A stretch of DNA of 64,000 bases from a virus (Duplodnaviria > Heunggongvirae > Uroviricota > Caudoviricetes): IMG/VR virus record IMGVR_UViG_3300023297_000003; one strand, given 5' to 3'. The notes beneath the pieces are model-generated. The model was not told the DNA's origin. It was given only the letters and a program-made list of their open reading frames with translations, and searched no databases. Shown piece after piece: positions 1 to 64,000 of this stretch (positions are counted from its first letter, which is position 1; each line of letters opens with the position of its first letter). A program made the position numbers and the translations under genes.

Positions 1-612
1 GCACGTATCTGCCTCTGCCTTGGACACGGGCTGATGACAACGGATACAGACATCCACCCCAGCCGTCTGCCCTGGCTTCAAGGCAGGCTTCGGACCCGGC
101 TCTGGCTCAGGTGTCCGCCCCTGTATACAGTCCGTCAAAGCCGAGGTGGAGTCCAGTTCATTGATGTCGGGGATGATGACCACCCTGACTTTGTCCTTAG
201 CAGACCCAACGGCCACCTGATCCTCATGACCCTCGAAGGCTTCGTTGCGGAACACCATACCGCCTCGGATACCCAGGAGAGCCTCGGCTACCGTTTGGAA
301 GTCCCCGACACCATCCTGGATGAAGGTGAAGGTGGGATTCTTGTTGGCTTCCAACAGCATCCGACGCTGGTACTCGCTCTGGATGGGACGTCCTTTGCCC
401 TTGACCCGACGCACTTCGGCGTCGCTGTCCACGCCCACGATGAGGATCCCGTCGTAACCCAGCGCCCGGAGACACCGCTCCAGATACCGCTCATGGAAGT
501 CGTGGAACAGGTCGAACGTCCCGCTGGTCAGGCCGACCTTCAGTTCCGGGTGGGCCTTGATGTACAGGCCCGCAGCCTCCAGGCTGGTACAAGGATGGGG
601 GTTGATGACCAT
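1..612 (-). CDS. Cytidylyltransferase-like (HIGH-superfamily, RfaE domain II/TagD-like) nucleotidyltransferase, runs off the window edge
   Basis: Not in ORF track; manual translation MVINPHPC...VGLTSGTFDLFHDFHERYL...LIVGVDSDAEVRRVKGKGRPIQ...STS matches the GxFDxxHxGH family; start overlaps upstream stop (TGATG). Confidence 0.8.
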   Translation of the reverse strand, partial: MVINPHPCTSLEAAGLYIKAHPELKVGLTSGTFDLFHDFHERYLERCLRALGYDGILIVGVDSDAEVRRVKGKGRPIQSEYQRRMLLEANKNPTFTFIQDGVGDFQTVAEALLGIRGGMVFRNEAFEGHEDQVAVGSAKDKVRVVIIPDINELDSTSALTDCIQGRTPEPEPGPKPALKPGQTAGVDVCIRCHQPVSKAEADTC

Positions 613-815
613 CAGGCACCTCCAGTAACTGTGGTTGCAGGAGGGACTGGAATACAGCGTACAGCTTTGTATGCCACGAAAGACCCCTTCTGGTGGGTAT
701 AGCCATAGCAAACTAAAGGCTCGTTGCTGTGAGCGCAGTCGTGCTCCTCGACGTGTTCACAATGGCTGCACAGCTTAAAGCCAGCATGGTCACATACACA
801 TATTAACCCCATCAT
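612..815 (-). CDS. Small Cys/His-rich hypothetical protein
   Basis: AGGAGG RBS, downstream of promoter motif, coupled to next gene. Confidence 0.6.
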   Translation of the reverse strand: MMGLICVCDHAGFKLCSHCEHVEEHDCAHSNEPLVCYGYTHQKGSFVAYKAVRCIPVPPATTVTGGA

Positions 816-832
816 GGCACCTCCTACTAGGC

Positions 833-859
833 CTACTCAGGGGGTGGTTCAGATGATCC
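833..859 (-). promoter_or_regulatory. GGATCATC-N13-GAGTAG promoter-like motif
   Basis: Exact motif match upstream of a gene. Confidence 0.7.
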
Positions 860-861
860 CA

Positions 862-1083
862 TCAGACATCTGTGGCTTTTCGGTGACTCAGGTGATCCCT
901 TGATCGAGGGGTGATGGCTTCTGTGGGTTGGGTACCCCCGGTCTTCAGCACCACCCATCCGTCCGTCCACCCATCCGACCCTTTGAGTTTGACGTAGGCT
1001 CCGACGTTGGCGTAGCGGGTGGGTATCCAGGAAGTCGTTTCGGTCTGGCATCGGCGGAGTCTGCACTGTGTGTGAGTTTCCAT
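862..1083 (-). CDS. Hypothetical phage protein (METHTQCRL...)
   Basis: GGAGG RBS before ATG at 1083. Confidence 0.6.
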   Translation of the reverse strand: METHTQCRLRRCQTETTSWIPTRYANVGAYVKLKGSDGWTDGWVVLKTGGTQPTEAITPRSRDHLSHRKATDV

Positions 1084-1098
1084 TGCGTTCCTCCATAG

Positions 1099-1169
1099 TA
1101 TGCCCACCGGGAATTGAACCCGGATCACCCGATTATAGGTCAGGCGCTCGACCGTTGAGCTATGGGCAC
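1099..1169 (-). tRNA. tRNA-Ile(TAT), C33
   Basis: Cloverleaf GTGCCCA/TGGGCAT; anticodon loop CCTATAA. Confidence 0.85.
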
Positions 1170-1170
1170 A

Positions 1171-1743
1171 TCAGGACCCACTGATGTCATCATCCTTCTT
1201 GTGGAAAAATAATGTCCTTCGCCCCTCCGGGCTACACAACAGTTGACTGTGCTCCTGGTGGTCCTTCACCCACTCGGGGCGGAGAGAGGCAATGGGGAGC
1301 ATGTAGTGGTGGACTACCGCCCCGTCGAAGCCCAGAGTACGGAACCCGATCCTTCGGGTGTTGGGATCATCACTAGGGATGGTCTTCCAGACGCTAGGAT
1401 TTCCCTTGGCCTCCAGGAAGCTCTCCCAAAGACCAGACCAGCCTCTGTACTGTGTCTCGTCCGGGTACTCGAAGGTCACATCAGGCCCTTCCCACGATCC
1501 GTTAAAGTCAGGGTTCCACTGGTACTGGATGTCCGGCTCGTCCCGCCTCTTCAAGGCTCCGAAGGTCACCATCATGCCGAGCATGTCGCTCAGGGCGTCC
1601 CCGACCCTGTTGGCACTCCAGAAGACGTGCTTCAGGGTGGTCGGGAAGTTGTCCTCTTCCCGGAACAAACCGAGACTTAACCCCAGTGCATGTTCGGCAA
1701 GGTCCCAGTCCTTCCAGTCCTGCATCCGTTCTCTAAACGTCAT
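1171..1743 (-). CDS. Hypothetical protein
   Basis: 190 aa ORF with AGGAGG RBS. Confidence 0.7.
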   Translation of the reverse strand: MTFRERMQDWKDWDLAEHALGLSLGLFREEDNFPTTLKHVFWSANRVGDALSDMLGMMVTFGALKRRDEPDIQYQWNPDFNGSWEGPDVTFEYPDETQYRGWSGLWESFLEAKGNPSVWKTIPSDDPNTRRIGFRTLGFDGAVVHHYMLPIASLRPEWVKDHQEHSQLLCSPEGRRTLFFHKKDDDISGS

Positions 1744-1758
1744 CGGGCACCTCCTTCT

Positions 1759-1833
1759 TGGAGCGGGAGACCGGATTCGAACCGGCGACCATCAGCTTGG
1801 AAGGCTGATATTCTACCACTGAATTACTCCCGC
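1759..1833 (-). tRNA. tRNA-Gly(TCC)
   Basis: Canonical cloverleaf, encoded CCA. Confidence 0.95.
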
Positions 1834-2055
1834 TTAGTGTTGCTCCTCCTGGGGGACGCCCCCGTAGATGAGATTCCACAAAGGTTTACCTGGCCAGTTT
1901 GTTTCGGCATGTTCTCGTTTCGTGTAAACAGGAATGAAGGCCACAGGTTGTTCCTCATCGGGAACACCATCGGAACTGATCATCGGTGGACTGTCCAAAG
2001 GCCAAGGGACAAGCACCACAGGCATGTAAAACTTTGGCGGAGTAGTGGTGGCCAT
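1834..2055 (-). CDS. Hypothetical protein
   Basis: Fills gap between NADAR gene and tRNA. Confidence 0.5.
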   Translation of the reverse strand: MATTTPPKFYMPVVLVPWPLDSPPMISSDGVPDEEQPVAFIPVYTKREHAETNWPGKPLWNLIYGGVPQEEQH

Positions 2056-2057
2056 CA

Positions 2058-2540
2058 CTACTCCGGCACAAGGAGGTTTTCCCTGAGCTTCGTAAGCACT
2101 TCGCCCAACCAATTCGTGCCCAACCACTGGCCACGATCCTTGGCCCGCTTGTCGTCCTTCCGCAAACCTATTCCCCAGACCTTGTCGTGAGGGCTGGCCT
2201 CAACCAAGGTGGATCCCGCCGTGGCCACAAGGTGCGCCAGAAGATCCGGGTTCTGTGTGAACTTGGCGTAGCTTCCCTGGTACACAACGTCCTTGGCAAC
2301 GGCCCCCCACTTAGTGACGTCAAAGCCTACGACCTGTCTGCCGAACCGCTTCTGGTCACTGGGATCCGAGCTGGTCATGATCATGGCTTCCCTCGTGGTG
2401 TCCCTGAACAATCGGGCCTTCTCCGCCATCATATACTGCTCCGCACAATTGTACGTCACCCCATCGATCACGAAGGGTGATGGATGCCACTGCGAAAAGA
2501 CGCCCGACCAGAAAAACGTGAATCTCTCTTTCAGTTTCAT
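2058..2540 (-). CDS. NADAR (YbiA/DUF1768) family protein
   Basis: FSQWHPSPF...AEQYMMAEKA...KFTQNPDL...LVEASPHDKVWGIG...GTNWLGEVL motifs. Confidence 0.92.
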   Translation of the reverse strand: MKLKERFTFFWSGVFSQWHPSPFVIDGVTYNCAEQYMMAEKARLFRDTTREAMIMTSSDPSDQKRFGRQVVGFDVTKWGAVAKDVVYQGSYAKFTQNPDLLAHLVATAGSTLVEASPHDKVWGIGLRKDDKRAKDRGQWLGTNWLGEVLTKLRENLLVPE

Positions 2541-2759
2541 TCAGCCCCCGATTTCTAATCTCTTCAAGACCTTTTCCAACAAGACCCGAGAAACGGACAT
2601 GTTTGGTCTTCGAATTTCCCCGAAAACCAAAACCTGATCATCGGATTGCTGCTCAATCCCTAAAACAGCACCCTCACGAAAACCATCGAGCAACAGGTCT
2701 TTTCCGATGTCCTGTTCCGTTACTGTACCAGCAGGTCGGTAAAACTGTACTTTCATCAT
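2541..2759 (-). CDS. Hypothetical protein
   Basis: ORF with GGGAG RBS abutting NADAR. Confidence 0.5.
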   Translation of the reverse strand: MMKVQFYRPAGTVTEQDIGKDLLLDGFREGAVLGIEQQSDDQVLVFGEIRRPNMSVSRVLLEKVLKRLEIGG

Positions 2760-2772
2760 CTCCCTGTCTCCC

Positions 2773-3086
2773 CTAATGCCGGGTGGCACTGTTTTGGAAG
2801 AAGCGGGCTCTCGTTTCCCTTGTCCGTAGCTGTTCCCGCAGTTCCATCAGGTTTAGGCCCAGTTCTGTCCATTGTCCCTCAGGCACATTACCGCAAAAGG
2901 GTAAAGAGGAGAGACCCGATTTGATTTCCATAACGTGGATGGTTACCCATTCCTGTGTTGTACTGTCTTCGAACCCAATCCAGTGAGGGGCTCCGCATCC
3001 TTTGATAGAAGTTCATGGCCTGTTCTTTTGCGCTCCAGGAAATCCTGAAAGAAAAGGAAACAGCTTTTGAATTGCTTTTCTTTCAT
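2773..3086 (-). pseudogene. Apparently frameshifted hypothetical gene
   Basis: RBS+ATG at 3086 frame stops at about 2943; a second frame is open from about 3012 to TAG at 2773. Confidence 0.45.
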
Positions 3087-3101
3087 GTAAAAACCCTCCG
3101 G

Positions 3102-3174
3102 TGGGCGGTACTGGACTTGAACCAGTGACCTTCGGCTTGTGATACCGACGTTCTACCAACTGAGCTAACCGCCC
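3102..3174 (-). tRNA. tRNA-Val(CAC)
   Basis: Cloverleaf, loop ATCACAA. Confidence 0.9.
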
Positions 3175-3360
3175 TCAAATTTCATCCTCTGTCGGTTCCC
3201 TGAAGCTGTCTGCGTCAAAGCCCCAGTGAACCTTACCGTCCTTCGTGGCTACCGCAACGTGCCCAGGCATGTTCTCGATCCCCCCGAGGAGCAACACTGC
3301 CTCGTTCTCTTCCCACGGGTAGTCTAGAACCGCTGAACCTATCGCTATCACTATACGCAT
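3175..3360 (-). CDS. Hypothetical protein
   Basis: AAGGAG RBS, 61 aa. Confidence 0.55.
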   Translation of the reverse strand: MRIVIAIGSAVLDYPWEENEAVLLLGGIENMPGHVAVATKDGKVHWGFDADSFREPTEDEI

Positions 3361-3370
3361 CGGTAACTCC

Positions 3371-4438
3371 TTAAAAGAACGCATCAAGATCGTCGGGTGC
3401 GGTCTTGTGCCCAATGATCAGGAACTCCTGAAGGAGTTCCTGCCTGTAGTCTCGCTCCTCGGAACTGTCCGACTTGTACCGCTGATAGGGCTCGGCCTGC
3501 ACCTCCACGGTCTCGCAGCCCCCGTGGAACATCGCTGCCATCATCCGCTGGAGGGGCACCGTGCTGTCCGAACTGTAGCTGATGGCAATGAGCCGTGCCC
3601 TCGTCCGTCGTACAATCTTCTCCAGGAACTCCGCAACGGCCTCGACAGGGCGGCAGAAGGTACTCCGGGCATAGTCCTCGGGGAGACCTGTAATGCCCTT
3701 CACAACGGGGTCTGTGGCCGACACAGCGGCTTCGTAGAGGTGGTAGTTGGGAGCATACTCCCTGGGCACATAGGGTGGATCGATGTAGAGGATGTCCTCC
3801 GCATGACTTTGACGGAACTCAGGGTCATCCAGCAGTTCCAGAACGTCCCTGTTGAACACCACCGCAGAAGCCTCCCCGTACACGATGGGGGCGCTCATGG
3901 TGAAGCCCCTCTTGGCTTCGGGTCTCCAACCCTTCAGGAAAGCAGCATGGTTCCCTGTGGTGTTGTCTACTCTACCGATCCCCAGGATCAGGCAGTAGTA
4001 GAGGTAGCTCTGCATTACCGGGTCCTTTACCCCTTGGATGAAGGTCCGGGCTGCATCGATCTGTTGGGCGTTGGCACTGGTGAGGTACCGGCGTTTCCCT
4101 GGCCTGTAGGGTTCATCCACGGGGCTGCTGTACTGACGGAAGAAGTGTCCCTCCATCGGGTTCAGCCTGTTGAGCAGATCGATCATCAACCGGGCCTCAG
4201 GCAATCGGGCGGCTGGGAAGCACAACTGCGCCCGAGCCACGTGGGAAGCGAAACACAGCAGGTCGTTGGCGATGACCTTGTACCCTTCCTTCATTGCCTG
4301 GACCGCTACCGAGGCTGTTCCCGTGCAGGCGTCCAGGAAAACGATCCCTGAAGGATCCATCCCCATTGCTTGGGCGTGCCTGTTGATGTGCCTAAAGAGC
4401 CACCGTAGCAACTTGGGCTTGGCACCGATGTACCTCAC
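3371..4438 (-). CDS. DNA adenine N6-methyltransferase (D12 class)
   Basis: MRYIGAKPKL, FLDACTGTASV (motif I), ILYIDPPY (motif IV). Confidence 0.9.
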   Translation of the reverse strand: MRYIGAKPKLLRWLFRHINRHAQAMGMDPSGIVFLDACTGTASVAVQAMKEGYKVIANDLLCFASHVARAQLCFPAARLPEARLMIDLLNRLNPMEGHFFRQYSSPVDEPYRPGKRRYLTSANAQQIDAARTFIQGVKDPVMQSYLYYCLILGIGRVDNTTGNHAAFLKGWRPEAKRGFTMSAPIVYGEASAVVFNRDVLELLDDPEFRQSHAEDILYIDPPYVPREYAPNYHLYEAAVSATDPVVKGITGLPEDYARSTFCRPVEAVAEFLEKIVRRTRARLIAISYSSDSTVPLQRMMAAMFHGGCETVEVQAEPYQRYKSDSSEERDYRQELLQEFLIIGHKTAPDDLDAFF

Positions 4439-5169
4439 AGCAAGTCCCCCATGTCAGGAAGATCGAACTGAGAGTCGGTCTCCCGCTTTTTCCTCATCGG
4501 TTCAGCCACCACCTCTAGAATCGCACCCATGTCTACTCCATCGGGAGGCGGTGGGCGCACGGGCTGCAAGTTCCGCAAGGCGGTCCGGCTGAACTTGGTT
4601 CGGTGGTGTGGGGTCAACCCCAACTCCTTCAAACCGATCAAATGTTCCTTGGTGCCGTAACCCTTGTTCCGTTCCCAACCATACCCCGGACAAGCCTCAC
4701 CCAACCTCTCCATGTAGTTGTCACGGTTGGTCTTGGCGATGACGGAGGCAGCGCTTACCTGCCAGAAGTTGAGATCGGCCTTGGCGATGAAGCGGGATGG
4801 GACGGAGCCATAGTAGTTGGGGGGCCACAGAACATCGGAACCGTCCACGATGATGTCGGACACCGGACCTGGGGGATCCACGAGGAGACGCTCCACGCAT
4901 TCCCTGAAACACTCGGTGACGGTTTTAACGATCCCCCGCTGGTTGATGTCGTTGACAGACCTCGTGGCGATGACCCAGCGGATCTCAGGGTGGCCCTGAA
5001 GTTCCGCTGCAGCAATGGTTCGCTTCCTGTACGTCATCTTCTTGCTGTCGGTGACCCCTGACACAGGCTCTAGCCCGATAGGGGATAGGACACCCGCCGT
5101 GTAGACGTCCCCAGCGAGACAACCTCGCCCGACCTCGTCCACACCGATGCGCCAGAGTACCTGTGTCAC
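4435..5169 (-). CDS. rnhB: Ribonuclease HII
   Basis: IGVDEVGRGCLAG, DSKK, IIVDG, KAD...SAASVIAK, NKGYGT..H motifs. Confidence 0.93.
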   Translation of the reverse strand: MTQVLWRIGVDEVGRGCLAGDVYTAGVLSPIGLEPVSGVTDSKKMTYRKRTIAAAELQGHPEIRWVIATRSVNDINQRGIVKTVTECFRECVERLLVDPPGPVSDIIVDGSDVLWPPNYYGSVPSRFIAKADLNFWQVSAASVIAKTNRDNYMERLGEACPGYGWERNKGYGTKEHLIGLKELGLTPHHRTKFSRTALRNLQPVRPPPPDGVDMGAILEVVAEPMRKKRETDSQFDLPDMGDLL

Positions 5170-5480
5170 GCTAGGGACTCCTTCAAGGTGAAGTGTCGCT
5201 GCAACCACTCCCCGCTGCGGAGATCAAAAACGTGCCGTGTGTCAGGGAACTTCCTGTACACCGTCAGGTCCGAGGAGTTCAGGAGGGATGCGTGGGCCAA
5301 GAGCTTTCCGGTCTCACAGTCAAACTCCAGGATCTCATCAATCCTCCAGAGCAGAGGGTTCGCTTCCATTTGCCACCGCTCTAGTGGTTCGAACATGTTG
5401 GGGTTGGGACTGAAGATCATCCCCACTTTGATTTTGCTGATAACCATGTTTACCTCGGGTAACGGATCGTTGTTGTTCAT
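5166..5480 (-). CDS. Hypothetical protein
   Basis: Coupled ORF. Confidence 0.55.
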   Translation of the reverse strand: MNNNDPLPEVNMVISKIKVGMIFSPNPNMFEPLERWQMEANPLLWRIDEILEFDCETGKLLAHASLLNSSDLTVYRKFPDTRHVFDLRSGEWLQRHFTLKESLA

Positions 5481-6244
5481 CCTTGTTGAGAGCTTTGTTT
5501 TTTCCGAGAGGACATCCGTTGCAGCCTTCGCAGGTCCGCAATGTCAATCTCATCCAGTAGCACCAGGGGAGCGTCCAGAAGCCCTTCCCTTACGATTTGT
5601 TTCAGCAAGGCCACCTTTTTTTCATCTCCAGGTCTTACCCTCTGTATTCGGTGTATCTCTAAATAAAACATCCCAAAGGGAGCCCAGACACGAAAATCCG
5701 GCAGGTATGTACGCCCCCCGACTAGTGTGAACCGCCTGGGCTCATACTGCCACTTCCAATACAGTGAGTCTAGCGTCTCGGCTCCTAGTTTTTCCCAAGA
5801 GGATCGGAATTTGTGCTTTACACCTTTTGGATCTGTGTAAACAGTCCAGTTGGGCCACTTAGGTTTCCGCCGTCTAGCTAAAATTTCCTTGCACCGATCT
5901 GAGCGAGCATAATCCTGTACTGCTTTTTTCCAGGAGTCTGTTGAGGTGATTCGTTTCATGTTTTTTGATCGGAGTTCTCGGTACTCTGGTGTTTGCATGG
6001 CCCTTTCATGGTTTGCTCGTTTTTCTGGATCCAGCCAGGATTTTTGTGTCCTTTTGCTTTGAGCCTTTCCGTAGGCATCGGACTTCCGATGTTCCTTTCC
6101 CCAGAGGGATCGTTTCCGACCCCCACCGAGACGGCCACAAACGGAACTACAATAGAGCCGGGTCGCAGGGCCTTTTGCTCTAGACGGAAGCACCCAGTAG
6201 GGTTCTCCACACTCAGCACACCACATTTGCACCTTTTTCTTCAC
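5477..6244 (-). CDS. Putative homing endonuclease (Zn finger + basic repeats + PD-(D/E)xK domain)
   Basis: CAECG, YCSSVC; RSSWE...WQYEP...YLPDF...YLEI; lower GC. Confidence 0.7.
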   Translation of the reverse strand: MKKKVQMWCAECGEPYWVLPSRAKGPATRLYCSSVCGRLGGGRKRSLWGKEHRKSDAYGKAQSKRTQKSWLDPEKRANHERAMQTPEYRELRSKNMKRITSTDSWKKAVQDYARSDRCKEILARRRKPKWPNWTVYTDPKGVKHKFRSSWEKLGAETLDSLYWKWQYEPRRFTLVGGRTYLPDFRVWAPFGMFYLEIHRIQRVRPGDEKKVALLKQIVREGLLDAPLVLLDEIDIADLRRLQRMSSRKKQSSQQG

Positions 6245-6256
6245 CCTGTTCTTCCC

Positions 6257-6550
6257 CTATCGTTTTCGATTACGAGACTCCCTTAGACGAACACTTGTCC
6301 CTGGAGCAACCTTACGGATAAATGACAGAGCTTTCTGGACTCTGTCATTTGCCAAAAGTCCCTCCAGAGTATCTAGCTGTTGCTTTGTGTCTCGGATGTC
6401 CGTGTTCGAAAACAGAAGATGTATATTCCGGTGACATTCCCGGCAGATCCGATCCGTGTTGATCTTGTCTACCCTACGGGTTTTCAGGTGGTGCTTCTCC
6501 ATCAGTTCTGGAGGCATCTCCCGGTTGCATAGCGGACAAGCCATAATCAC
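6257..6550 (-). CDS. Small HNH endonuclease-like protein
   Basis: CPLC...EKHHL...ICRECHRNIH. Confidence 0.75.
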   Translation of the reverse strand: MIMACPLCNREMPPELMEKHHLKTRRVDKINTDRICRECHRNIHLLFSNTDIRDTKQQLDTLEGLLANDRVQKALSFIRKVAPGTSVRLRESRNRKR

Positions 6551-6552
6551 AT

Positions 6553-6828
6553 CTAATCCACGTCAACAAAACCACCACAAACGGGACATGCCTGAGGAGT
6601 TTCCTCCTTGGTCAGGTATTGCTGTGTACGGATGATCCGAGCAGCCCGTTCACAAGCTTCCACGACTACGTCCCGGTACGTCCGCTGTGGTTCGTTCCCC
6701 TCTCGGGGAAACGGAGCGTCCAGTTTGGACAGGGCATCTTCCCAGTGGAGAAGGCTTCTGAGTGGATTGTAGTCCTTCGTCCAGAAGTCGTCCTGCTCCC
6801 AACCGCATCTGCGACAAAATATAAACAT
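6553..6828 (-). CDS. Zn-ribbon hypothetical protein
   Basis: CRRC...CPVC. Confidence 0.65.
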   Translation of the reverse strand: MFIFCRRCGWEQDDFWTKDYNPLRSLLHWEDALSKLDAPFPREGNEPQRTYRDVVVEACERAARIIRTQQYLTKEETPQACPVCGGFVDVD

Positions 6829-6851
6829 GGCAAGGTCCTCCCTACAGTCGT

Positions 6852-6878
6852 CTACTCAAAGGAGGGCACTGATGATCA
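6852..6878 (-). promoter_or_regulatory. TGATCATC-N13-GAGTAG promoter-like motif
   Basis: One-mismatch copy. Confidence 0.65.
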
Positions 6879-6992
6879 GGAAAAGTTTAGGCCCAAGAGG
6901 TTTCCATCTGGTGTTTTTTCAGCATCAGATTTGGGCGCTTTTACTAAAGAGACTCTGAGCCTGGCCGTAATCCCGATCCTAAGGAGGACACA

Positions 6993-7259
6993 ATGGACCA
7001 GCTTGTTGATTATCTGAGAGAGACCTTCACGGATGACTTGGTGATGTGGGACGTGGAGTATACACAGCGTGCAGGAGTTGAGAAGGACCTACGGGGTCGC
7101 TGTAAGGTCTTCATCCACTACCGGCCCGGAGACCCTGGCCCCCAGCCGAAGGACATCACGATCACGGAAGCGACCCCTGAGTTTGTTCTGGCGAGGCTGC
7201 GATTGAACCTGGAGTTCCAGGCCCGATGTGCTGAGGTGGGTATCCCTGCTGCTCTGTAG
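6993..7259 (+). CDS. Hypothetical protein
   Basis: AAGGAGG RBS, 88 aa. Confidence 0.7.
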   Translation: MDQLVDYLRETFTDDLVMWDVEYTQRAGVEKDLRGRCKVFIHYRPGDPGPQPKDITITEATPEFVLARLRLNLEFQARCAEVGIPAAL

Positions 7260-7332
7260 AGGCGACACCCGGATTCGAACCGAGGCATGCCAGATTTGCA
7301 ATCTGGTGCATTACCAATTTTGCTATGTCGCC
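7260..7332 (-). tRNA. tRNA-Cys(GCA)
   Basis: Cloverleaf, U73. Confidence 0.93.
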
Positions 7333-7333
7333 T

Positions 7334-7409
7334 TGGTGGTGAGAGGCGGGATCGAACCGCCGACAACACCCTTATGAGGGGTGGGCTCTACCAACTGAGC
7401 TATCTCACC
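7334..7409 (-). tRNA. tRNA(CAT): elongator Met or Ile2
   Basis: Cloverleaf, loop CTCATAA, CCA. Confidence 0.9.
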
Positions 7410-7413
7410 AAAG

Positions 7414-7485
7414 CAGGGGTGGAAGGATTTGAACCTCCGGCATCCAGATTCAGAGTCTGGCGTTCTACCACTGAACTACACCCCT
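7414..7485 (-). tRNA. tRNA-Gln(CTG) with A1:U72 Trp-like acceptor
   Basis: AGGGGTG/CACCCCT-G; loop CTCTGAA. Confidence 0.88.
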
Positions 7486-7572
7486 GTGTTGCACCCACCG
7501 ATACCCTAGCTGAAAACAAGGACACCGGCAACATCTAACAGGATCTTTGTTGAACTTCTTATTTTAATGAGG

Positions 7573-7644
7573 CAGGGGCGGCAGGATTCGAACCTGCGAT
7601 ACAGGGACCAAAGCCCTGTGTCTTAACCACTTGACGACACCCCC
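7573..7644 (-). tRNA. tRNA-Gln(TTG)
   Basis: Cloverleaf, loop CTTTGGT. Confidence 0.9.
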
Positions 7645-7716
7645 GGACAGAGAATAGGACCAGACCGTTCTTTCCCCACTCAGGAGCCCCGTTTCAAAGT
7701 ATCCTTAGGATGCTCC

Positions 7717-7974
7717 TTAAACAGTGAGCAAAGGTTCGGGGTAAACCCCCGGTCCCAGCACAATCACAGCCCCCTGTTTCATCATACGGACCTGAGCGTT
7801 CAGTCTTTTCCGAATTGCGTACAAGGCCGTGACCTTGTACAGCGCCTTGGTGCTGGAGGAAAAGCTGAGTCGCAACGGCTGCGTTTCAGCTTCGTGCAGC
7901 AACGCTATGTTACTGTCCTTCTGGGTATCTCGTACCCCGTCCCATTCAGCAATCGTAATCTGTTCCTTTTTCAT
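7717..7974 (-). CDS. Hypothetical protein
   Basis: GGGAGG RBS. Confidence 0.6.
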   Translation of the reverse strand: MKKEQITIAEWDGVRDTQKDSNIALLHEAETQPLRLSFSSSTKALYKVTALYAIRKRLNAQVRMMKQGAVIVLGPGVYPEPLLTV

Positions 7975-8037
7975 CTCGTCCTCCCAACCGTCGTAAACCC
8001 GCAACAGAGTATACTACTCCGTTCGCCTGACAATGGG

Positions 8038-8110
8038 TGGAGCTGAGGGGAATCGAACCCCTGACTTTTGCCTTGCGAAGGCAACGCTCTCCCAACTGAG
8101 CTACAGCCCC
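8038..8110 (-). tRNA. tRNA-Ala(CGC)
   Basis: G3:U70, cloverleaf. Confidence 0.93.
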
Positions 8111-8182
8111 TGAACATCGGCCAATAAGGTTTGATGAGGTGCCTGACGATTTCCTCAGGAGTCCTGACCAAACCCAATCTAG

Positions 8183-8254
8183 TAGCGGGGGACGGGATCG
8201 AACCGCCGACCTCCGGGTTATGAGTCTTCTGAGCTACCACTGCGCCACCTCGCA
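8183..8254 (-). pseudogene. Degenerate initiator-type tRNA-Met(CAT)
   Basis: fMet-like body, but anticodon stem GAAGA/CCCGG does not pair. Confidence 0.7.
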
Positions 8255-8259
8255 AAAAA

Positions 8260-8400
8260 GCCGGTTTCGAGTGCTTTATCTCTCACCGGCAAGAGAGATT
8301 CGGAGTGGGAGAGAGGGGAAGAAAACACCTGCATGCGGGAACCTCTCTTGATCCCAGGCTATGGAACACTCGTGCCTCGCCTTGCTATGTACCCCCGCAC
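8260..8400 (-). ncRNA. Candidate double-pseudoknot structured RNA
   Basis: Five complementary segment pairs, see findings. Confidence 0.55.
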
Positions 8401-8403
8401 ACA

Positions 8404-8479
8404 TGGAGCGGGCAACGGGACTCGGACCCGTGGCCTTCTGGATGGGAACCAGATGCTCTACCAACTGAGCTATGCCCGC
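8404..8479 (-). tRNA. tRNA-Gly(CCC)
   Basis: Cloverleaf, CCA; T-loop TCCGAGT. Confidence 0.9.
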
Positions 8480-8480
8480 A

Positions 8481-8657
8481 TTATTCAAACGAAGCCTTCA
8501 TCTTGGAAAAGACTGCCAAAAAGACCCGGTGTGCTTCTCCTGCGTCCTTGATGGTTTCACCTTTGTACAGGAAGCCCCCGGTGGTCAGACGCAGGACTTC
8601 CTCCTCGCCAACACTGAAGGTGATCGTGTTTTCCGATGTGAAATTGTTTTCGCTCAT
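8481..8657 (-). CDS. Hypothetical protein
   Basis: GGAGG RBS, 58 aa. Confidence 0.65.
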   Translation of the reverse strand: MSENNFTSENTITFSVGEEEVLRLTTGGFLYKGETIKDAGEAHRVFLAVFSKMKASFE

Positions 8658-8671
8658 TTTGACCTCCATAG

Positions 8672-8744
8672 TGGAGCCTACGAGAATCGAACTCGTGACC
8701 TCCGCCTTGCAAAAGCGGCGCTCTCCCAACTGAGCTAAGGCCCC
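8672..8744 (-). tRNA. tRNA-Ala(TGC)
   Basis: G3:U70, cloverleaf. Confidence 0.93.
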
Positions 8745-8748
8745 ATAC

Positions 8749-9030
8749 GGTCTCCGGGAGAGTGTGCCCTCGGAGACCTTGAACCATTCGGGTGCTCCTT
8801 GTATTTAGGGGCAGGATCCCGATTACAGCCTGATCTTTTCAAATCCCGTCACCCGGAGGGTTGCTCAGGCGCATCCCAGGGGTCTAGTGGTTCGTATACC
8901 TTCGGCACCCTTCTAGGACACCCTCAAGGTGCCTTGCCTCAGGCTCGTGACCACCGGGTACTGGTGGGTTCCTTTTTAAGAGTCAAACCTCCGCCCCACA
9001 CTCAGCATCTAAGGTTTGTCAGTCCCCCAT
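8749..9030 (-). ncRNA. Candidate ~280-nt structured RNA
   Basis: No credible sense ORF; at least 7 helices; starts just after promoter motif. Confidence 0.55.
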
Positions 9031-9041
9031 CCATGTCTACC

Positions 9042-9068
9042 CTACTCTAAAAGCCAAAGAAATGATCA
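9042..9068 (-). promoter_or_regulatory. TGATCATT-N13-GAGTAG promoter-like motif
   Basis: Variant copy. Confidence 0.55.
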
Positions 9069-9074
9069 TCCTTT

Positions 9075-9650
9075 CTAGGTCAACCTGACAACCCCCGTTG
9101 CCGTCAACTGGAGGCTGCGCTTCTCACCCGTCTCCAGGAACAACTGGATGACCATCGCCATCTGTGCCCCGACCATCCCGATGAAGGGCAGGGCGTCGCC
9201 GTTCTCACAGGTGGCCTGTCCCGGCTCCCCCTCAGCATCGGGAACGAAGTACTCGTCCCACATGATTCGTCCGAACAGCCCCTCGGCGGAGAGGCCACCG
9301 TGGAGGCACGGGATGCCGTGCTCTCGGACGTACCCCTGGATGACCAGACGGGCCTCGATGTTGTCCGTACAGTCTATGACGAGTTCGGCGTCCCGCATCA
9401 CTTCCCGGACGTTGTCCGTGGTGAGCTTGTGCGGAATGATCTCCAGGCTCCGCCCCCACATCCCTTGCATCGCCTGTTGAAGGGCCTGCACCTTGTTCCG
9501 GCCAGACCCCATCCGGGTGTGGAACTGTGCCTGGGTATTTTTCATCTCCACCCGGTCGAAGTCCACCACTCGGATCGTGTGTTCCCAGTTACGCCCGAAC
9601 AGGATGATGTGGCTTCCCAGCGCTCCTGCTCCTACAATGACGATGGTCAT
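9075..9650 (-). CDS. ThiF/E1-like adenylyltransferase
   Basis: IVIVGAGALGS, VVDFDRVEMKN, GRNKV, VIDCTDNIEAR; candidate catalytic Cys in GQATCE. Confidence 0.9.
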   Translation of the reverse strand: MTIVIVGAGALGSHIILFGRNWEHTIRVVDFDRVEMKNTQAQFHTRMGSGRNKVQALQQAMQGMWGRSLEIIPHKLTTDNVREVMRDAELVIDCTDNIEARLVIQGYVREHGIPCLHGGLSAEGLFGRIMWDEYFVPDAEGEPGQATCENGDALPFIGMVGAQMAMVIQLFLETGEKRSLQLTATGVVRLT

Positions 9651-9856
9651 GGTACCCTCAACCAGCATCCGGCCTCGGATCCCCCGTATCCCGGCAGCCA
9701 TTTCTGCACCTTGCCACACACCGAACACCTTCGAGTGATTTCCGGCGAGCCAGGGGGCGGGAAGATGTCCGTGATATGCGGGGGTTGGGACCGCACCCAC
9801 TTGTGGCAATGTAACCCACTCAGCTCTGCCACTATTTTTTTCCACAACATGGGCAT
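9647..9856 (-). CDS. Small Zn-binding hypothetical protein
   Basis: HCH...RRCSVCG, coupled. Confidence 0.55.
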   Translation of the reverse strand: MPMLWKKIVAELSGLHCHKWVRSQPPHITDIFPPPGSPEITRRCSVCGKVQKWLPGYGGSEAGCWLRVP

Positions 9857-10062
9857 TTACCTCCGTTCTTTTCGATCCACACGTCCAACAGGAACATCAT
9901 CGTTTCACCAATGTCCCCGTCGCCACCCATCTTGATGTCAACAGGAAGGCCAGCCTCGCCGTCGATTTTGGACATGGCCCTCACCACCGCTTCCGAGAAG
10001 GGGTGATGAGGGACGCCGTCTTCCCACCGCTGATCTAGCCTCGCCCCCGTGTCCCCGGCCAT
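9832..10062 (-). CDS. Small hypothetical protein
   Basis: Abuts Ubl stop; GGDGDIGE motif. Confidence 0.6.
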   Translation of the reverse strand: MAGDTGARLDQRWEDGVPHHPFSEAVVRAMSKIDGEAGLPVDIKMGGDGDIGETMMFLLDVWIEKNGGKCPCCGKK

Positions 10063-10311
10063 CTAGGCTCCGAGCGGGGCCTTGGGACGCACGATGATCT
10101 TGTTGTCCGGGATCTCGTCGTTGGCCGGAAAGCGGTTCACCACGAAATCCTTGAGGTCGATGTCAGGGTCGGCATTGATGCCGGGCACCGATCCGTCCCT
10201 CACGGCCTCCTCGACCCAGCCCCGGATTTCCTGATCCGTGGCATCGTAAAGAACCGGGTCCGGGAGGTCACCGTTCTGACCGTCCCACGTAATGTTCACT
10301 CGTGCATTCAT
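10063..10311 (-). CDS. Putative ubiquitin-like (beta-grasp) protein
   Basis: 82 aa, beta-beta-alpha-beta-beta pattern, C-terminus IIVRPKAPLG-A, located between JAB and E1. Confidence 0.7.
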   Translation of the reverse strand: MNARVNITWDGQNGDLPDPVLYDATDQEIRGWVEEAVRDGSVPGINADPDIDLKDFVVNRFPANDEIPDNKIIVRPKAPLGA

Positions 10312-10361
10312 CTGATCCTCCTGTTTGTCCACGAGGTTGATCCTCGGGCTGTACCACTATA

Positions 10362-10388
10362 CTACTCGGGGGCACTCTAGGATGATCC
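10362..10388 (-). promoter_or_regulatory. GGATCATC-N13-GAGTAG promoter-like motif
   Basis: Exact match upstream of Ubl. Confidence 0.7.
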
Positions 10389-10766
10389 TGAGAGTCTCAG
10401 CAACTCCTCGATCTCAAGCTCATGTTCGATTCGGGGCGGGATCTTTTGGGGGCGCACCACTACGTATTCGTCCGTCACCACGTGCCGCATGAAGTACTTG
10501 ACCTCGGTGAGGGTGATAATCGGCCAAAGGAGTCTTTGACCAAGGCCCTTCTCCAAGGCGGTGAAGGTGGTTGTGTCCGTATGGGACGGCCACGCTTCTC
10601 CCCTCCACGGGTGCGTATGCGCCAGCCCCCCGAGATTCTTCCGGTTGTCCCAGAGGAATTGCCAGAGGTCGAAGGAGTCCGGGATGCTTCCCCCTGTGCG
10701 TCCAGGCGGGAGATGCCAAAGGAGCGTCTTTCCGTCCTTGTCAAAAACTAATGCAACTTCGATCAT
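10377..10766 (-). CDS. JAB/MPN+ (Mov34) metallopeptidase
   Basis: N-terminal E, AHTHPW...PSHTD = JAMM motif. Confidence 0.88.
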   Translation of the reverse strand: MIEVALVFDKDGKTLLWHLPPGRTGGSIPDSFDLWQFLWDNRKNLGGLAHTHPWRGEAWPSHTDTTTFTALEKGLGQRLLWPIITLTEVKYFMRHVVTDEYVVVRPQKIPPRIEHELEIEELLRLSGSS

Positions 10767-10775
10767 TGTAGTCTC

Positions 10776-11819
10776 CTACCAGTCATCGTCCTCGTCGTCA
10801 TAACGGTCAGGATCTTGGCCCCCAGGCAGATGCGCCTGGGGAATGGCACCCCGCTGATTGTTTACATCTCCCGGAGCGTGTCTGTAAACTACCAGCCGCC
10901 CCTGGAGCATCGCGTCATTAATAATCGCTGGGAGCGATTCTAGCGTGAAATAGTTGTCCCCCTTCTCACCGTGGTGGTCGTTCAAGCAAACACCCGAGTC
11001 AACGATTCGCAGGGTTCGCTTCTCCACAACACATTCCAGCCGCCTGTGCAGGTAACGATACTGGACAACCATCCAGGCCCCGTTGTTGTGAGGGCGGGCA
11101 TCCAGTAGGGTTGCGCCCGAAACACCCAGTGCGGCCCTGCAGGCGGCGCTGAAGTCCACTGCTGCCAGTGCCCTGCGTCCGGCACCCGTACTGGCATCCT
11201 TCATGGCCTGTCGGAGCTTCTCCTCCGCAATGGTCTTCTTCTCCTCCTCAGCCCTCCGTGCAGCCGCTTCAGCCTCCCGGCGTTCGGCTTCGACACGCTG
11301 GAAGGAGAGCCACCGGAAAGCGAGATCCAAGGCGGGTGTCACTCCGGCCACATGCGCCACGGAGTCTAATCGATCCTGGTAGGCCACTTCGACCTCCATC
11401 TCAGGACCGACAGGGAACTCCTGTCGTATGTAAACGTGGGCGTTCCCCGTCTCAGTGGAGAGGGGGATCACGACCGCCCTGGCAAACCTGTCCAGCCCCT
11501 GTTCCACGAGGAGTACGGAGATGGTCTGATCGATCATTTTATCGGGATCCGGGTCCACCCGAACACCGTCAGGAATCAGTCGTTCCCCAGCGAGGTAGCC
11601 TCGGATGACCTTGTGTCCTTGCTCGAACTCGAAGTCAGGGTCAGCTGCCTTGATGAGCCGGGCAGTTCGACCCCCGGAGATCTCGAAGGTGTACCATCCA
11701 AACTCCTCGGGGAGCCGACCGGCGATACGCCAGATCTGGTCCTTGTACGCCAATCGGCGTTCCCCGAGCCAGGGGAGTACCCGCTTCTCGTTCTCTGAAA
11801 GTAAGTCCTGCCACCCCAT
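10776..11819 (-). CDS. Putative E2-like conjugating protein (N-terminal domain + coiled coil + C-terminal Cys domain)
   Basis: IVDSGVCL...FTLESLPAII recalls the E2 active-site Cys and following helix; context; RBS before MGWQDLL. Confidence 0.55.
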   Translation of the reverse strand: MGWQDLLSENEKRVLPWLGERRLAYKDQIWRIAGRLPEEFGWYTFEISGGRTARLIKAADPDFEFEQGHKVIRGYLAGERLIPDGVRVDPDPDKMIDQTISVLLVEQGLDRFARAVVIPLSTETGNAHVYIRQEFPVGPEMEVEVAYQDRLDSVAHVAGVTPALDLAFRWLSFQRVEAERREAEAAARRAEEEKKTIAEEKLRQAMKDASTGAGRRALAAVDFSAACRAALGVSGATLLDARPHNNGAWMVVQYRYLHRRLECVVEKRTLRIVDSGVCLNDHHGEKGDNYFTLESLPAIINDAMLQGRLVVYRHAPGDVNNQRGAIPQAHLPGGQDPDRYDDEDDDW

Positions 11820-11840
11820 GGGGAACCTCCCATGGGTCAT

Positions 11841-11867
11841 CTACTCTAAACTGTCAGTGGATGATCC
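11841..11867 (-). promoter_or_regulatory. GGATCATC-N13-GAGTAG promoter-like motif
   Basis: Exact match. Confidence 0.7.
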
Positions 11868-11943
11868 CCTAGTATGTCACAGGGGATCCTCTGAGGGCTT
11901 TCCTGACAAGAGTCCTTGTGGGAGTTAACGACCTTGGCCTTAG

Positions 11944-12489
11944 CTAGGGCTTCCGAGGTGCACTCTCTGCAACTGCCCATCCCAGGAGCTTCCTAACTTC
12001 TGTCGCTTTGCTCTCCTCCTTCCTCACAGTGGTGTACGCTTTGTTCCATTCCTTGCGCGAAAGTTCCCTTGCTTCTGGGTGCTTTTGTCGGTCGAGTTTA
12101 CCGAGGATCTTCCCGGCCTTAGTTTCAGCGTCCTTGGCTTCCTCAAAGATCTTCACCAACTGACCATGGTCATGTTTGTTTATGAGACTATGCACGATCC
12201 TCCTAGACACAGGGAGATGCGCCCTAAAACTCGCCATGGAAGGCACTTTTTCGAAAAGCTTTTTAAGGGTAGGGTTTTTGTTGTACAGTCCTGCGACGTC
12301 TCCTTTACCCGGAAACCTTTTGGGCTTCTCTTCAGGAACCTTACCACCCCCGCCACCAGAAGGACTCTTAACTGTATGCCTGTGCCTGTCTGCCTTGGGG
12401 TGTTCCTGGAGATACTTCTTCAGAGCCTCCTCAGAAGGAAACTCCGTAGCCAACATCTCCCTATACTCAGCAGCAGTCATCAGTTTCAT
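11944..12489 (-). CDS. Basic hypothetical protein
   Basis: GGGAGG RBS; Lys-rich. Confidence 0.65.
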   Translation of the reverse strand: MKLMTAAEYREMLATEFPSEEALKKYLQEHPKADRHRHTVKSPSGGGGGKVPEEKPKRFPGKGDVAGLYNKNPTLKKLFEKVPSMASFRAHLPVSRRIVHSLINKHDHGQLVKIFEEAKDAETKAGKILGKLDRQKHPEARELSRKEWNKAYTTVRKEESKATEVRKLLGWAVAESAPRKP

Positions 12490-12546
12490 CCCCAAGTCCC
12501 TCCCAGGTGTTTGTCATCAGGGAGGGATTATAACAAGAAAACCGAA

Positions 12547-14481
12547 CTAGGCCCAGAAGGGCTTCTGGAGCAATGAGGTCTCAAGAATTTCCTGGAGCAG
12601 GGACTTCCGATGCTTCACCGGGGCATCCTGCTTCGTCGTCCCCACCGGCGTGGTGGAGATCAAGTTCCGCAGGGTCCGGGTCACGGCGTAGGGGTCATCC
12701 GTGTTGAACAGCGCTTCCTCGATCTGGAAGCAGGGGATCCCCATCCTGGTGGCCGTGTCCTGAACGTAGGTACCGTTATGGCCCATCATGCCCTTCACCT
12801 TCAGAAGGCCTATGGCCACCGGACGGACACCATGCCGGTCGCAAACGTTGATGACCCGGTCGCTGGGGTACTCACCCTCGTCACCCACGAAGAGGAACAG
12901 TGCGTCCTCCTCCGGGCCGGGCTTGTGGCTCTTCAGCAGCACATCCACCCCAGTGGCGTGGCACGTCCCACCCGCTGCCTGATGCCCCCGGAACGCCTGT
13001 TCCACTGCCCCGGCAGAAGCCGCCTTGATGGTGATCTCCATACCGATGGTGTTGAACACCGAAACGTGCAGGCGATCCAGCGGGAAGCCCCCGAGGAACT
13101 TCTTAAGGTAGCCCTTCGCCGCCTGGATGGCACCCTGCATGGAACCGGACTTGTCCACAATGACGTAGACCCGCAGGCCCCTGGTGACTTCCTCCATCGC
13201 CTTCTTCGTGGCCGTGTCCGCTGCACCCTGGAGTTTCTCCACGGTCTCGGTCTTCCGCACACGGCGAGCGATGTTGGTGGCACGCTGGTTGTCCGCAGCC
13301 GCCAGGGCCTTATCGTGCTTGGCCTGGATGTCGGGCAGCTTCAGGAGTTCCATGTCCTCCAGCGTCGGCGTCAGGATGATCAGGTCGGCATTGGACATGC
13401 AACCGTTCAGGACAGCCGCCGCAACAATGGCACGGGTGAGACCCCCGAGGTATCCTTTGGGATACGGTTTGTCAGTATCCTTCGGAAGCGGGGGCGGAAG
13501 CTTTCCAACGATCAGCTTCCAGTTGGGCTTGTCCTTGGCGATGCGGTTGCAGATCTGCCGTTCGGACAAACCCTCCCAGGTGTCAGCCTTCTTGACCTTC
13601 GCACCAATGGCAATGGTCCGACGACCGTCCTTGGCCTGTTCCTGCTTCCACCGCAGGATCTCGAAGAACTGCGGGGACGTCGGCTTGTACCCGACCCGCT
13701 GGGCGAGCCGGATCACGGAAGTACGGAAACCCGCACGGACGAGACCATTCAGGAGCTTGATGTTCTCCTCACGGTACCGAAGCCACTTTGTCACGAGCTT
13801 CAGGTAGCGCCCGTAGAACGGCTTCCGAGCGGAGTGGCCGAAGCCGAGATCCCTGTTGATCTGTGCTACCCCCGGCACAGCCAGCACGTCACCGAGCCGG
13901 AGCAGGAGCTTGGGGTTGAAATCGTGCTTGCCCCGGATCAGGCACATGGCCTCCCCGACCGCACGGTAGTCATCATCCAAGAGATCCGGCTCACCCGCTA
14001 CGGGTTCCCCGAAACGGTTCTGGCAGAGCATGAACGCCGCCAGGATGACCTTCATGTCCCGGTGGTCACGGGGGAAGGCCCAGGACGCCCAGTGAGCGGC
14101 AAACTCGTTGTCCGCCTTCCACACCTCTGCGACCTGCTGGTACATCCAGGTGACTACCTCCGGGAACAGACCCGGCTTGCGGTACTCACCAAGGATCTTC
14201 CGTCCGCTGACGATCTTGCCGTCGTCCCGAAGGATGCCGATTTTGGTCTTGACGGATTTACGAGCCACCTTCGTCAGGCGGTAGACGACCTTCTCCTGTT
14301 TGCCCTTGTCACCCTCTAGCTTCCAGGAGATCGGCTCCCACTTGACGCCGACCTTGGAGGTCGTGTCCGGGGAAACCATCCCCGGCCTCCCATGATAAAG
14401 GTGATCGAGATGAGTGGTCAGGGACTGAATCGCTCGTTCAGCCGGGCCAAGACCCTCAATCCGTGCTTCTTGCTCATTCAT
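12547..14481 (-). CDS. vWA-domain protein, probable divergent TROVE/Ro60-like RNA-binding protein
   Basis: About 430 aa basic helical region then VYVIVDKSGSM MIDAS, GGT, FVGDEGE; adjacent Y-like RNAs. Confidence 0.75.
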   Translation of the reverse strand: MNEQEARIEGLGPAERAIQSLTTHLDHLYHGRPGMVSPDTTSKVGVKWEPISWKLEGDKGKQEKVVYRLTKVARKSVKTKIGILRDDGKIVSGRKILGEYRKPGLFPEVVTWMYQQVAEVWKADNEFAAHWASWAFPRDHRDMKVILAAFMLCQNRFGEPVAGEPDLLDDDYRAVGEAMCLIRGKHDFNPKLLLRLGDVLAVPGVAQINRDLGFGHSARKPFYGRYLKLVTKWLRYREENIKLLNGLVRAGFRTSVIRLAQRVGYKPTSPQFFEILRWKQEQAKDGRRTIAIGAKVKKADTWEGLSERQICNRIAKDKPNWKLIVGKLPPPLPKDTDKPYPKGYLGGLTRAIVAAAVLNGCMSNADLIILTPTLEDMELLKLPDIQAKHDKALAAADNQRATNIARRVRKTETVEKLQGAADTATKKAMEEVTRGLRVYVIVDKSGSMQGAIQAAKGYLKKFLGGFPLDRLHVSVFNTIGMEITIKAASAGAVEQAFRGHQAAGGTCHATGVDVLLKSHKPGPEEDALFLFVGDEGEYPSDRVINVCDRHGVRPVAIGLLKVKGMMGHNGTYVQDTATRMGIPCFQIEEALFNTDDPYAVTRTLRNLISTTPVGTTKQDAPVKHRKSLLQEILETSLLQKPFWA

Positions 14482-15118
14482 GGTGTCTCCTGCTTTGTCT
14501 GTTTGTCCGAAGGCGATGACAGATGGCACACACCACATCGCACTTGGCTATCTCATCTAATAGTAATTGCTTGGACCCACAAAAGACCATGCTGGAAATT
14601 TTGGCCACCTTGGTTTTCGGGTCTCTGTGATCAAAGTCCATGGCACAGGCAGGAAAGGAACAACCACAGTCCTGACAGGGTTGATTTTTAGCCTGGGCTG
14701 CGATCTTTTGGAGTTTGGTTCTCTGACGACGGTTGTTCTTCAGGTAAGGAACCCGATCCTTTCGGTATTGTCGTAAACGGTGTTCCCTTTGGCAGTCCCG
14801 ACAACGAGAAAGGCGACGCAACAGCGACTCGTTTTTGAAAGCAAAGGTGCTAATCGGAAGCTCTCTCTGACAATCAGGACAAACCCTGGTGCTCGGTTCC
14901 ACAATTAATCCAGCGGTCACGGCTTGCCTGCGAGCGTCCAGCAGACGTTGTTGCTCCCGTCTGTACTGGGCTTTATCCTGACGAGCATACCGCTGCGCCC
15001 GGTACATCCTGTCACACTCCTGACACTTGGAGATCCTGTATCCCTTTGCTTTTACCTTGACTCGGAATTCATCAAGGGGGAAGGCACCCCCACAACCTGT
15101 ACAAATTTTTATGCCCAT
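14474..15118 (-). CDS. HNH homing endonuclease with Zn-finger repeats
   Basis: CTGC/CQEC/CPDC repeats; CQDCG...MDFDHRDP...KCDVVCAICHRLR. Confidence 0.85.
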   Translation of the reverse strand: MGIKICTGCGGAFPLDEFRVKVKAKGYRISKCQECDRMYRAQRYARQDKAQYRREQQRLLDARRQAVTAGLIVEPSTRVCPDCQRELPISTFAFKNESLLRRLSRCRDCQREHRLRQYRKDRVPYLKNNRRQRTKLQKIAAQAKNQPCQDCGCSFPACAMDFDHRDPKTKVAKISSMVFCGSKQLLLDEIAKCDVVCAICHRLRTNRQSRRHHE

Positions 15119-15236
15119 CAACTGCCTCCGACTACCCGGCACACAATAGACATTACAGGTTGTGTTCCATGTGATCAAACGAACACCTCTAATTCGAGAG
15201 CTGATGCAAAACATCTGCTCCCCCGTTCACATTGGT

Positions 15237-15263
15237 CTACTCGGCAGTCTCTCCTGATGATCA
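15237..15263 (-). promoter_or_regulatory. TGATCATC-N13-GAGTAG promoter-like motif
   Basis: One-mismatch copy upstream of HNH/vWA genes. Confidence 0.65.
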
Positions 15264-15273
15264 CAGTGAGACG

Positions 15274-15300
15274 ACAAAAGGGGAGGTTGCCCTCCCCTTT
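15274..15300 (-). terminator. Intrinsic terminator closing the ncRNA array
   Basis: AAAGGGGAGG-GCAA-CCTCCCCTTTT hairpin. Confidence 0.65.
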
Positions 15301-15311
15301 CGGGTGTAACT

Positions 15312-15395
15312 GAACGTGCGAGGAGCCGAGCGGAACTTGCGATGGTAACAGGGCGGACCCCGTTGGTGCTTGTATGCTCGACAGGCTGCACGTCC
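15312..15395 (-). ncRNA. Y-RNA-like ncRNA 1 (bulged-stem module + simple hairpin)
   Basis: GGACGTGC/GCACGTTC and GTCGAGC/GCTCGGC stems, ATACAAG motif. Confidence 0.7.
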
Positions 15396-15414
15396 AAACT
15401 GAATATCAAATAGA

Positions 15415-15561
15415 GGACATCCGAGTGAGTGAGCGTGTTACCAGTTCCCCTTCCCGCCGGGTCGGGGGACTGCGGACTGGAATTGAACCAGTAACTTTCA
15501 GATTATGAGTCTGATGCTCGACCAATTGAGCTACCTTGTGTGCTCACTCTGATGGATGCCC
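15415..15561 (-). ncRNA. Y-RNA-like ncRNA 2 (module enclosing D, anticodon CAT, T arms)
   Basis: GGGCATCC-ATC-AGAGTGAGC-ACACAAG...GCTCACTC-ACTC-GGATGTCC. Confidence 0.8.
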
Positions 15562-15565
15562 TCAA

Positions 15566-15630
15566 GTGCGAAGCCAGGATTTGAACCTGGCTCAAAGCCG
15601 GAGTTACCTCCTCCCATCCGCAGTTCGTAC
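15566..15630 (-). ncRNA. Minimal tRNA-like RNA (acceptor + T arm)
   Basis: GTACGAA/TTCGCAC; CCAGG-TTCAAAT-CCTGG. Confidence 0.55.
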
Positions 15631-15634
15631 CAAA

Positions 15635-15770
15635 AGCACCCGAGTAGGCGAACGTTGTTTACAATCCCTTGCGAGATCGTGGAATCGGATTCGAACCGAT
15701 CACCTTCAGCTTTGCAGGCTGATGCTCTATCCAGATGAGCTATCCTTGTATGTTCGCCTGGATGGGTGCC
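15635..15770 (-). ncRNA. Y-RNA-like ncRNA 3 (anticodon-like GCA)
   Basis: GGCACCC-ATC-CAGGCGAAC-ATACAAG...GTTCGCCT-ACTC-GGGTGCT. Confidence 0.8.
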
Positions 15771-15772
15771 CT

Positions 15773-15845
15773 TGGTGCAGACGTCAGGAGTCGAACCTGA
15801 AGACGTGGGCAAACACGTCATCCCGCCTGTGCCGGGATTACTGCA
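15773..15845 (-). ncRNA. Non-canonical cloverleaf tRNA-like RNA with CCA end
   Basis: TGCAG/CTGCA-CCA, ATCCCG/CGGGAT, GACGTG/CACGTC, T arm. Confidence 0.6.
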
Positions 15846-15849
15846 TGAA

Positions 15850-15911
15850 GCGGCAAGTCAGGAATTGAACCCGAAAAGGTTGCATGCACCTTTTGACCAC
15901 AACTGTACCGC
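15850..15911 (-). ncRNA. Minimal D-armless tRNA-like RNA
   Basis: GCGGTA/TGCCGC, AAAAGGT/ACCTTTT, T arm. Confidence 0.55.
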
Positions 15912-15916
15912 AAATA

Positions 15917-16048
15917 AAGGACGCACGAGGTGACGTGCTGTGTTTGGTGGAAAGAAACGGAATTGAACCGTTAACCTTCGGAATGTAAATCCGATGCTCT
16001 ACCAATTGAGCTATCATACCTTGTAAGCACGTCTGATTGTGCGCCCTT
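15917..16048 (-). ncRNA. Y-RNA-like ncRNA 4 (anticodon-like TAC)
   Basis: AAGGGCGCAC-AATC-AGACGTGC-TTACAAG...GCACGTC-ACCTC-GTGCGTCCTT. Confidence 0.8.
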
Positions 16049-16050
16049 AG

Positions 16051-16184
16051 TCGGGGAGCCAGGATTCGAACCTGGGCAGCGTGTATGCTTCCCTTGATGG
16101 ACCCGTAAAGGTCCGAGGTGAGAAGCGGGGTTGCTTTTGGCTTTCTCTAAATGAAAGTGCTCTACCAGACTGAGCTACCCCCCG
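16051..16184 (-). ncRNA. Y-RNA-like ncRNA 5: full tRNA scaffold (Pro-like acceptor, TTA anticodon) with permuted module in variable region
   Basis: CGGGGGG/CTCCCCG-A; GCTTCTC-ACCTC-GGACC...GGTCC-ATC-AAGGGAAGC-ATACA. Confidence 0.78.
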
Positions 16185-16199
16185 ATACTAAGTAAAACT

Positions 16200-16215
16200 G
16201 ACTATCAAAGAACCC
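16200..16215 (-). promoter_or_regulatory. boxA-like antitermination element
   Basis: GTTCTTTGATAGTC between promoter and ncRNA array. Confidence 0.4.
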
Positions 16216-16251
16216 GTGAATCCGTCCAGGGCTGTCCCTATCATACCTGTA

Positions 16252-16277
16252 CTACTCCACCGAACGCAAGATGATCC
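16252..16277 (-). promoter_or_regulatory. GGATCATC-N12-GAGTAG promoter-like motif driving ncRNA array
   Basis: Motif with 12-nt spacer. Confidence 0.6.
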
Positions 16278-17715
16278 TGGTTTCGGAAAGTTTTTCAACT
16301 TTCCTGGCGTCCTTTCACCGCCGTTAACGCTCTGCCGAAACAGAGTGACGTACCCGACCAGTTATTGGGTACGATTCGCCCCCAGGAATCTCGCCTGGGT
16401 TACCATGCATGCCTGCAATATTACAGGAACCGATGGCAGGGCTGTGAGCCCAACTATTCTTCGGCCTCAGGAACTCGTCCCTCAACCACGACCAAGCTCT
16501 CGGACGTAAAGTATGCTTTCGGGATCTTCCTTCCAGGTTTACCCGAGAACCCCCACGACCTGTTAACTTGTCCGTAAAACGTTGACTCTCCAAATAACCC
16601 ATACCCCTGCGAGCTATCACTAGCGCAGCAGCAGTGTGAACATTCAAAGAGTACATGTCCTGATACTTCAGTTTTCCCAGCACCGAAGTAAACGCTGGGT
16701 TAACCTCGACAACTTCGACACCCATCTTCACAGCACGAGACTTGATTGCTTCCAGCATCTGACGATGAAGGAAATTGGATCTCATACGATTGAACTTCTT
16801 GTTCTTCTGTTTACCTGCCCGAAAACGTAGTTCCTCAAGAACAAGAGGCTTCTTTGTTAAGAAGGCAAACAAAACGACCCGAACCGCAAGTTGCCGAATG
16901 TCATAGGTCTGTTTTTCGGATTTGGCGAAACGAATCCTCTGTTCCTTTTCATAGTGATGGTGAACAAGCTGTCCCTGAGAGTTCGTTTCAACAATAGCAA
17001 GACCGTCAGGGTTGCAGTCGATACCAATGGTTCCCTGACTAACAGGTTTCGTTACGATCTGTGGGGTTTCAAATTCTGAGGAAATCTTGACCTCAATCTG
17101 ACCCTTACGGTAGATAAGTCTCACGTCGTAGCAGTCTGGATTGAACTCAAACTTGTCAGGCATCCAGAACTTGCCCTCAATCCAACGACCTCGTTCCGAA
17201 GGGTCGTTAACGAGGATTCGGTTACCCACTATACGGATGTTAGGATTCCCTCGCTTGGTTTTGTCTCCTCGGGAATAGAGTTGTGAGTTACGCCTCTGTT
17301 GCCATTCCCCCTTGGAGATCTTGCCTTTTTGGAGGTCTCTCCAAGCTGGTTTGCCTCCGAAAATTACCGAGGGGGTGTTTCTCTTTTGGGCAGCGAGGCC
17401 GCAAGCGTCTCCAACATACCGTTGGTTTAGGCCAGCCATGTAGTTTCCCTTGATGGCTTTTTTGACCTGATTTCCAAAGTCGCCTGTTCGTCGTGTGTGC
17501 TGATATGCCGCTCTGGTAGCAGAGGCTTGGATTTTCATCAGAGTGAGGATCCGATCCAACGCTGGATCTGGGAACCAAGCTCTGCCGTGGGCAACCTTCC
17601 TCATGGTTCAAAGAGTACAGGGTACGATCCTCCCTGTCAAGTTTTCTCTATGCATCTCGTGTAATCCCTTTTGCCCAATTTCGCCCAAGATTTTTGGAGA
17701 CTGTTCAAACCTCCT
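16276..17715 (-). mobile_element. Non-autonomous TnpB element (IS607-like), copy 1
   Basis: Ends shared with copy 2: left AGGAGGTT...TTGAC, right GGTGAAAGGACGCCAG-hairpin-CGAAACCAGG. Confidence 0.7.
16324..17604 (-). CDS. tnpB: TnpB RNA-guided endonuclease
   Basis: GIDCNPD, LVLEEL, VNPAFTS, HTAAALVIARRG. Confidence 0.88.
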   Translation of the reverse strand: MRKVAHGRAWFPDPALDRILTLMKIQASATRAAYQHTRRTGDFGNQVKKAIKGNYMAGLNQRYVGDACGLAAQKRNTPSVIFGGKPAWRDLQKGKISKGEWQQRRNSQLYSRGDKTKRGNPNIRIVGNRILVNDPSERGRWIEGKFWMPDKFEFNPDCYDVRLIYRKGQIEVKISSEFETPQIVTKPVSQGTIGIDCNPDGLAIVETNSQGQLVHHHYEKEQRIRFAKSEKQTYDIRQLAVRVVLFAFLTKKPLVLEELRFRAGKQKNKKFNRMRSNFLHRQMLEAIKSRAVKMGVEVVEVNPAFTSVLGKLKYQDMYSLNVHTAAALVIARRGMGYLESQRFTDKLTGRGGSRVNLEGRSRKHTLRPRAWSWLRDEFLRPKNSWAHSPAIGSCNIAGMHGNPGEIPGGESYPITGRVRHSVSAER

Positions 17716-17739
17716 TGAGACTGACTTTTTTCTGAAAAG

Positions 17740-17811
17740 AGCGGGTGATGGGATTCGAACCCACAACGTCTGCGTTGGCAACGCAGGACTCTACCGTTGA
17801 GCTACACCCGC
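17740..17811 (-). tRNA. tRNA-Gly(GCC)
   Basis: Canonical cloverleaf. Confidence 0.93.
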
Positions 17812-17820
17812 AAACTGAAG

Positions 17821-17955
17821 CTGCCCCGACAGGACTTGAACCTGTGACCTCCCTAGCTTGTATGCTCCACTGGATGGCACGTTGCCGTGCCGAGGTGCGG
17901 AGCGGTGTTTGCTTCCCTTAAAATGGGGGCGCTCTACCAACTGAGCTACGGGGCA
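17821..17955 (-). ncRNA. Y-RNA-like ncRNA 6: tRNA scaffold with permuted module inserted 3' of the anticodon loop
   Basis: TGCCCCG/CGGGGCA; GCTCCGC-ACCTC-GGCAC...GTGCC-ATC-CAGTGGAGC-ATACAAG. Confidence 0.78.
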
Positions 17956-17964
17956 ATACAGAAC

Positions 17965-18261
17965 CTAGTCGTACCACGGGAGACCTTGCTCCCGGATCAT
18001 CGCTACAATCTCGGGTGGCACCGTGGACGGTCCGAGTCCTTTGTACGAGCCCTTCAGGGTCACGTGGCGTTCCGGGTGGGAATAGAGGAACAGAACCTTC
18101 CCGTCTCCATCCTTGACCTCGATGATCTCCTGGTTCACCATCTGTTGGAAGGATCCAGAATCGACCCGGTACTCCTGACCGACCCGCTCGGGAACCCCAT
18201 CCACCTCGATCACGTACTCTACGGACAACCGGACGGACAAACTCTTTATGATGGTTCCCAT
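17965..18261 (-). CDS. Hypothetical protein
   Basis: AGGAGG RBS. Confidence 0.7.
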   Translation of the reverse strand: MGTIIKSLSVRLSVEYVIEVDGVPERVGQEYRVDSGSFQQMVNQEIIEVKDGDGKVLFLYSHPERHVTLKGSYKGLGPSTVPPEIVAMIREQGLPWYD

Positions 18262-18294
18262 AGTGTGCCTCCTGATGAGGACACTCTACCACGG

Positions 18295-18368
18295 TGGGCC
18301 GCACAGGAATCGAACCTGTGACCCCGTGATTAAAAGTCACGTGCTGCTACCTACTGAGCTAGCGGCCC
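18295..18368 (-). tRNA. tRNA-Lys(TTT)
   Basis: Cloverleaf, loop CTTTTAA. Confidence 0.92.
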
Positions 18369-18384
18369 TTTGTCAACACAAACA

Positions 18385-18411
18385 CTACTCTGTCAGGTCT
18401 GTCGATGATCC
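18385..18411 (-). promoter_or_regulatory. GGATCATC-N13-GAGTAG promoter-like motif
   Basis: Exact match. Confidence 0.7.
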
Positions 18412-18415
18412 AAAA

Positions 18416-18472
18416 GCGTCCCTAGCAGGATTTGAATTCAGGATGCCATGCTACCAGGCTGCACTACCCCCC
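18416..18472 (-). pseudogene. Chimeric tRNA remnant (Pro-like 5' half + Arg-like 3' end)
   Basis: GGGGGGTAGTGCAGCCTGGTAGCAT...TTCAAATCCTGCTAGGGACG. Confidence 0.6.
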
Positions 18473-19108
18473 AAGTTTGTCCCACCTTTCCTGAGCATCA
18501 GGACAGATTGTGACAGCGGATGTCAGGTGTGTAAGTTCCTCCCAATTCCAGACATAGCAAATGTCAGTGAACAGGTCGTAACCCACAAGGAAATCAAAGT
18601 CACCTTTCTGATAACGACCTCCAGTCCTACGCCCTCTTCCAAAATGAAGAGACACAGTGGACAGGCCGTGTCCCTTATTGGGCCTCCATGCGGTTTTGAC
18701 CTGTATTTTGTGTACCTGCCCCGTAGATGGGACCTCTACTAACCAGTCGGTCTTATCCCCATCAAAGACAGACCCGAAAGGATTGAAACCATGGATGAGG
18801 AGTCGTAACAGTACTGCTGTCTCTGAAACCTTAGCCACTTGGACTCCATTAAGCCCCTTACTTCTGACAAGGGAGTGAATCTCAGATTCGGTCCCTCGCT
18901 CCTTTTTTCTTCCCTTGTTCCAAGCTCCCGGATGTGCCCGTTTTAGGCACTCTCTCTTTTCCTCCGCTGTAAGAGGGTAACCCTTCAGCCAACTGGAGAG
19001 CGAACCTTTGCTGACCCCCAGTCTTTCCTGCAATTCCCGGTAAGAGAGTCTTTCCTCCACACGCAGTCTGATACACTCAACTTTCAACTCTGGTTTGGAT
19101 GCAGCCAT
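18464..19108 (-). CDS. HTH + PD-(D/E)xK homing endonuclease (I-Ssp6803I-like family)
   Basis: LSYRELQERLGVSKGSLSSWL; DWLV...KIQVKT...YQKGDFDF. Confidence 0.82.
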   Translation of the reverse strand: MAASKPELKVECIRLRVEERLSYRELQERLGVSKGSLSSWLKGYPLTAEEKRECLKRAHPGAWNKGRKKERGTESEIHSLVRSKGLNGVQVAKVSETAVLLRLLIHGFNPFGSVFDGDKTDWLVEVPSTGQVHKIQVKTAWRPNKGHGLSTVSLHFGRGRRTGGRYQKGDFDFLVGYDLFTDICYVWNWEELTHLTSAVTICPDAQERWDKLGG

Positions 19109-19173
19109 CTGAACCCCCCTTACGGGTTCAGTTTATCAGTAAGGGGGTTCAGACACAAGTGGCTTTTGTTCTA

Positions 19174-19245
19174 GTCGGGATGACTGGACTCGAATCAGCG
19201 ACCTTTTGGCCTCAGCAAGTGCTCTATTCAACTGAGCTACAGGGA
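19174..19245 (-). pseudogene. Chimeric tRNA remnant (Arg-like 5' half + Pro(GGG)-like 3' half)
   Basis: GTCCCTGTAGCTCAGTTGAATAGAGC joined to ...CCAGTCATCCCGA. Confidence 0.65.
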
Positions 19246-19257
19246 CAAAAGGAAGAA

Positions 19258-20406
19258 TCAGGTCATCAGCACTTTGTTGGGGACGGGGAGGGTTGTCCAA
19301 TCGGAAAGATAATTGCTGACCCCATCTACATAGATGTAGGGGTTGAAAGCATCAGGAAGCACCCAGCTGATCCCTGGTCCCGACGACGTCACACTACAGT
19401 CCTCCAGCCGGGTGTCTGACAGCGTACAGGTGTTTTTGATGGTGCTAGGGGCTGCCAAATCTATATGCACGTGCCTAGCCCTGATGTGATCAACCTCAAT
19501 CTGATCACCCACTACACTACAGGACCGCATGCTGAGCTTTGCCGCTCCATAGATGATGTCTCCGTGGACCACACACTCATCCCAGAAATTGACTTTATGC
19601 TTCCCCACTACAGGGAAGGACGGTCCGTAGATGTTGAGGACGTTTGAGTCTTTCAGCAAAATGGTGGAAGAGGTAACCGCTGGACCCACGTAAACACCGC
19701 TCGACTCCATCCGTATCACGTTACCGGAAACGGTCAGAGGACCTTTGAACAGGGCAGCACAACGTATCCCCGTTTGGACCTCTGCAGGGTTAGGAAAAAG
19801 CATGCTCTCCAACAGGAGACCAGCATCTCCATTATAGCTGGTGCCAATGAAGTACACCTTTCCAGTACAGATGAAGGATCCGGAAAGCAAAGCAAAGACA
19901 CCTGAAATACTGTCCGTGTCAGTCGGCGGAGCAGTTACCGCCGGGCGGACAATCACTGTACAGGGATCCGCTGGAGCCGGACTGACGGCGTCTCCGACGA
20001 TGATATCACAGGTGTAGGTCAGAGGTGGCGGTGGCACCCCTGTCTGTAATGCTGTAATGAAAAGGGGCAACCATGCCGTCTCTCCAAAATAGACACTCCC
20101 ATGACAGTTAATGATCGTGGCTCCACCCCGTGAAATGGTGAGGGGTACAGACGCTCCTGGATCATAAATCCCACCCAAGGCCCAAATGGTTCCTGTAAAG
20201 GTGGTTAAGTCCGCAGCATTGTAAGCGGGAAGAGCATCAACCGCATCCTGAAGGTTTGTATAGGGGTGTAAGGACGAACCGTCTTCGACCCCGTCAGGAT
20301 TCGCTCTCGCAGGAGGGACTACGTAAACGTCCGTCGCTCCCCCGGCATCGGGATCAAAGTGGTACTGGAGTCCCTGCTTGAACTGATCTACAACGTTGTA
20401 AGACAT
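19258..20406 (-). CDS. Hypothetical beta-rich protein, possibly virion-associated
   Basis: 382 aa; DGS..PY.NLQDAVD motif typical of beta-helix N-termini. Confidence 0.6.
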   Translation of the reverse strand: MSYNVVDQFKQGLQYHFDPDAGGATDVYVVPPARANPDGVEDGSSLHPYTNLQDAVDALPAYNAADLTTFTGTIWALGGIYDPGASVPLTISRGGATIINCHGSVYFGETAWLPLFITALQTGVPPPPLTYTCDIIVGDAVSPAPADPCTVIVRPAVTAPPTDTDSISGVFALLSGSFICTGKVYFIGTSYNGDAGLLLESMLFPNPAEVQTGIRCAALFKGPLTVSGNVIRMESSGVYVGPAVTSSTILLKDSNVLNIYGPSFPVVGKHKVNFWDECVVHGDIIYGAAKLSMRSCSVVGDQIEVDHIRARHVHIDLAAPSTIKNTCTLSDTRLEDCSVTSSGPGISWVLPDAFNPYIYVDGVSNYLSDWTTLPVPNKVLMT

Positions 20407-20461
20407 CGCATCCTCCTCTGTTCACAGAAGCTGAGGCATAGGAGGATTAGCGGTAGCACAG

Positions 20462-21082
20462 TCACAGAACAAGGAACCCATGATCGAATTCCCAATGATG
20501 TGTAGGACATAAAGCAACATTGTTTGATTCGGCATTTACCTCTGCCAATGTGGCTGTCTCGGGGAAGGAAGAAATTGCTTTGCGGTGACAAAGTTCAACA
20601 TGTCTACTGTAACCACAGACGGCGCAGGAAGTTATGAGATGAGCGTTCCATCGACGATTCAATACTCTGACGTAAGCCCATCTCCAGGAAGGATGTTTGT
20701 TAGCTACGGATGGCCGGGAGGAGCATTCAGCCAGAGTCATGTGTTTTAGATTCTCTTTTGCTTTTTTACGCCTTTGCTGGCATCCGGGACAGAACTTAGT
20801 GCGCTGGGTGCCCACAAAAACAAAGCTTTTTCCGCAGTCCTTGCAGAAGCGTTCTTTGCGTTTGCGCTTAGGATTGGATGTGTTTGCATGGCTGGCAGAA
20901 CACGAACGAGAACAAAAACTGTTACTCCGCTTTTCATAAGGTAAAAGCAATCCACAGTGGGCACAACATTTTTGAAGTCCTGTAAACTTCGCCACCGCTT
21001 CAGAATGTTGCCGTTTCCTGCACGCCTCCATCGCTTCCTGTGTTTTGGCGTACCCTAATTTCCCACTCTCAATGTTGTTCAT
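20462..21082 (-). CDS. HNH homing endonuclease
   Basis: FCSRSC; CAVCG...VELCHRK...NNVALCPTHH. Confidence 0.85.
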   Translation of the reverse strand: MNNIESGKLGYAKTQEAMEACRKRQHSEAVAKFTGLQKCCAHCGLLLPYEKRSNSFCSRSCSASHANTSNPKRKRKERFCKDCGKSFVFVGTQRTKFCPGCQQRRKKAKENLKHMTLAECSSRPSVANKHPSWRWAYVRVLNRRWNAHLITSCAVCGYSRHVELCHRKAISSFPETATLAEVNAESNNVALCPTHHWEFDHGFLVL

Positions 21083-21145
21083 GCTACCCCCTTGCCGTTA
21101 TGATACCGTAGCAGAGGCGGAGAAGCAATCGGTCTGTTTCGATAG

Positions 21146-21220
21146 CGCCCCTGGTGGGAGTCGAACCCACATCATCCAATTACGGTGTACCTGTTTAGAA
21201 GACAGGCCCGATACAGGGGC
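21146..21220 (-). tRNA. Atypical tRNA-Arg(TCT) lacking canonical D arm
   Basis: GCCCCTG/CAGGGGC, CCTGT-CTTCTAA-ACAGG, long variable region. Confidence 0.7.
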
Positions 21221-21224
21221 GTAG

Positions 21225-21297
21225 TCGGCCCGGCTGGACTCGGACCAGCGACATCCGCTATGTCGAAACGGCACTCTACCAACTGAGCTACGGGCCG
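21225..21297 (-). tRNA. Atypical tRNA-Val(GAC), C33, Pro-like acceptor
   Basis: CGGCCCG/CGGGCCG-A, loop TCGACAT, T-loop TCCGAGT. Confidence 0.7.
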
Positions 21298-21593
21298 ATA
21301 CTCTCGTTCTTTTCCCTTTTTCGTGCAACTACGGACAGGACCTGAATGTCAACCTTTTCACCCGGAGAGGCTTTCTGTTTCCCGAACGCCCACAAGGCGT
21401 GACATCCGTCAGGTGCCCTGAAGAACAGCCACCGAGGCCAGCCCCCGCAGTGGTCCCTCCACGCTCTTCGCAGGGTTGGGTGCCCATGCCCCTCCCATGC
21501 TGACCGGAACTCACTCGGCCCCTTGTCGGTTCCCGTGTAGTAACGATGAGCAATGTCGGGATCTTCCAGGACATGGTACGTCGGCGTCATCAC
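21288..21593 (-). CDS. Hypothetical protein
   Basis: Coupled ORF. Confidence 0.5.
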   Translation of the reverse strand: MMTPTYHVLEDPDIAHRYYTGTDKGPSEFRSAWEGHGHPTLRRAWRDHCGGWPRWLFFRAPDGCHALWAFGKQKASPGEKVDIQVLSVVARKREKNESIGP

Positions 21594-22508
21594 TCAGGTC
21601 ATCTCAAGGGGTTCGCCCAGCTTGTCCACGATCTCCTGGAGGGTCAGGTCACACAGGTCGTCCTTCCAGTCCCCTACAAAGTAGAGCTTCCGGGATCCCC
21701 GGAACACACCGAACAGGATGGGATCACGACGTCGGGCCATCTCCTCCTCCACCTCGACCTGGGACATCTCAGCGGACTTGCCCATTGGGTCGTAGTGAAG
21801 GACCACGTAGTTGTCGAAGATCCCGAGTTCGTCACACCGGACCTTCTCGGCCACCACCTCGTCGGGGATGGGCCGGGTAAAATGCCGGACCCAGTCCAAA
21901 CACAGGCCCTTCTCACAGCCCTTAACGAACTTGAGGAGTTGGGGCTCCGTGATGAGCTTCTTCCGGCCCGCAGCGAACAGGGCGTTCTCGGTCTGGTGCA
22001 GACCCTTCTCGGCCTTCAGCTTCTCCAGCAGGGATTGCTGTCCTGTCAAGGAAGCCTGCTCCAGCATCTTCTCAAGCTGTCCATCCCGCTCCGTCCAGAC
22101 TTTGATTTCCTCTGGGTCCGTGAGCACCTGATCGAACACCAGGGTGATTGGTTTCGGGGGCTCCTCAGGAGGAGGCTTCGTAGCCCAGAGCTTTGTCCAC
22201 CGGATCAGGAGCCGCACGAAAAGGGTCTTCTTGGTTTCCTGGAGACTGTTCATGATGCCGATGGGGTTATCCGATGTCAGGGTGAAGGAGCCGCTGTCGG
22301 ACTGCCAGATCTCCGGGGGACGGCGTGTCCTCCGCATTTCCCCCCTGATGGGGGTGGTGTTGTCCCCGAACCCCTCCTGGTCATCACCATTGTCGTCATC
22401 ATCAACCTCCCGTTCCTTCACGAACTTGGGTAGGCCAGGATCGACAACAAAGCGGTCGAAGATGAGCAAAGAGTCGTGGGGGTTCCTGGTATCAAGCGTC
22501 TTCAGCAT
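21594..22508 (-). CDS. Conserved large-phage hypothetical protein
   Basis: 304 aa; VVLHYDP...DPILFG...LYFVGDWKDDLCDLTL. Confidence 0.75.
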   Translation of the reverse strand: MLKTLDTRNPHDSLLIFDRFVVDPGLPKFVKEREVDDDDNGDDQEGFGDNTTPIRGEMRRTRRPPEIWQSDSGSFTLTSDNPIGIMNSLQETKKTLFVRLLIRWTKLWATKPPPEEPPKPITLVFDQVLTDPEEIKVWTERDGQLEKMLEQASLTGQQSLLEKLKAEKGLHQTENALFAAGRKKLITEPQLLKFVKGCEKGLCLDWVRHFTRPIPDEVVAEKVRCDELGIFDNYVVLHYDPMGKSAEMSQVEVEEEMARRRDPILFGVFRGSRKLYFVGDWKDDLCDLTLQEIVDKLGEPLEMT

Positions 22509-22780
22509 GATGTCCTCCTAGCCACAGCAGTAAGAGTGCCATCTTGGAGTACATGATCTTTAACCTCCGCAGGCGTCCACAATGCTGTCGGCCCCCCAAA
22601 AGCGGGCAAATGACATCGGACTAGCGTGTCCCGTTGGGTTTTCGTCAGCCCCTCAAACTGTTTAGACACGACCACCACCCGATGCCCAGGTCGTCCACCC
22701 CCTAGAGGATAGAACTCCACAGTCTCTTGAGGAAAGTAGGGTCGAAGCTGCTGTTGTAGCTGGGCTGATGTGCTCTTCAT
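22502..22780 (-). CDS. BolA-like protein
   Basis: HRVVVVSKQFEGLTKTQR...TPAE. Confidence 0.6.
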   Translation of the reverse strand: MKSTSAQLQQQLRPYFPQETVEFYPLGGGRPGHRVVVVSKQFEGLTKTQRDTLVRCHLPAFGGPTALWTPAEVKDHVLQDGTLTAVARRTSC

Positions 22781-22829
22781 TAGGTCCCTCCTGTTCCTTA
22801 CTCTACCCTAACGGGACAGGAAGACCACA

Positions 22830-22907
22830 TGGCGGTCCATACGAGATTTGAACTCGTGATCTCTTCCGTGACAGGGAAGCGGGGACTCCAGACTCCCCCA
22901 ATGGACC
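22830..22907 (-). tRNA. tRNA-Asp(GTC)
   Basis: Cloverleaf, G73, CCA. Confidence 0.93.
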
Positions 22908-22985
22908 GTAACGGACCCCTGCCTTAACGTAGCTGGGGATGAGTCCTTAGTACCAAGGACAACGGGCGCTCCGTCGAGACATCCG

Positions 22986-23058
22986 TGGGCAGTAGTGGAT
23001 TCGAACCACTGACCTTTCGATTATCGGTCGAAGGCTCTACCAACTGAGCTAACCGCCC
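22986..23058 (-). tRNA. tRNA-Ile(GAT), C33
   Basis: Loop CCGATAA. Confidence 0.88.
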
Positions 23059-23063
23059 TGAGG

Positions 23064-23137
23064 TTGGCCTGGGCGGGGTCGAACCGCCGACCTTTCGCTT
23101 ATCAGGCGAACGCTCATACCAACTGAGCTACAGGCCA
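23064..23137 (-). tRNA. tRNA-Ile(GAT)
   Basis: Loop CTGATAA. Confidence 0.9.
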
Positions 23138-23143
23138 AGAGAT

Positions 23144-23219
23144 TGGTGGGACCGGAAGGAGTTGAACCTTCAACCAACGGATTAAGAGTCTGCTGCGCTA
23201 CCAATTGCGCCACGATCCC
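23144..23219 (-). tRNA. tRNA-Lys(CTT)
   Basis: Cloverleaf, CCA. Confidence 0.92.
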
Positions 23220-23220
23220 A

Positions 23221-23349
23221 TGGACTGAAGGGAGGGATTCGAACCCCCTAGACCCCGGTAGATGGTACCCTCCACAACAGGGCCAACCGATTCACCTGGC
23301 TCCGTCTTGATGAGCAAAGGCGTTCCTCCAGCTTTTCTGCTGGCCAGCA
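23221..23349 (-). ncRNA. ~128-nt tRNA-like RNA with T arm and CCA end
   Basis: GCTGG/TCAGT-CCA, GGGGGTTCGAATCCCTC T arm, expanded centre. Confidence 0.6.
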
Positions 23350-23352
23350 TAG

Positions 23353-23427
23353 TCGGGGTGGCCGGATTCGAACCGACGACTTTCACGTCCCGAACGTGAT
23401 GCGCTAACCAGACTGCGCTACACCCCG
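23353..23427 (-). tRNA. tRNA-Pro(CGG)
   Basis: Canonical. Confidence 0.93.
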
Positions 23428-23453
23428 ATTTGAGTGGTATGGTGCTCTGAACA

Positions 23454-23858
23454 ATGTCGGAGATCCCTGTGGATGAAACCAGATTGAAAACATGTGACCG
23501 GGCCGAAGCTTTTCTCAAAAACCTACCCGGAACCAAGGGAATTGGATTAACCTCCGCATTGGTAGCTCTTTCTTCGGCTGAACTCGCTGATGCTTTTAAT
23601 CGTTTGGAAGAACAGGGCCAGCGGGTAGACCTCATCCTAATGAGTGATGACCATTTCAGAGATCTTCGGCGTGTCTCCCCCGACATTCTCACACTGGAAA
23701 AACCAACTGAAACAAAGGAAAGGGGACTCAAAGCCTTTGTGTGGGGGGCCGCTGTATTCGTCCATTGGGATGTCCCCGCCAGGTGGTCCTATTTAATAGG
23801 GGAAGTCCCAACAGGTTCCAAGGAATCCCCCGCCTGTTCAGCCATCAACACCAGATAA
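23454..23858 (+). CDS. Stand-alone protein resembling part of an HK97-fold major capsid protein
   Basis: LADAFNRLE...RVDLILMS...FRDLRR...GLKAFVWGAAVFVHWDVP...YL pattern. Confidence 0.5.
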   Translation: MSEIPVDETRLKTCDRAEAFLKNLPGTKGIGLTSALVALSSAELADAFNRLEEQGQRVDLILMSDDHFRDLRRVSPDILTLEKPTETKERGLKAFVWGAAVFVHWDVPARWSYLIGEVPTGSKESPACSAINTR

Positions 23859-23861
23859 TAG

Positions 23862-23935
23862 TCGGGATGACTGGATTCGAACCAGCGACTTTCTGACCCC
23901 CAGTCAGAGGCGCTACCAAGCTGCGCTACATCCCG
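23862..23935 (-). tRNA. tRNA-Pro(GGG)
   Basis: Canonical. Confidence 0.93.
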
Positions 23936-24117
23936 ATACTTAACATTCAGCGGGGGTGACAGGACCGGATAGAAGGTCCGAAGCCTTTCCTGATCCCTGT
24001 TTAAACGTAAAAAAATTAACCTTGGAGCTAGAGAGTCAAGGCACCCTTTTTGAAGACACCCCTAACCTACAGATGCGAGGATGCAAAGATTTGAACTTTC
24101 AATATTGTGGTCTGTAG

Positions 24118-24189
24118 TGGGCGATACAGGACTCGAACCTGTATTACAGGCTTCGTAGGCCTGTGTCCTATCCGTTAGACGAATCACCC
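24118..24189 (-). tRNA. tRNA-Arg(ACG)
   Basis: GGGTGAT/ATCGCCC, loop CTACGAA. Confidence 0.88.
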
Positions 24190-24815
24190 CATTGTGCTTT
24201 TAGCCAATCCATCCAACCACGTAGTCGTGCCTTGGCCAAAGTATCGTAAGCTACTAATTGAACCACCCCATAGGCCGCTCTGTTTTTACCTTCTGGACCT
24301 TTTTTGAGAACTATTTTGATACCTTCAGGAGACACGCCAAAATGTAGGGACCAAAAGGAGGTCACGGCAGAACGTTCATATTCCCTGCAAAAAACCCGTA
24401 CCGTGATACTTTTCGATGTTGTTTTCTGTATGCCCCACCATGCCAGGGACAATAGGGCTGGGTCTGTGTTGGTAACACATAATTGGTTGTCCCCCTTTCT
24501 AGTACCCTCCCCTAGATAGAGCACCACAAAATCCCGCATAAGAGGATCTCTGAGTATTACTGGAGCCTCCTCCCATCCCTTACGATGTGCTGCTTCCCGA
24601 GCAATTCTATGGCGTTTCTGTGTGTCTCTGCACCCTTTTCTTTGCCATTCCTGTTGAGCACGTTTTCGGATAGTTACCCCGTCCACCTCTGGTACGGGCA
24701 ATTCCTTTATCCAAGAGTACACGGTACTCTTGGATCGGCTCAAAATAGAACATATTTCCCCAAGGGAATGTCCTGCTTTTCGCAAGCGTCTTGCTTCCTG
24801 TATAGCATCCACCAT
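24168..24815 (-). CDS. HTH + LAGLIDADG-like putative homing endonuclease
   Basis: GHSLGEICSILSRSKSTVYSW; VVLYLGEG...VTNTDP. Confidence 0.7.
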   Translation of the reverse strand: MVDAIQEARRLRKAGHSLGEICSILSRSKSTVYSWIKELPVPEVDGVTIRKRAQQEWQRKGCRDTQKRHRIAREAAHRKGWEEAPVILRDPLMRDFVVLYLGEGTRKGDNQLCVTNTDPALLSLAWWGIQKTTSKSITVRVFCREYERSAVTSFWSLHFGVSPEGIKIVLKKGPEGKNRAAYGVVQLVAYDTLAKARLRGWMDWLKAQWGDSSNG

Positions 24816-24870
24816 TCAGTACCTCCACACCAAGGTACCATACCATGGTGTGGGGGTTTCTACAAATAAA

Positions 24871-24902
24871 CGCCGTGCTCTAATCCACTGAGCTACACCC
24901 CT
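24871..24902 (-). pseudogene. Orphan tRNA 5' half
   Basis: AGGGGTGTAGCTCAGTGGATTAGAGCACGGCG then abrupt end. Confidence 0.6.
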
Positions 24903-24943
24903 GTAACTGTCACGTCCTCCCACTAAAGGGTAGGAGGTGCCGG

Positions 24944-25183
24944 ATGGCAAAAAAAGGACCACTCAAAAAGATCCTGGCCCGTGCTGTGTTCCCACCAGGG
25001 TTTCCACATTCCCATGACCTGGAGACCACCTGTAAGATCCCCTACGAGGTCCTGGAGTGCGGCCACATTCAACTCCCGGTCTCGGATATCTATGGGGAAA
25101 CAAACGCCTACAGGAGGCGTTGTAGGGCCTGTCAGAGGAAGGACCTGCCCCACGTTGACGTCAGTGACTACAGTCATACCTGA
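24944..25183 (+). CDS. Small Zn-binding protein
   Basis: AGGAGG RBS; LECGH...RRRCRAC. Confidence 0.65.
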   Translation: MAKKGPLKKILARAVFPPGFPHSHDLETTCKIPYEVLECGHIQLPVSDIYGETNAYRRRCRACQRKDLPHVDVSDYSHT

Positions 25184-25286
25184 ACCGCTGCATTGCCCTT
25201 CCCTGATGCAACCCCAGCACGAGCCCGTTTCGGTCTCCTTCTGAGTCGCAGAGCGTCTCAGGCTGGCCCCATTCGAACTTGTTTAG

Positions 25287-25360
25287 TCAGGATGACTGGG
25301 ATCGAACCAGCGACTTTCTGCTCCCAAAGCAGATGCGCTACCAAACTGCGCTACATCCTG
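25287..25360 (-). tRNA. tRNA-Pro(TGG)
   Basis: Canonical. Confidence 0.93.
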
Positions 25361-25365
25361 ATTAA

Positions 25366-25713
25366 TCAACTGCCGTAGTCCACTGCTACCAGCTTTCCGT
25401 TCAGGTAGCCGAAGCTCGACCGCTTATGTTCAACAGGCACCCTCCCAACTGCCCGAGTTACAAAGTTCTGGTAGCTTTTGTCATCCAGGTTCTTTGCCAG
25501 AGGTTCACACTCAGGCATCACCACCACGAACCCCCAAGGGTCTGACCAAAGTACCGGACAAAGTTCCTTCCACCCAGTCCGGCTGAAGGCCCGTTCCTGC
25601 ATGTTTCCCAGGAGTCCCGAAAGGAACAGACGCCACTCCCGTGTGTTGGGAACTTTGATGGCGTAGCCCCTGGCGAGCAGTACCGTTCTGGAGGCCCCTC
25701 TTTTCAGCCGCAT
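25366..25713 (-). CDS. Small kinase-fold-like phage protein
   Basis: GASRTV...YAIKVP...FG...LVAVDYG. Confidence 0.6.
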   Translation of the reverse strand: MRLKRGASRTVLLARGYAIKVPNTREWRLFLSGLLGNMQERAFSRTGWKELCPVLWSDPWGFVVVMPECEPLAKNLDDKSYQNFVTRAVGRVPVEHKRSSFGYLNGKLVAVDYGS

Positions 25714-25744
25714 CCTGATCCTTCCCTTCTCCGTAGTGGGCTGA

Positions 25745-25963
25745 CTATTCTACGTAGCCCTCTCTACGAAGAAAGGACACCTCGACCTCAAGCTCTACCT
25801 CGTCCCCCTTGGACACGTCTTCGGCCTCGTCATCTACGCAGGCTCGTGGAATCCAAAGCTCCTCCCCGGCGAAGCTGTCGTTCCCGTCGATGAGGTCGAT
25901 GTTGATGAGGACCGCCTTGGCTGTTGCAGCCGCTACCGTCCCTTCTACTGTGACATGGCTCAT
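25745..25963 (-). CDS. Small acidic beta protein
   Basis: TAKAVLI...WIPRAC motif; GGAGG RBS. Confidence 0.65.
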   Translation of the reverse strand: MSHVTVEGTVAAATAKAVLINIDLIDGNDSFAGEELWIPRACVDDEAEDVSKGDEVELEVEVSFLRREGYVE

Positions 25964-25982
25964 GTGTACCTCCACGAAGGTA

Positions 25983-26399
25983 CTACTCCAAAGGCTCCTG
26001 GGGAGGAACATGCGATCTTGAGGGCTGCACCACAGACGCCCCGTTTGGAAAGAGGCGACCAGTCAATTTCATCAGGAGGTAGATCACAAAGGGCGACCCC
26101 CCGGATCCTGCAACACCCGCCAAGAGTCCGCCGCTCCAGTGCCAGAAAGCTGCACCGGCCAACGCCCCCAGGGCACCACAACAAGCGGCCAGGATGACGG
26201 CACCCCACAATTCCCACACCTTTGAGATGGCCTTGGCGTCCACCAGATAACGGATCCGCCTGGAAAACCCGAAGGTGATAATGGCTGCGCCACCTGCGAT
26301 CACTGAGGCGATGATGTGCCATGCTACATCGTTGGGGCACCAGGAGTGCCATTGCACCGGGTCAATGCCTGTGGGCACCTGTCCGAGGAGAAAGTCCAT
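25983..26399 (-). CDS. Membrane protein, possibly holin-like
   Basis: Three hydrophobic segments; AGGAGG RBS. Confidence 0.6.
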   Translation of the reverse strand: MDFLLGQVPTGIDPVQWHSWCPNDVAWHIIASVIAGGAAIITFGFSRRIRYLVDAKAISKVWELWGAVILAACCGALGALAGAAFWHWSGGLLAGVAGSGGSPFVIYLLMKLTGRLFPNGASVVQPSRSHVPPQEPLE

Positions 26400-26440
26400 C
26401 ACACACCTCCTAATGAAGGAAGGGTGATAGGGGGACTCTC

Positions 26441-26516
26441 GGCCCTCCCCGTGGGACTCGGACCCACCCCCTGGCCGCACGGACAACAGGAGCGATCCCT
26501 GGTTAGCTGGAGAGGA
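26441..26516 (-). ncRNA. tRNA-like RNA with 8-bp acceptor
   Basis: TCCTCTCC/GGGGAGGG; GTGGG-TCCGAGT-CCCAC. Confidence 0.45.
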
Positions 26517-26592
26517 TGGCGGGTACCGAGGGACTTGAACCCCCAGTCAACAGGTTAACGGCCTGCGGCTTTACCAATTAAGCTAGGTACCC
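26517..26592 (-). tRNA. tRNA-Asn(GTT), C33, G1:C72
   Basis: Loop CCGTTAA, G73, CCA. Confidence 0.88.
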
Positions 26593-26593
26593 G

Positions 26594-26670
26594 TGGGGTG
26601 TGCGACCGGGTTTGAACCGGCGACCTTCGAGACCACAACCCGATGCTCTGCCAACTGAGCTACGCACACC
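26594..26670 (-). tRNA. tRNA-His(GTG)
   Basis: G-1:C73, CCA. Confidence 0.93.
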
Positions 26671-26839
26671 ATAGACACGGAACGTTCCCTTCACGTACCG
26701 GCCCAAAGAACAGGGGTCAGGAGAACAGTTTCGTACCCCAGGCTTAACGTACCTGTTGTGAGGGAGGCATCCCAGGCCCAGTCCAACAACGCCAGGTCTG
26801 TGGTGGGGAACCTTTGACCTGTGGCGGGAGTGAGGGGAC

Positions 26840-27481
26840 TCAATCCGATCCACCCCCTGTTTTCAACTTGTCCCAACGTTCCTTGGCATCCTCAGTGGCG
26901 GACACTGAGGATGCCAAATGGGAAATCTCTTGCCATTTCCATACGTAGCATGTGTCGGTCTCGTAGTCGTACCCTACGAAGATGTCTAGCTCACCGTCTA
27001 AATAGGGTCGGACCTTTCGTCTTCCGTTTGAACATTGAAGTACGAACAGAGGGCTACCATATTCTCCTTTCTTGCTAGATTTGACCTGGACCCGCAGGGG
27101 TGTTCCGCCGGGAACATCAACCAACCAATCTGACTTGTCCCCATCAAACATTGATCCGAACGGACAAAACCCATGAAGAATCAGTCGGTATAGGGCCGCA
27201 GCCTCCGACAATTTGGCCTTCTGCAAACGGGTCAGCTTTTTCCAGGGGACTTTGATACAGAACTTGGAGAGTGGCTGGTCCTCACACTTCTTTCGTCTGC
27301 CGAGGGCTACGGAACTACGGTGACGTTCGAGGATCTCTTCCTTTGTCAAAGGGCAACCCCTGAGCATCATACTAGCTGTGCCCTTGGAAACATCTAACTC
27401 AGATGCAATCTCGTCTAAGGAGTACCGTTTTTCAGTCCTCAGACGAATGGCATCATCCTTGAGATGCTGTTTGCTCTGCAT
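26840..27481 (-). CDS. HTH + PD-(D/E)xK homing endonuclease, paralog of 18464-19108
   Basis: Shared HGF.PFGS.FDGDK.DWLV, QVK, VGYD, ERWDKL. Confidence 0.82.
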   Translation of the reverse strand: MQSKQHLKDDAIRLRTEKRYSLDEIASELDVSKGTASMMLRGCPLTKEEILERHRSSVALGRRKKCEDQPLSKFCIKVPWKKLTRLQKAKLSEAAALYRLILHGFCPFGSMFDGDKSDWLVDVPGGTPLRVQVKSSKKGEYGSPLFVLQCSNGRRKVRPYLDGELDIFVGYDYETDTCYVWKWQEISHLASSVSATEDAKERWDKLKTGGGSD

Positions 27482-27525
27482 TTGAACCTCCTACTGTGAC
27501 CATACTGCACATATAGAAGGTCTAT

Positions 27526-27586
27526 TGACGGGAACGACAAGGTATGATCCCGCAACCCCCGTTGCGCTACATTGCGCTACATCCCC
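27526..27586 (-). pseudogene. Degenerate tRNA lacking anticodon arm
   Basis: GGGGATGTAGCGCAATGTAGCGC...CGTTCCCGTCA. Confidence 0.5.
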
Positions 27587-27590
27587 GTAG

Positions 27591-27664
27591 AACAACCACC
27601 CGGAATCGAACCGGGATCCATCACCTTAAGTCAGGAGTGCTCTGCCAACTTGAGCTATGGCTGA
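27591..27664 (-). pseudogene. Degenerate tRNA (CTT-like loop, unpaired anticodon stem)
   Basis: Intact D and T arms. Confidence 0.6.
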
Positions 27665-27715
27665 TATTGAAAAAGAAACTCGACGGCAGGGTTGGGCACC
27701 CTCTGCCGTCGCTTG

Positions 27716-27736
27716 GTTATTCAGTTGTCAAAGATC
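27716..27736 (-). promoter_or_regulatory. rRNA-leader-type boxA element
   Basis: GATCTTTGACAACTGAATAAC immediately 5' of tRNA array. Confidence 0.55.
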
Positions 27737-27774
27737 CTCCCCCGTTTCCGAGGGACGGGCTTCGTGAAGCCCTT

Positions 27775-27816
27775 AAACGCCGAAAGCCGAACACCCTTTC
27801 GGGGTGTCCGGCTCTC
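27775..27816 (-). terminator. Attenuator terminator hairpin
   Basis: GAGAGCCGGACACCC-CGAAA-GGGTGTTCGGCTTTC-GGCGTTT. Confidence 0.6.
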
Positions 27817-27841
27817 AGTTACTTGCAGGTTTTACCTGAAG

Positions 27842-27997
27842 TTAGAGGCCGGGCACCCCCTTGGGATCGCCGCCCTTGTCATTCCCACGTACATGGGATG
27901 CGTCGGTCGGGATACCCATGGGCTGTCCGACAGACCGACACACGGCAGCGGCTCTCACCGCTGGGCGTTTGAATCGGTTTTGTTTCTGCCTGGACAT
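27842..27997 (-). CDS. Putative leader peptide (51 aa)
   Basis: Short ORF between promoter and terminator; its 3' end forms an alternative pairing. Confidence 0.5.
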   Translation of the reverse strand: MSRQKQNRFKRPAVRAAAVCRSVGQPMGIPTDASHVRGNDKGGDPKGVPGL

Positions 27998-28067
27998 GCC
28001 GTATAAATCCTCTGCATCCCTTCTCAAGGATGCTACTTCAGAGCCGAGGTTAGCCTCGACGTTTTTA

Positions 28068-28097
28068 TCTATACCGAAGCCGGGGCTTCCTTGTCAA
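28068..28097 (-). promoter_or_regulatory. sigma70-like promoter
   Basis: TTGACA-N18-TATAGA with upstream A tract. Confidence 0.55.
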
Positions 28098-28161
28098 CAC
28101 CTTTTTTCAATCCGCCCGAACTTTCTTCACTCGGCGCAGGCAACCTTGCTCTGCACAACGT

Positions 28162-28188
28162 CTACTCAGGGAGTTCCTGAGATGATCC
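28162..28188 (-). promoter_or_regulatory. GGATCATC-N13-GAGTAG promoter-like motif
   Basis: Exact match. Confidence 0.7.
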
Positions 28189-28195
28189 AACTGTC

Positions 28196-28453
28196 TCAAA
28201 ATAGATTCAGATAGTCCAGTTGAAAGGGTTCGCCCATGAGATGAAGGCCCGGAAGAAACACCGGCTCGGCGGCAGGAGGTTCCTCGGGTGGGGGGTCGTT
28301 TCGCAGGGCCGGACACAGTCGGTCAGGATCCATAAGGTGCAGCCACATCTGCCAGAGGGCCTCTTCACCACCCTCCTCGTAAACGTACAGCAACCAACCG
28401 ACCCGTGGGTCAGGAGGCACCGGGGGGCAAGACCACCTAGTCACCACTGACAT
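28196..28453 (-). CDS. Hypothetical protein
   Basis: ORF following upstream gene. Confidence 0.4.
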   Translation of the reverse strand: MSVVTRWSCPPVPPDPRVGWLLYVYEEGGEEALWQMWLHLMDPDRLCPALRNDPPPEEPPAAEPVFLPGLHLMGEPFQLDYLNLF

Positions 28454-28907
28454 CGGGCAACCCTGTGCTGCCGGTGATCCCTGTGGAGTCCCCGGTGATG
28501 TAGGACTCGATGACGAAGGACGCCGAGGTGAAGTCCTTGGGGAATAGCACACCCCTCTTCTTCTCTATCTCTCGGGACAGGGACCATGCGACAACTTTGC
28601 CCTTTTCCAGCAATGTCTGAAGGATGAGCCGCTTGTAGTATGAGTGATGATGTTCGACGGTCTCAGGGGCGGCAAAAGGCCGGGCTTTTTCCTGTCGCCC
28701 GAAGAAACGTCCTTTGTACTCCTCCAGTTTCGCCTGGAGTTGCCGGACCAGCTTCTTGTTCCGGCGGTCGAGCTTGATGACGGGGGACTCCAAGGGCATG
28801 GCCTTGCCCTCCATCATTACCTGACCGTCCTCCACCGTATAGGGTGTGCCCTGCTCCTTCAGGAGAGCGCACATCTCTTCGAGCGTGTATTTCAATTTCC
28901 GTCTCAT
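28437..28907 (-). CDS. Hypothetical protein
   Basis: AGGAG RBS, MRRKLKY... Confidence 0.65.
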   Translation of the reverse strand: MRRKLKYTLEEMCALLKEQGTPYTVEDGQVMMEGKAMPLESPVIKLDRRNKKLVRQLQAKLEEYKGRFFGRQEKARPFAAPETVEHHHSYYKRLILQTLLEKGKVVAWSLSREIEKKRGVLFPKDFTSASFVIESYITGDSTGITGSTGLPDVSGD

Positions 28908-29191
28908 AACGTGTCTCCTTCCTTGGGGGGATCCCAGGGGTCTGGTTCCATGACGTTGAGTCCCGTCATCCTCTCTACTCGTCTGAGGGTTCGAGGAGAT
29001 AATCCCCCGTGGTCGGGCACGCCGTGCCACCACCCCTCAAGCACCATTTCCGGGTCAGGGTCGGTGTTGGGGGAGAGCATCTTCAACCAACGGCAATAGG
29101 CGGTCGCCGCCAGATGCACGGCTTTCCTTGTAGGACCGAATACGAGACAACCCCCGAGGAGGAGCCACCGTTGACGGGGGGTGAAAGTCAC
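28904..29191 (-). CDS. Hypothetical protein
   Basis: Coupled ORF. Confidence 0.55.
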   Translation of the reverse strand: MTFTPRQRWLLLGGCLVFGPTRKAVHLAATAYCRWLKMLSPNTDPDPEMVLEGWWHGVPDHGGLSPRTLRRVERMTGLNVMEPDPWDPPKEGDTL

Positions 29192-29481
29192 TTGGTGTTT
29201 CCTCTCATCCCCGTCACAGGTGTCCCTTCCGGGGGTTTCTCACCGGGCGTACAGTACAGAACGGCCATGCCTGCCAGCCCATTCCTGTGACTTGCATTTC
29301 TGGTACACCACAAGATCCGGCACATCTGGGGCCAACCGCTTTCGGTCGAGGTGGCTTGATTGAACTCTACGCACGCCGTGGGTGGCGTTGCCGTAGCCGT
29401 ATCCTTCTTCTCGGGGGGCCTGTCCCCTTTACATCCGAGAAAAAATAAGGAGAGGGTCACCAGTACCAATGTTGTTTTCAT
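29188..29481 (-). CDS. Putative lipoprotein
   Basis: MKTTLVLVTLSLFFLGC lipobox. Confidence 0.7.
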   Translation of the reverse strand: MKTTLVLVTLSLFFLGCKGDRPPEKKDTATATPPTACVEFNQATSTESGWPQMCRILWCTRNASHRNGLAGMAVLYCTPGEKPPEGTPVTGMRGNTK

Positions 29482-29485
29482 CTCG

Positions 29486-30061
29486 TCACCTTTCCTGTGG
29501 TGGGTATAGCCCGTTCTGTTCAATGTATCTGAACACGTCGTAGGGCACCCGGCCCCGGACCATCTTTTCCCGGTGCTCCGGTTTAATCAATGCCAACGTC
29601 GTTCGGATTCCTGTGCTGGAGATGCCAGGGAGCTTGATTGGATCGGTGGCTGCAGCCCCCACGGCGTCGGGGGCACGCCCCAGGACATGGATCTCCGCCA
29701 ACTCCCGAACCACCTCTGGCTCCTTCCAGCGGTCGAGGGCATCTCTCTCGTCCTCGCCAATCACCAGCACGAACTCGTGGTGGGGGTGGGTCTCTTTGAG
29801 GAACCGCAGGAGGTCCACTGTGTACTTGGTCTTCAGTTCCTTCTCGAAGGTGGGCACCGTCACGAACTTGAAAATGCTGAAGGCACGGCGGCACATCTCC
29901 ACCCGAGTGTCAAAGTCCGTCATCTCCTTCCCGAAGGCATGTTTCCAGCAGGGGACAACCCACATTAGATCCACGTTTGCCGTGGCCATCACCTCGGTCA
30001 CAGCCAGGACGTGACTGATATGCGGGGGGTCGAAGGCACCACCGTAAATGCCGACCCTCAT
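29486..30061 (-). CDS. nadD: Nicotinate-nucleotide adenylyltransferase
   Basis: GIYGGAFDPPHISH, YTVDLL, VIGED, W, ISSTGIR. Confidence 0.9.
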   Translation of the reverse strand: MRVGIYGGAFDPPHISHVLAVTEVMATANVDLMWVVPCWKHAFGKEMTDFDTRVEMCRRAFSIFKFVTVPTFEKELKTKYTVDLLRFLKETHPHHEFVLVIGEDERDALDRWKEPEVVRELAEIHVLGRAPDAVGAAATDPIKLPGISSTGIRTTLALIKPEHREKMVRGRVPYDVFRYIEQNGLYPPQER

Positions 30062-30711
30062 TCCAGCACTCCCTTCAGCATCAGGACTGCCCAAGCATTA
30101 TGAAGGATCAGGCTGTGATCGAAGGCCAGCTTGGGCGAGGAGGACAGAGGCCACCAGCGGCACTCGGGGGACTCGGCCTTTTCCTCCGCACCCGTGGTGG
30201 TTGCAGCCTCCCTGTCGGTCACCACGACTCCGAAGCTGGTGGACAGGACACGACCACGAGGATCCCGGTCGGGTTCATCATGGGTTTTGATCTGGTCGAA
30301 CCGATTTTCCGGCACGTCCAAGCCGGTCTCTTCCTTCAGTTCCCGCCTCACGGATGTGACGAGGCGCTCTCCGGGGTCCATGAAGCCCCCTGGAAGCGCC
30401 CACTCATCCTCGTGAGGGTCACCCGTGCGTCCCCGCCGAACGGCCAGGAACTGCGGTCCACCGGCCTCCTGGGGCCGCATGTGGAACACGACGGCGTCCA
30501 CTGTGTGATCCGCCTTGGCGTACTGGTAGACGTGACCCTTGGCCATCATCGCCAGGGCCTCCTGCCATAGTTCGGTGTACTGCGTGGGATCTACATCCGC
30601 TGCTTCCAGGATCTCCTCAGGGGTCCACGATGGTAACCCTCGTCCTGCCCCGCACTCACGCAGAATGTGGGTCGCCAGTTGCTCCACCATCAGGTTGTGT
30701 CGGCGGCTCAT
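30058..30711 (-). CDS. Nudix hydrolase (ADP-ribose pyrophosphatase/NrtR-like)
   Basis: WALPGGFMDPGE...RRELKEETGL, RDPRGRVLS, LAFDH. Confidence 0.9.
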   Translation of the reverse strand: MSRRHNLMVEQLATHILRECGAGRGLPSWTPEEILEAADVDPTQYTELWQEALAMMAKGHVYQYAKADHTVDAVVFHMRPQEAGGPQFLAVRRGRTGDPHEDEWALPGGFMDPGERLVTSVRRELKEETGLDVPENRFDQIKTHDEPDRDPRGRVLSTSFGVVVTDREAATTTGAEEKAESPECRWWPLSSSPKLAFDHSLILHNAWAVLMLKGVLE

Positions 30712-30884
30712 AACCCCTCCCCGCACGCCTCGAAACAGGCTCTTAACGCTTCCTTGACACACTCGGTGTCGGTGCCACAGGTCTCCTTGACCGTAGGGCC
30801 ACACTGCTGGATGCAGTTCCCTACACAACCTTGAGCCAGGAGGGCCACCGCAACCAGGACAGCCGCTGTCAGCAGCCGTCTCAC
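30708..30884 (-). CDS. Cys-rich lipoprotein (58 aa, not in ORF track)
   Basis: VRRLLTAAVLVAVALLAQGC-VGNCIQQC...C...C...CFEAC; overlapping start/stop both sides. Confidence 0.7.
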   Translation of the reverse strand: MRRLLTAAVLVAVALLAQGCVGNCIQQCGPTVKETCGTDTECVKEALRACFEACGEGL

Positions 30885-31138
30885 GGGGATTCCCTGGATG
30901 ACTTGGACTCGTCATCCTCGTTTTCGGATGGACACGGGCACCCGCTGGCGCTGCTCGCATTGCCGTTGCAGACGGGGAAGCAACCATCCAGCACCTTTTG
31001 GATGCACTTCTGGTCCCCCTCCTTGCAGAGTTCCTCCGCCGTGACCCGGCACTGTGCCACGCAGGATGATGTGGTGGTTCCACACCCGAGGAACAGCATT
31101 GCGGCCAGAACCAGGATCAGTAACAGATACTTCATCAT
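30881..31138 (-). CDS. Cys-rich lipoprotein
   Basis: LFLGC lipobox; same Cys spacing as downstream gene. Confidence 0.75.
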   Translation of the reverse strand: MMKYLLLILVLAAMLFLGCGTTTSSCVAQCRVTAEELCKEGDQKCIQKVLDGCFPVCNGNASSASGCPCPSENEDDESKSSRESP

Positions 31139-31959
31139 TCGGTCTCCTCTGTGTTCAGCACCGGGTCGGCTTCGTGGAAGATCACATCTGCTCGGTTCAC
31201 CACCGACCCGAAGCTGGGCATGTCAATCACTTGAACCTCTGCCCTCTCCACGATCAGTCCCGGATTGGACCGGGCTTCGTGTTTGGCAGGCAGTTTGTCG
31301 ATCTCACTTGTTGTGAAGGGGCGCTGCACATGGACCCGTCGCACCCAGGTACCCCGCTTCGCCCATGCCGGGTAGTCGTTCCAGTTGACACCCCTGAGTT
31401 CGTGGAGCCTATCCTGGATCACACTGGTGGACAGGCCCTGCATCTCTTTGTGGGAGAACTCGGCCTGCCCTGCGGACAGGATGCTGTTCCGGGTGGCGTC
31501 CCGTTCCCGCCAGAGGAAACAATTGGCTGCTTCCTCCAACGTAGGCACTTGCCACACCCGGCAATCGAACGTGGGGGACAGGTGGGCCTTCTTCGGGAGG
31601 TAGTCGGGCAGCAGCCAGTTGAACTCTACCGATGCCATCGCTGCCAGCATGCTGGTCATCTTCGTGATGCGTCCGTCGAAGAACACCTGACTTTTGGTGT
31701 CCGGGCTGTAGAAGACGAGCGAAATCTCGTCGGACTGTCGGTAGCCGATGAGCGCCCCGGTCTTCCGGACCAGGAAATGGGTCACCGCCACCATCAGGTC
31801 CTTGAATCGTGTGTCAAAGGGCCGCTCCAATCCCTTGCAGAACGAGTGGAACGCTCGTCCATCCAGACGTGCCATGATCGGAAGCAAGGGCATGAAGCGC
31901 CGGTTGCACTCCAGGCCCTCGTACTGCTTCATCCTGTCACCCAGTGCGTCATTCATCAT
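31135..31959 (-). CDS. Thg1-like tRNA(His) guanylyltransferase / 3'-5' RNA polymerase
   Basis: RLDGRAFHSF, QSDEIS, FFDGRITK, FDCR, WRERDATRNSI. Confidence 0.93.
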   Translation of the reverse strand: MMNDALGDRMKQYEGLECNRRFMPLLPIMARLDGRAFHSFCKGLERPFDTRFKDLMVAVTHFLVRKTGALIGYRQSDEISLVFYSPDTKSQVFFDGRITKMTSMLAAMASVEFNWLLPDYLPKKAHLSPTFDCRVWQVPTLEEAANCFLWRERDATRNSILSAGQAEFSHKEMQGLSTSVIQDRLHELRGVNWNDYPAWAKRGTWVRRVHVQRPFTTSEIDKLPAKHEARSNPGLIVERAEVQVIDMPSFGSVVNRADVIFHEADPVLNTEETE

Positions 31960-32001
31960 TAGGCCCTTTGTCCTTGGGCATTGTGCCACCTCCTACCCTG
32001 T

Positions 32002-32028
32002 CTACTCAGGGTCTGGTTGAGATGATCC
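32002..32028 (-). promoter_or_regulatory. GGATCATC-N13-GAGTAG promoter-like motif
   Basis: Exact match upstream of Thg1. Confidence 0.7.
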
Positions 32029-33162
32029 CACGGGGTGTAGACCGTTCCGGTCAACCCCCCGGATCGTGTAGGCGGGGTCGGACATGAAGGAGGAAAACAC
32101 AGCCAAGAAAACCATCCCGATCCGAGCCAGGTATTGCTTGTCTGCAAAGATCTGACGGAGTCGATCCTTCCGCCCGGACTTTGCTCCATAAAGATCCAGA
32201 AAGATCCCATCCAGTTGATGAGCACCACCCTCACGCACCTCGGTCAGTCCACCGGACTGGCAGTAGGCCAGCACCTCCTCAACCGCTTCCCTTTGCTCGG
32301 GGACGGACAGGGATGTCGTGATGGTGTCCTGGATGAGGTTTTGGGTGATCACGGTGCTGCCCCTGATGAGAGCGTCGTACAGACGATGTGTGGTGCCCGT
32401 CATCGCTGCCTTGCCAGATCGGAGCAGGGAAAGGAACTCGGCGTTCTTGAAAAGGTTCGCCAGGATCTGTGCTCCCTCGATGGTGCTGAGGGGAACGTAG
32501 GAGACGGGCACGGGGAACCCCTGAAAGCCCGGCAGGAACATCACATTGAAAATGGCACTGAAAACACCGCTGCCTGGAATCCCATGTTGAGTCACCCCAA
32601 CGTCCAGAGTGTTGTCCAGTCGATCGGCCAGTTTGACCCTGATGAGGTCGGGCATCGAGGCACTGTGTTCCATCAGGTCCATCAGGTAGGCACAGTAGTT
32701 CCCTCCATCTTCGCATGTAAGGAGGGCGATTCGCTCCCCCAGATACCAACTGTGGCTCGTGTCCAAGCTCGCTGTGAGGGCATCCATCTCGGTGGACATT
32801 GCAGCCCATCGTTCGTCCCCTATCAGATCTTGGGTCAAGTCCTCATCCCTATCATGGAGAATTGCCCCGAGCAGATCCATCATTGTAGGGTCTCGGGTCA
32901 CACGGGACAGGATGGCGGCAACCCTGATGGGATGTACCACAGCCATCGGTCCCAGCTTTCTTCGCTGGTCCCCGTAGCCAGTACACACGACGGAGATGGC
33001 CTGGGCCAGAACGTCCTCGGCAACGGGAACGCTGACGGCACCCTCTAGGATCAGGCTCAACAAGGTCCGAGGGTCAAAGGCACGCCCTGACAGTCGGTAG
33101 GCAATGTCCGCAGACAGCTCCAAGAACTTCGCAGCCGTCAGTGGGTGTGTCGATGGTGTCAT
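32002..33162 (-). CDS. HD-domain protein (SpoT-hydrolase-like N-terminus + helical extension)
   Basis: VVHPIRVA, AILHDRDED, VKLADRLDN. Confidence 0.75.
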   Translation of the reverse strand: MTPSTHPLTAAKFLELSADIAYRLSGRAFDPRTLLSLILEGAVSVPVAEDVLAQAISVVCTGYGDQRRKLGPMAVVHPIRVAAILSRVTRDPTMMDLLGAILHDRDEDLTQDLIGDERWAAMSTEMDALTASLDTSHSWYLGERIALLTCEDGGNYCAYLMDLMEHSASMPDLIRVKLADRLDNTLDVGVTQHGIPGSGVFSAIFNVMFLPGFQGFPVPVSYVPLSTIEGAQILANLFKNAEFLSLLRSGKAAMTGTTHRLYDALIRGSTVITQNLIQDTITTSLSVPEQREAVEEVLAYCQSGGLTEVREGGAHQLDGIFLDLYGAKSGRKDRLRQIFADKQYLARIGMVFLAVFSSFMSDPAYTIRGVDRNGLHPVGSSQPDPE

Positions 33163-33314
33163 TTTCGTCCCTGTTCCAGGTACGCCTTGTAGACTGCCAT
33201 CATTTGGGGTTTGGAACGAACCCGCTGAGAGGGGGGCGCACCCGGTGGTGGGTTGTTGATACCCACGTAGGCCCGTCGTGTCATCCAGTCCTGTAACCAG
33301 CCCATACGGTCTCC

Positions 33315-33833
33315 TTAGTTCGGGAATCCCTTCTTCAGTCCCATCAACGTCCAGTTATCCTTCAGGAGAATCTCGTCTGCAGCGTACTGCGCCGCATACT
33401 GCCTCTCCGTCTTCCCCCTGACCTTACCCACATTCCAGATCCAGTGCGTCTTCCCCTGGCGGACCCGAGCGACAATGGTGTCGTCGGTTCCGACCTGGAC
33501 CCGTACCAGATCATTCTCATGGGCCTCATCATCACATTCCCAGAAGTAGGCCGTCCGTTTCAGGTTGGCCTCCATCTTCTCCAGCCGCTCAACCCGTGCC
33601 CTGGCTTTCCTCAACTTCTCGTTGATCCAGGGTTCTGCCGCAGCTACGGCATCCTTTCGGGTAGGATGCAAATTCTTAAGATCCCACATCCCCACGTATC
33701 GTGAACCTTCTCCTTTGGCGACGTACACACCAGAAGCGTTTCTCCCCTGTGCCTGGGACACAATTGTCTTCGTCACCGTCCCATAGACGTGTAACCATAC
33801 GGTCAGGCCGGGTACGAGATCTTCCCTTTTCAT
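33315..33833 (-). CDS. Hypothetical protein
   Basis: Coupled ORF with RBS. Confidence 0.65.
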   Translation of the reverse strand: MKREDLVPGLTVWLHVYGTVTKTIVSQAQGRNASGVYVAKGEGSRYVGMWDLKNLHPTRKDAVAAAEPWINEKLRKARARVERLEKMEANLKRTAYFWECDDEAHENDLVRVQVGTDDTIVARVRQGKTHWIWNVGKVRGKTERQYAAQYAADEILLKDNWTLMGLKKGFPN

Positions 33834-34051
33834 TTGGCCACCTCCCCTGGTAGTGCCCTATAATACACATCGAACCAAATGGCCTGACGCACACTGGCTC
33901 CAGCAGTAGTCGTTTCCGTGACTTGCTGTTCTGAACGGGTGAGGGTGATGACAGCATCGGCATCTATGCCCCGGTTGGTCAGCCCTCGATTGATATCGTC
34001 AAGACTTTGTGCAGCAAAATGTTTGACTAGGCGTATGTCTTCCTTCTTCAT
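33830..34051 (-). CDS. Hypothetical protein
   Basis: Coupled ORF. Confidence 0.6.
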   Translation of the reverse strand: MKKEDIRLVKHFAAQSLDDINRGLTNRGIDADAVITLTRSEQQVTETTTAGASVRQAIWFDVYYRALPGEVAK

Positions 34052-34054
34052 GGT

Positions 34055-34444
34055 TTACTCCACTTGGAACTTTTCGGGTACAATCTGATTCCAACGCTCT
34101 TTCTGTGCCTGGTGCTGTTCCCGGTAGAAGCACTCCATCTTCTGCCCATCAGCAATCGCCCTAGAGACCTGGGACAGGACTTGGGTCGTCTCTTTCATTG
34201 CCACTCGCAGAGCCGCCCGTTCCGTGCGGTAAAGAGCCTGAACCGGACAATACTTGTCCGTGAACTTTTTCCCGCTCCACGGATCCCGCCCAACATAGGA
34301 GACCGAATGACCATGAGAGGTGGGCACCACGGTGACAGCCATTGGCAGGCACACTATCTTGGAGGGGTGCCCAACCAACACCCAGTAGGTCTTTCCCTCC
34401 TCAGGATTTGCGACTTTACGTCCCATCGCTTTGCTCCTCAGCAC
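34055..34444 (-). CDS. Hypothetical protein
   Basis: ORF in operon. Confidence 0.6.
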   Translation of the reverse strand: MLRSKAMGRKVANPEEGKTYWVLVGHPSKIVCLPMAVTVVPTSHGHSVSYVGRDPWSGKKFTDKYCPVQALYRTERAALRVAMKETTQVLSQVSRAIADGQKMECFYREQHQAQKERWNQIVPEKFQVE

Positions 34445-34462
34445 GCTTTGCTGAAACCCCCA

Positions 34463-34684
34463 CTATTTGAAACAGCCACCACGGCAGTGGAGGCTGCCAC
34501 ACAAACCGCAGTGTCCTTGGGATGAATCGAACTCAGTAAAGTCTCCAGGCTTAGAGATTTTCCTTGCTGGACCGGGGACTCGGTGCCCCTCAGAGTCCCA
34601 TAGGTACTCTCCATCGCTTCCAGTCATCCAGGAGTGTCCATCCCTGTCAGTCGTCCAGTTCTCGTCTCGTGAATCCCGGCTCAT
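34463..34684 (-). CDS. Small protein with C-terminal Cys cluster
   Basis: GHCGLCGSLHCRGGCFK. Confidence 0.6.
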   Translation of the reverse strand: MSRDSRDENWTTDRDGHSWMTGSDGEYLWDSEGHRVPGPARKISKPGDFTEFDSSQGHCGLCGSLHCRGGCFK

Positions 34685-35082
34685 GTTACTTTCTCCAGAT
34701 GGTCAAGAGGGAAGTTGAAAACCACCTCCGGGGGCTCGGGGCTGTCCCAAGCAGCAGTAATGTCCTCTCGGGTCAGGTTCTGTGCTGCCTTTTCCGTGAA
34801 CCACACCATTGGCATCCCGTCGTCCCAGTCTATCACTACTCCCAGCGTGCCAACAGGGATGCCCAGTTCTTTGATGACTCGAACTTTTTTGTAGATCCAA
34901 TCGTCAAAGTGTTCGCTGGGCCTCCACCACCTGTCCGGTTTGTCCTCTTCCGGGCTTTCTGTTTTGACTGATGGTGGTGCCTTCCTTTGCTGAGATTGGG
35001 TCTCATCCCTATGTGCTTTCCACAGTCTTGTCCGCTCATCTAAGGAGCATTCAAATGGGGGTGGCCACTGTGTGTTCGTCAT
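34681..35082 (-). CDS. Hypothetical protein
   Basis: ATGA-coupled ORF. Confidence 0.6.
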   Translation of the reverse strand: MTNTQWPPPFECSLDERTRLWKAHRDETQSQQRKAPPSVKTESPEEDKPDRWWRPSEHFDDWIYKKVRVIKELGIPVGTLGVVIDWDDGMPMVWFTEKAAQNLTREDITAAWDSPEPPEVVFNFPLDHLEKVT

Positions 35083-36833
35083 TTCATCCTCATCGTGTAG
35101 ACCTTGTTGCCCTGGCTGAAGAGTACTGTACCCCCCTGCCGGGAGAGTTGCATATCACTGGACAGTGCCGGGTCCTCTACATACTTCATCGCTGACGACC
35201 CCTTCCGGGACGAGAACATCTCCAGCTTGTCATCCTCGTTGAGGCAGATGCAGATGCCGGAGTCCAGGGTCACGAAGTTCAGGGTGCCCATGGCGATCCC
35301 GGCAACGATCCGAACGTCGTACACGCCTGCCCCGTCAAAGCGGAACACCAGCCGGTCGTACTGGCCCTTCTTCTCCCCGATCACCATCAACACGCCCCGG
35401 TCGAACCGAGCGTCAATGATCCGGTAGGGGTCCAGTTCCTTGATCTGTACCTGCTGTGCGGCCCCGGAACGGATGAGGAGGGACACGAAGGTCGCCCCGA
35501 GGAGTTTTTGCACAACCACACCCGGATAGAGCTTGGTAGCGTGGGGCAGTGTCTGCGCCACCTCCCTGGTGGATGCGATGACCTGGCTTCCGGCATCCGT
35601 GAGCAGGATCTCGTGGACCCGGTCGGTCGTCCGCACATAGAGCCGTCCGTCATAGGAGGAGAAGCTTTCCACCTGGAGAGAGAAGGGGATCTGCGTCCGG
35701 TCGGTTAGGTTTACCAGGATGGGTACCTTGCTGTAGGGATCTGCCCCGATGGCCACCGCTCGGCTCTGCCGGGGACTGAATCCGCAGTGTGCCCACACCT
35801 TGGGATGGTCCTTCAGGGTGATGCCCACACGGCTGCTGCCCAACCAGATCCCTTCGTCCGTCGACACAACCATCTTGGAACCATCCCCCCACACACCGAT
35901 GACCGAACCCTCGTAGGATCCGATCTGCACGATGTCGAGCGTTGCCGTACCCCTCACCGTTTTGATGATGGGCACCACGATCATGGTGGCACCGAAGTCG
36001 GTCGGCGGCATACAGCGCTGACCCTTCACGAAGAGCGCCTCGTACCACGCCCGGTACGCCCCAGGGATACTGTCAAAGGGCAGGGCCGCACCGGGCACAC
36101 CCACCTCAGGGTGGAACACGGAGATGTTGCCCTGCATCCGACGCCGGGTCACGGCGAAGGGATCGTCAGCAGCGTCGGTCGGGAGCTTGACTTTGAATTG
36201 GGTCTTGGACCCTTTGTATCGGCCCTTGAACGGGTGGATACCCACGAACATCTGGAAGCTCAGGATTGCGAAGGAGAACCAGTCCGAGAGTTCCGTCCAC
36301 TGGTGCTGCTTCACCGTCCAGTCCCGGATGGACTCCATGATGGCGAGGGTCGGGTACTGCGAGGTCTGGTAGCTGTCCACGTCGATGCCGTAGAGGTCGT
36401 GGTTGCCCTTCGTGACGAGGTAGTTCATCTCGTTCATATCCACGACGAGGATTCCAGCCTTGTGGGTGTTGACCACCCGGTCCTGGAGTTTGCGGACAAG
36501 CCCCTTCGTTGTGTCCGGGGTGATGCCTTCCCGCTTCCTGAACACGGGGGGGAAAAGCTGACAGAGGGTCCAAGCCTTCGGGACGTATTTCGTGGTGTAC
36601 CCGATGGGCTTCCCCGCTTTGTCCACCAGGACCTTCAGCGGATTGACGACGAAGGGGTCCTGTATGGCCCCCAGCGCCTGGATCTTCCCCATGGGGAGCA
36701 TATGACCGGCGTCGTGGTAAACCTTGTAGGCGACCCCGCCACGAGTGTAAACAGTGCCCTCGCCCCCCGCCCCCACGTAGTCCTTCTGCGTCAGGTCAAG
36801 TTTTTGGCCAGTGCCTTTGACGTAGACCCTCAT
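35079..36833 (-). CDS. Ser/Thr protein kinase (TerY-P triad type) with beta-rich C-terminus
   Basis: GAGGEGTVY, AYKVY, VVDMNEMNYLV, IDVDSYQ, SDWFSF, GIHPFKG. Confidence 0.88.
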   Translation of the reverse strand: MRVYVKGTGQKLDLTQKDYVGAGGEGTVYTRGGVAYKVYHDAGHMLPMGKIQALGAIQDPFVVNPLKVLVDKAGKPIGYTTKYVPKAWTLCQLFPPVFRKREGITPDTTKGLVRKLQDRVVNTHKAGILVVDMNEMNYLVTKGNHDLYGIDVDSYQTSQYPTLAIMESIRDWTVKQHQWTELSDWFSFAILSFQMFVGIHPFKGRYKGSKTQFKVKLPTDAADDPFAVTRRRMQGNISVFHPEVGVPGAALPFDSIPGAYRAWYEALFVKGQRCMPPTDFGATMIVVPIIKTVRGTATLDIVQIGSYEGSVIGVWGDGSKMVVSTDEGIWLGSSRVGITLKDHPKVWAHCGFSPRQSRAVAIGADPYSKVPILVNLTDRTQIPFSLQVESFSSYDGRLYVRTTDRVHEILLTDAGSQVIASTREVAQTLPHATKLYPGVVVQKLLGATFVSLLIRSGAAQQVQIKELDPYRIIDARFDRGVLMVIGEKKGQYDRLVFRFDGAGVYDVRIVAGIAMGTLNFVTLDSGICICLNEDDKLEMFSSRKGSSAMKYVEDPALSSDMQLSRQGGTVLFSQGNKVYTMRMK

Positions 36834-37345
36834 TTGGGATCCTTCGAGACCGGATGGGTCTCCATATAACAGCGAATGCTGTTGTTTCTTCGTTCAACGG
36901 ACAAGGGAGGACATTCCCTACCATCATGCCCCGGAACGACGATGTAGGCCCATCCTGTGATGTGGCTCTCAAGATCGGTAATGCCAAGGTTCTCCAATCT
37001 CCGGGGTCGGTACTCAGTCAGGTTCATCTGGATCACGATCCCCTGCTTCAGTGCCCAGGTGAGGGCATCCCGGATGAACTCCTCATCAGGTGGTCGGACG
37101 TCGTGTTCCTCGATGTAATGCTCCCATTTGCCGGGGTACCTCCAGTTGCCATTGGGTGTCAGGTTGTCCGTGCTTCCCAGCATCGTCCGACATACCCGGC
37201 AGCGGGCCACCCCACGGTAGCTCTTCTCAACGGTCCCTGCTTTGAGGTACCGTATGCAGGCGACTTTTTCGGCCTCGGTCATGGGCTTGACCCAGGCCAG
37301 GGCCTCCTCAGCGGTGTGCGTCTTGAAGAATCCGATGGTTTTCAT
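36830..37345 (-). CDS. Hypothetical protein
   Basis: YRGVARCRVC...WRYP...HYIEEH. Confidence 0.65.
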   Translation of the reverse strand: MKTIGFFKTHTAEEALAWVKPMTEAEKVACIRYLKAGTVEKSYRGVARCRVCRTMLGSTDNLTPNGNWRYPGKWEHYIEEHDVRPPDEEFIRDALTWALKQGIVIQMNLTEYRPRRLENLGITDLESHITGWAYIVVPGHDGRECPPLSVERRNNSIRCYMETHPVSKDPK

Positions 37346-37353
37346 CTTGTGCC

Positions 37354-37893
37354 TCACACGCTGCAATAGAATGTGGGGTACAGTTTGACTTCCCGTTCCT
37401 CACCGAACATGGCGATGGAGAGTTCCTGGAACATCATGACCAGACGTTGCATCGTTGCCATGGTCACCGGGGCGGTAGCCTCGTCGTAGGGATTGTTTTC
37501 TCCGACCTCACGGAGAAGGATGGCGATCCCGGTCAATCCCTCATCAGGAAAAGGGTCCGGTTCGCTGTCCTGAACTGCATCCAGGTGATGAAAAAGGATG
37601 TGCTCCGCCCCAACCCCATCATTACAGAGATCTTCCCAGAAGTCCCCCTCATCCTCGTCTTCCCGACAGCGCTCGTAGAGAATCTTTATCGCTGGAGACA
37701 TCTTGTTGTCCTGGAGCACCCTCAGACGGTTACCGCAGAAGGGGCAGAAGTCACCCTCCATCACGGCAGGCGTTTTGTGGTGCCGGGGACACATCTTCAG
37801 GGCCTCCTCCTCAGGGATCCACAGTTCCTTTTCCGCCACCTCAAAACCCAGGTACGTCCTGGCATAGTAGTCTGCGCTCACTCTAGCCCCCAT
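37354..37893 (-). CDS. Hypothetical Zn-ribbon protein
   Basis: CPRH...FCPFCG. Confidence 0.65.
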   Translation of the reverse strand: MGARVSADYYARTYLGFEVAEKELWIPEEEALKMCPRHHKTPAVMEGDFCPFCGNRLRVLQDNKMSPAIKILYERCREDEDEGDFWEDLCNDGVGAEHILFHHLDAVQDSEPDPFPDEGLTGIAILLREVGENNPYDEATAPVTMATMQRLVMMFQELSIAMFGEEREVKLYPTFYCSV

Positions 37894-38044
37894 GACATCC
37901 TGATCTGCATAACCAGACCGTTGGCCTCGCTGTTCTTCCCCTCATCACGCAACTTGTTGACCTTCCTCCACCGAGGATCGTCGTCGTAGGACTTCCCCAG
38001 GGCTTCCCTCTGAGCGAACCCACACGGTTTCCTTTGGTCCTTCC

Positions 38045-38350
38045 TCATGTGTCACCGTTCACGGAGGACACCGGACCCCAGAGGGATCCTTTGCTCCGCT
38101 CGACGGCCAAGTTCGTCCGGGCCTGACGCAGAGCCAAGCAGATGTCCCAGGCGTGGTGTGGATTTGCCGTCTCAATCCAGATCACCTTGGATTTCATCAC
38201 AACAACAGGTTCGATCATCACCTTGACGGTCCAGGCACCATCCATGCGGTGTTCTGGATCCTCCACGTACAAGATGTCCGGGATGGGGTAGGTAACCCCG
38301 TTGTGGTCACACCAGCACCCTCGTGTTTCATCTATTCTTGCTGGCTGCAT
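38045..38350 (-). CDS. Hypothetical protein
   Basis: ORF in operon. Confidence 0.5.
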   Translation of the reverse strand: MQPARIDETRGCWCDHNGVTYPIPDILYVEDPEHRMDGAWTVKVMIEPVVVMKSKVIWIETANPHHAWDICLALRQARTNLAVERSKGSLWGPVSSVNGDT

Positions 38351-39156
38351 ACGTCCCCCGTCCAGATTGCGGCCACGCCGAGATCGTCGTCGTGATGCCA
38401 GTGGTTCTTCAGGCAGAAGCGCTTCTCGAACGCATTGCACCGTCGTCGGAGGAAGGACCCCGCAGCGTTTTTGATGCCAGTGATCTGTGCGACCACCTCG
38501 GGCATGGGGATCGGCTCCATCCCCTGACCGGGAGGCTGCTTTTGAAAGGAGTGGACACCATCGGACATGAGGAAGACCGCCTGATACTCAGCGACGTCTA
38601 GTTCGAGTCGCCAATCAAGGATCTCCCTGGTAACGGCCTCTGTGGTCGTTTCGGCCATCTCCATCTGCCCGTTCTCGATCCGGGTGACCACCCGGTTGGC
38701 CCAGCCAAGTTTCACATAGCGGTCCCACCGGGATCGGTCGAGGAGGTAGGAGATGTAACCGGGGCGTCCCTCGTAGTCGATGTCCCAGATGACCAGACTG
38801 CCATCACGCTTGAGACCTGCGACAACCCCGTCGCCTGTGACTGCCACATGAACGACACCGTCCATCTCGTAGGCAACGAGGAGGGTGGCATCCAGGCATT
38901 CCATCGCAAGCGGAGGCAACACCTGACTCCGGGTGGTTTCCACGAGCCACTGAGGCGAAAACTGCGGGGCGTCCCACGAAATCTGGCTCAGGGCTTCCAT
39001 CGTCAGGAAACGAGCACCGAAGTCCGTATCCGGGGAAGAGGAGCAGCCATCGGCCACGATGCCGTAGACCCGCCCGTTCGGGATGACCCCGGCACGGGCG
39101 TAGTCCTCACAAACCTCGTGGGTTTTCCCGATGGTGAAGTAGTAGTCAGCGTGCAT
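38332..39156 (-). CDS. PP2C-like phosphatase
   Basis: GKTH..CEDY, VADGCSS, DATLL, GDG, MSDG, HDDD. Confidence 0.88.
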   Translation of the reverse strand: MHADYYFTIGKTHEVCEDYARAGVIPNGRVYGIVADGCSSSPDTDFGARFLTMEALSQISWDAPQFSPQWLVETTRSQVLPPLAMECLDATLLVAYEMDGVVHVAVTGDGVVAGLKRDGSLVIWDIDYEGRPGYISYLLDRSRWDRYVKLGWANRVVTRIENGQMEMAETTTEAVTREILDWRLELDVAEYQAVFLMSDGVHSFQKQPPGQGMEPIPMPEVVAQITGIKNAAGSFLRRRCNAFEKRFCLKNHWHHDDDLGVAAIWTGDVCSQQE

Positions 39157-39374
39157 TAGGAGACCCTCCCCACGTGGATGCGAAGCATTTTCAGATGGAG
39201 AAGGGTCTCCTCTTCCCAGTCCTTCCACCCCGCAGCAGCCTGCGCCTTGTAGTCAGCATCCAGCGCATCCATCTCGGGCATCAGCCCCTGTTCCTTTGCC
39301 TGTGCCCGAACGAGGAGAGCATTCGCTCGCCGGACAAACTGATACCGGATCTCCCGATTGGGTGCTGTCAACAT
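39156..39374 (-). CDS. Hypothetical protein
   Basis: Coupled ORF. Confidence 0.5.
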   Translation of the reverse strand: MLTAPNREIRYQFVRRANALLVRAQAKEQGLMPEMDALDADYKAQAAAGWKDWEEETLLHLKMLRIHVGRVS

Positions 39375-39880
39375 CAGACCCCCAGCCCGTGGGCCTTGTT
39401 GGTGGCTTCCTGGATGTCCTCCCAACTGGGGTCCTCTTCGGCTCCACCCCTGCGCCGAAGTTCCTTCCAGATGAAGCGCATGGTGTTGCACTGCATATAG
39501 ATGGTCATTGGGTGGAGATTTAGGGTGATCTGTACACCCAGCTTCAGGAACTCGGCACGAAGGTCGTCGGAGGACACATCGCTACGGTCCACGGCCCCGT
39601 CCGGCCCCTTCCTTACCTTGAGGTCGTCCGCTAACTTCCGGGCCTCCATGATGGCGTCTTCACCGACGAAGCTCAGTTCCTCAAAACCGGACAGGGGATA
39701 CCCAATGAGTTGGTAAAATTGCTCCCAATCCTCCTGGGGGATGTTCGGAAGCATCCTCAGACCGCTCAGGTCCAGCCCCCCGGCGTCCAGCATATACCGG
39801 ACGAGGCTGTTCGCCTTAAACCGGGGTCGACCATCCTCATCGAGGAACATCGGTTGCATCGGGTGTTTGGAGTCAGGCAT
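39374..39880 (-). CDS. Hypothetical phage protein
   Basis: AGGAGG RBS; HPMQP...RFKAN...QFYQLIGY. Confidence 0.7.
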   Translation of the reverse strand: MPDSKHPMQPMFLDEDGRPRFKANSLVRYMLDAGGLDLSGLRMLPNIPQEDWEQFYQLIGYPLSGFEELSFVGEDAIMEARKLADDLKVRKGPDGAVDRSDVSSDDLRAEFLKLGVQITLNLHPMTIYMQCNTMRFIWKELRRRGGAEEDPSWEDIQEATNKAHGLGV

Positions 39881-40505
39881 GTGGAGTACCTCCTGCACGA
39901 ACAATCTCACAGTGGGTGATGAAATACGCTCTGGATTCGAGGCCAAAGCGGGCACTGAAACGATTGGCCTCCTCCCGGTATGCAAACCAGTAAACGTGAC
40001 GGACTTTGTTACCCCCTGGTTCCAGCGAAGGAGTAGGATCAGGGACAAGCCAAACTTCGGGGGTATCCTCGGACCCATCATGCAGATGCGCCGGGGTCAT
40101 TTCCACGTCACAGCGCAGAGGGGAAATCTGTCCTCGGACTTTCTCGGGGGTGGGGCGGGAACCAGCCGGGCACCACTGATGAGAGGCACCGGGAAAACTG
40201 AAATCGAAGTCCAGCACCCGGATCACCGCATCCTTCTCTGGCTGGAAGGCTCGGGTGAGCAAGTTCAATTGCTGCTGGTAACACCTGTTGCGGTGGGGGG
40301 TTCCGTGTACGACGACTCGGTGTCGCATGTACCTCGTCGCTTCCGGGGGCCACCATCCGTCGTGCCCCAACAAAGCCGTCATCTGATCCGTGGGATCGCT
40401 CTCCGCTTCAAACTGTAGACTCAGCACCGCAGCTTGTTCCTCAGAGAGGTTTCCCACGTGTCTGCGTATCCGCCTTTTGAGGTTATCGTAGGCCGTCCAA
40501 CTCAT
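39873..40505 (-). CDS. Hypothetical protein
   Basis: GAGGAGG RBS after promoter motif. Confidence 0.65.
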   Translation of the reverse strand: MSWTAYDNLKRRIRRHVGNLSEEQAAVLSLQFEAESDPTDQMTALLGHDGWWPPEATRYMRHRVVVHGTPHRNRCYQQQLNLLTRAFQPEKDAVIRVLDFDFSFPGASHQWCPAGSRPTPEKVRGQISPLRCDVEMTPAHLHDGSEDTPEVWLVPDPTPSLEPGGNKVRHVYWFAYREEANRFSARFGLESRAYFITHCEIVRAGGTPHA

Positions 40506-40540
40506 CTAAACCTCCTCGGGGTCATCTGCCCTCACCTTGT

Positions 40541-40567
40541 CTACTCAGGACGAGACTCAGATGATCC
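40541..40567 (-). promoter_or_regulatory. GGATCATC-N13-GAGTAG promoter-like motif
   Basis: Exact match. Confidence 0.7.
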
Positions 40568-40591
40568 CCGAACGGGTAAGAGACGGGGTTC

Positions 40592-41341
40592 TCAAAAGGA
40601 AAGGGACTTGGACGGCCCCCCGCTATTCAACGCCTGGCTCTGGCTGCTGATGCTCTGCGAGATGAACCCGCCCAGCTTGGCCAGGGCACCCTCGGTGGCG
40701 TCACCGATGGCGACGTACTGCTGGAACCCGGCGTCGTTCTTGAAGGTCTCCAGCCACTGGTTCAAGCCCCCTGTGTCGGTGTTCACGCCGATGAGCACCG
40801 GCATGAGGGACTCCAGCGCCTCGCTGGTGCGGGCGTCCTCGATGGCCTCGGCCACCATTTTGCAGGTCGCCTTGGAAGCGTTGTCCATCCCGTCCGTGAT
40901 GACGAACAGGGCACCGTTAACGGCGTAGTCGATCTTCGTCAGGTCGGCTCCGTACTGCGTCATCGCCTTGACCGCCGAGAAGGAGGCGTCGAACAGCGCC
41001 GTTGTGTGGCCGTAAGGCAGGCACCCGTCGTAGTCCGCCTCGTTGCAGTCGGGCAGCGGCTTGAAGCCGTGGAACTCCTGGATGTTCGTGTCGAACAGGA
41101 GCACCCGGAGCATCAGGTTGTCTGCCCGGTCGGACTTCCGGCAAGCCTGGACGCAGATCTTGATGGCCCCTTCCATCTCCTGACGGTACGAGCCGACCGA
41201 TCCGCTGACGTCGACCACAAGGGTGGCCAGGGTGTACTCGGTCGCCCCGAGGTTGCCGATCTTGGCGGCGGAGAACCCGAAGTGGGTGCCTCCGATGGTG
41301 TGCTTTTCCAGATCCTGGTTCATGTCTGCAAACTTAGGCAT
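40592..41341 (-). CDS. TerY-like vWA protein
   Basis: LVVDVSGSV MIDAS, TALFDA, FVITDGMDN. Confidence 0.88.
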   Translation of the reverse strand: MPKFADMNQDLEKHTIGGTHFGFSAAKIGNLGATEYTLATLVVDVSGSVGSYRQEMEGAIKICVQACRKSDRADNLMLRVLLFDTNIQEFHGFKPLPDCNEADYDGCLPYGHTTALFDASFSAVKAMTQYGADLTKIDYAVNGALFVITDGMDNASKATCKMVAEAIEDARTSEALESLMPVLIGVNTDTGGLNQWLETFKNDAGFQQYVAIGDATEGALAKLGGFISQSISSQSQALNSGGPSKSLSF

Positions 41342-41432
41342 CGTCCTCTCCTTGATTTGACTGTCCGGAGACAATCGTGGTAAAGAAACCGTTGAGTCTA
41401 TTCCGATCTAAATTGGCCACAGAGGTACAAAA

Positions 41433-42545
41433 ATGCGAGGGAGAACTTGGACACAGGATGAGATTGTGGCTTTCTTTGCACGGCAGAAGTTTCTTCTCAT
41501 CTCGACTTACAGAAAGGCCAACCTTCCAATAGAGTACAAATGCTCCTGCGGAAAGATTGCTCAGATCAGTTTGGACGGCTTGAAACAACGTCTCCGAAAA
41601 GGTAAACCAGCTTGCTCCCATAAGCGGAAAGTGGCTTTCACTCTGAAGGAGGTCCGGGACTTTTTTGCGGAACACGGATGCATCTTGATTACAGACACCT
41701 ACACCGGATGTAATCAACGGTTGACGTATCAATGTTCGTGTGGGAGACAAACTGCTGAGACTAACTTCAGGATTTTCAAACACAAAGGGGGTGGTCATTG
41801 CCGCCTTTGTATTCGAGAAGGGATTTCGTCTCGTAGTCAGAAAACAATGAGAGACCCCAAAGTCCTGGCCAAACAGAGAGAAACATTTAGACGTAACTAT
41901 GGAGTCGACAACCCCCTCCAAAATCCCGGCGTAAAACAAAAAAGGGAACAAACGTGCCTGAAAAGATATGGCGTTCGGAGTGTCAACCAGGACCCGGAAA
42001 TTAAAGCCCGGCAACGAGCAAGTTTTCGGGCTAAATACGGAGTTGACCATTTCATGCAAAACCCTGATTCTCTTGCCCGATACAGAAAAACTTTGCTGGA
42101 TCGTTACGGGGTACCTAGCCTTGCCTTCCTGAGTGGTAGATCGTCGATTGAAGCCCAACGTTTTTTCACTGCACTTTTTGATCTGTTGCCAAAGGCTTTC
42201 CAAGGAAAATGCTATTTCTCCCCCCGAACACATGAATTCAATGTGTGGTTCCAAGGGAAATACTACAAATATGATTTCGTCCAGTCCCACTTGAAAAGAG
42301 TTATCGAATACAATGGGTCTCGTTTCCACCCCAGTGCAGATCAAACTCCCGATGAGATTGGTTGGTGTTTGTTTCGTCCCACACGTACTGTTCAAGAGGC
42401 AAGAGATTATGAACAACACAAACTGGATGCCCTGCGTAACCGAGGCTTTGGTATCCTGATCGTGTGGGACTATGAAGCTAAACATAATCTGGACTCGACT
42501 CTTCAAAAATGCCTGGCCTTCCTTGGAGTTACGCCAAAAAGCTAA
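41433..42545 (+). CDS. Putative free-standing homing endonuclease (repeats + Vsr-like PD-(D/E)xK)
   Basis: Y.CSCG repeats, YGV repeats, YDF...VIEYNGSRFH...IVWD; AT-rich; antisense to operon. Confidence 0.78.
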   Translation: MRGRTWTQDEIVAFFARQKFLLISTYRKANLPIEYKCSCGKIAQISLDGLKQRLRKGKPACSHKRKVAFTLKEVRDFFAEHGCILITDTYTGCNQRLTYQCSCGRQTAETNFRIFKHKGGGHCRLCIREGISSRSQKTMRDPKVLAKQRETFRRNYGVDNPLQNPGVKQKREQTCLKRYGVRSVNQDPEIKARQRASFRAKYGVDHFMQNPDSLARYRKTLLDRYGVPSLAFLSGRSSIEAQRFFTALFDLLPKAFQGKCYFSPRTHEFNVWFQGKYYKYDFVQSHLKRVIEYNGSRFHPSADQTPDEIGWCLFRPTRTVQEARDYEQHKLDALRNRGFGILIVWDYEAKHNLDSTLQKCLAFLGVTPKS

Positions 42546-43416
42546 CCGAATCTGACAGTTGCATTCCCTTGGCTGTCATCTCCTGTATGAACTGGTCTCC
42601 GAGAAACTCGAAACCAGCGACATTAGAGGAGGCATCGGTCAAGAGCACCAGTTTTTTGATGTATTTGGGATCAGAAAAGCAACTTCCAACGTCAGTAACC
42701 GTTGAAGCAACACAGTGGGACAGGGCCTCCCCGGTCACGGCGATGATGTCAGCCTCCTCCAAACTCTGGATGAGACCCGTATTGATCTGGGTAGTTGGGT
42801 CGGTGGGATCAGGCACCTCGGCCTTGACGCCGCTGAAGTGTTCCGTCCAGGGGTTGCTTCCTTTGGTCACGTACTCCACAGTGCCCGGCCCCTGAAGGCA
42901 CCACTCCTTCAGTGCCTGCCGAAGTTCCGGGACCACATTGTGTCCCCAATCCCCGATGAGGCAGTGCATCGGCCACACGACGTGCGGGTAGCGCCCATTA
43001 GCTGCGAGCGCCTGAAGGTACCCGAATGAGCCCTTTCCAGTCGGCCCACCCTGGTGGAGGAAGCTGGGCATCGCCGTGGTGTACTCCTCGTCGGTCGGGT
43101 GCAGACCGGCGGCGTCGGCGTTAAACTTGACGATCCGCTTTCCGTCTGGGTGGATGCCCAGGATTGTGAAAGGTTCAGGATGTGCCCCGTCCCCGATCCG
43201 TTTCCACCACGCTGGACGTTCGATGGCCACCTCGTGGTGACTGTCAAGCGTGACGTGGATGTCGTTCAGCTTGTGGCCAATACGGCGGATCAGGGCTGCA
43301 ACCCTGGCCATGTCCTGATCCGCACCAGGAACGACAAGGGCACCCCTGTTACCATGGCCATCGTCCGCCACACAAAAATCGTTTTGGGGGTCCACAATTA
43401 ACAGATCTACTCGCAT
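42529..43416 (-). CDS. pncA: Nicotinamidase (isochorismatase family)
   Basis: IVDPQNDFC, TLDSH, WPMHC, VTKG, GEALSHCV. Confidence 0.88.
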   Translation of the reverse strand: MRVDLLIVDPQNDFCVADDGHGNRGALVVPGADQDMARVAALIRRIGHKLNDIHVTLDSHHEVAIERPAWWKRIGDGAHPEPFTILGIHPDGKRIVKFNADAAGLHPTDEEYTTAMPSFLHQGGPTGKGSFGYLQALAANGRYPHVVWPMHCLIGDWGHNVVPELRQALKEWCLQGPGTVEYVTKGSNPWTEHFSGVKAEVPDPTDPTTQINTGLIQSLEEADIIAVTGEALSHCVASTVTDVGSCFSDPKYIKKLVLLTDASSNVAGFEFLGDQFIQEMTAKGMQLSDSVSFLA

Positions 43417-44534
43417 GATTCTTCCTCCAGTGTGAGTTCGTTACTCAGGAGCCCCTGCTCCACGAGTTCCTGTCGAGTCCCCAACGTGGGGATATTAGGA
43501 TTGAGTTTGTGTCGGGTGGTTTTCTCTGCATAGCGTGCCGCCATCAGGAAGCTCACCACCTCTACCGGGGTGAAGTCTTCCCAGGGGAAGAACCCATCGT
43601 CCTGGGAGAAGTCCGCCATCTCCCGCCAGAGACCGTCGTGGATCTCTGCGTTCCCGAACAGGATCTGCTGGGGGAACCGGACGGGGTGGCCACCCATGCT
43701 GTTGTCCAGGAACCGGGACACCCGCTCGATGGTGCCGAAAGATGTGACCCTCCCGGTCTCCGGGTCGATGCTTCCGTAGGTGAAGGGTACTTTGAGCCAC
43801 CGTCTCACCTCGGTCTCATCGCTGTGATCGTCGCCGGTCCCCCAGAGATCTGCCGAGGGCTTGGCCTTGATGGTGTCGATGTACGCCTGTCGGGCTTTGG
43901 GGAACCGTTCTCCCAGGCCCCAGGCCAACTGGAACACTTCGGTCTTGGACAGCATCGCCAGGGGATTGGTGTCCACCTCGCCGTCGCCACCCTTTTGATA
44001 GTAGCGCAGGAAGCGGTCCTCGCACTCGTTCCCCGTCCCGTGACGGATGCCCCCACCCATCAGCCGGTTGCACGCACGTCCGATGGGTGCCCGCAGGCAG
44101 GAACGAATGGAGCCGATAATCGTGGGATCTTTGTTAATCCGTTCCTGGATCTCCCTACGAAAGGATTCCCCTGGGGAATGGGCTACGGAGGTAGGGCCAT
44201 TGCTGAACCTGTTCACCCCATTGACCAACGAATTGACAGCTTCTTTGATCAGGTGATCACAGATCCTCGTGTAATCCCCATTGGCCATCGGAACACCCAG
44301 CCCATCGGCCAGCGCCTGCGCCCTGGCCGTCTGCTTCGGGTTGGTGTCGATGCGGGAGTGAACGAGGGTCAACCGCTCAGGGCCGACCGCCAGTGTCAGG
44401 AGGCCAGCCATCACAGCGGAGTCGAGTCCGCCGCTCAGGTCCAGTTCTGCACGGGGGACATGGGCGTCCTGATGGTACTGTTCGATGGCAGCGACACGGT
44501 TGTCGATCAGGGCCTGTACGTCTGTCACGGGCAT
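43407..44534 (-). CDS. nadE: NH3-dependent NAD synthetase
   Basis: LSGGLDSAV, GTGNECE, YYQKGGDG, NPLAMLSKTEV, KPSADLW. Confidence 0.88.
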   Translation of the reverse strand: MPVTDVQALIDNRVAAIEQYHQDAHVPRAELDLSGGLDSAVMAGLLTLAVGPERLTLVHSRIDTNPKQTARAQALADGLGVPMANGDYTRICDHLIKEAVNSLVNGVNRFSNGPTSVAHSPGESFRREIQERINKDPTIIGSIRSCLRAPIGRACNRLMGGGIRHGTGNECEDRFLRYYQKGGDGEVDTNPLAMLSKTEVFQLAWGLGERFPKARQAYIDTIKAKPSADLWGTGDDHSDETEVRRWLKVPFTYGSIDPETGRVTSFGTIERVSRFLDNSMGGHPVRFPQQILFGNAEIHDGLWREMADFSQDDGFFPWEDFTPVEVVSFLMAARYAEKTTRHKLNPNIPTLGTRQELVEQGLLSNELTLEEESCE

Positions 44535-44809
44535 GACGTTTCTCTCCTGTTTGTGGGGATCCCCCGCTGTAACCACTGGCTGAGTACGAGGATGGACTGC
44601 CTCAGGAGCCACTTCCTCAGGACCGGGATGGATGAACGCCGCCACCCCTCGGGTAACGTAACGCTCATCACTGTTTTGCACCTGTAGCACATGGCGCAGG
44701 GTTCGGGGGCACCGTGCTCCTCGTCCGCTTGGGCGATGAACAGATCTGCTTTGCCGAGGGCATGTCTCATCCCGCAGGAGCAAATGTGTAGAAGCAACCG
44801 TCTGGCCAT
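44525..44809 (-). CDS. Small Zn-binding hypothetical protein
   Basis: CSCG...CYRC. Confidence 0.55.
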   Translation of the reverse strand: MARRLLLHICSCGMRHALGKADLFIAQADEEHGAPEPCAMCYRCKTVMSVTLPEGWRRSSIPVLRKWLLRQSILVLSQWLQRGIPTNRRETSCP

Positions 44810-44828
44810 CTTGACATCCTACCCTCTC

Positions 44829-44855
44829 CTACTCAGCCGCCCGCTGCGATGATCA
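44829..44855 (-). promoter_or_regulatory. TGATCATC-N13-GAGTAG promoter-like motif
   Basis: One-mismatch copy. Confidence 0.6.
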
Positions 44856-46350
44856 TTCGATCTCTCTGGCGGTCCAGTTCTCTGCTGATGGCCTCGGTCG
44901 CAGGGCTCATTCCGACCACCTGGACCCCCCCGTGTACCTGAGACTCCCACCAGTCCAACCAATCCTCGTTGCGGACATTGTGCAACAGGACATAACCCTC
45001 GGGAGCATCTTCACCCCTCTGCCCAACGAGCCCCAGCGGAAAATCTCCGAGACCCTCTCCCCAGCACGGAATCAACCGAAAAATCACGGGGATCCCCGCC
45101 AGGGAGTCCTTGCCCGGCGTTCCGCTCCACTTCTTCCTGGGGCCGCTGGAGAAACACAGCTTGAACACCGCCGAGACGTTGTTCCGCTTGTATGCTGAGG
45201 GAGAGGGCACGGACACGATGAAACCTCCGTATCCGTACAGCCGCCGCTCGGGGTCCACATCACTGTGTCCCATGCAAAACGCTTCCATCTGCACGGTGCG
45301 CTCGTCGGTGTAGCCGTCCTCGAAGATGTAGTTGGGTTGGGTACCGTGTTCCTTCTCGGCCTGATAGAACAGGCGAAACTGCTCCACCTGGTTGCCGGAG
45401 TCACAGCGCACGGAGCACCTTCGGGCCAGATCCTCCCGCATTGCCTGAATCGCAGCGGGGATCCCCGAGTTGATGGGGTCATAGGTGTCGAACAGGTAGG
45501 AAGGCGGCTCGGAGCGCATGTCCCGGATGGCCCGGAAACCATTGATGTCCTCACCCCACCGTTCCTGGTGCTCGTGGCCCGTCGTCCCCACCGGGATCAT
45601 GTAGAGTTCCCAGGCGAGGAAGACGTTGGAGGTCTTGTTCATCCCGTAGGCCCGACACTGCTGCACGGCCATCCGATGCTGCTGCATACAGGTGGCCCCC
45701 CGCATCCCAACCTCGAAGGCCCGGTGCGCCTGTGTCATCCCGCCCGTGGCGGCGAGGCCGTTGCCGAGGATCTTGAGGATCTGACCCCGAACCCCCTCCT
45801 CGTACTCGTCGGCCTGCACATCGATAGTGACGCCTTCGATCCCCATCGTCTCCTGCACGAGCTTGATGATCTGGCCTTCCATCTCACAGGAGGCTTTGAA
45901 TTCACGCACCCCCTGCTTCATCGCCGTGGCGACCTGGATGGAGAAGTTGAGCATGATCACGAGCGGCTCCAGCCAGGAGACCAGGAAGCTCGGCCCGGTG
46001 ACGGTGAGGACCGGCTCCTTCGCCAGCACCCAGGATCCCTTCGGGGCACAGGTCATCGTGACCTTGCCTCGCAGGGCCTCTTCCATCGCCTGGGTCAGCC
46101 CATACCCGTTGGCCGTCAGGAAGGCTGACTCCTTCACCGTAGGCATCTCGGGGAGCATCGCCTCCACGACCTCACGCATGTTGAAAGGAATGTAGTGCGG
46201 CCCACCCCGGCGCATCGTGAAGTAGAAGGTCTCCTCCCGCAGGGGGAAGCCCGCCTGGGCCATCGAGAACTTGTACCCATCGGTCATCAGCGCCGAGGGG
46301 CGTTCCCGTCCCGTCATCAGCATAACCAGCGACTTTTCAGTGTTCGGCAT
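44833..46350 (-). CDS. pncB: Nicotinate phosphoribosyltransferase (PncB-like)
   Basis: TDGYKFSM, EVGMRG, TSNV, PVGTTGHE, DTYD, VRCDSGN, AVFKL. Confidence 0.85.
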   Translation of the reverse strand: MPNTEKSLVMLMTGRERPSALMTDGYKFSMAQAGFPLREETFYFTMRRGGPHYIPFNMREVVEAMLPEMPTVKESAFLTANGYGLTQAMEEALRGKVTMTCAPKGSWVLAKEPVLTVTGPSFLVSWLEPLVIMLNFSIQVATAMKQGVREFKASCEMEGQIIKLVQETMGIEGVTIDVQADEYEEGVRGQILKILGNGLAATGGMTQAHRAFEVGMRGATCMQQHRMAVQQCRAYGMNKTSNVFLAWELYMIPVGTTGHEHQERWGEDINGFRAIRDMRSEPPSYLFDTYDPINSGIPAAIQAMREDLARRCSVRCDSGNQVEQFRLFYQAEKEHGTQPNYIFEDGYTDERTVQMEAFCMGHSDVDPERRLYGYGGFIVSVPSPSAYKRNNVSAVFKLCFSSGPRKKWSGTPGKDSLAGIPVIFRLIPCWGEGLGDFPLGLVGQRGEDAPEGYVLLHNVRNEDWLDWWESQVHGGVQVVGMSPATEAISRELDRQRDRMIIAAGG

Positions 46351-46371
46351 TTCAACCCTCCTCACCTTGCA

Positions 46372-46398
46372 CTACTCCACACGGTTCCGGGATGATCC
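46372..46398 (-). promoter_or_regulatory. GGATCATC-N13-GAGTAG promoter-like motif
   Basis: Exact match, divergent pair with 46431-46457. Confidence 0.7.
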
Positions 46399-46430
46399 CT
46401 GCCAGTCTCGGAAAAACTGGAGGGTGGCGA

Positions 46431-46457
46431 AGATCATCCGAGGGCGGTTGTGAGTAG
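46431..46457 (+). promoter_or_regulatory. AGATCATC-N13-GAGTAG promoter-like motif
   Basis: One-mismatch copy at strand switch. Confidence 0.65.
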
Positions 46458-46479
46458 ATGAGGGCAGGAGGTGACCCCT

Positions 46480-46662
46480 ATGGACGGACTGCTGAGACTG
46501 GGCCTTGTTGTAAACGAAGTGGAGCCGGGCGGTTTCTTCTGCCTCCCGTGCCCGACGAGACCCTTCTGGGACACCTTCCTTTGGGGTGCCGTGAGCATGG
46601 GGCTGATCTGGGCATTTTGTGCGCTGGGGTTCGCCATCCGTGTCCACCGCAGGAAGGGCTGA
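46480..46662 (+). CDS. Small membrane protein
   Basis: AGGAGG RBS, one hydrophobic segment. Confidence 0.5.
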   Translation: MDGLLRLGLVVNEVEPGGFFCLPCPTRPFWDTFLWGAVSMGLIWAFCALGFAIRVHRRKG

Positions 46663-47387
46663 TGTTCGATTGCACGACCCCCGAGTACGACGCCCTGTAC
46701 GCCCCCTGGCTGAAGGATCCGGGCAAGCTCCTGCGGCTCGTTCACTACGACCCCACCCAGGACACCCTGCTGGACCTGTGCGGCGGTACAGGAGCCGTGG
46801 CCTGCCACGCCCTGGTCTGCCGGGCGGAGGCCACAGGGCGGGGCTACGCCGGTCCTGCGGTGGTCCTGTTGGACAAAAGCCCCAGGGTCGATGACCACAC
46901 CTTTGGGAAGTACATCATGTCCGTTCCCTTCGACGTCAACAAACTGTGGCCTTCGGTGAAGAAACCCCTCGACGTGATCGTGTGCCGTCAGGCGCTCGGT
47001 TACGTCCAAGACCTTGGGGCGTTCTTCTATCAGGTGGCGCATCGTCTGCATCCAAGGGGCAGGTTCGTCTTCAACACCTTTGAGAACGCTCCAAGGTGGC
47101 AGATGCGGAAACACGAAGACACATCGGGTCGACCCTATAGGGGCTTTTCCCTGATGGTGGGACGCTGGATCGGGCATCTCCAGATGACAAAGGCGTGGGA
47201 CCACAGATTCCACATGAAGCGTTGGCGCTGGGACATCTCCATTTTCCGGCACCACACCCGTGAAGAGATCGAGAAGGCCATGGACAAGTATTTCACCTTC
47301 GCCGTAGAAAACGAGGGCAACAGCCTGCGGTACGTCTGCAACCACAAGGCACAACACGGAGGGGGCTGGCAATGGCCAACATCCTGA
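46662..47387 (+). CDS. Class I SAM-dependent methyltransferase
   Basis: LLDLCGGTG, LDKSP, DVIVCRQA, LHPRGRFVFN. Confidence 0.85.
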   Translation: MFDCTTPEYDALYAPWLKDPGKLLRLVHYDPTQDTLLDLCGGTGAVACHALVCRAEATGRGYAGPAVVLLDKSPRVDDHTFGKYIMSVPFDVNKLWPSVKKPLDVIVCRQALGYVQDLGAFFYQVAHRLHPRGRFVFNTFENAPRWQMRKHEDTSGRPYRGFSLMVGRWIGHLQMTKAWDHRFHMKRWRWDISIFRHHTREEIEKAMDKYFTFAVENEGNSLRYVCNHKAQHGGGWQWPTS

Positions 47388-48532
47388 TCACAGCAGGTCC
47401 GGTCCACGCACCCCTGGACGACAACAAGATCATCTCCAACCGGGTGCGGGGAATCTGGGCCTGGAACATCGCTCGCCGTCTCCACCTTGGGGGGCATCAG
47501 ATCACGATGCTGCTTCCGGATTACATGAGGACCCATGATCCGTTAGACCAGGACACCAGGGATTTCCGGCGGCTTTATCACCGAGGGTTCAAATCCTACC
47601 GGGCGGAGTGTCAGATGCTGGCACCCCAGATGGATGCCGCAATACTCGCCGCTGCGGTCGTCAACTGGATCCCCTCTGAACCCGTCAAGGGGAAGATGAC
47701 GACCAAGGGGTACAAGGCAGGAGCTGTTATCCAGATCCCGTTCACACTGGCCCCACGGGTACTGGCTGATATGCGTCCGGCCAATCCCAAGTTAAACCTC
47801 GTCGGGTGCAAACTCTGCTCGGGTGTTTCCTATGGGGAAATGATAGATGCCGCCTACGGACTTCTCCTGGATTCCCACTGCAACCTCGTCGTGGCCAACG
47901 ACCTCAAGAACCTCCACTGCAAGTATCTGGTGTACCCCGACCGGACGGTTGTGTCGTACCTGGACAGGTGGGACGACTTCAACGTCGCCGTCAGTCAGGT
48001 GCTGACCGACGAGTACTACTCGACAGTCGTTGGGGGCATCCATCCCGTTGAGGTTTCCGAGGAAAAACTCCACTGGGCGAAGTACCTGTTCGACAAAATT
48101 GCGGACCTCTATCGAGATCGATTCCTGACGATCAAGGAGGGGGAACACCAGCATACCTTCGGGGCTATTGCTGTGAACATCCAGCCCGGCCTGTGGCTCT
48201 GTTCCCCTCGGCACAAGATGCCGGACTTCACCAGCGCCGACGCTGTGGTGACCCGAGTGGATGTGGAGAACCTTGAGGTGAACACCCTGGCAGGGAAGGC
48301 CACCTTGAACGCACCGTACATGCTTGCGATGGGCGAAGGGCACAAGGCCCCAGCGGTCCTCCATCTCCATGAGCAAGTACCCGACTGGGACACCCTCCCC
48401 TATGCCCCGCCGGGGACCAAACGGGACCGGATACAGTATGGGGAAGAAGGCTGTCATTCCTACATCAACATCAAGGGCCACGGATTTGTGGCCTGCCTGG
48501 ATGAAGACTGTGCCGTTTGGAAGAATTGCTGA
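47372..48532 (+). CDS. CoaB-like (phosphopantothenate-cysteine ligase) domain fused to possible class II aldolase-like domain
   Basis: ILITAGP...D...ISN, AAAV, VGCKL, LVVANDL; C-terminal TLNAP...VLHLH, GHG. Confidence 0.72.
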   Translation: MANILITAGPVHAPLDDNKIISNRVRGIWAWNIARRLHLGGHQITMLLPDYMRTHDPLDQDTRDFRRLYHRGFKSYRAECQMLAPQMDAAILAAAVVNWIPSEPVKGKMTTKGYKAGAVIQIPFTLAPRVLADMRPANPKLNLVGCKLCSGVSYGEMIDAAYGLLLDSHCNLVVANDLKNLHCKYLVYPDRTVVSYLDRWDDFNVAVSQVLTDEYYSTVVGGIHPVEVSEEKLHWAKYLFDKIADLYRDRFLTIKEGEHQHTFGAIAVNIQPGLWLCSPRHKMPDFTSADAVVTRVDVENLEVNTLAGKATLNAPYMLAMGEGHKAPAVLHLHEQVPDWDTLPYAPPGTKRDRIQYGEEGCHSYINIKGHGFVACLDEDCAVWKNC

Positions 48533-48559
48533 GGATCATCTGGGGGAGGATCAGAGTAG
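48533..48559 (+). promoter_or_regulatory. GGATCATC-N13-GAGTAG promoter-like motif
   Basis: Exact match 7 nt before ATG. Confidence 0.7.
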
Positions 48560-48566
48560 ACTAGGT

Positions 48567-49124
48567 ATGAGTGAACGACTCACACAAGCCCTGGAGTTTG
48601 CAACACAGGCACACGGCGACCAGACTTACGGGGCGGACTTGTCCTACAGCACCCACCTCGTGGATGTGGTTGTGATCCTGAACGAGTTCGGCTACACCGA
48701 AGCCGCCGGAGAGGTGGAGATGCTGGTAGCGGCATACCTCCACGACGTGGTGGAGGACACCGAGGTCACCGAGGAACAGGTTGCGGAGAGGTTCGGCGTC
48801 AACGTCGCCCGGATGGTCCGCTTCTGCACGGACGAACCGGGACACAACCGGAAAACCCGGAAGACGAACACCTACGCCCGATGCCGTGCAGACCTGAACA
48901 AGGAACCCTGGGTGTACCTGCGGGGGTCCATCGTCAAGCTGGCTGATAGGCTGGCCAATATCAGGAACTGCCACGCTCACCGACCGGACCTCCTTCACAT
49001 GTACTGGAAGGAGAAGGACACCTTCCGACAGGCCCTTAAGGTTTCCGGCGTGGCCGAACCTATGTGGGCTGAGTACGACCGACTGCTGGCCAATAAACCA
49101 CCTAAGACACCGAGGCACAAATGA
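48567..49124 (+). CDS. Small alarmone hydrolase-like HD protein (Mesh1/SpoT HD)
   Basis: AHGDQ, YSTHL, AAYLHDVVEDT, VKLADRLAN. Confidence 0.88.
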   Translation: MSERLTQALEFATQAHGDQTYGADLSYSTHLVDVVVILNEFGYTEAAGEVEMLVAAYLHDVVEDTEVTEEQVAERFGVNVARMVRFCTDEPGHNRKTRKTNTYARCRADLNKEPWVYLRGSIVKLADRLANIRNCHAHRPDLLHMYWKEKDTFRQALKVSGVAEPMWAEYDRLLANKPPKTPRHK

Positions 49125-50230
49125 GTACCTTCACCGTCACTGTCACCCGCCTGCGGGCGGTCGAGAAGCACCCCAACACTGACCGGATGGAACTGGCCGT
49201 CGTCGGGGACTACCGAAGCTGCATCCTGATGGATCAGTACAGAGCCGGAGACCTCGTAGCGTACATTCCCGAGGCGGCGATCCTCCCCGACCCTGTCCTG
49301 GAACGTCTCAACATGAAAGATTCCTCCCTGCTTTCGGGTAAGGCCCGGAACAGGGTTAAGGCCATCCGACTCAGGGGACAGCTTTCACAAGGTATCTGCT
49401 ACCCAGCGGAACCGGACTGGAAGGAAGGCCAGGACGTTGCGGAGATCCTGGGCATCATCAAGTACGTGCCACCCATCCCAGCACACCTGGGAGGACAGGT
49501 CTGGCCCGTTGGCCGGGAACACACCTGGAACTTCGACATCGAGAACGTAAAGCGCTGGCCGGATGTCCTCATCGAAGGTGAGCCAGTGGTGTTCTCCGAA
49601 AAGATCCACGGCACAGGGGCGTGTTTCGGAGTGATCCCTGGCGAGGACGCAGCGAATGAGCCACGGCTGTTGGTATCTTCCAAGGGGCTCTTCGCCAAGG
49701 GGTTGGCTTTTAAGGACGTCCCCGAGAACGACCACAACATCTACATCAGGGTGGCCCGACACGTTCAGGCCAAAGTCAGAATCCTTAAGATCTTCGGACA
49801 CATGATTCGGGAGATGGGTCTCGCCGTCTACGTCTTGGGTGAGATTTACGGGATCCAGGATCTGAAGTACGGAGCCAACCCAGGGCAGGACGAGACCCTG
49901 GGGTTCCGGGTGTTCGCCATCTACGTGGGAGCACCCAGCAGAGGTGACTTCTCAGATGACCGCAACCTGGAGCGGCTCTGTGGACTGTTGGAGTGGCCTC
50001 GGGTGCCGGTGTTGTACCGGGGGCCTTTCAGCAAGGCCCTGATGCTGGAGCACACGAATGGACGGGAGACCGTGTCAGGTCAGGAGCTTCACATGAGGGA
50101 AGGTCTCGTAGTGACCACAGCGGAGGAACGGACGCACCCAGAACTGGGCCGGGTCATCCTCAAGAGCGTCAGTGCTGCCTACCTGACCCGGAAGGGAAAG
50201 AAGGGCGTGGAACTCACCGAGTTCGACTAG
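49121..50230 (+). CDS. ATP-dependent RNA ligase, DRB0094 family
   Basis: N-terminal OB (HPNTDRME), EKIHGT, GEIYG, REGLV, LKSVS..YL. Confidence 0.9.
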   Translation: MSTFTVTVTRLRAVEKHPNTDRMELAVVGDYRSCILMDQYRAGDLVAYIPEAAILPDPVLERLNMKDSSLLSGKARNRVKAIRLRGQLSQGICYPAEPDWKEGQDVAEILGIIKYVPPIPAHLGGQVWPVGREHTWNFDIENVKRWPDVLIEGEPVVFSEKIHGTGACFGVIPGEDAANEPRLLVSSKGLFAKGLAFKDVPENDHNIYIRVARHVQAKVRILKIFGHMIREMGLAVYVLGEIYGIQDLKYGANPGQDETLGFRVFAIYVGAPSRGDFSDDRNLERLCGLLEWPRVPVLYRGPFSKALMLEHTNGRETVSGQELHMREGLVVTTAEERTHPELGRVILKSVSAAYLTRKGKKGVELTEFD

Positions 50231-50239
50231 GAGCAACAG

Positions 50240-50638
50240 ATGGCCACAACCACCAGACTTTCCAAAGCACACGGACCACAGATCAAAGAGTCCCTACAGG
50301 CTCTTGGGTTCGCTGTAACTTCCCGTCCGTATCAGCGTGACGGGAGTGCCGAAGCGCTCCCAACTGCCATCTACGTTTACATCTCACTCCGTGACCACCG
50401 AACGTACCTCGGGTGCATCCGGTGGGTTTCCAATGTAGGGTGGCGAATGGAACTGGTACTGCCGACTCTGCACACGGAAGAGGAACTGGATTTGGCGATG
50501 AGCCAACTCCAAGGGACCAGGGCCACGCTGAAAGAAGCGGGGGACACCTGGAACAAATACAAAAAGAGCAAGTCCCAGCGGAACTGGGCCGAACACCTCG
50601 GCGTCCTTGCCGCTTACTACACGGGCGGTATGGGGTAA
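50240..50638 (+). CDS. Hypothetical protein
   Basis: AGGAG RBS. Confidence 0.65.
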   Translation: MATTTRLSKAHGPQIKESLQALGFAVTSRPYQRDGSAEALPTAIYVYISLRDHRTYLGCIRWVSNVGWRMELVLPTLHTEEELDLAMSQLQGTRATLKEAGDTWNKYKKSKSQRNWAEHLGVLAAYYTGGMG

Positions 50639-50642
50639 AAAG

Positions 50643-50669
50643 GGATCATCTCAGCCGACCCCAGAGTAG
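50643..50669 (+). promoter_or_regulatory. GGATCATC-N13-GAGTAG promoter-like motif
   Basis: Exact match. Confidence 0.7.
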
Positions 50670-50690
50670 ACTGTGTGTAGGGAGGTTGCG

Positions 50691-50930
50691 ATGACGATGA
50701 CCAAAGGCCAGCAAGAGTTCCTTGACCAGTACACCAGGAAGCTGATGGTGGACTGGTGCCAGCGGGCACTGACGAGAACCATGTCGCTGTGTATGGATAA
50801 CAGCGTCTTCACACAGCATGCCAAAGACAAAAAATGGATCTCCATCACAGGGTCCGGGCAAGGTCCCAAAATAGAGATCCGCATCCTTTCATCTGGGTGG
50901 GCAACTGCCGCCCGTTTCCTGAAGAGGTAA
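50691..50930 (+). CDS. Hypothetical protein
   Basis: GGGAGG RBS. Confidence 0.65.
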   Translation: MTMTKGQQEFLDQYTRKLMVDWCQRALTRTMSLCMDNSVFTQHAKDKKWISITGSGQGPKIEIRILSSGWATAARFLKR

Positions 50931-50937
50931 GTCCCAA

Positions 50938-52995
50938 ATGAGGACGAACACCGACCCGAGAGTGGTGAAGGACAGCGGCATCCAGGCCGAGGGAACCTTC
51001 GGGATCTCCTTCGAGAACCAGACGCACATCATGATGATCCTGCGTGACACGCTCTACACCGATAAGGTACTGGCGGTCCTGCGGGAGTATGCCTCCAACG
51101 CCTGGGACGCCCACCGGGACGCTGGGAAGCCCGACGTCCCCATTAAGGTGACGTTGCCCACCGTAATGGAACCCAACCTGATCATCCGTGACTACGGGTT
51201 GGGGATGTCCGACGACGACGTGTTCCGCATCTACACCCAGTACGGCGAGAGCACCAAGCGGGACTCGGACAATGCGGTCGGGATGCTTGGCATCGGTTCC
51301 AAGTCAGGCTTCGCCTACTCGGACAGCTTCACTGTCACCTCCTGGCACGGTGGTGTGAAGCGGGTGTACGTTGCGGTGCTGGACGCCACGAACGCAGGCG
51401 AAATGAAACGCCTCTACGAGGAAATCTGCGGGGACGAGACCGGAGTGGAGATCCAGATCCCGGTGCAACCCCAAGACGTCGCTGAGTTCGAGACCAAGGC
51501 CCAGCGCCTGTTCCCCTACTTCACCCCGCTCCCTGAGATCAACTGCACCCTCCCCACGTTGGAGAAAACGGTTGGCACCCACGGCTACTACTCGGGTTCA
51601 GGACGCCAGGGCTGGGTCGCCATCATGGGTTGCGTGCCCTACCGCATCAACGTCGACCAACTTCCCGCCGATGCAGACGTTTCCTACAGCATCCTGCACA
51701 GGACCAGCGGGGCGCTCTTCTTCGCCATCGGGGACGTTCAGGTTTCCGCCAACCGGGAGGAACTGAAGTACTCGGACAGTACGAAGAAGGCCCTCATCCG
51801 CAAATTCCAGCTCCTCCAGGAAGACTACGTTGAGGACATGCTCAAGACCCTGCGGAGCAGGAAGGCCAACCACTGGGAGCGACGCATCAAGATCAGCAAC
51901 GTCAAACACTCCCTAAAGCTCCCAGTCCCCGACTCCTTCAAGGAGTTCGCAGCCACCTCGGTGGCCCTGTACAAGCAGGAAGAGGCCCCCGACCTGTTCA
52001 CCATCATGATGGGGGACCGGGGAATAGGCCTCCCAGTGAACGGCTACACCAAGCTCGTAATCCAGGATGACCGCCGACCACTGGCTGGCTTTTACCTGGA
52101 CTACCACGACTTCGTCATTAAGGTGCCCAAGGGTACCGACTTGGACGCAGTCCGCAAGGAACTGGACGCAGTCCTAGAAAAGGCCAAACTGACGGGCATC
52201 CCCATCGAGAACCTGTCCAACTACACCTGGGCGGAGCAATACACCCAGACGGGGTCGATACGGATCCCCAACAAGAAACATCAGGTCAAGGCCTTCGCCC
52301 TGAAGGAGGACACCCGCTGCTTCCGGCATCCTTGGTCCGACAACTGGAAGATCAAAAAACGGGAACCGACCGATGTTGACGTGTACATCGTCATGGAAAA
52401 ATTCCAGGAGGTAGGCAACGAGGACTTCTACACCCTCTACAGCCAAGACAGAGATCTGGCCAAGGGCCTGGGCATCGAGATGCCTCCCGTGTACGGGTAC
52501 AAGAGCACGGAAAAGAACCCCGTGGCCCCCGACACCCTCAAGGGCACATCCTACCGGGAATGGCGGGTCGGATTCTTCCGCTCGCAACTCACCCCTGAGC
52601 GGAAGAAGATCCTCCAGACCCTCCGCTGGGCCGACGTGTTCAGCGACTGCGACTGGGACTTCCGCTCCGTGATAAGAAACACTGATGAGTTCCTGGCCCT
52701 CCTGCACCAGGAACTGGGCGGCTGGCATCTCCTCTACAAGTACTTCCGCCACTACGCCAAGGCCCGTCGCCTCAAGGTGGACAACAGGAACACCCTGAAC
52801 AGTCTGCTGCAAACACTGGGGGAGAACAGTGTTCCCTACAAGGCTGACATAGCAACGCAGGAAATGAAGGACACCTATCCCCTGTTCGTTGCCCACCGGG
52901 GCATCTACAAACTCCGGGGAAAGCAGGCCAAACTGTGGTTCGATTACATTCGTATGGTAGACCGGGATCATCTGGCGAGCCAGCAGAGTAGTTAG
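50938..52995 (+). CDS. rIIA: rIIA-like protein (GHKL ATPase N-terminus)
   Basis: LYTDK.LAVLREYASNAWDAH, IRDYGLGMS, GMLGIGSKS, SANREELKY. Confidence 0.9.
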   Translation: MRTNTDPRVVKDSGIQAEGTFGISFENQTHIMMILRDTLYTDKVLAVLREYASNAWDAHRDAGKPDVPIKVTLPTVMEPNLIIRDYGLGMSDDDVFRIYTQYGESTKRDSDNAVGMLGIGSKSGFAYSDSFTVTSWHGGVKRVYVAVLDATNAGEMKRLYEEICGDETGVEIQIPVQPQDVAEFETKAQRLFPYFTPLPEINCTLPTLEKTVGTHGYYSGSGRQGWVAIMGCVPYRINVDQLPADADVSYSILHRTSGALFFAIGDVQVSANREELKYSDSTKKALIRKFQLLQEDYVEDMLKTLRSRKANHWERRIKISNVKHSLKLPVPDSFKEFAATSVALYKQEEAPDLFTIMMGDRGIGLPVNGYTKLVIQDDRRPLAGFYLDYHDFVIKVPKGTDLDAVRKELDAVLEKAKLTGIPIENLSNYTWAEQYTQTGSIRIPNKKHQVKAFALKEDTRCFRHPWSDNWKIKKREPTDVDVYIVMEKFQEVGNEDFYTLYSQDRDLAKGLGIEMPPVYGYKSTEKNPVAPDTLKGTSYREWRVGFFRSQLTPERKKILQTLRWADVFSDCDWDFRSVIRNTDEFLALLHQELGGWHLLYKYFRHYAKARRLKVDNRNTLNSLLQTLGENSVPYKADIATQEMKDTYPLFVAHRGIYKLRGKQAKLWFDYIRMVDRDHLASQQSS
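52965..52991 (+). promoter_or_regulatory. GGATCATC-N13-GAGTAG promoter-like motif
   Basis: Exact match upstream of rIIB. Confidence 0.7.
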
Positions 52996-53019
52996 AGTGT
53001 CACAACGGAGGAGGAACCT

Positions 53020-53997
53020 ATGAGCTACGTTTACACGGTTACGAAAGAGAGCGTCACGGTCATGGTGGAGGGCAAGCCCATCACCGTGTCCAAGGACTCC
53101 CTGAACTTCACGGGCCTGCGGGATGCCCTGATGGCAGAGGATTGGGATGCCGTGCCCGGCTACCTGACGGTGGCCAAGGGCGTGGAGTCCTGGGCCAAGG
53201 GCAACTTCACGGTGAAGGGCGGCAGCGTCTACTGCAAGGGTGAGGCGGTCCCCACCAACCTGAACCAGCGGATCCTCGAAGCCGCCACCCAGGGCAGCGA
53301 CCCGACCTACCTGATGAAGTTCTGGGAGCGCCTCCAGGCGAACCCGTCCTGGAGTTCCGTGACCCAGCTCTTCGGGTTCCTGAAGCACGAGGGCATCCCC
53401 ATCGACCAGGACGGCTGCTTCCTGGCGTACAAGTCGGTGCGGCGGGACTACATGGATCACCACAGCCGCACGGTGGCGAACACCATCGGGTCCGAACACG
53501 AGATGCCCCGTAACAAGATCTCGGACGACCCGACGAAGGCGTGCCACATCGGCTACCACGTCGGGGCGCTGGGCTATGCCAGCACCTTTCACGCCGGGGA
53601 CGGAAGCCGCATCGTGATCTGCAAGGTGGACCCGGCGGACGTTGTGTGCATCCCCCATGACGTCGACCAGATGAAGATGCGGGTGTGCAAGTACAAGGTG
53701 ATTGGACACCACGCCCACCAGCTCCCCTCCTCCACGATGGCGACGATGTCCAAGGGTTCGGCGGTCAAGAAGAGCCGCAAGGTCAAGAAGGCCGAGAAGA
53801 AGATCGATGCGAAGAACCACCGGCTGGATGAGGCCGAGTACGCCCGGCTGGACGGCTGCGACAACTTCCAGCTCTTGGAGGAGAGCCTCAAGACCCTGCG
53901 GAAGTACGCCGCCCACCACCTGAGGATCGTCGGGGCCTGCAAGATCCCTGGTGGAAAGCTGGCCCTCGTGGATGCCATCCTGAAGGTCCAGGGGTAG
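53020..53997 (+). CDS. rIIB: rIIB-like protein
   Basis: FWERLQANPS, DGCFLAYK, MPRNKISDDP...C..GYHVG, KVDPADVV, KMRVCKY. Confidence 0.9.
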   Translation: MSYVYTVTKESVTVMVEGKPITVSKDSLNFTGLRDALMAEDWDAVPGYLTVAKGVESWAKGNFTVKGGSVYCKGEAVPTNLNQRILEAATQGSDPTYLMKFWERLQANPSWSSVTQLFGFLKHEGIPIDQDGCFLAYKSVRRDYMDHHSRTVANTIGSEHEMPRNKISDDPTKACHIGYHVGALGYASTFHAGDGSRIVICKVDPADVVCIPHDVDQMKMRVCKYKVIGHHAHQLPSSTMATMSKGSAVKKSRKVKKAEKKIDAKNHRLDEAEYARLDGCDNFQLLEESLKTLRKYAAHHLRIVGACKIPGGKLALVDAILKVQG

Positions 53998-54503
53998 AGT
54001 ACTTCCGCTCGCAACCCTGAAGAAATGCTCTCCTCCAAAACCAGTCGTAAAAGCGAGGTGGCATCTCGGGCGTAGTCCGTTGCCTTGTGGAGAGCATGCC
54101 GCCGTTTCCTGACCATGTCCTCAGAATTTTGTTTATGTGTGCCTAGTCTAAGATGTTTAGGATTGCAACAGCCAGGTGTGTCACAGGAATGCAAAACACA
54201 GGATTTTCCCGGTTCTTTCAAGTGAGTTAAAGCCCAAGCTACTCTGTGTGCCATCCAGGGTTTCCCATTCATCATAAACTGACCGTAACCCTTCCCGGTA
54301 CAGGATGCCTGCCACAACCAACAATCATCTTCCTTTAGGACAGACACCTTTTTCCAGAACCTTTCCTGAAGAGCACCGTCATCTAACGCTTGTCTCCTTT
54401 TTGTAGGATGGTGGTAGTTATAACAACTTTTGCACATCCCACGAGCAAATTTCTTAACTGTGTCCCAATCTCTACCACAACGTTGACAAACATTCGTCTT
54501 CAT
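53589..54503 (-). CDS. HNH homing endonuclease (C-terminal tail overlaps rIIB antisense)
   Basis: RFWKKV, CWLW, GYGQF, AHRVAW, VLHSCDTPGCCNPKHL..GT..QN. Confidence 0.8.
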   Translation of the reverse strand: MKTNVCQRCGRDWDTVKKFARGMCKSCYNYHHPTKRRQALDDGALQERFWKKVSVLKEDDCWLWQASCTGKGYGQFMMNGKPWMAHRVAWALTHLKEPGKSCVLHSCDTPGCCNPKHLRLGTHKQNSEDMVRKRRHALHKATDYARDATSLLRLVLEESISSGLRAEVLYPWTFRMASTRASFPPGILQAPTILRWWAAYFRRVLRLSSKSWKLSQPSSRAYSASSSRWFFASIFFSAFLTLRLFLTAEPLDIVAIVEEGSWWAWCPITLYLHTRIFIWSTSWGMHTTSAGSTLQITMRLPSPA

Positions 54504-54505
54504 AG

Positions 54506-55777
54506 TCAACAATGCTGTAGTAATTTTTTACTTTCATTGTCTTTTATAGTGGCGGGGACTATAGACTCCCGCCCTTCGTCAAACAAACCATCAGAAGTCC
54601 AAAAGAACCCTTTGCGATTTATTTGACTTAGCCGTACCCACCATGGGATCTCAAAGAGACCGAGTTTCAAGTTGGAAGCCGCATTCAAATCAGCATCAGT
54701 GGTAAAGCCACATTTGCCACATTTGAACGTCTTGCCTTTCCTGTTACTCTTACGGACCCAGCCACACAAGCTACACCTCTGAGACCTGAACTCGTTCGCA
54801 ACCTCTCGAAAAAGGAAACCTTCCTCCTCTGAGAGACGAACAAGTTTGTCTTTGATCAAAGTGTAACGCCAATGTGACATGTATCGTGAACTCCGCTTTG
54901 ATAAGCGGAGATGCTTGATCTTTTCAAAACGAACTTCCCTTACGTCCTTGAAGTTGAGTTGGTTCAATGACCAATGAATGTAGTTTTTACGATGCTCTTG
55001 GGCGCAACGAAAACCATTCGATCCCTTTTGCTTACGAGCAAGTTTTGCTTGGATCGTTTGGAGGTTATGCCCGTGAGGACACGACAGTGTCGTTGCACCA
55101 TTTGAAAGAGTCAGCGCAGTTGTTATACCTTGGTCTGCACCAACTACCTGACTCCCTGAAGCGTTTTTGTTTGGTACTTCGTAAACTAAATGTAGTGTGT
55201 CCTCAGAGATTCTAACACACACTTTCAGGATCCCCTTAGTCTGCCACTTGTTAGAACATCGAGTTCTTTTGATAGGGATTCTAATGTATGGAGTCCCAAG
55301 GGATGAGAGTTGGACAAACAAAAAGAGGTCTGTCTCTTGGAAACCCACAAAGCGTGAATCTAATTCCAGCTTGATTCCTGAAGCGTTTGGCTTAACAAGA
55401 GGTTGCTGGTCAATTTTCGACTGAAGGCGTTTGTACTTGCCTCCTTCTCGCTGAAGGTTGGCTAACACAAAAAGTTGTTTCCGTCGTTTTTCTGTTGCTG
55501 CCTTGAGCATCATGATAGCTTGTTTACCAGCAGCTTGTTGAAGCCTTGCTGACATCTCTGTTGGGAACTGTTTGAGGTATTTTGTGGGTAGAAGGCTCTT
55601 ACCTTTGAAATCCAGCCTGTTTGAGCTTGGATGAACTCCCCATGTTGAAAAACCATTCTCCCATATATCGTTTATGATTTGTTGGGTAAAAAGGCGGTAC
55701 TCTCCGATAAGCTCTCCTACCAATTGCACCTTACCTGGGTTTGTAAACCGCAAACTATGGGCAGAAGACCTAATCAT
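54506..55777 (-). CDS. tnpB: TnpB family RNA-guided endonuclease (second lineage)
   Basis: VGADQG, FEKIK, SQRCSLCG, FKCGKCG, DADLNAASNL; AT-rich. Confidence 0.88.
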   Translation of the reverse strand: MIRSSAHSLRFTNPGKVQLVGELIGEYRLFTQQIINDIWENGFSTWGVHPSSNRLDFKGKSLLPTKYLKQFPTEMSARLQQAAGKQAIMMLKAATEKRRKQLFVLANLQREGGKYKRLQSKIDQQPLVKPNASGIKLELDSRFVGFQETDLFLFVQLSSLGTPYIRIPIKRTRCSNKWQTKGILKVCVRISEDTLHLVYEVPNKNASGSQVVGADQGITTALTLSNGATTLSCPHGHNLQTIQAKLARKQKGSNGFRCAQEHRKNYIHWSLNQLNFKDVREVRFEKIKHLRLSKRSSRYMSHWRYTLIKDKLVRLSEEEGFLFREVANEFRSQRCSLCGWVRKSNRKGKTFKCGKCGFTTDADLNAASNLKLGLFEIPWWVRLSQINRKGFFWTSDGLFDEGRESIVPATIKDNESKKLLQHC

Positions 55778-55957
55778 TTAGCCACCTTAAGTTCCCAACC
55801 CCATGATCGTAGTTTACTAAAGGAAAACAGAAAATACAAGCCTTCTTACCGAAGCAGACGATACCCCCACTATAACCAGTAGACCCAAGATGTCTACTGG
55901 TACAGCACCTGTCGGCTCGGTAGAGCGGTTATTAGGCCCACTCCGTAGGGAGGGGCT

Positions 55958-56278
55958 ATGCTCAAAGTGAACACCGTCTACGGACTTGTAACAGCCTCTG
56001 GTGCTGTCTCAGGAACTGCCCTTGTGACCCGACCCCGAGATGGCTTCCGCCATCTGTTCCTTGTGACACTCTCTGCAGCAGGGATCGTGTGGGTCGAGGC
56101 CGCTGTTGATCCGGGGGTGTCACCCATCCGCTGGGTACCTGTATCGGCTACCGTCACAGTTTCAGGCGAGATCCCCCTGGAGGGGAACGTCACCAACTTG
56201 AGGGTAGCGTGGAGCGGTAACGCCGGGTTGGTTACGGTCGATTTGCTCCAGTCAGCCCTCATCCCCGACGTTTATTGA
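55958..56278 (+). CDS. Small beta-sandwich protein, probably virion-associated
   Basis: GGGAGG RBS; paralog of next gene. Confidence 0.7.
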   Translation: MLKVNTVYGLVTASGAVSGTALVTRPRDGFRHLFLVTLSAAGIVWVEAAVDPGVSPIRWVPVSATVTVSGEIPLEGNVTNLRVAWSGNAGLVTVDLLQSALIPDVY

Positions 56279-56286
56279 GGTGATAG

Positions 56287-56610
56287 ATGCTTGACCTGAA
56301 TGAGACCTACGGGTTTGTGGAAGCCTCAGTTGCTGGGGCAGACAATGCAGAGATGGTACGATCCCAGGATGGATTCCGTGTTCTTTTCCTTGTGACCCTC
56401 TCGGCGGCTGGGAATGTTTGGGTCGAAGCGGCAGCGGAACCTGTACATCCGGGCCTCATCCGTTGGGTGCCCATCTCCGGAACCGTCACGACCACGGACA
56501 GCATCGCCGTGTCTGGGAACTTCCAAAATCTCAGGGTTATCTGGACAGCAAACACAGGCACCGTGTCCGTGGACCTAGTTCAGTCTGCCTTAAGCCCAAA
56601 AGCATACTGA
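56287..56610 (+). CDS. Tandem paralog of 55958-56278
   Basis: Shared DGFR.LFLVTLSAAG.VWVEAA, IRWVP, NLRV.W, VDL.QSAL. Confidence 0.7.
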   Translation: MLDLNETYGFVEASVAGADNAEMVRSQDGFRVLFLVTLSAAGNVWVEAAAEPVHPGLIRWVPISGTVTTTDSIAVSGNFQNLRVIWTANTGTVSVDLVQSALSPKAY

Positions 56611-56650
56611 GAGCTTCATGTTTGACTAGGTATTTCCGAGGAGGTGTAAA

Positions 56651-58240
56651 ATGCCCACTGGTGGAGGATTCAATCAGGGAATTGAGGGACCTCCCTCTGG
56701 TCCTGCCGGAGGCGACCTTGCTGGAACCTATCCCAACCCAACTGTTCCGGGGGTCGCCAGTCTGACAACACAGAGGGACAGCCAACAGGATCCTACAGGG
56801 TTTTCACGCCCTGAGAACGTGACGGTCAGCTACGACTCCACGACTCGCCAAGTTACGGTCACCCAAGGCGGTGGCATAAAGGTGCTGTTCAATGGGGTGG
56901 AATACACTGTTGCCAGCCCCTGGGTAAGTTCCGCCCACACCGCTGCTGCAAACATTTATTATCTTACCTATGTCCTTGCAGGAGGGCCACCCACCGTTCC
57001 TACCTTGTCGTGGTCCACAACATTTTGGGAGTACTACGAAGGTCTGGTTGCCTATGTGAACTATGAGCAGCCAGCGGGGGTGAGCTTCTCCCAGCGGGAA
57101 TGTCATGGACTGATGCCTTGGCAAAGCCACGAGGTACTACACTATCAGATTGGGACGTTCCGGGACAGCGGACTGACACTCACGGGGGGCACCTATACAA
57201 TCCAACCGGGGGCACCCGCTGATGCGGACAACACGCCGGGAGTCGATCAGGGAGTCGTTCAGGATGAGGATTTGCAAACCACAATTGCTGCCTGGATCCA
57301 GGGGACATACACGACGATGCGACTCACAGGAGCCGGTATTTCGGCTTACGATAACACCGCCGTCGTCCCTTACCGCAGTGCCGCTTCCTATATGTACTGC
57401 AACACGTACAATCCTGGAACGGGGACGTTCAGTGAGGACACTGCCAGCAACGGAAAATACCTGAACGTCTATGGGATTGCTATCCCCACAACAGCAGATG
57501 TCGCTTCACAAACTTATCGCATCCTGTGGATCCAACCGCAAATACAATACTCGTCTCTCGCTGAAGCTCAGGGTGAGGACTACAGGGAACTGCAATATGG
57601 TGACTTCCTTACGTTAGTCACGGAGTCTACTGTTTTTGTTCGTCTTACATTCCGAACGAATGCCTCGTATGGAACAACGGGCAAATGCCGCATCGAGGAT
57701 CTCACATACATCACAGGTAACAGGTCATCCCTGGTTAGCTCCGGTGGGGTTACAGCCTCGCACGCTCTGCTCACGGACAGGGAGGAACCGCTTCAGCATC
57801 CCGAAGAAGCCCTCTACCTCCAAGAGAGCACAACCCTCGCTGACCTGGAGTGGTCGGGAAGCACCCACAATCTCCCCTTTGCAGAGACCGCCGCCGTTGG
57901 TGACATCATGTACATTGATGCCAACGGGAAGGCGGCGAAGGCGCTCGGGGATGCTACGGGGCTTCTCCCTGTCCGGTACCTCGTACTGGAGACCGTGGAC
58001 GCCGCTGCTGTTGCAGCCTCTACCCCAATGCTGGTTCTTCAACGGGGTCTTTTCCGTAATGACGCTTGGGGCTGGGCGGTTGGTGGTCGGGCGGGAGCTT
58101 TGTATCTTCACGTCACGGTTGCAGGAACGATGCAGCAAGCGGTCCCTGGCAGCGGTGACTTCCTTCAGGTGGTAGGTGTTACCCGTTCCGCAACCATCAT
58201 CGAGTTCAATCCACCAGTGGTATGGGCTGAGGTCCCCTAA
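56651..58240 (+). CDS. Tail fibre/virion structural protein
   Basis: GPAGGDLAGTYPNPTV motif; Thr/Gly/Tyr-rich; C-terminal decoration-like domain. Confidence 0.65.
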   Translation: MPTGGGFNQGIEGPPSGPAGGDLAGTYPNPTVPGVASLTTQRDSQQDPTGFSRPENVTVSYDSTTRQVTVTQGGGIKVLFNGVEYTVASPWVSSAHTAAANIYYLTYVLAGGPPTVPTLSWSTTFWEYYEGLVAYVNYEQPAGVSFSQRECHGLMPWQSHEVLHYQIGTFRDSGLTLTGGTYTIQPGAPADADNTPGVDQGVVQDEDLQTTIAAWIQGTYTTMRLTGAGISAYDNTAVVPYRSAASYMYCNTYNPGTGTFSEDTASNGKYLNVYGIAIPTTADVASQTYRILWIQPQIQYSSLAEAQGEDYRELQYGDFLTLVTESTVFVRLTFRTNASYGTTGKCRIEDLTYITGNRSSLVSSGGVTASHALLTDREEPLQHPEEALYLQESTTLADLEWSGSTHNLPFAETAAVGDIMYIDANGKAAKALGDATGLLPVRYLVLETVDAAAVAASTPMLVLQRGLFRNDAWGWAVGGRAGALYLHVTVAGTMQQAVPGSGDFLQVVGVTRSATIIEFNPPVVWAEVP

Positions 58241-59391
58241 TGGCTGATCTGGACATAGGCGTAGGACAGACTTATGCCACGGTAGCAGTGGCCTATCTTG
58301 CTGCTGGCGTAGGGGACTCATTCCTCTATCACGCTACAGGGGGTGCCCCGACAACTTTCGATGAGCCACACACCCATTTTCTGCTAAATGGGCTGACCAT
58401 CAAGCCAGCTCCCGGTGACGAGGGACTGATTACGGTTAGACCTTCTGGTTCACCTGCTTATTTGTGGGTTGCGGAATCCGACATTATGCTAATTCAAGGA
58501 CTAAAACTTGCTCTTGGTGTTGGAACAGTTGACAAGTTCATTGGGATTCAGGGATGCAACGACGGCGTCATTGATAACTGCGAATTTACTGTCCCGAGTT
58601 TTGGTCGTGGAATCGATCTTGGTCCGGTACCGGCTGCGGCTGATGGGTGGACTGTTCAGGAGTGCAAGTTTACTTGCACGGGTAATGGCATAGGACTCTA
58701 CCCGGCATCTCTCTCTAATTTCGTGGTTAAGGATAGCACGTTCTTTGTAGAGAGCGGGCATGGGGTGTACAACTTCTACACAACAACACAGTTAGCTGAG
58801 CGTTGCAAATTCATTGGCGACGGTGTCAATCCCGGTCACGGACTATGTACCCTGCGTTACGGAACTGTTCGCAATTGTATTTTCGCTGACTTGGATTATG
58901 GTATACAAGGAGACCGTTTCAGCACCACTACAGGTGGGGTAAACAATAATACGTTCTATAACTGTACCCAGGGTATCCAGCTTGGAGTAAACGATGGTAT
59001 AGCTGCTCTTGACAATAACGCTTTTGTCAATTGTGGGACGGGGATTTATAGGTCCGCCTCGGTCAATACTCCCAACGCCCCGGACAGTAATTTGTTCTTC
59101 GGCAACGGAACCGACTACGTCAATTACACGCCCCCGATCAACTCCCAGACCACGAATCCTCTGTTTACAGATGCTGCAAATCAGGTTTTTACTTTCCCAA
59201 CAGGTTCACCTCTAGAAGACAATGGGAAAAATCTTGCAGGAATAGTGGATGATGATCACATAGGTACACCAAGACCCCAAGGACCAGCCTGGGATATCGG
59301 AGCTTATGAACTCGGTTGGAAAGGTGCCTTTTGTGGGGCGCTCCTATCAAAACTTTGTGGGAAAGTCATTACCCATTACTGTGGAGGGTAG
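58240..59391 (+). CDS. Right-handed beta-helix protein
   Basis: Periodic xxCxF/NNTF repeats; PRPQGPAWDIGAYE C-terminus. Confidence 0.75.
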   Translation: MADLDIGVGQTYATVAVAYLAAGVGDSFLYHATGGAPTTFDEPHTHFLLNGLTIKPAPGDEGLITVRPSGSPAYLWVAESDIMLIQGLKLALGVGTVDKFIGIQGCNDGVIDNCEFTVPSFGRGIDLGPVPAAADGWTVQECKFTCTGNGIGLYPASLSNFVVKDSTFFVESGHGVYNFYTTTQLAERCKFIGDGVNPGHGLCTLRYGTVRNCIFADLDYGIQGDRFSTTTGGVNNNTFYNCTQGIQLGVNDGIAALDNNAFVNCGTGIYRSASVNTPNAPDSNLFFGNGTDYVNYTPPINSQTTNPLFTDAANQVFTFPTGSPLEDNGKNLAGIVDDDHIGTPRPQGPAWDIGAYELGWKGAFCGALLSKLCGKVITHYCGG

Positions 59392-59395
59392 AAAA

Positions 59396-59767
59396 GTGGA
59401 CGTTTCTACCCTCTACGATGTGAACCAAGAAGTCTGGGTTGTAGATCACGAAGCCGAAATGGTGAACGTAGCATGCCCCCAGTGCGGGTCCACAGGAAGA
59501 CTGGCATCTCCCCAGGGACACGCCCGAGTCTGCCCCTCCTGCCAGGGGATGGCCAAACGCACCGGCCAGTTCGTTCTTTCTCCTCGTCTCGTTTCAATTC
59601 AAATGATGTACATCATTGGACGCCCGAGTGGCGTGTCTATCTTCTACAGGATGCGTGAGGTGCCCGACGTGAGCTTCCCCGAGGACAGCGTATATGAGTC
59701 CAAGGAAGCCACACAAACCGCAATGCAAATTCCCAAGACCCGTGCCGAAGAAGCTGTCAGCGAGTAG
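59396..59767 (+). CDS. DnaJ-type Zn-finger phage protein
   Basis: CPQCGSTG...CPSCQG. Confidence 0.65.
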   Translation: MDVSTLYDVNQEVWVVDHEAEMVNVACPQCGSTGRLASPQGHARVCPSCQGMAKRTGQFVLSPRLVSIQMMYIIGRPSGVSIFYRMREVPDVSFPEDSVYESKEATQTAMQIPKTRAEEAVSE

Positions 59768-59775
59768 ATGATGCC

Positions 59776-61230
59776 AGGAGGTTGAACCTGCTTCCTGAAA
59801 AGTTGGACAAACCTGGGCAAAGATGGCCACACACAAAACACATGAGGAAAAGACTTGACTTGGAGGAATGCCCTCTGTATCCTTTGAACTATGAGGAAGG
59901 TAACCCACGGCAGAGCTTGGTTTCCCGATCCAGAAAGGGGCCGGATTCTCTTCCTCATGAAGGTTCAAGCCTCTGCAGTTCGGGCAGCTTATCAACAAAT
60001 GCGACGGACAGGGGACTTTGGGAACCCTGTCAAGCGAGCACTAAAACCGCACTACATGACTGACCTGAACCAGCGATACATCGCTGATGCCTGTGGGTTT
60101 GCGGCCCAAAAGCGTAATGTACCCTCGGTGATCTTTGGGGGTAAGCGGGCTTGGAGAGACCTCCAAAGAGGCAAACTCTCCAAGGAGGACTGGGTACAGA
60201 AAAGAAACGCACTCCTCTACTCCCGAGGCGACAAGTCACACAAGGGCAACCCCAACATCCGTATCCAAGGGAACAAGATCCTTGTCAACGATCCTTCAGA
60301 AAGAGGACGTTGGATCGAGGGTATATTCTGGATGCCCAAGAAGTTTGACTTCAATCCTGATTGTTACGACGTGAGGCTTATCTATCGAAAAGGTCAAGTC
60401 GAGGTCAAGATCTCCTCGGAGTTTCCAACTCCTCGGATCGTAACGAAACCTGTCAGTCAGGGAGCCATTGGGATCGATTGCAACCCTGATGGTCTTGCAG
60501 TCGTTGAGACAAACGCCCAGGGCCAGCTAGTCCATCACCACTACGAGAACGAACAACGTATCCGTTTTGCTAGATCAGAGAAGCGGACCTATGATATCCG
60601 GTTGCTCGCAGCCCAAGTGGTCTTGTTTGCTTTCCTCACCAGGAAACCCCTGGTACTTGAACAATTGAGTTTCCGTGCAGGTAAACAAAAGGGTCCTAAG
60701 TTCAATCGGATGAAACACAACTTCCTCCATAAGCAGATGCTCGATGCTATCAGGTCCCGAGCAACTAAGATGGGTGTTGAGGTTATGGATGTCAACCCTG
60801 CGTTCACCTCCATCTTGGGCAAATTGAAATATCAGGATATGTACTCTTTGAATGTCCACACTGCTGCAGCGTTAGTGATAGCTCGCAGGGGTCAAGGATT
60901 TTTAGAGAGTCAACGTTTTACGGACAAGCTTACAGGTCGTGGGGGTTCTCGGATTAACCTGGAAGGAAGATCCCGAAAACATACTTTACGTCCGAAGGCT
61001 TGGTCGTGGTTAAGGGACGAGTTCCTGAAACCAAAGAATAGTCGCCCTCACAGGGCTGCTACCAGCTCCTGTAATGATACAGGCATGCGTAGTAACTTGG
61101 GTGAGATTCCCAAGGACGAATCCTCGACTATAACTGGTCGTCGGGGTCATTTACCTGAAGAGGTGGATGCTTAAGGTGGTGAAAGGACGCCAGAGAATTG
61201 GGTAAGTTTGTCCAATATCTCGAAACCAGG
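59776..61230 (+). mobile_element. Non-autonomous TnpB element (IS607-like), copy 2
   Basis: Ends homologous to copy 1. Confidence 0.7.
59891..61174 (+). CDS. tnpB: TnpB RNA-guided endonuclease, close paralog of 16324-17604
   Basis: Collinear high similarity, same motifs. Confidence 0.88.
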   Translation: MRKVTHGRAWFPDPERGRILFLMKVQASAVRAAYQQMRRTGDFGNPVKRALKPHYMTDLNQRYIADACGFAAQKRNVPSVIFGGKRAWRDLQRGKLSKEDWVQKRNALLYSRGDKSHKGNPNIRIQGNKILVNDPSERGRWIEGIFWMPKKFDFNPDCYDVRLIYRKGQVEVKISSEFPTPRIVTKPVSQGAIGIDCNPDGLAVVETNAQGQLVHHHYENEQRIRFARSEKRTYDIRLLAAQVVLFAFLTRKPLVLEQLSFRAGKQKGPKFNRMKHNFLHKQMLDAIRSRATKMGVEVMDVNPAFTSILGKLKYQDMYSLNVHTAAALVIARRGQGFLESQRFTDKLTGRGGSRINLEGRSRKHTLRPKAWSWLRDEFLKPKNSRPHRAATSSCNDTGMRSNLGEIPKDESSTITGRRGHLPEEVDA

Positions 61231-61235
61231 CATTA

Positions 61236-61754
61236 ATGGGCTTCACCGAACGACGCACTATCGCTCGCTTCCTTCTCCAGGACGGGGCCATCACCCGCAC
61301 TGTGGATGTAGAGGCACCACCGGGGGAACGAGACCCAGCTTGCAAGGTCATTGAGCAACCGAGTGGGGCCTTGGGTGTCAGCTTCATAGACCAAGTCGTA
61401 GCCGAGGTTGAAGACCCAGCGACGGGTGATCCAATCATCTGCTGCTCGGCTCCCCTCTGGAAATCCGCAGGTACCTTCTACTTCCGGGGGTTGGTGGCGA
61501 CTGAGGATGACATCCGAGCAGGTCGAGTGTCATTCCCTACGCTGGTACATCAAAACATCCAGAATCAAATGGTAGCACACGAGTGGAATCTCATCATTTA
61601 CTTCGAGGGGGGCCAACTCTTCCTGCCCTTCAACCCGAAGGTAGACCTTGCACCCAACGCAATCGGGATGTTCCAGATGCAACACGCACTCCTTCCTGAC
61701 AGAGTCATTGGTCCTATAACATTGGGGGTGTGGATGTACCTGGGAGCAGACTAG
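61236..61754 (+). CDS. Hypothetical protein
   Basis: 172 aa ORF. Confidence 0.55.
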   Translation: MGFTERRTIARFLLQDGAITRTVDVEAPPGERDPACKVIEQPSGALGVSFIDQVVAEVEDPATGDPIICCSAPLWKSAGTFYFRGLVATEDDIRAGRVSFPTLVHQNIQNQMVAHEWNLIIYFEGGQLFLPFNPKVDLAPNAIGMFQMQHALLPDRVIGPITLGVWMYLGAD

Positions 61755-62785
61755 GTCAGTTCCCAACTCGGACGTCCGCCGAAGGGTCCGGCCTCGGGAG
61801 TACCCGTGATCTCGGAGTTGTTCGTGACCCGGCAGGTACGCCAAGACTGGCCCACCGACTCCCTGTCCGTCATTCGACGCCAGGTCTGCCTGGCCCCTGA
61901 GTAGAACTTCTTCCCTCCGACGACGGGGTAGTTCCCGTCCGCACCGAACCTATAGATGCCGCTCGGAATGGGCTGGCCGGGGTTGTGGGGATCCTCCAAC
62001 CAGAAGCCGTCGTCGCCGCCCACCTTGATGGCCAGGACGATGTGATGGGACATGGGCAGCACGTTGACCTGATTCAGCCACTCCCACTGTGTGTAGAGGG
62101 TGGACATGGAAGCCTTCCGTAGCCGGGTGCCATCCGATTCGCAGTACTCAGCGAAGCCAGGGATCTTCGTGTTCTTGTAGATTTTGTCATGGGGCCAGTC
62201 CACAATGTAGGAGGCGCTCCTCCCGACCCTGAAGTTGAAGTCCCCGTTGGCGGCGAGCCACCAGCCCATGAACCATCCGGTCCAGGGGCTGCACGTCCCA
62301 CCGTGGAGAGGTGCCTTAAGGTCGTGGCCCGGAGCGACCGACGAGATGGAACCATCGGGCATCGGGAAGCCCAGATCCCCCGCTCGGAACTCTTTGCTGC
62401 CGTACAGGTAGGGGTTCGACCAGCCGCAGTAGTGGAAGCCCTGGCCACCGTCGCAGGTCTGCTGGAGCTTGAGTGCATCGCTGAACCGGCGGTCCCGCTC
62501 GTTCCGGGGCAGACCGCAAGGAAGGGCGATGACCTCAGCGTAGGTGTCGATGATGCTTGGGTCCACGGGAACCGTGGGGGCGATGGCATCCAATGCTGCC
62601 CAGGTCTGGTTGCCGACGATCCCGTCAGTTGTCAGACCCTTGTGCTTCTGGAAAGCCTTGACAGCGATGTCTGTCCCGCCCCCGAAGATGCCGTCGATGG
62701 GACCACACCCGAACCCCGCCTGAGTCAGCTTGTCCTGAAGGACCGCAACCTCGACCCCTCGCATCCCTCGTCTCAGTGTCGTCAT
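61751..62785 (-). CDS. Peptidoglycan-binding-domain protein, putative cell-wall hydrolase
   Basis: LRRG..G.EV..LQ..L...GF..G.IDGIFG..T..AVKAFQ...GL..DGIVG..TW; GTCS...HH possible Cys-His dyad. Confidence 0.8.
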   Translation of the reverse strand: MTTLRRGMRGVEVAVLQDKLTQAGFGCGPIDGIFGGGTDIAVKAFQKHKGLTTDGIVGNQTWAALDAIAPTVPVDPSIIDTYAEVIALPCGLPRNERDRRFSDALKLQQTCDGGQGFHYCGWSNPYLYGSKEFRAGDLGFPMPDGSISSVAPGHDLKAPLHGGTCSPWTGWFMGWWLAANGDFNFRVGRSASYIVDWPHDKIYKNTKIPGFAEYCESDGTRLRKASMSTLYTQWEWLNQVNVLPMSHHIVLAIKVGGDDGFWLEDPHNPGQPIPSGIYRFGADGNYPVVGGKKFYSGARQTWRRMTDRESVGQSWRTCRVTNNSEITGTPEAGPFGGRPSWELT

Positions 62786-62833
62786 AGTGCCCCCTTGGCG
62801 TTACTGCCTAAGAACACTGTACCAATAGGAGGC

Positions 62834-63928
62834 TTATCGAGGACGCTTCATCAGAGAGATTCCCACACCGTCACCCATCGGGATCGTCGTGGCGATAACT
62901 TCTTTCCCCAGGACACCCTGCCGGTAGTAAAGGTGGACCTTGCGTCCGCCCGTTTTGGGAAGAGCCTCAGCGAGGATCTGTTGGGTGGCTTGGGATGAGG
63001 ACAGGAGCAGCACAAAGTCGGAGCGGGCAGCCACGAGAGACCGTACAAGGTCCGTGTGCCGCCCCTCCAAATGGAACTCGAAGTTACCACTTCCAGGCCA
63101 CGGTGGATCGGCAATGATCACCCGACCCTCTTTGTCTACACCATTCCCGAGAACCTCAGAGAAGTCCAGGCGTGTCAGGGTTGCCCCCTGGAGCGCCCTC
63201 GTGACCCCCTCTACGGCTTGCACCGGAGGTTGGCGTGAGGACCCCGGTGGCCCCTCGGCGGGCGAGTTAATCCGTTTGGCGGACCCTGAGCTAAACATCC
63301 GGGATGCCCAGTAAAACAGAGCCGACCCCAGGGGGTCCTCCAGAGGGTTTTCCATGGCCTCTTGGTAACGGGAGAGCAGCCTGTCTCTAGGCCATGTCTT
63401 GCACATCTGCCCTCGGAGCGCCCGGATATCAGCCAGGAGAGGATCCGGGTCAGACACCAGATCATTGGTGAACCGCCAGAGGAGGGGATGCAGGTCGTTC
63501 CAAGCCACCACGGTGCCCCCATATTCGGACACAGCCATCGCTATCTTGCTGGCCCCTCCGAACAGGTCGATCACCTCTCTACCTGCCATGAAGGGAGCGA
63601 TGGTTTTTCGGGCAACCGCCCCAGGCCAGGGGAAAAGATACTGTGGGGATGCTGAAGCCTTATCGCATGATTGGCGGACCCTGTTCCTGTAGTTTTTGTT
63701 CTTTTTCCGTACCCTTTCCAAACATCTTACACAAAGACGGACACTGCCTCCAGTACGATCACTCCCGCAGGCAGAACAAAGACCCTTCTCTGCAAGATCA
63801 CTCTGTCTCGTTCTAATCTTTTTGCGACAAGCAGAACAATAATTGTGGCCACTCATCACTTCATCAGGGGGAAACGGTTTCCGACACTTGGGGCACTGCC
63901 CTCTAAGGGACGCCCGAAAACGTCCCAA
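62834..63928 (-). CDS. Dam-like DNA adenine methyltransferase with N-terminal Zn fingers
   Basis: FPWPG, IDLFGGA, WNDLHP, IADPPW; CxxC repeats. Confidence 0.75.
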   Translation of the reverse strand: MGRFRASLRGQCPKCRKPFPPDEVMSGHNYCSACRKKIRTRQSDLAEKGLCSACGSDRTGGSVRLCVRCLERVRKKNKNYRNRVRQSCDKASASPQYLFPWPGAVARKTIAPFMAGREVIDLFGGASKIAMAVSEYGGTVVAWNDLHPLLWRFTNDLVSDPDPLLADIRALRGQMCKTWPRDRLLSRYQEAMENPLEDPLGSALFYWASRMFSSGSAKRINSPAEGPPGSSRQPPVQAVEGVTRALQGATLTRLDFSEVLGNGVDKEGRVIIADPPWPGSGNFEFHLEGRHTDLVRSLVAARSDFVLLLSSSQATQQILAEALPKTGGRKVHLYYRQGVLGKEVIATTIPMGDGVGISLMKRPR

Positions 63929-64000
63929 CGCATTTTGGATGTCAAGGACACTGCGTCCAGGAAGAAGGTTGAGAGAGTGGATCTTGGTAGTCGTCAGACC

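What the first reader, a model, noticed from the sequence alone, without database searches (positions are those of the whole stretch)
15312..16048. Family of Y-RNA-like ncRNAs with a covarying bulged stem replacing the tRNA acceptor arm
Four RNAs share the layout stem1-ATC-stem2-(A/T)YACAAG...insert...stem2'-A(C)CTC-stem1'. Stem sequences all differ yet pair, while bulge and flank motifs are conserved, which is the signature of a protein-binding site. Three enclose intact D, anticodon (CAT, GCA, TAC) and T arms, so they cannot be aminoacylated but still display anticodon loops. Described YrlA-type Y RNAs keep D/T/acceptor arms instead, so this architecture looks different. Inference: anticodon-loop baits or sensors for anticodon nucleases, or tethers for effector enzymes.
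Basis: partly seen in the sequence, partly recalled or inferred. Interest (0 to 1): 0.88.

Follow-up and report, generated by a model that had tools for sequence, protein, structure and literature searches.

The report
tRNA-shaped phage RNAs sharing a handle
The four RNAs are real members of an uncatalogued family of tRNA-shaped non-coding RNAs found in many huge phages; they all carry one conserved two-helix "handle" and are always encoded beside a distant Ro60-like ring protein, so they are probably a new kind of Y RNA.

Summary
Four minus-strand RNAs (15917-16047, 15632-15773, 15413-15563, 15311-15396) share the layout stem1, internal loop, stem2, junction, body, stem2', loop, stem1'. A covariance model built from them finds 56 non-redundant full-length homologues (65-121 bits; ordinary tRNAs score 50 or less) in 40 other huge-phage contigs. 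Of the cells, 95.7% pair, and all 16 handle pairs show compensatory changes. The invariants are the C-G closing pair plus A, ACA(A/C)G and CUCG; "ATC" is not conserved. In 15 whole phage records, 13 have strong hits. Every hit lies within 20 kb of one gene, on the same strand. That gene encodes a 644-aa protein with a helical domain plus a vWA/MIDAS domain. Its fold best matches Ro60/TROVE, and it heads a cassette holding a JAB-like peptidase and a ThiF/E1 enzyme.

The same handle also occurs as a capped hairpin in the variable arm of full tRNA scaffolds, and around circularly permuted, YrlA-like bodies. Rfam has no matching family: only tRNA hits for the body, and YrlA at 16-26 bits against a cut-off of 69.

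D. radiodurans Yrn1 already has this orientation. Anticodon triplets look unconstrained, which argues against specific baits.

Best reading: Y-RNA-like adaptors for a divergent Ro60-like protein. Binding and transcripts are untested. The scan's other notes cover this same genome only.

The parts
15917..16047 (-). Type I RNA 'B': the handle (stem1, AAUCA/ACCUC loop, stem2, UUACAAG junction) encloses a complete tRNA-Val(UAC)-like cloverleaf with a 7-position acceptor (2 U-U) and an encoded ACCA
   Evidence: z -5.5; tRNA 69.3 bits; R1 120.9 bits
15632..15773 (-). Type I RNA 'D': the handle encloses a tRNA-like body (anticodon GCA, 3-bp acceptor remnant, extra hairpin in the 3' junction)
   Evidence: z -4.7; tRNA 50 bits; R1 108.1 bits
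15413..15563 (-). Type I RNA 'F': the handle encloses a tRNA-like body (anticodon CAU, 2-bp acceptor remnant, extra hairpin)
   Evidence: z -3.8; tRNA 52.7 bits, model positions 6-65; R1 100.1 bits
15311..15396 (-). Minimal RNA 'G': a handle with all invariants (C|A, GC-AUACAAG, CUCG) around a 37-nt insert holding one small hairpin; no tRNA body
   Evidence: (z -3.1)
15274..15300 (-). Intrinsic-terminator-like hairpin (A-tract, 7 G/C-rich pairs, GCAA loop, U-run) 11 nt after unit G; ends the RNA array before the HNH gene
   Evidence: Read directly. The consensus scan missed it, probably because A-U pairs extend the stem into the U-run
15564..15631 (-). Spacer: mini tRNA-like element (acceptor-like stem, one hairpin, T arm; no D arm) between units D and F
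   Evidence: read directly. It may provide RNase P/Z processing sites (inference)
15774..15916 (-). Spacer: two D-arm-less tRNA-like elements between units B and D, the second ending in CCA
   Evidence: read directly
16051..16184 (-). Type II RNA: complete tRNA scaffold (7-bp acceptor, D, T, anticodon loop with UUA) carrying the same handle as a capped hairpin in the variable-arm position
   Evidence: tRNA 47.2 bits with a 60-nt insert; R2 55.3 bits
17821..17955 (-). Type II-like RNA: tRNA scaffold with the capped handle in the anticodon-loop region
   Evidence: tRNA 48 bits with a 73-nt insert; R2 59.8 bits
12547..14481 (-). 644-aa protein: small beta domain, about 330-aa helical-repeat domain, C-terminal vWA with an invariant MIDAS (DxSxS). 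Candidate Ro60/TROVE-like partner of the RNAs
9075..11840 (-). Conserved cassette downstream of the vWA gene: 354-aa protein of no known family, a weak JAB-like match (129 aa), 89-aa and 76-aa proteins, and a ThiF/E1-like enzyme (256 aa). In other phages the RNAs lie at either end of this cassette or just after the vWA gene
14474..15214 (-). HNH/endonuclease VII-like gene lying between the RNA array and the vWA gene. In several other loci the RNA ends within 70-220 nt of the vWA start, so this gene looks like an insertion (not checked locus by locus)

Best explanation
The four RNAs belong to a conserved family of tRNA-derived non-coding RNAs of huge phages, not present in Rfam.

Anatomy. Each RNA has two parts. 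The first is a constant 'handle': stem1; an internal loop with an invariant C-G closing pair, an A on the 5' strand and CUC on the 3' strand; stem2 ending in G-C/C-G; and an A/C-rich junction with an invariant ACA(A/C)G. The second is a tRNA-shaped domain with D, T and canonical 7-nt anticodon loops.

Proposed mechanism. The handle is most likely the docking site for the phage's own divergent Ro60-like protein (a helical TROVE-like ring plus vWA/MIDAS), which is encoded in the same operon. The tRNA-shaped domain would then be the exposed, effector-recruiting part. The RNAs would act as Y-RNA-like adaptors or gates that couple the ring protein to a tRNA-recognising partner, such as a host exoribonuclease like PNPase, a tRNA enzyme, or the neighbouring Ubl/E1/JAB machinery.

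Shown: the RNA structure, covariation, invariant motifs, the three topologies sharing one handle, strict synteny and strand with the vWA gene, and the Ro60-like fold of the protein.

Inferred: transcription as discrete RNAs, protein binding, and the effector.
For: Structure and family.
- RNAalifold on a plain MAFFT alignment of 9 units recovers both handle helices and the cloverleaf.
- On 56 homologues, 95.7% of cells pair, 29 of 30 pairs have double-sided changes, and slid controls pair at 27-45%.
- The 47 sequences not used to build the model pair at 93.9% (stem1) and 89.1% (stem2), with 44 and 42 distinct strand sequences.
- Invariants: A33 C34 A35 G37 and C168 U169 C170 in 56 of 56, the C-G closing pair in 55 of 56, and A11 in 51 of 56.

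Linkage to the vWA gene.
- All 56 hits lie on the vWA strand: 22 RNAs in 12 genomes 67-5750 nt upstream, and 34 RNAs in 28 genomes 2.7-7.6 kb downstream, a distance that matches the length of the genes between the vWA gene and the end of the E1 gene (checked in L148 and in the window).
- In three Verrucomicrobiota-binned contigs the RNA starts 34-55 nt after the vWA stop codon.
- In 15 whole records of 67-619 kb, 13 have strong hits, and every one is within 20 kb of the vWA gene.
- Control: no hit above 50 bits in 0.71 Mb of unrelated viral contigs.

The handle is modular.
- A model of the capped hairpin finds 53 further copies beside the type I RNAs, all on the same strand, 91.6% paired, with stem1 mostly closed by short stable loops such as GCAA, GAAA or UUCG.
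- Permuted bodies in the order T, closed acceptor, D, anticodon sit inside the same handle and give the best YrlA score of 26.5 bits.

The protein.
- Full-length Foldseek top hits are TROVE/Ro60 entries (9kop, 1yvr, 1yvp, 9nfa, 9l5y, 2nvo; E 9e-8 to 9e-5 over about 550-580 columns).
- The N-terminal domain alone, compared with 48,161 chains, ranks the three Ro60 structures first (Z 8.9, 8.9, 7.5; next 6.1).
- Protein-language-model neighbours are TROVE clusters (0.85-0.86; a lead only).
- The MIDAS residues are invariant.

Precedent. Ro60 with adjacent tRNA-like Y RNAs is known in bacteria and phages (PMC4201824, PMC12135203, PMC7824862).
Against: - No sequence-level TROVE signal: Pfam PF05731 hits none of 21 homologues, nor anything in the 188-kb genome.
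- Fold matches have low TM-scores (0.27-0.38) and very large rmsd (11-21 A). Z of about 9 is only middling for helical repeats by the tool's own note.
- The handle lacks the CGAA / GNCGAAN0-1G motif that marks Ro60-binding sites of known bacterial and phage Y RNAs.
- The RNAs are linked to the whole cassette, so another cassette protein could be the binder.
- Cellular homologues of the protein (33-40% identity, e.g. Corallococcus chromosomes) sit in what looks like the same cassette (a JAB match two genes downstream) but show no RNA detectable with either model.
- No expression or binding data could be obtained.
Confidence: 0.55

Rival explanations
1. The RNAs serve the neighbouring ubiquitin-like cassette rather than the vWA protein. 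They would be substrates, scaffolds or regulators of the ThiF/E1-JAB module, for example in a Urm1/TtuB-type sulfur relay that thiolates tRNA-like RNAs. The handle would be bound by the 354-aa protein or the E1.
For: - 34 of 56 RNAs lie at a distance from the vWA gene that puts them just past the E1 gene.
- A ThiF match and a Prok-JAB-like match (weak, E 0.014 to 8e-4) recur in the window and in a Verrucomicrobiota-binned locus; a Corallococcus chromosome has the JAB match.
- E1-like/Ubl systems are known sulfur donors for tRNA thiolation (established knowledge; PMC2948915 and PMC5349211 surfaced).
- Anticodon-loop shape (U33, A37) is conserved.
Against: - No tRNA-thiolase (PP-loop) family was detected in the cassette.
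- The RNA sits directly against the vWA gene in two of the three arrangements.
- Unit G and some relatives lack a tRNA body but keep the handle.
- The cellular cassettes show no such RNA.
Confidence: 0.15
2. One reading: the RNAs are decoys or sensors that display anticodon loops to host anticodon nucleases or other tRNA-targeting defences, with the capped acceptor end preventing their use in translation.
For: - 53 of 56 anticodon loops have 7 nt, with U33 in 46 of 53 and A37 in 44 of 53.
- The acceptor end is buried in the handle.
- The phages carry large tRNA arrays.
- Phage tRNAs countering tRNA-cleaving defences are established (own knowledge).
Against: - There are 29 different triplets among 53 loops, and position 34 is near-uniform (U 18, A 15, G 10, C 10). 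This includes A34 anticodons that bacteria do not normally use.
- The bodies are no closer to the cognate phage tRNAs than to any other tRNA (about 70%).
- This idea explains neither the invariant handle nor the strict linkage to the vWA cassette.
- Type II copies have free acceptor ends.
Confidence: 0.1
3. They are ordinary pre-tRNAs (or tRNA pseudogenes) whose leader and trailer pair to form a processing stem for RNase III, RNase E or RNase P. The handle would be only a maturation signal.
For: - Unit B scores 69 bits as tRNA and encodes CCA.
- By spacer length, 33 of 56 members leave room for a 6-7 bp acceptor-like stem whose first base is the invariant G of ACA(A/C)G, that is, the RNase P +1 position.
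- rRNA-type leader/trailer stems are established.
Against: - 20 of 56 members have only about 3 bp of acceptor, and unit G has no tRNA body.
- Anticodons are unconstrained, and Ser/Leu anticodons occur without long variable arms.
- The genome already has normal Val-UAC, Cys-GCA and Met-CAU genes.
- The other tRNA genes in the same arrays do not match the handle part of the model: they score 50 bits or less, and most match the cloverleaf positions only.
- The handle also occurs as a capped hairpin inside tRNA scaffolds, where it cannot be a leader/trailer stem.
- Invariant unpaired bases are not expected for RNase III sites.
Confidence: 0.07

Closest known systems
Deinococcus radiodurans Yrn1 (Y RNA bound by Rsr/Ro60)
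   Same: The 5' and 3' ends pair into a long protein-binding stem. The enclosed domain has D-like and T elements in tRNA order with an anticodon-like arm between them (Chen et al. 2014, PMC4201824). It is encoded beside the Ro60 gene.
   Different: Yrn1 keeps the metazoan-type Ro60-binding helix, has only a partial D arm, a 6-nt 'anticodon' loop and no variable arm. The phage RNAs have a full cloverleaf with canonical 7-nt loops, a residual acceptor stem, and a handle with different invariants (CUCG, ACA(A/C)G).
YrlA (Rfam RF02553), bacterial and phage tRNA-like Y RNAs
   Same: These are tRNA mimicry with T and D arms and a stem formed by the RNA ends, encoded next to Ro60. Permuted members of the present family (for example L126 13818-13962) have the YrlA order of T arm, closed acceptor, D arm.
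   Different: The four RNAs of the finding are not permuted. YrlA scores are 16-26 bits against a gathering score of 69, and cover only the T/D part of the model. The GNCGAAN0-1G motif is absent. In YrlA the Ro60 stem takes the anticodon-stem position; here the handle sits at the acceptor end or the variable-arm position and the anticodon arm is kept.
Thermus phage phiLo phiRo60 with Yrl1/Yrl2 (PMC12135203)
   Same: A phage-encoded Ro60 (HEAT ring plus vWA) with Y-like RNAs encoded just upstream. phiRo60 (9l5y, 9kop) is among the best structural matches of the window's protein.
   Different: phiRo60 is described as a recognisable Ro60 homologue, and its RNAs carry the CGAA motif in a stem-bulge-stem. 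The present protein has no Pfam TROVE hit, carries an extra N-terminal beta domain, and heads a cassette with JAB-like and ThiF/E1 genes.
Canonical tRNA (RF00005), including class II tRNAs with long variable arms
   Same: D, anticodon and T arms with conserved tertiary-contact nucleotides. Type II copies look like class II tRNAs whose long variable arm is the handle.
   Different: The acceptor end is buried or shortened in type I. Anticodon triplets are unconstrained. The bodies are not related to the cognate tRNAs, and there is a conserved extra handle.

Membership tests
Y RNA (Ro60-associated ncRNA) | RNA of about 80-150 nt whose 5' and 3' ends form a long stem interrupted by a bulge or internal loop | tested here: met
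   Folds; consensus structure and covariation
Y RNA (Ro60-associated ncRNA) | Conserved Ro60-binding sequence in the stem (metazoan bulged helix; bacterial and phage GNCGAAN0-1G / CGAA motif) | tested here: not met
   The handle invariants are C-G/A, ACA(A/C)G and CUCG. No CGAA occurs outside the T loop.
Y RNA (Ro60-associated ncRNA) | Encoded next to a Ro60/TROVE gene | tested here: inconclusive
   Always within 20 kb of the vWA gene and on the same strand, often within 35-200 nt. That protein is Ro60-like by fold only, not by Pfam
Y RNA (Ro60-associated ncRNA) | Physically bound by Ro60 | not testable with these tools
   Needs RIP, EMSA or a structure
YrlA (Rfam RF02553) | Score at or above the gathering threshold (69 bits) over the whole model | tested here: not met
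   16.4-18.5 bits in the window, 25-26.5 bits in relatives, model positions about 18-91 only
tRNA (RF00005) | Cloverleaf with D, anticodon and T arms | tested here: met
   B 69.3, D 50.0 and F 52.7 bits. G has no body
tRNA (RF00005) | 7-bp acceptor stem with free 5' end and 3' NCCA, and an anticodon matched to the tRNA's identity | tested here: not met
   The acceptor is 2-3 bp in D and F. In B it is 7 positions but buried in the handle. Across the family there are 29 triplets among 53 loops, including Ser/Leu anticodons without long variable arms, and the bodies are unrelated to the cognate tRNAs
Ro60/TROVE protein (for the neighbouring 644-aa protein) | Pfam TROVE (PF05731) match | tested here: not met
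   No hit at E up to 10 in 21 homologues, nor in the genome
Ro60/TROVE protein (for the neighbouring 644-aa protein) | Helical-repeat ring followed by a vWA domain with MIDAS | tested here: inconclusive
   The vWA domain is clear (Z 15) and MIDAS DxSxS is invariant. For the helical domain the best matches are the three Ro60 structures (Z 8.9, 8.9, 7.5, then 6.1), but rmsd is 17-21 A. Full-length Foldseek gives E 9e-8 with TM about 0.3

The most novel reading that the evidence does not exclude
Huge phages, apparently often binned with Myxococcota and Verrucomicrobiota genomes, encode a previously unrecognised RNP system. A Ro60-like ring protein would read one RNA handle that evolution has grafted onto tRNA scaffolds in three circularly permuted ways: at the acceptor end, as a capped variable arm, and as an open variable arm with a closed acceptor. 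This RNP would work together with the co-encoded Ubl/E1/JAB conjugation cassette. One possibility is that the vWA/MIDAS domain docks the Ubl, so that conjugation or deconjugation is directed at proteins that bind the displayed tRNA mimic.
Probability: 0.25. Interest if true: 0.9.

Novelty: new variant of a known kind. Interest (0 to 1): 0.78.

Why it matters
Ro60-Y RNA particles are a conserved but poorly understood RNA-surveillance device, and phage versions have only just begun to be studied. This family would add four things:

1. A second, sequence-unrelated solution for the protein-binding handle.
2. A natural series of circular permutations of one tRNA-plus-handle shape. This is a strong argument that the three-dimensional form, not the chain connectivity, is under selection.
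3. A genomic link between a Ro60-like protein and a ubiquitin-like conjugation cassette.
4. A practical warning: annotation pipelines call these genes ordinary tRNAs (as with Cys-GCA and Val-UAC here) or miss them altogether (as in GenBank KX853510.1). That inflates or distorts the tRNA inventories of phages.

Two working covariance models now exist, so it can be tested directly.

Tried and rejected
- Known small ribozymes, k-turn, bulge-helix-bulge splice sites and RNase III sites as the identity of the handle. Considered from the sequence and rejected: no GA/AG tandem, no 3-nt bulge / 4-bp helix / 3-nt bulge geometry, no hammerhead or hairpin cores, and no Rfam hit even at E up to 10.
- An exact-pattern scan of viral contigs with a 14-base closed-handle signature returned 119 or more mostly chance loci and was useless as a survey. 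Those loci were reused as a negative control.
- My first descriptor required ATC. It missed most homologues and wrongly suggested that L001 (Rctr197k) lacked the RNA. The covariance model later found the RNA just outside that locus.
- MAFFT could not align the closed hairpins cleanly. Model R2 was therefore built on an alignment in which 2 of 6 rows were imperfectly aligned, so its sensitivity is limited. It found nothing genome-wide at E up to 0.001 in five divergent records, which shows nothing.
- Profile search of PDB sequences with the protein alignment found only weak vWA matches.
- PHROGs, NCBIfam and PADLOC gave nothing for the vWA protein.
- VIA-align on the full-length model was swamped by vWA domains. 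The N-terminal domain was therefore folded separately.
- Complex prediction was not used. It takes no RNA, and a protein-protein job was not central to this finding.
Full report
**Setting.** The window is part of a 188-kb contig of a phage: G000:C1:22975-86974, estimated about 36% complete, with an RIIA homologue. About 26 tRNA genes lie on the minus strand. The finding covers 15312-16048.

- On the minus strand there are four units: B 15917-16047, D 15632-15773, F 15413-15563 and G 15311-15396.
- Each has the layout stem1, 4-5 nt loop, stem2, (A/U)(C/U)ACAAG, insert, stem2', A(C)CUC or UCCUC, stem1'.
- Three have AUC in the 5' loop; G has AGCC.
- Each unit, folded on its own, gives both helices as the minimum-energy structure, with z-scores of -5.5 to -3.1.
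- A descriptor search of the whole 188 kb finds the full signature only at these sites and at two further copies, 16051-16184 and 17821-17955.
- B, D and F enclose D, anticodon and T arms (Rfam tRNA 69.3, 50.0 and 52.7 bits). G encloses only 37 nt.
- Eleven nucleotides after G there is a classic terminator-like hairpin, 15274-15300 (A-tract, G/C stem, GCAA loop, U-run). The array therefore looks like its own transcription unit.

**It is a large, conserved family.**
- The neighbouring 644-aa vWA protein (12547-14481, minus strand) has more than 1400 homologues at 55-68% identity on contigs of up to 536 kb.
- I fetched 63 viral loci that encode it.
- A plain MAFFT alignment of 9 units, folded with RNAalifold, gave both handle helices plus the cloverleaf. 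All 16 handle pairs but one showed double-sided changes.
- The covariance model R1 then found 56 non-redundant, full-length matches of 65-121 bits in 40 sources, all on the strand of the vWA gene. Ordinary tRNAs in the same loci score 50 bits or less, and most match only the cloverleaf part of the model.
- On the 56-sequence alignment, 95.7% of cells pair, 29 of 30 pairs have compensatory changes, and sliding the partner by 1-3 columns drops pairing to 27-45%.
- That alignment is fitted to the model, so I also counted the 47 sequences that were not used to build it: stem1 pairs at 93.9% and stem2 at 89.1%, with 44 and 42 different strand sequences.
- 0.71 Mb of unrelated viral contigs gave no hit above 50 bits.

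**What is conserved**.
- The C-G pair closing stem1 (55 of 56) and the A that follows it (51 of 56).
- G-C/C-G at the inner end of stem2.
- ACA(A/C)G (A, C, A and G in 56 of 56).
- CUC followed by G on the return strand (56 of 56, and 55 of 56 for the G).

The G of ACA(A/C)G is usually the first base of a residual acceptor-like stem. By the spacer between that G and the D stem, 20 members leave room for about 3 bp and 33 for 6-7 bp. The handle therefore caps an acceptor arm rather than replacing it. B has a 7-position acceptor, a discriminator A and an encoded CCA.

**The tRNA-like body.**
- Anticodon loops have 7 nt in 53 of 56, with U33 in 46 and A37 in 44 of those 53.
- The triplets look unconstrained: 29 different ones, with position 34 being U 18, A 15, G 10 and C 10. 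They include Ser/Leu anticodons without long variable arms.
- The genome already has normal Val-UAC, Cys-GCA and Met-CAU genes.
- The bodies of B, D and F are no closer to those genes than to any other tRNA, at about 70% identity.

**The handle is a transplantable module.**
- In 16051-16184 and 17821-17955 the same handle appears in reversed strand order, closed by a loop, inside tRNA scaffolds that have intact 7-bp acceptor stems.
- A model of this capped hairpin (R2) finds 53 copies in the phage loci. All are on the vWA strand and next to the type I RNAs, and 91.6% of cells pair. They have the same CUCG and ACA(A/C)G, and stem1 is mostly closed by short stable loops such as GCAA, GAAA or UUCG.
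- In L126 these are tRNA-shaped RNAs with the handle in the variable-arm position.
- A third form has the open handle around a permuted body in the order T arm, closed acceptor hairpin, D arm, anticodon arm (L126 13818-13962, L171 13238-13387, L165 4559-4726). It is the circular permutation of the second form, has the YrlA order, and gives the best YrlA score of 26.5 bits, still far below 69.

**Linkage to the vWA gene.**
- Of the 56 type I RNAs, 22 (12 genomes) lie 67-5750 nt upstream of the vWA gene. The other 34 (28 genomes) lie 2.7-7.6 kb downstream. No genome has both.
- The shortest downstream distance matches the summed length of the genes between the vWA gene and the end of the ThiF/E1 gene. 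I checked this in L148 and in the window.
- Whole-record searches of 15 phage records (67-619 kb) found strong hits in 13. Every hit was within 20 kb of the vWA gene and on its strand, with none elsewhere. The two records without a strong hit were a fragment of a larger genome (24% complete) and the record with the most divergent homologue (33% identity).
- An independent scan of GTDB genome contigs found 72 further loci. The phage-like ones (50% identity or more, mostly binned as Myxococcota) again carry the RNAs next to the gene.
- In three Verrucomicrobiota-binned contigs (37-38% identity) the RNA begins 34-55 nt after the vWA stop codon. In the one locus I examined (L217) it lies before the cassette's JAB-like and ThiF genes.
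- Cellular homologues (33-40% identity), for example in complete Corallococcus chromosomes, have a JAB match two genes downstream of the vWA gene, but no RNA detectable with either model.
- The one GenBank phage with the protein, Rctr197k (KX853510.1), has an unannotated member at 175215-175343 with all invariants and z -6.1.

**The protein.**
- Pfam sees only vWA. PF05731 (TROVE) hits nothing in the genome, although the control genomes respond.
- The MIDAS DxSxS, T and D residues are invariant.
- An AlphaFold2 model (pLDDT 78.8) has TROVE/Ro60 entries as its best Foldseek matches over about 550-580 columns: 9kop, 1yvr, 9nfa, 1yvp, 2i91, 9l5y and 2nvo, with E from 9e-8 to 9e-5. These rank ahead of the vWA-only proteins, but TM is only about 0.3.
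- The N-terminal 433 residues, folded alone and aligned to 48,161 representative chains without Foldseek, rank the three Ro60 structures first (Z 8.9, 8.9, 7.5; next 6.1). However, rmsd is 17-21 A.
- Protein-language-model neighbours of that part are TROVE clusters at 0.85-0.86, below the tool's 0.9 line, so this is only a lead.
- I read this as a probable (about 0.8) but unproven distant Ro60-like protein with an extra N-terminal beta domain.

**Comparison with what is known.**
- Ro60 with adjacent tRNA-like Y RNAs is established in bacteria and in phages (PMC4201824, PMC12135203, PMC7824862).
- YrlA has the permuted order and a GNCGAAN0-1G motif. The phiLo Yrl RNAs have CGAA. D. radiodurans Yrn1 has the non-permuted orientation with an anticodon-like arm.
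- The present RNAs share the logic of a constant end-stem plus a tRNA-like domain, encoded by the protein's gene. They do not share the binding motif and fail the Rfam YrlA threshold.
- Four full-text searches found no description of this family or of a TROVE-like protein joined to a Ubl cassette in phages.

**Verdict.**
- The Y-RNA-like reading is the best supported (about 0.55) but rests on synteny and fold similarity.
- The 'new architecture' claim is partly right: the handle and the permutation series are new, but the orientation is not unprecedented.
- The anticodon-bait inference is not supported.

Noticed in passing
window 16324-17604 (-): A 426-aa ORF matches the RNA-guided endonuclease TnpB family (NCBIfam guided_TnpB 2.8e-16; PHROG transposase). 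It sits inside the RNA array, between tRNA-Gly 17739-17811 and the type II RNA at 16051-16184, and looks like an IS200/IS605-type insertion. No omega-RNA was looked for.
   Followed up: no
window 16051-16184 (-): The type II tRNA scaffold has a perfect 5-bp anticodon stem and a 7-nt loop centred on UUA, which would read the ochre stop codon UAA. Given the unconstrained triplets in the family, this may be incidental.
   Followed up: partly
window 15564-15631 and 15774-15916 (-): D-arm-less mini tRNA-like elements (acceptor-like stem plus T arm, one ending in CCA) alternate with the type I RNAs. They could be RNase P/Z punctuation that releases the units from one transcript.
   Followed up: partly
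L126 13818-13962; L171 13238-13387; L165 4559-4726: Circularly permuted members: the same open handle around a body in the order T arm, closed acceptor hairpin, D arm, anticodon arm (the YrlA-like order).
   Followed up: partly
KX853510.1 175215-175343 (L191 1416-1544, minus strand): The public GenBank record of Virus Rctr197k holds an unannotated member of the family between tRNA-Arg(tct) and tRNA-Met(cat). Its T loop is degenerate. The vWA gene of that record is annotated only as a misc_feature.
   Followed up: yes
L222 (Corallococcus exercitus NZ_CP102577.1) 9800-13255, and other Myxococcota loci L220-L263: Cellular homologues of the vWA protein (33-40% identity; several align only from residue 112 or so of the query onward) sit upstream of a 385-aa protein and a JAB-like peptidase in complete myxobacterial chromosomes. 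No handle RNA was detectable. The cassette seems older than its phage RNA partners.
   Followed up: partly
L192-L215 (GTDB MAG contigs): Most contigs with 50% or more identical vWA homologues and handle RNAs are binned as Myxococcota (Polyangia, Kofleriaceae, Sandaracinaceae). This hints at the host range of this huge-phage lineage, or at mis-binned phage contigs.
   Followed up: no
window 18464-19108 (-): A 214-aa ORF with HTH plus PD-(D/E)XK endonuclease domains (Pfam PDDEXK_5, 2.4e-8) lies within the tRNA array; it may be a homing endonuclease. An HNH gene at 20462-21082 and a transposase-like ORF at 21594-22508 are also inside the array.
   Followed up: no

Follow-up and report, generated by a model that had tools for sequence, protein, structure and literature searches.

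A putative leader-peptide attenuator combined with an rRNA-type boxA at the head of tRNA genes in a huge salt-lake phage

Is the transcription of phage tRNA genes subject to regulation, and if so, what signal does it respond to? The question is raised by a stretch of 64,000 nucleotides (hereafter the window) that contains 26 tRNA genes, every one of them on the minus strand. The gene that comes first in transcription order (27663-27592) is preceded by a leader whose elements are all on the same strand. Leader-peptide attenuation is a textbook mechanism in amino-acid biosynthesis. An initial annotation of the window had proposed that attenuation of this kind, together with an rRNA-type boxA, controls the tRNA genes. 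We analyzed the leader and its relatives computationally, and the reading we favor, with moderate confidence, is that it acts as a ribosome-coupled transcription attenuator of the leader-peptide type, joined to an rRNA-type boxA and heading a mixed unit of tRNA genes and ORFs.

The window belongs to a virus record, a contig of 188 kb with 55.8% GC (contig C1), and its source is a huge salt-lake phage. The protein encoded next to the leader was found on 22 contigs, the longest of 528 kb, and completeness estimates of the CheckV type imply genomes of about 500 kb for the relatives. Outside the window, the last 300 bases or so of the contig (about 187900-188175) form a CRISPR array with 36-nt repeats. 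Since the contig ends inside this array, it is incomplete there, and the phage appears to carry a CRISPR array of its own.

Promoters and layout of the leader

The elements of the leader are listed in Table 1. The 397-nt leader stretch as a whole folds with a z score of -7.3, and this structure is concentrated in domain I of the ORF, in the attenuator hairpin T1 (z = -7.5) and in a second, terminator-like hairpin, T2 (z = -4.6). The 5' UTR taken whole gave a z score of -2.6. A scan of positions 26000-30000 against Rfam with E values up to 1 returned only tRNAs and no T-box, riboswitch or known leader.

Table 1. Elements of the leader in transcription order, with window coordinates.
Feature	Position	Strand	Basis or remarks
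Phage-specific promoter-like motif (9-mer, 12 nt, 6-mer)	28188-28162	-	38 strict copies in the contig
Sigma70-like promoter including A-rich tract	28110-28068	-	Read directly from the sequence
Two 5' UTR hairpins	28060-28043, 28033-28014	-	-10.9 and -12.4 kcal/mol
SD-like purine run	28013-28008	-	10-11 nt before the ATG
Leader ORF (protein P0003)	27997-27842	-	ATG, 51 codons and stop (27844-27842)
Domain I, long irregular hairpin in the first half of the ORF	27996-27924	-	-33.8 kcal/mol, z = -4.4
Segment 1	27918-27905	-	Alternative pairings in RNAfold
Segment 2, 5' strand of the antiterminator	27860-27845	-	Last ORF codons, ends at the stop codon
Small hairpin after the ORF	27842-27821	-	
T1 attenuator hairpin (segments 3 and 4)	27818-27780	-	17 bp; degenerate U-tract 27779-27770
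Two small hairpins between T1 and boxA	27772-27757, 27755-27738	-	Folding
rRNA-type boxA	27737-27718 (17-mer 27734-27718)	-	Sequence match
T2 hairpin, terminator-like	27711-27668 (hairpin 27711-27681)	-	11-bp GC-rich stem and 8 U in 9 bases
First tRNA, atypical, anticodon UAA	27663-27592	-	ARAGORN; starts 7 nt past the T2 U-tract

Two promoter-like elements lie upstream of the ORF. The sigma70-like promoter named in the initial annotation is present, with a perfect -35 hexamer (28097-28092), an 18-nt spacer and an imperfect -10 element (28073-28068) that matches at 4 of 6 positions and misses the final T. A consensus promoter scan did not flag this site. The same -35 hexamer, together with an A-rich tract, precedes all three homologous leaders described below as well as the leader in the window. 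The other element, a phage-specific motif, had escaped the initial annotation and sits 70 nt upstream of the sigma70-like promoter; nearly all of its strict copies in the contig lie just 5' of genes or tRNAs.

Strict copies of the phage motif also occur inside the tRNA array, at window positions 18411, 16277, 11867 and 10388. The array is therefore not one operon, and direct control by the leader can reach no further than the block down to about position 18500. The motif stands directly before a tRNA-Lys gene (18368) and a small-RNA array at 16277, and many copies have a conserved 5' UTR hairpin and a strong SD behind them. Four contigs in IMG/VR (L234-L238) also carry the motif with its hairpin; on these four contigs, which are fragments amounting to 1-21% of a genome, neither the leader nor the boxA was found. 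A second class of promoter, with five near-identical copies at contig positions 97462, 121152, 132500, 168273 and 185991 (window 74488-74516 and beyond), is built from a -35 hexamer, a 17-nt spacer and a TAAAGT-type -10 element followed by a conserved hairpin. These copies look like host-type, possibly early, promoters.

Alternative pairings and their conservation in homologous leaders

The last codons of the ORF had been noted to complement the left arm of T1, and this complementarity is more than chance. The duplex between 27860-27845 and 27818-27801 (the 2:3 pairing) has a free energy of -28.8 kcal/mol, nearly as stable as the T1 stem with which it competes (-29.4 to -32.7 kcal/mol). Dinucleotide shuffling of the upstream 175 nt gave an energy this low in only 2 of 1000 cases and shuffling of the upstream 60 nt in 1 of 1000, and none of 269 genomic windows reached it. 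T1 itself, at -31.3 kcal/mol, begins 23 nt past the stop codon of the ORF. When the RNA was folded up to the left arm of T1 only, the minimum-energy structure contained the 2:3 pairing, that is, the antiterminator; when it was folded to the end of T1, the terminator was adopted.

The pairing of segment 2 with an upstream strand was partly as proposed in the initial annotation. Segment 2 does have an upstream partner, in that RNAfold pairs 27917-27909 with 27859-27851 over 9 bp in the terminator state. The strand originally put forward for this role, 27875-27862, instead pairs with 27918-27905, and it does so in the antiterminator state. The description of T1 as a terminator likewise held for its 17-bp stem and for its counterparts in homologous leaders but not for its tail in the window. 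Because only 3 of the 8 bases that follow the stem are U, T1 fails the usual terminator rule, and it may terminate poorly here.

Relatives with the same leader were found by inspecting phage contigs that share the 17-mer of boxA. Comparison of the flanking proteins with IMG/VR gave no matches, and INPHARED gave nothing useful. A metagenome scan yielded one 2-kb contig of a close relative (L233), which keeps the upstream gene and the phage promoter; its sequence diverges completely right after that promoter and the leader is absent. Pattern scans for further homologues returned only the leaders of L065 and L010/L074. The comparison set consists of four leaders from three phages. The leader on L065, a 107-kb fragment, heads an array that starts with His, Asn, Thr and Pro tRNAs. 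Since this gene order matches that of the block in the window (a tRNA-Leu-like gene, an endonuclease ORF, His, Asn, Pro), we regard the L065 leader as the ortholog. The leader on L010/L074, a 260-kb contig, heads an array of 30 tRNAs. The fourth (L253, 3650-3392 on the minus strand, relative G005) is a paralogous leader that belongs to the second array of the L065 phage, with Leu, Ser, Phe, Tyr, Thr and Arg tRNAs followed by a boxA-like site and tmRNA. A boxA-like sequence also abuts the 5' end of the tmRNA gene on the contig of the window, at about 279-289 and outside the window, and on L250 of relative G005 at about 16803.

The three further leaders keep the whole architecture, so that the conservation in related phages called for by the attenuator proposal is observed. 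All four share the same order of elements, namely an A-rich tract with -35 hexamer, an SD, an ORF, a terminator, small hairpins, boxA, a second hairpin with a U-rich tail, and a tRNA or tRNA-like element. The ORFs are 51 (window), 52 (L065), 47 (L010) and 32 (L253) codons long. Despite their different sequences, in each of the four it is the ORF's 3' end that best complements the left arm of T1, and the 2:3 energies of L065, L010 and L253 are -20.0, -22.0 and -20.5 kcal/mol, respectively. The distance between the stop codon and the 3' end of segment 2 is 0-3 nt in every case, and the terminator follows the stop codon by 15-24 nt. The T1 tails of the three relatives are canonical, with U5-U6. 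Compared with L065, T1 of the window carries two changes that are compensatory and three that affect one side only; the two small hairpins between T1 and boxA have counterparts at this position in L065, and one of these shows a compensatory change.

The leader ORF and its codons

The ORF lies downstream of the promoter as annotated, and its translation was assessed from several sides. The SD stands 10-11 nt from the ATG, compared with a mode of 5-8 nt for the genes of this phage; in the three homologous leaders the distance is 8-11 nt. The start codon is partly paired within domain I. The codon-usage score of the ORF (+6.2) falls at the 27th percentile of windows from real genes and was reached by 13% of spurious ORFs, which weakly favors coding (likelihood ratio of about 1.7). 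Given the base composition, the chance of an open frame is 29% for the window and 0.23-0.36 per leader across the leaders. From the window alone, the evidence for translation is weak.

The relatives bear on the same issue. Every leader retains an open frame even though the central part of the ORF has diverged almost to randomness. On 21 contigs the ORF is predicted by gene callers. Identity between the orthologous peptides is just 24-25%, all of it in the C-terminal Asp-Pro and Pro-Gly residues, which overlap segment 2. A search of 5.8 billion clusters detected no homologue of the leader peptide outside this small clade.

We also looked for natural variants and transcripts of the leader. None of 24 salt-lake runs included an RNA run containing the locus. 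In four runs, contigs spanning the leader do not differ from the window and therefore offer no natural variation; beyond these, only two short fragments, both from a relative, touch the leader. On a relative's short contig (run X17), an inner hairpin of the ORF is swapped for a shorter one without introducing a stop, and the frame is kept because the difference in length is 15 nt. A variant peptide, P0006, has the same length with 9 residue substitutions, and a search for it among genome contigs gave no match. Another variant, P0004, which corresponds to the L065 peptide and is encoded on an ENA contig of 1907 nt, has lost the stop codon; its frame is 12 codons longer and ends inside the left arm of T1. 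This loss is either a caution against the attenuator model or a natural constitutive variant.

If the leader were read by ribosomes as a measure of tRNA supply, its codons might be expected to reflect the tRNAs encoded downstream. A null drawn from gene windows of the phage overstated the codon match, and we replaced it with stop-free dinucleotide shuffles. For the leader in the window, array tRNAs cover 39 of 50 codons and 45 of 50 residues (gene windows, P = 0.012 and 0.0055; shuffles, P = 0.065 and 0.0175), and among the six frames that of the ORF has the highest array coverage. The array tRNAs of L065 cover 44 of 51 leader codons (gene windows, P = 0.07; shuffles, P = 0.094) and those of L010 cover 40 of 46 (P = 0.13 and 0.065, respectively). 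The match is strongest for L253, where 20 of 31 codons are covered against a gene background of 28%, a level attained in 0 of 1253 gene windows and with P = 0.0005 by shuffles. The ORF of L253 is composed mostly of Thr, Leu, Ser, Phe, Arg and Tyr codons, which are read by the tRNAs of its own array; the window-type leader is depleted in most of these six amino acids. The codon match is convincing for the clade and only suggestive for the leader in the window, where it becomes marginal under control for base composition and where the test has little power because the array covers 14 amino acids.

The amino acids that the array does not supply give a similar picture. Residues from the six amino acids without an array tRNA account for 5 of 50 in the window leader, against a background of 26% (P about 0.005-0.0075); relative to a composition-matched null, the depletion is only at P of about 0.02-0.07. 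Glu is absent from the window leader and Thr occurs in it once, and the window array has tRNAs for neither; in L065, the leader contains three Glu and three Thr, and both tRNAs are present in the array. The leader had been described as a general sensor of tRNA depletion. With its depletion in amino acids absent from the array, that description is too broad.

These results can be set against an alternative in which the terminator/antiterminator switch exists but responds to a factor other than the ribosome (for instance a phage or host RNA-binding protein, uncharged tRNA or a small ligand acting on the structured domains I and II), with the ORF being incidental. The RNA of the ORF region is indeed unusually structured (z = -3.2, with domain I at -4.4, compared with a mean of -0.4 in coding controls), and a long hairpin of different sequence is kept at the position of domain I in L065 and L010. 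The atypical SD spacing and the replacement of the inner hairpin by another hairpin in a relative would also fit such a factor. The in-frame length of that same replacement points the other way, as do the strong codon match of L253 and the SD, ATG, open frame and stop codon tied to segment 2 in all four leaders; moreover, no Rfam family, the T-box included, matches the region. We consider a switch set by a non-ribosomal factor unlikely. In the ribosome-coupled reading that we prefer, domain I is a candidate pause or synchronizing hairpin.

BoxA, the proposed control and known systems

The boxA 17-mer occurs once in the genome, downstream of the promoter and 54 nt before the first tRNA. Its designation as rRNA-type is well founded, since the identical 17-mer was found at no fewer than 120 bacterial loci from many phyla, including rrn leaders and spacers, with a G at position -2 in 110 of 118, as in the window. 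With simple landmarks used for positioning, 43 of these copies could be placed before 16S or 23S genes: 8 are located 89-257 nt upstream of the 16S start and 35 in the 16S-23S spacer. The 17-mer is also present in L065 and L010/L074 and differs by one change in L253. It was found on more than 112 contigs in IMG/VR, 13 of which have a tRNA less than 300 nt downstream on the same strand. When 97 distinct IMG/VR loci carrying the 17-mer were crudely screened, 21 had a terminator-like site upstream, and only L065 had an SD-preceded ORF ending before such a site. The attenuator module thus does not generally accompany this 17-mer.

An exact boxA would also fit a constitutive leader resembling that of an rRNA operon, with boxA and Nus factors protecting the tRNA transcript from Rho and the hairpins serving in processing or stability rather than attenuation. 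The hairpins beside boxA recall boxB and boxC of rrn leaders, the U-tract of T1 in the window is poor, and T2, just 5' of the first tRNA, is at a possible position for a processing stem. We nevertheless regard a purely constitutive leader as quite improbable: the 2:3 alternative stands out statistically and has been conserved while its sequence covaried, the T1 hairpins of the homologues have canonical U-tracts, and the conserved ORF and the position of its stop codon would be left unexplained.

T2, which the initial annotation had missed, lies between boxA and the first tRNA and has the canonical form of a terminator (-21.4 kcal/mol); all four leaders have a hairpin with a U-rich tail after boxA. 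We considered T2 as part of a second switch and rejected this, as it has no significant upstream partner (289 of 500 shuffles were equal or better). A strong terminator-like hairpin that lacks an alternative fold is left unexplained by a simple attenuator model. T2 could be either a checkpoint passed only by a modified polymerase or a stem for processing or stability.

A canonical terminator-like site before the tRNAs would also suit an independent small unit, either a gene for a 51-residue protein or a non-coding RNA of about 400 nt, ended by T1 or T2, with the tRNAs transcribed from other promoters. Phage motifs do directly drive other tRNAs, for example at window position 18411, and the ORF is one that gene callers predict. 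We find such a unit very unlikely. The 7 nt between T2 and the first tRNA contain no promoter motif, the leaders of the relatives always head an array, boxA makes sense only with continued transcription, and the low identity of the orthologous peptides is limited to the C-terminal residues over segment 2.

The first tRNA is called as Leu without a long variable arm, and its Rfam tRNA score is 32.7 bits. A weaker tRNA-like match (27529-27586, 24.6 bits) follows it. At the same place before tRNA-His, L065 has a cloverleaf-like element without a normal anticodon loop (about 5545-5632). Between the first tRNA and tRNA-His of the window there is an ORF (26840-27481, minus strand) encoding 213 residues, whose product contains a helix-turn-helix and a PD-(D/E)XK endonuclease domain (Pfam PF11645, E = 2.6e-8). 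Both this ORF and the tRNA-Leu-like gene are missing from the orthologous L065 array, and the ORF is for that reason probably a homing-endonuclease insertion.

We propose the following sequence of events for the ribosome-coupled attenuator. Host RNA polymerase would initiate from the sigma70-like promoter, and perhaps from the upstream phage motif as well, and a ribosome would translate the 51-codon ORF. A ribosome that keeps up with the polymerase would reach the stop codon and cover segment 2, allowing segments 3 and 4 to fold as T1, so that transcription would be stopped or reduced. A ribosome lagging or stalled at about codons 23-41 would instead mask segment 1 and leave segment 2 free to pair with segment 3 before segment 4 is made, and the polymerase would read on. 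Readthrough would also be favored if the ribosome were absent, with 27875-27862 pairing with segment 1. Because a ribosome at the stop codon would mask segment 2 and a stalled one would free it, the device would report fast and complete translation as a state of sufficient tRNA. At boxA, host Nus factors would then render the polymerase resistant to termination, enabling it to pass T2 and the long untranslated tRNA stretch. In rRNA operons, the Nus complex protects long untranslated transcripts from Rho, and rrn-type Nus complexes are known to suppress mainly Rho-dependent rather than intrinsic termination, which speaks against this reading.

The proposal that stalling in the leader switches on the tRNA genes is thus strengthened by the architecture of the three further leaders and weakened by the lack of a good U-tract at T1 in the window. 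Since the relatives keep the same layout, tRNA output is probably tied to decoding by the ribosome. More tentatively, the phages of this clade may each have two arrays, each gated by a leader ORF written in the codons of its own array, such that the phage would measure tRNA shortage half of the genetic code at a time and top up only the set that is limiting, with boxA and the second terminator as a checkpoint that admits only Nus-modified polymerase.

In full-text searches, we found no account of leader-peptide or attenuator control of tRNA genes, either phage or cellular. The application of a known mechanism, leader-peptide attenuation, to tRNA genes is probably new. The parts are known, while their arrangement as an attenuator, an rRNA-type boxA and a downstream terminator is undescribed. 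If the model is true, phage tRNA arrays would be under feedback control by decoding speed rather than constitutive, which would be relevant to the question why the tRNA sets of huge phages are nearly complete and to the ways in which these phages withstand host defenses that cleave or deplete tRNAs. The promoter, ORF, switch and boxA would also constitute a compact, transplantable module.

Among known systems, the leader most resembles the attenuators of amino-acid operons. As in the trpL, hisL and multivalent ilvGMEDA and thr leaders of enterobacteria, there is a short ORF with an SD. Pairings 1:2, 2:3 and 3:4 that exclude one another, a stop codon whose position would let a terminating ribosome cover segment 2, and a terminator-like hairpin 15-24 nt after the stop are likewise shared. 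The composition of the leader also seems to follow the products of the operon. The phage leader differs in that it would regulate tRNAs and not biosynthetic enzymes. It has no run of identical codons and instead includes about 13 amino acids roughly once each, and it has an extra segment, 27875-27862, that would favor the antiterminator without a ribosome. Its ORF is also long (51 codons) and highly structured, and it is followed by boxA and a second terminator-like hairpin.

The boxA region in turn resembles the leader site of rRNA operons (boxB-boxA-boxC, with NusB/NusE, NusA, NusG and SuhB), whose role in antitermination has been reviewed (PMC4807359, PMC12360218). The phage boxA is identical to that of many rrn leaders and spacers and is likewise situated between a promoter with a strong-looking -35 element and stable RNA genes, with small hairpins adjacent. 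Unlike the rrn site, it heads tRNAs only and is placed after an ORF and attenuator and before a hairpin resembling an intrinsic terminator. The nut sites of lambdoid phages (boxA, boxB and the N protein) offer a further parallel, with boxA, a short spacer and a hairpin upstream of terminators, but the hairpin here is much larger and has a U-tract, and the boxA is of the rrn rather than the lambda type. Finally, T-box riboswitches share with the proposed device a switch between terminator and antiterminator that reports on tRNA status. The leader has no Rfam T-box match, specifier loop or T-box bulge, and sensing here would proceed through the ribosome.
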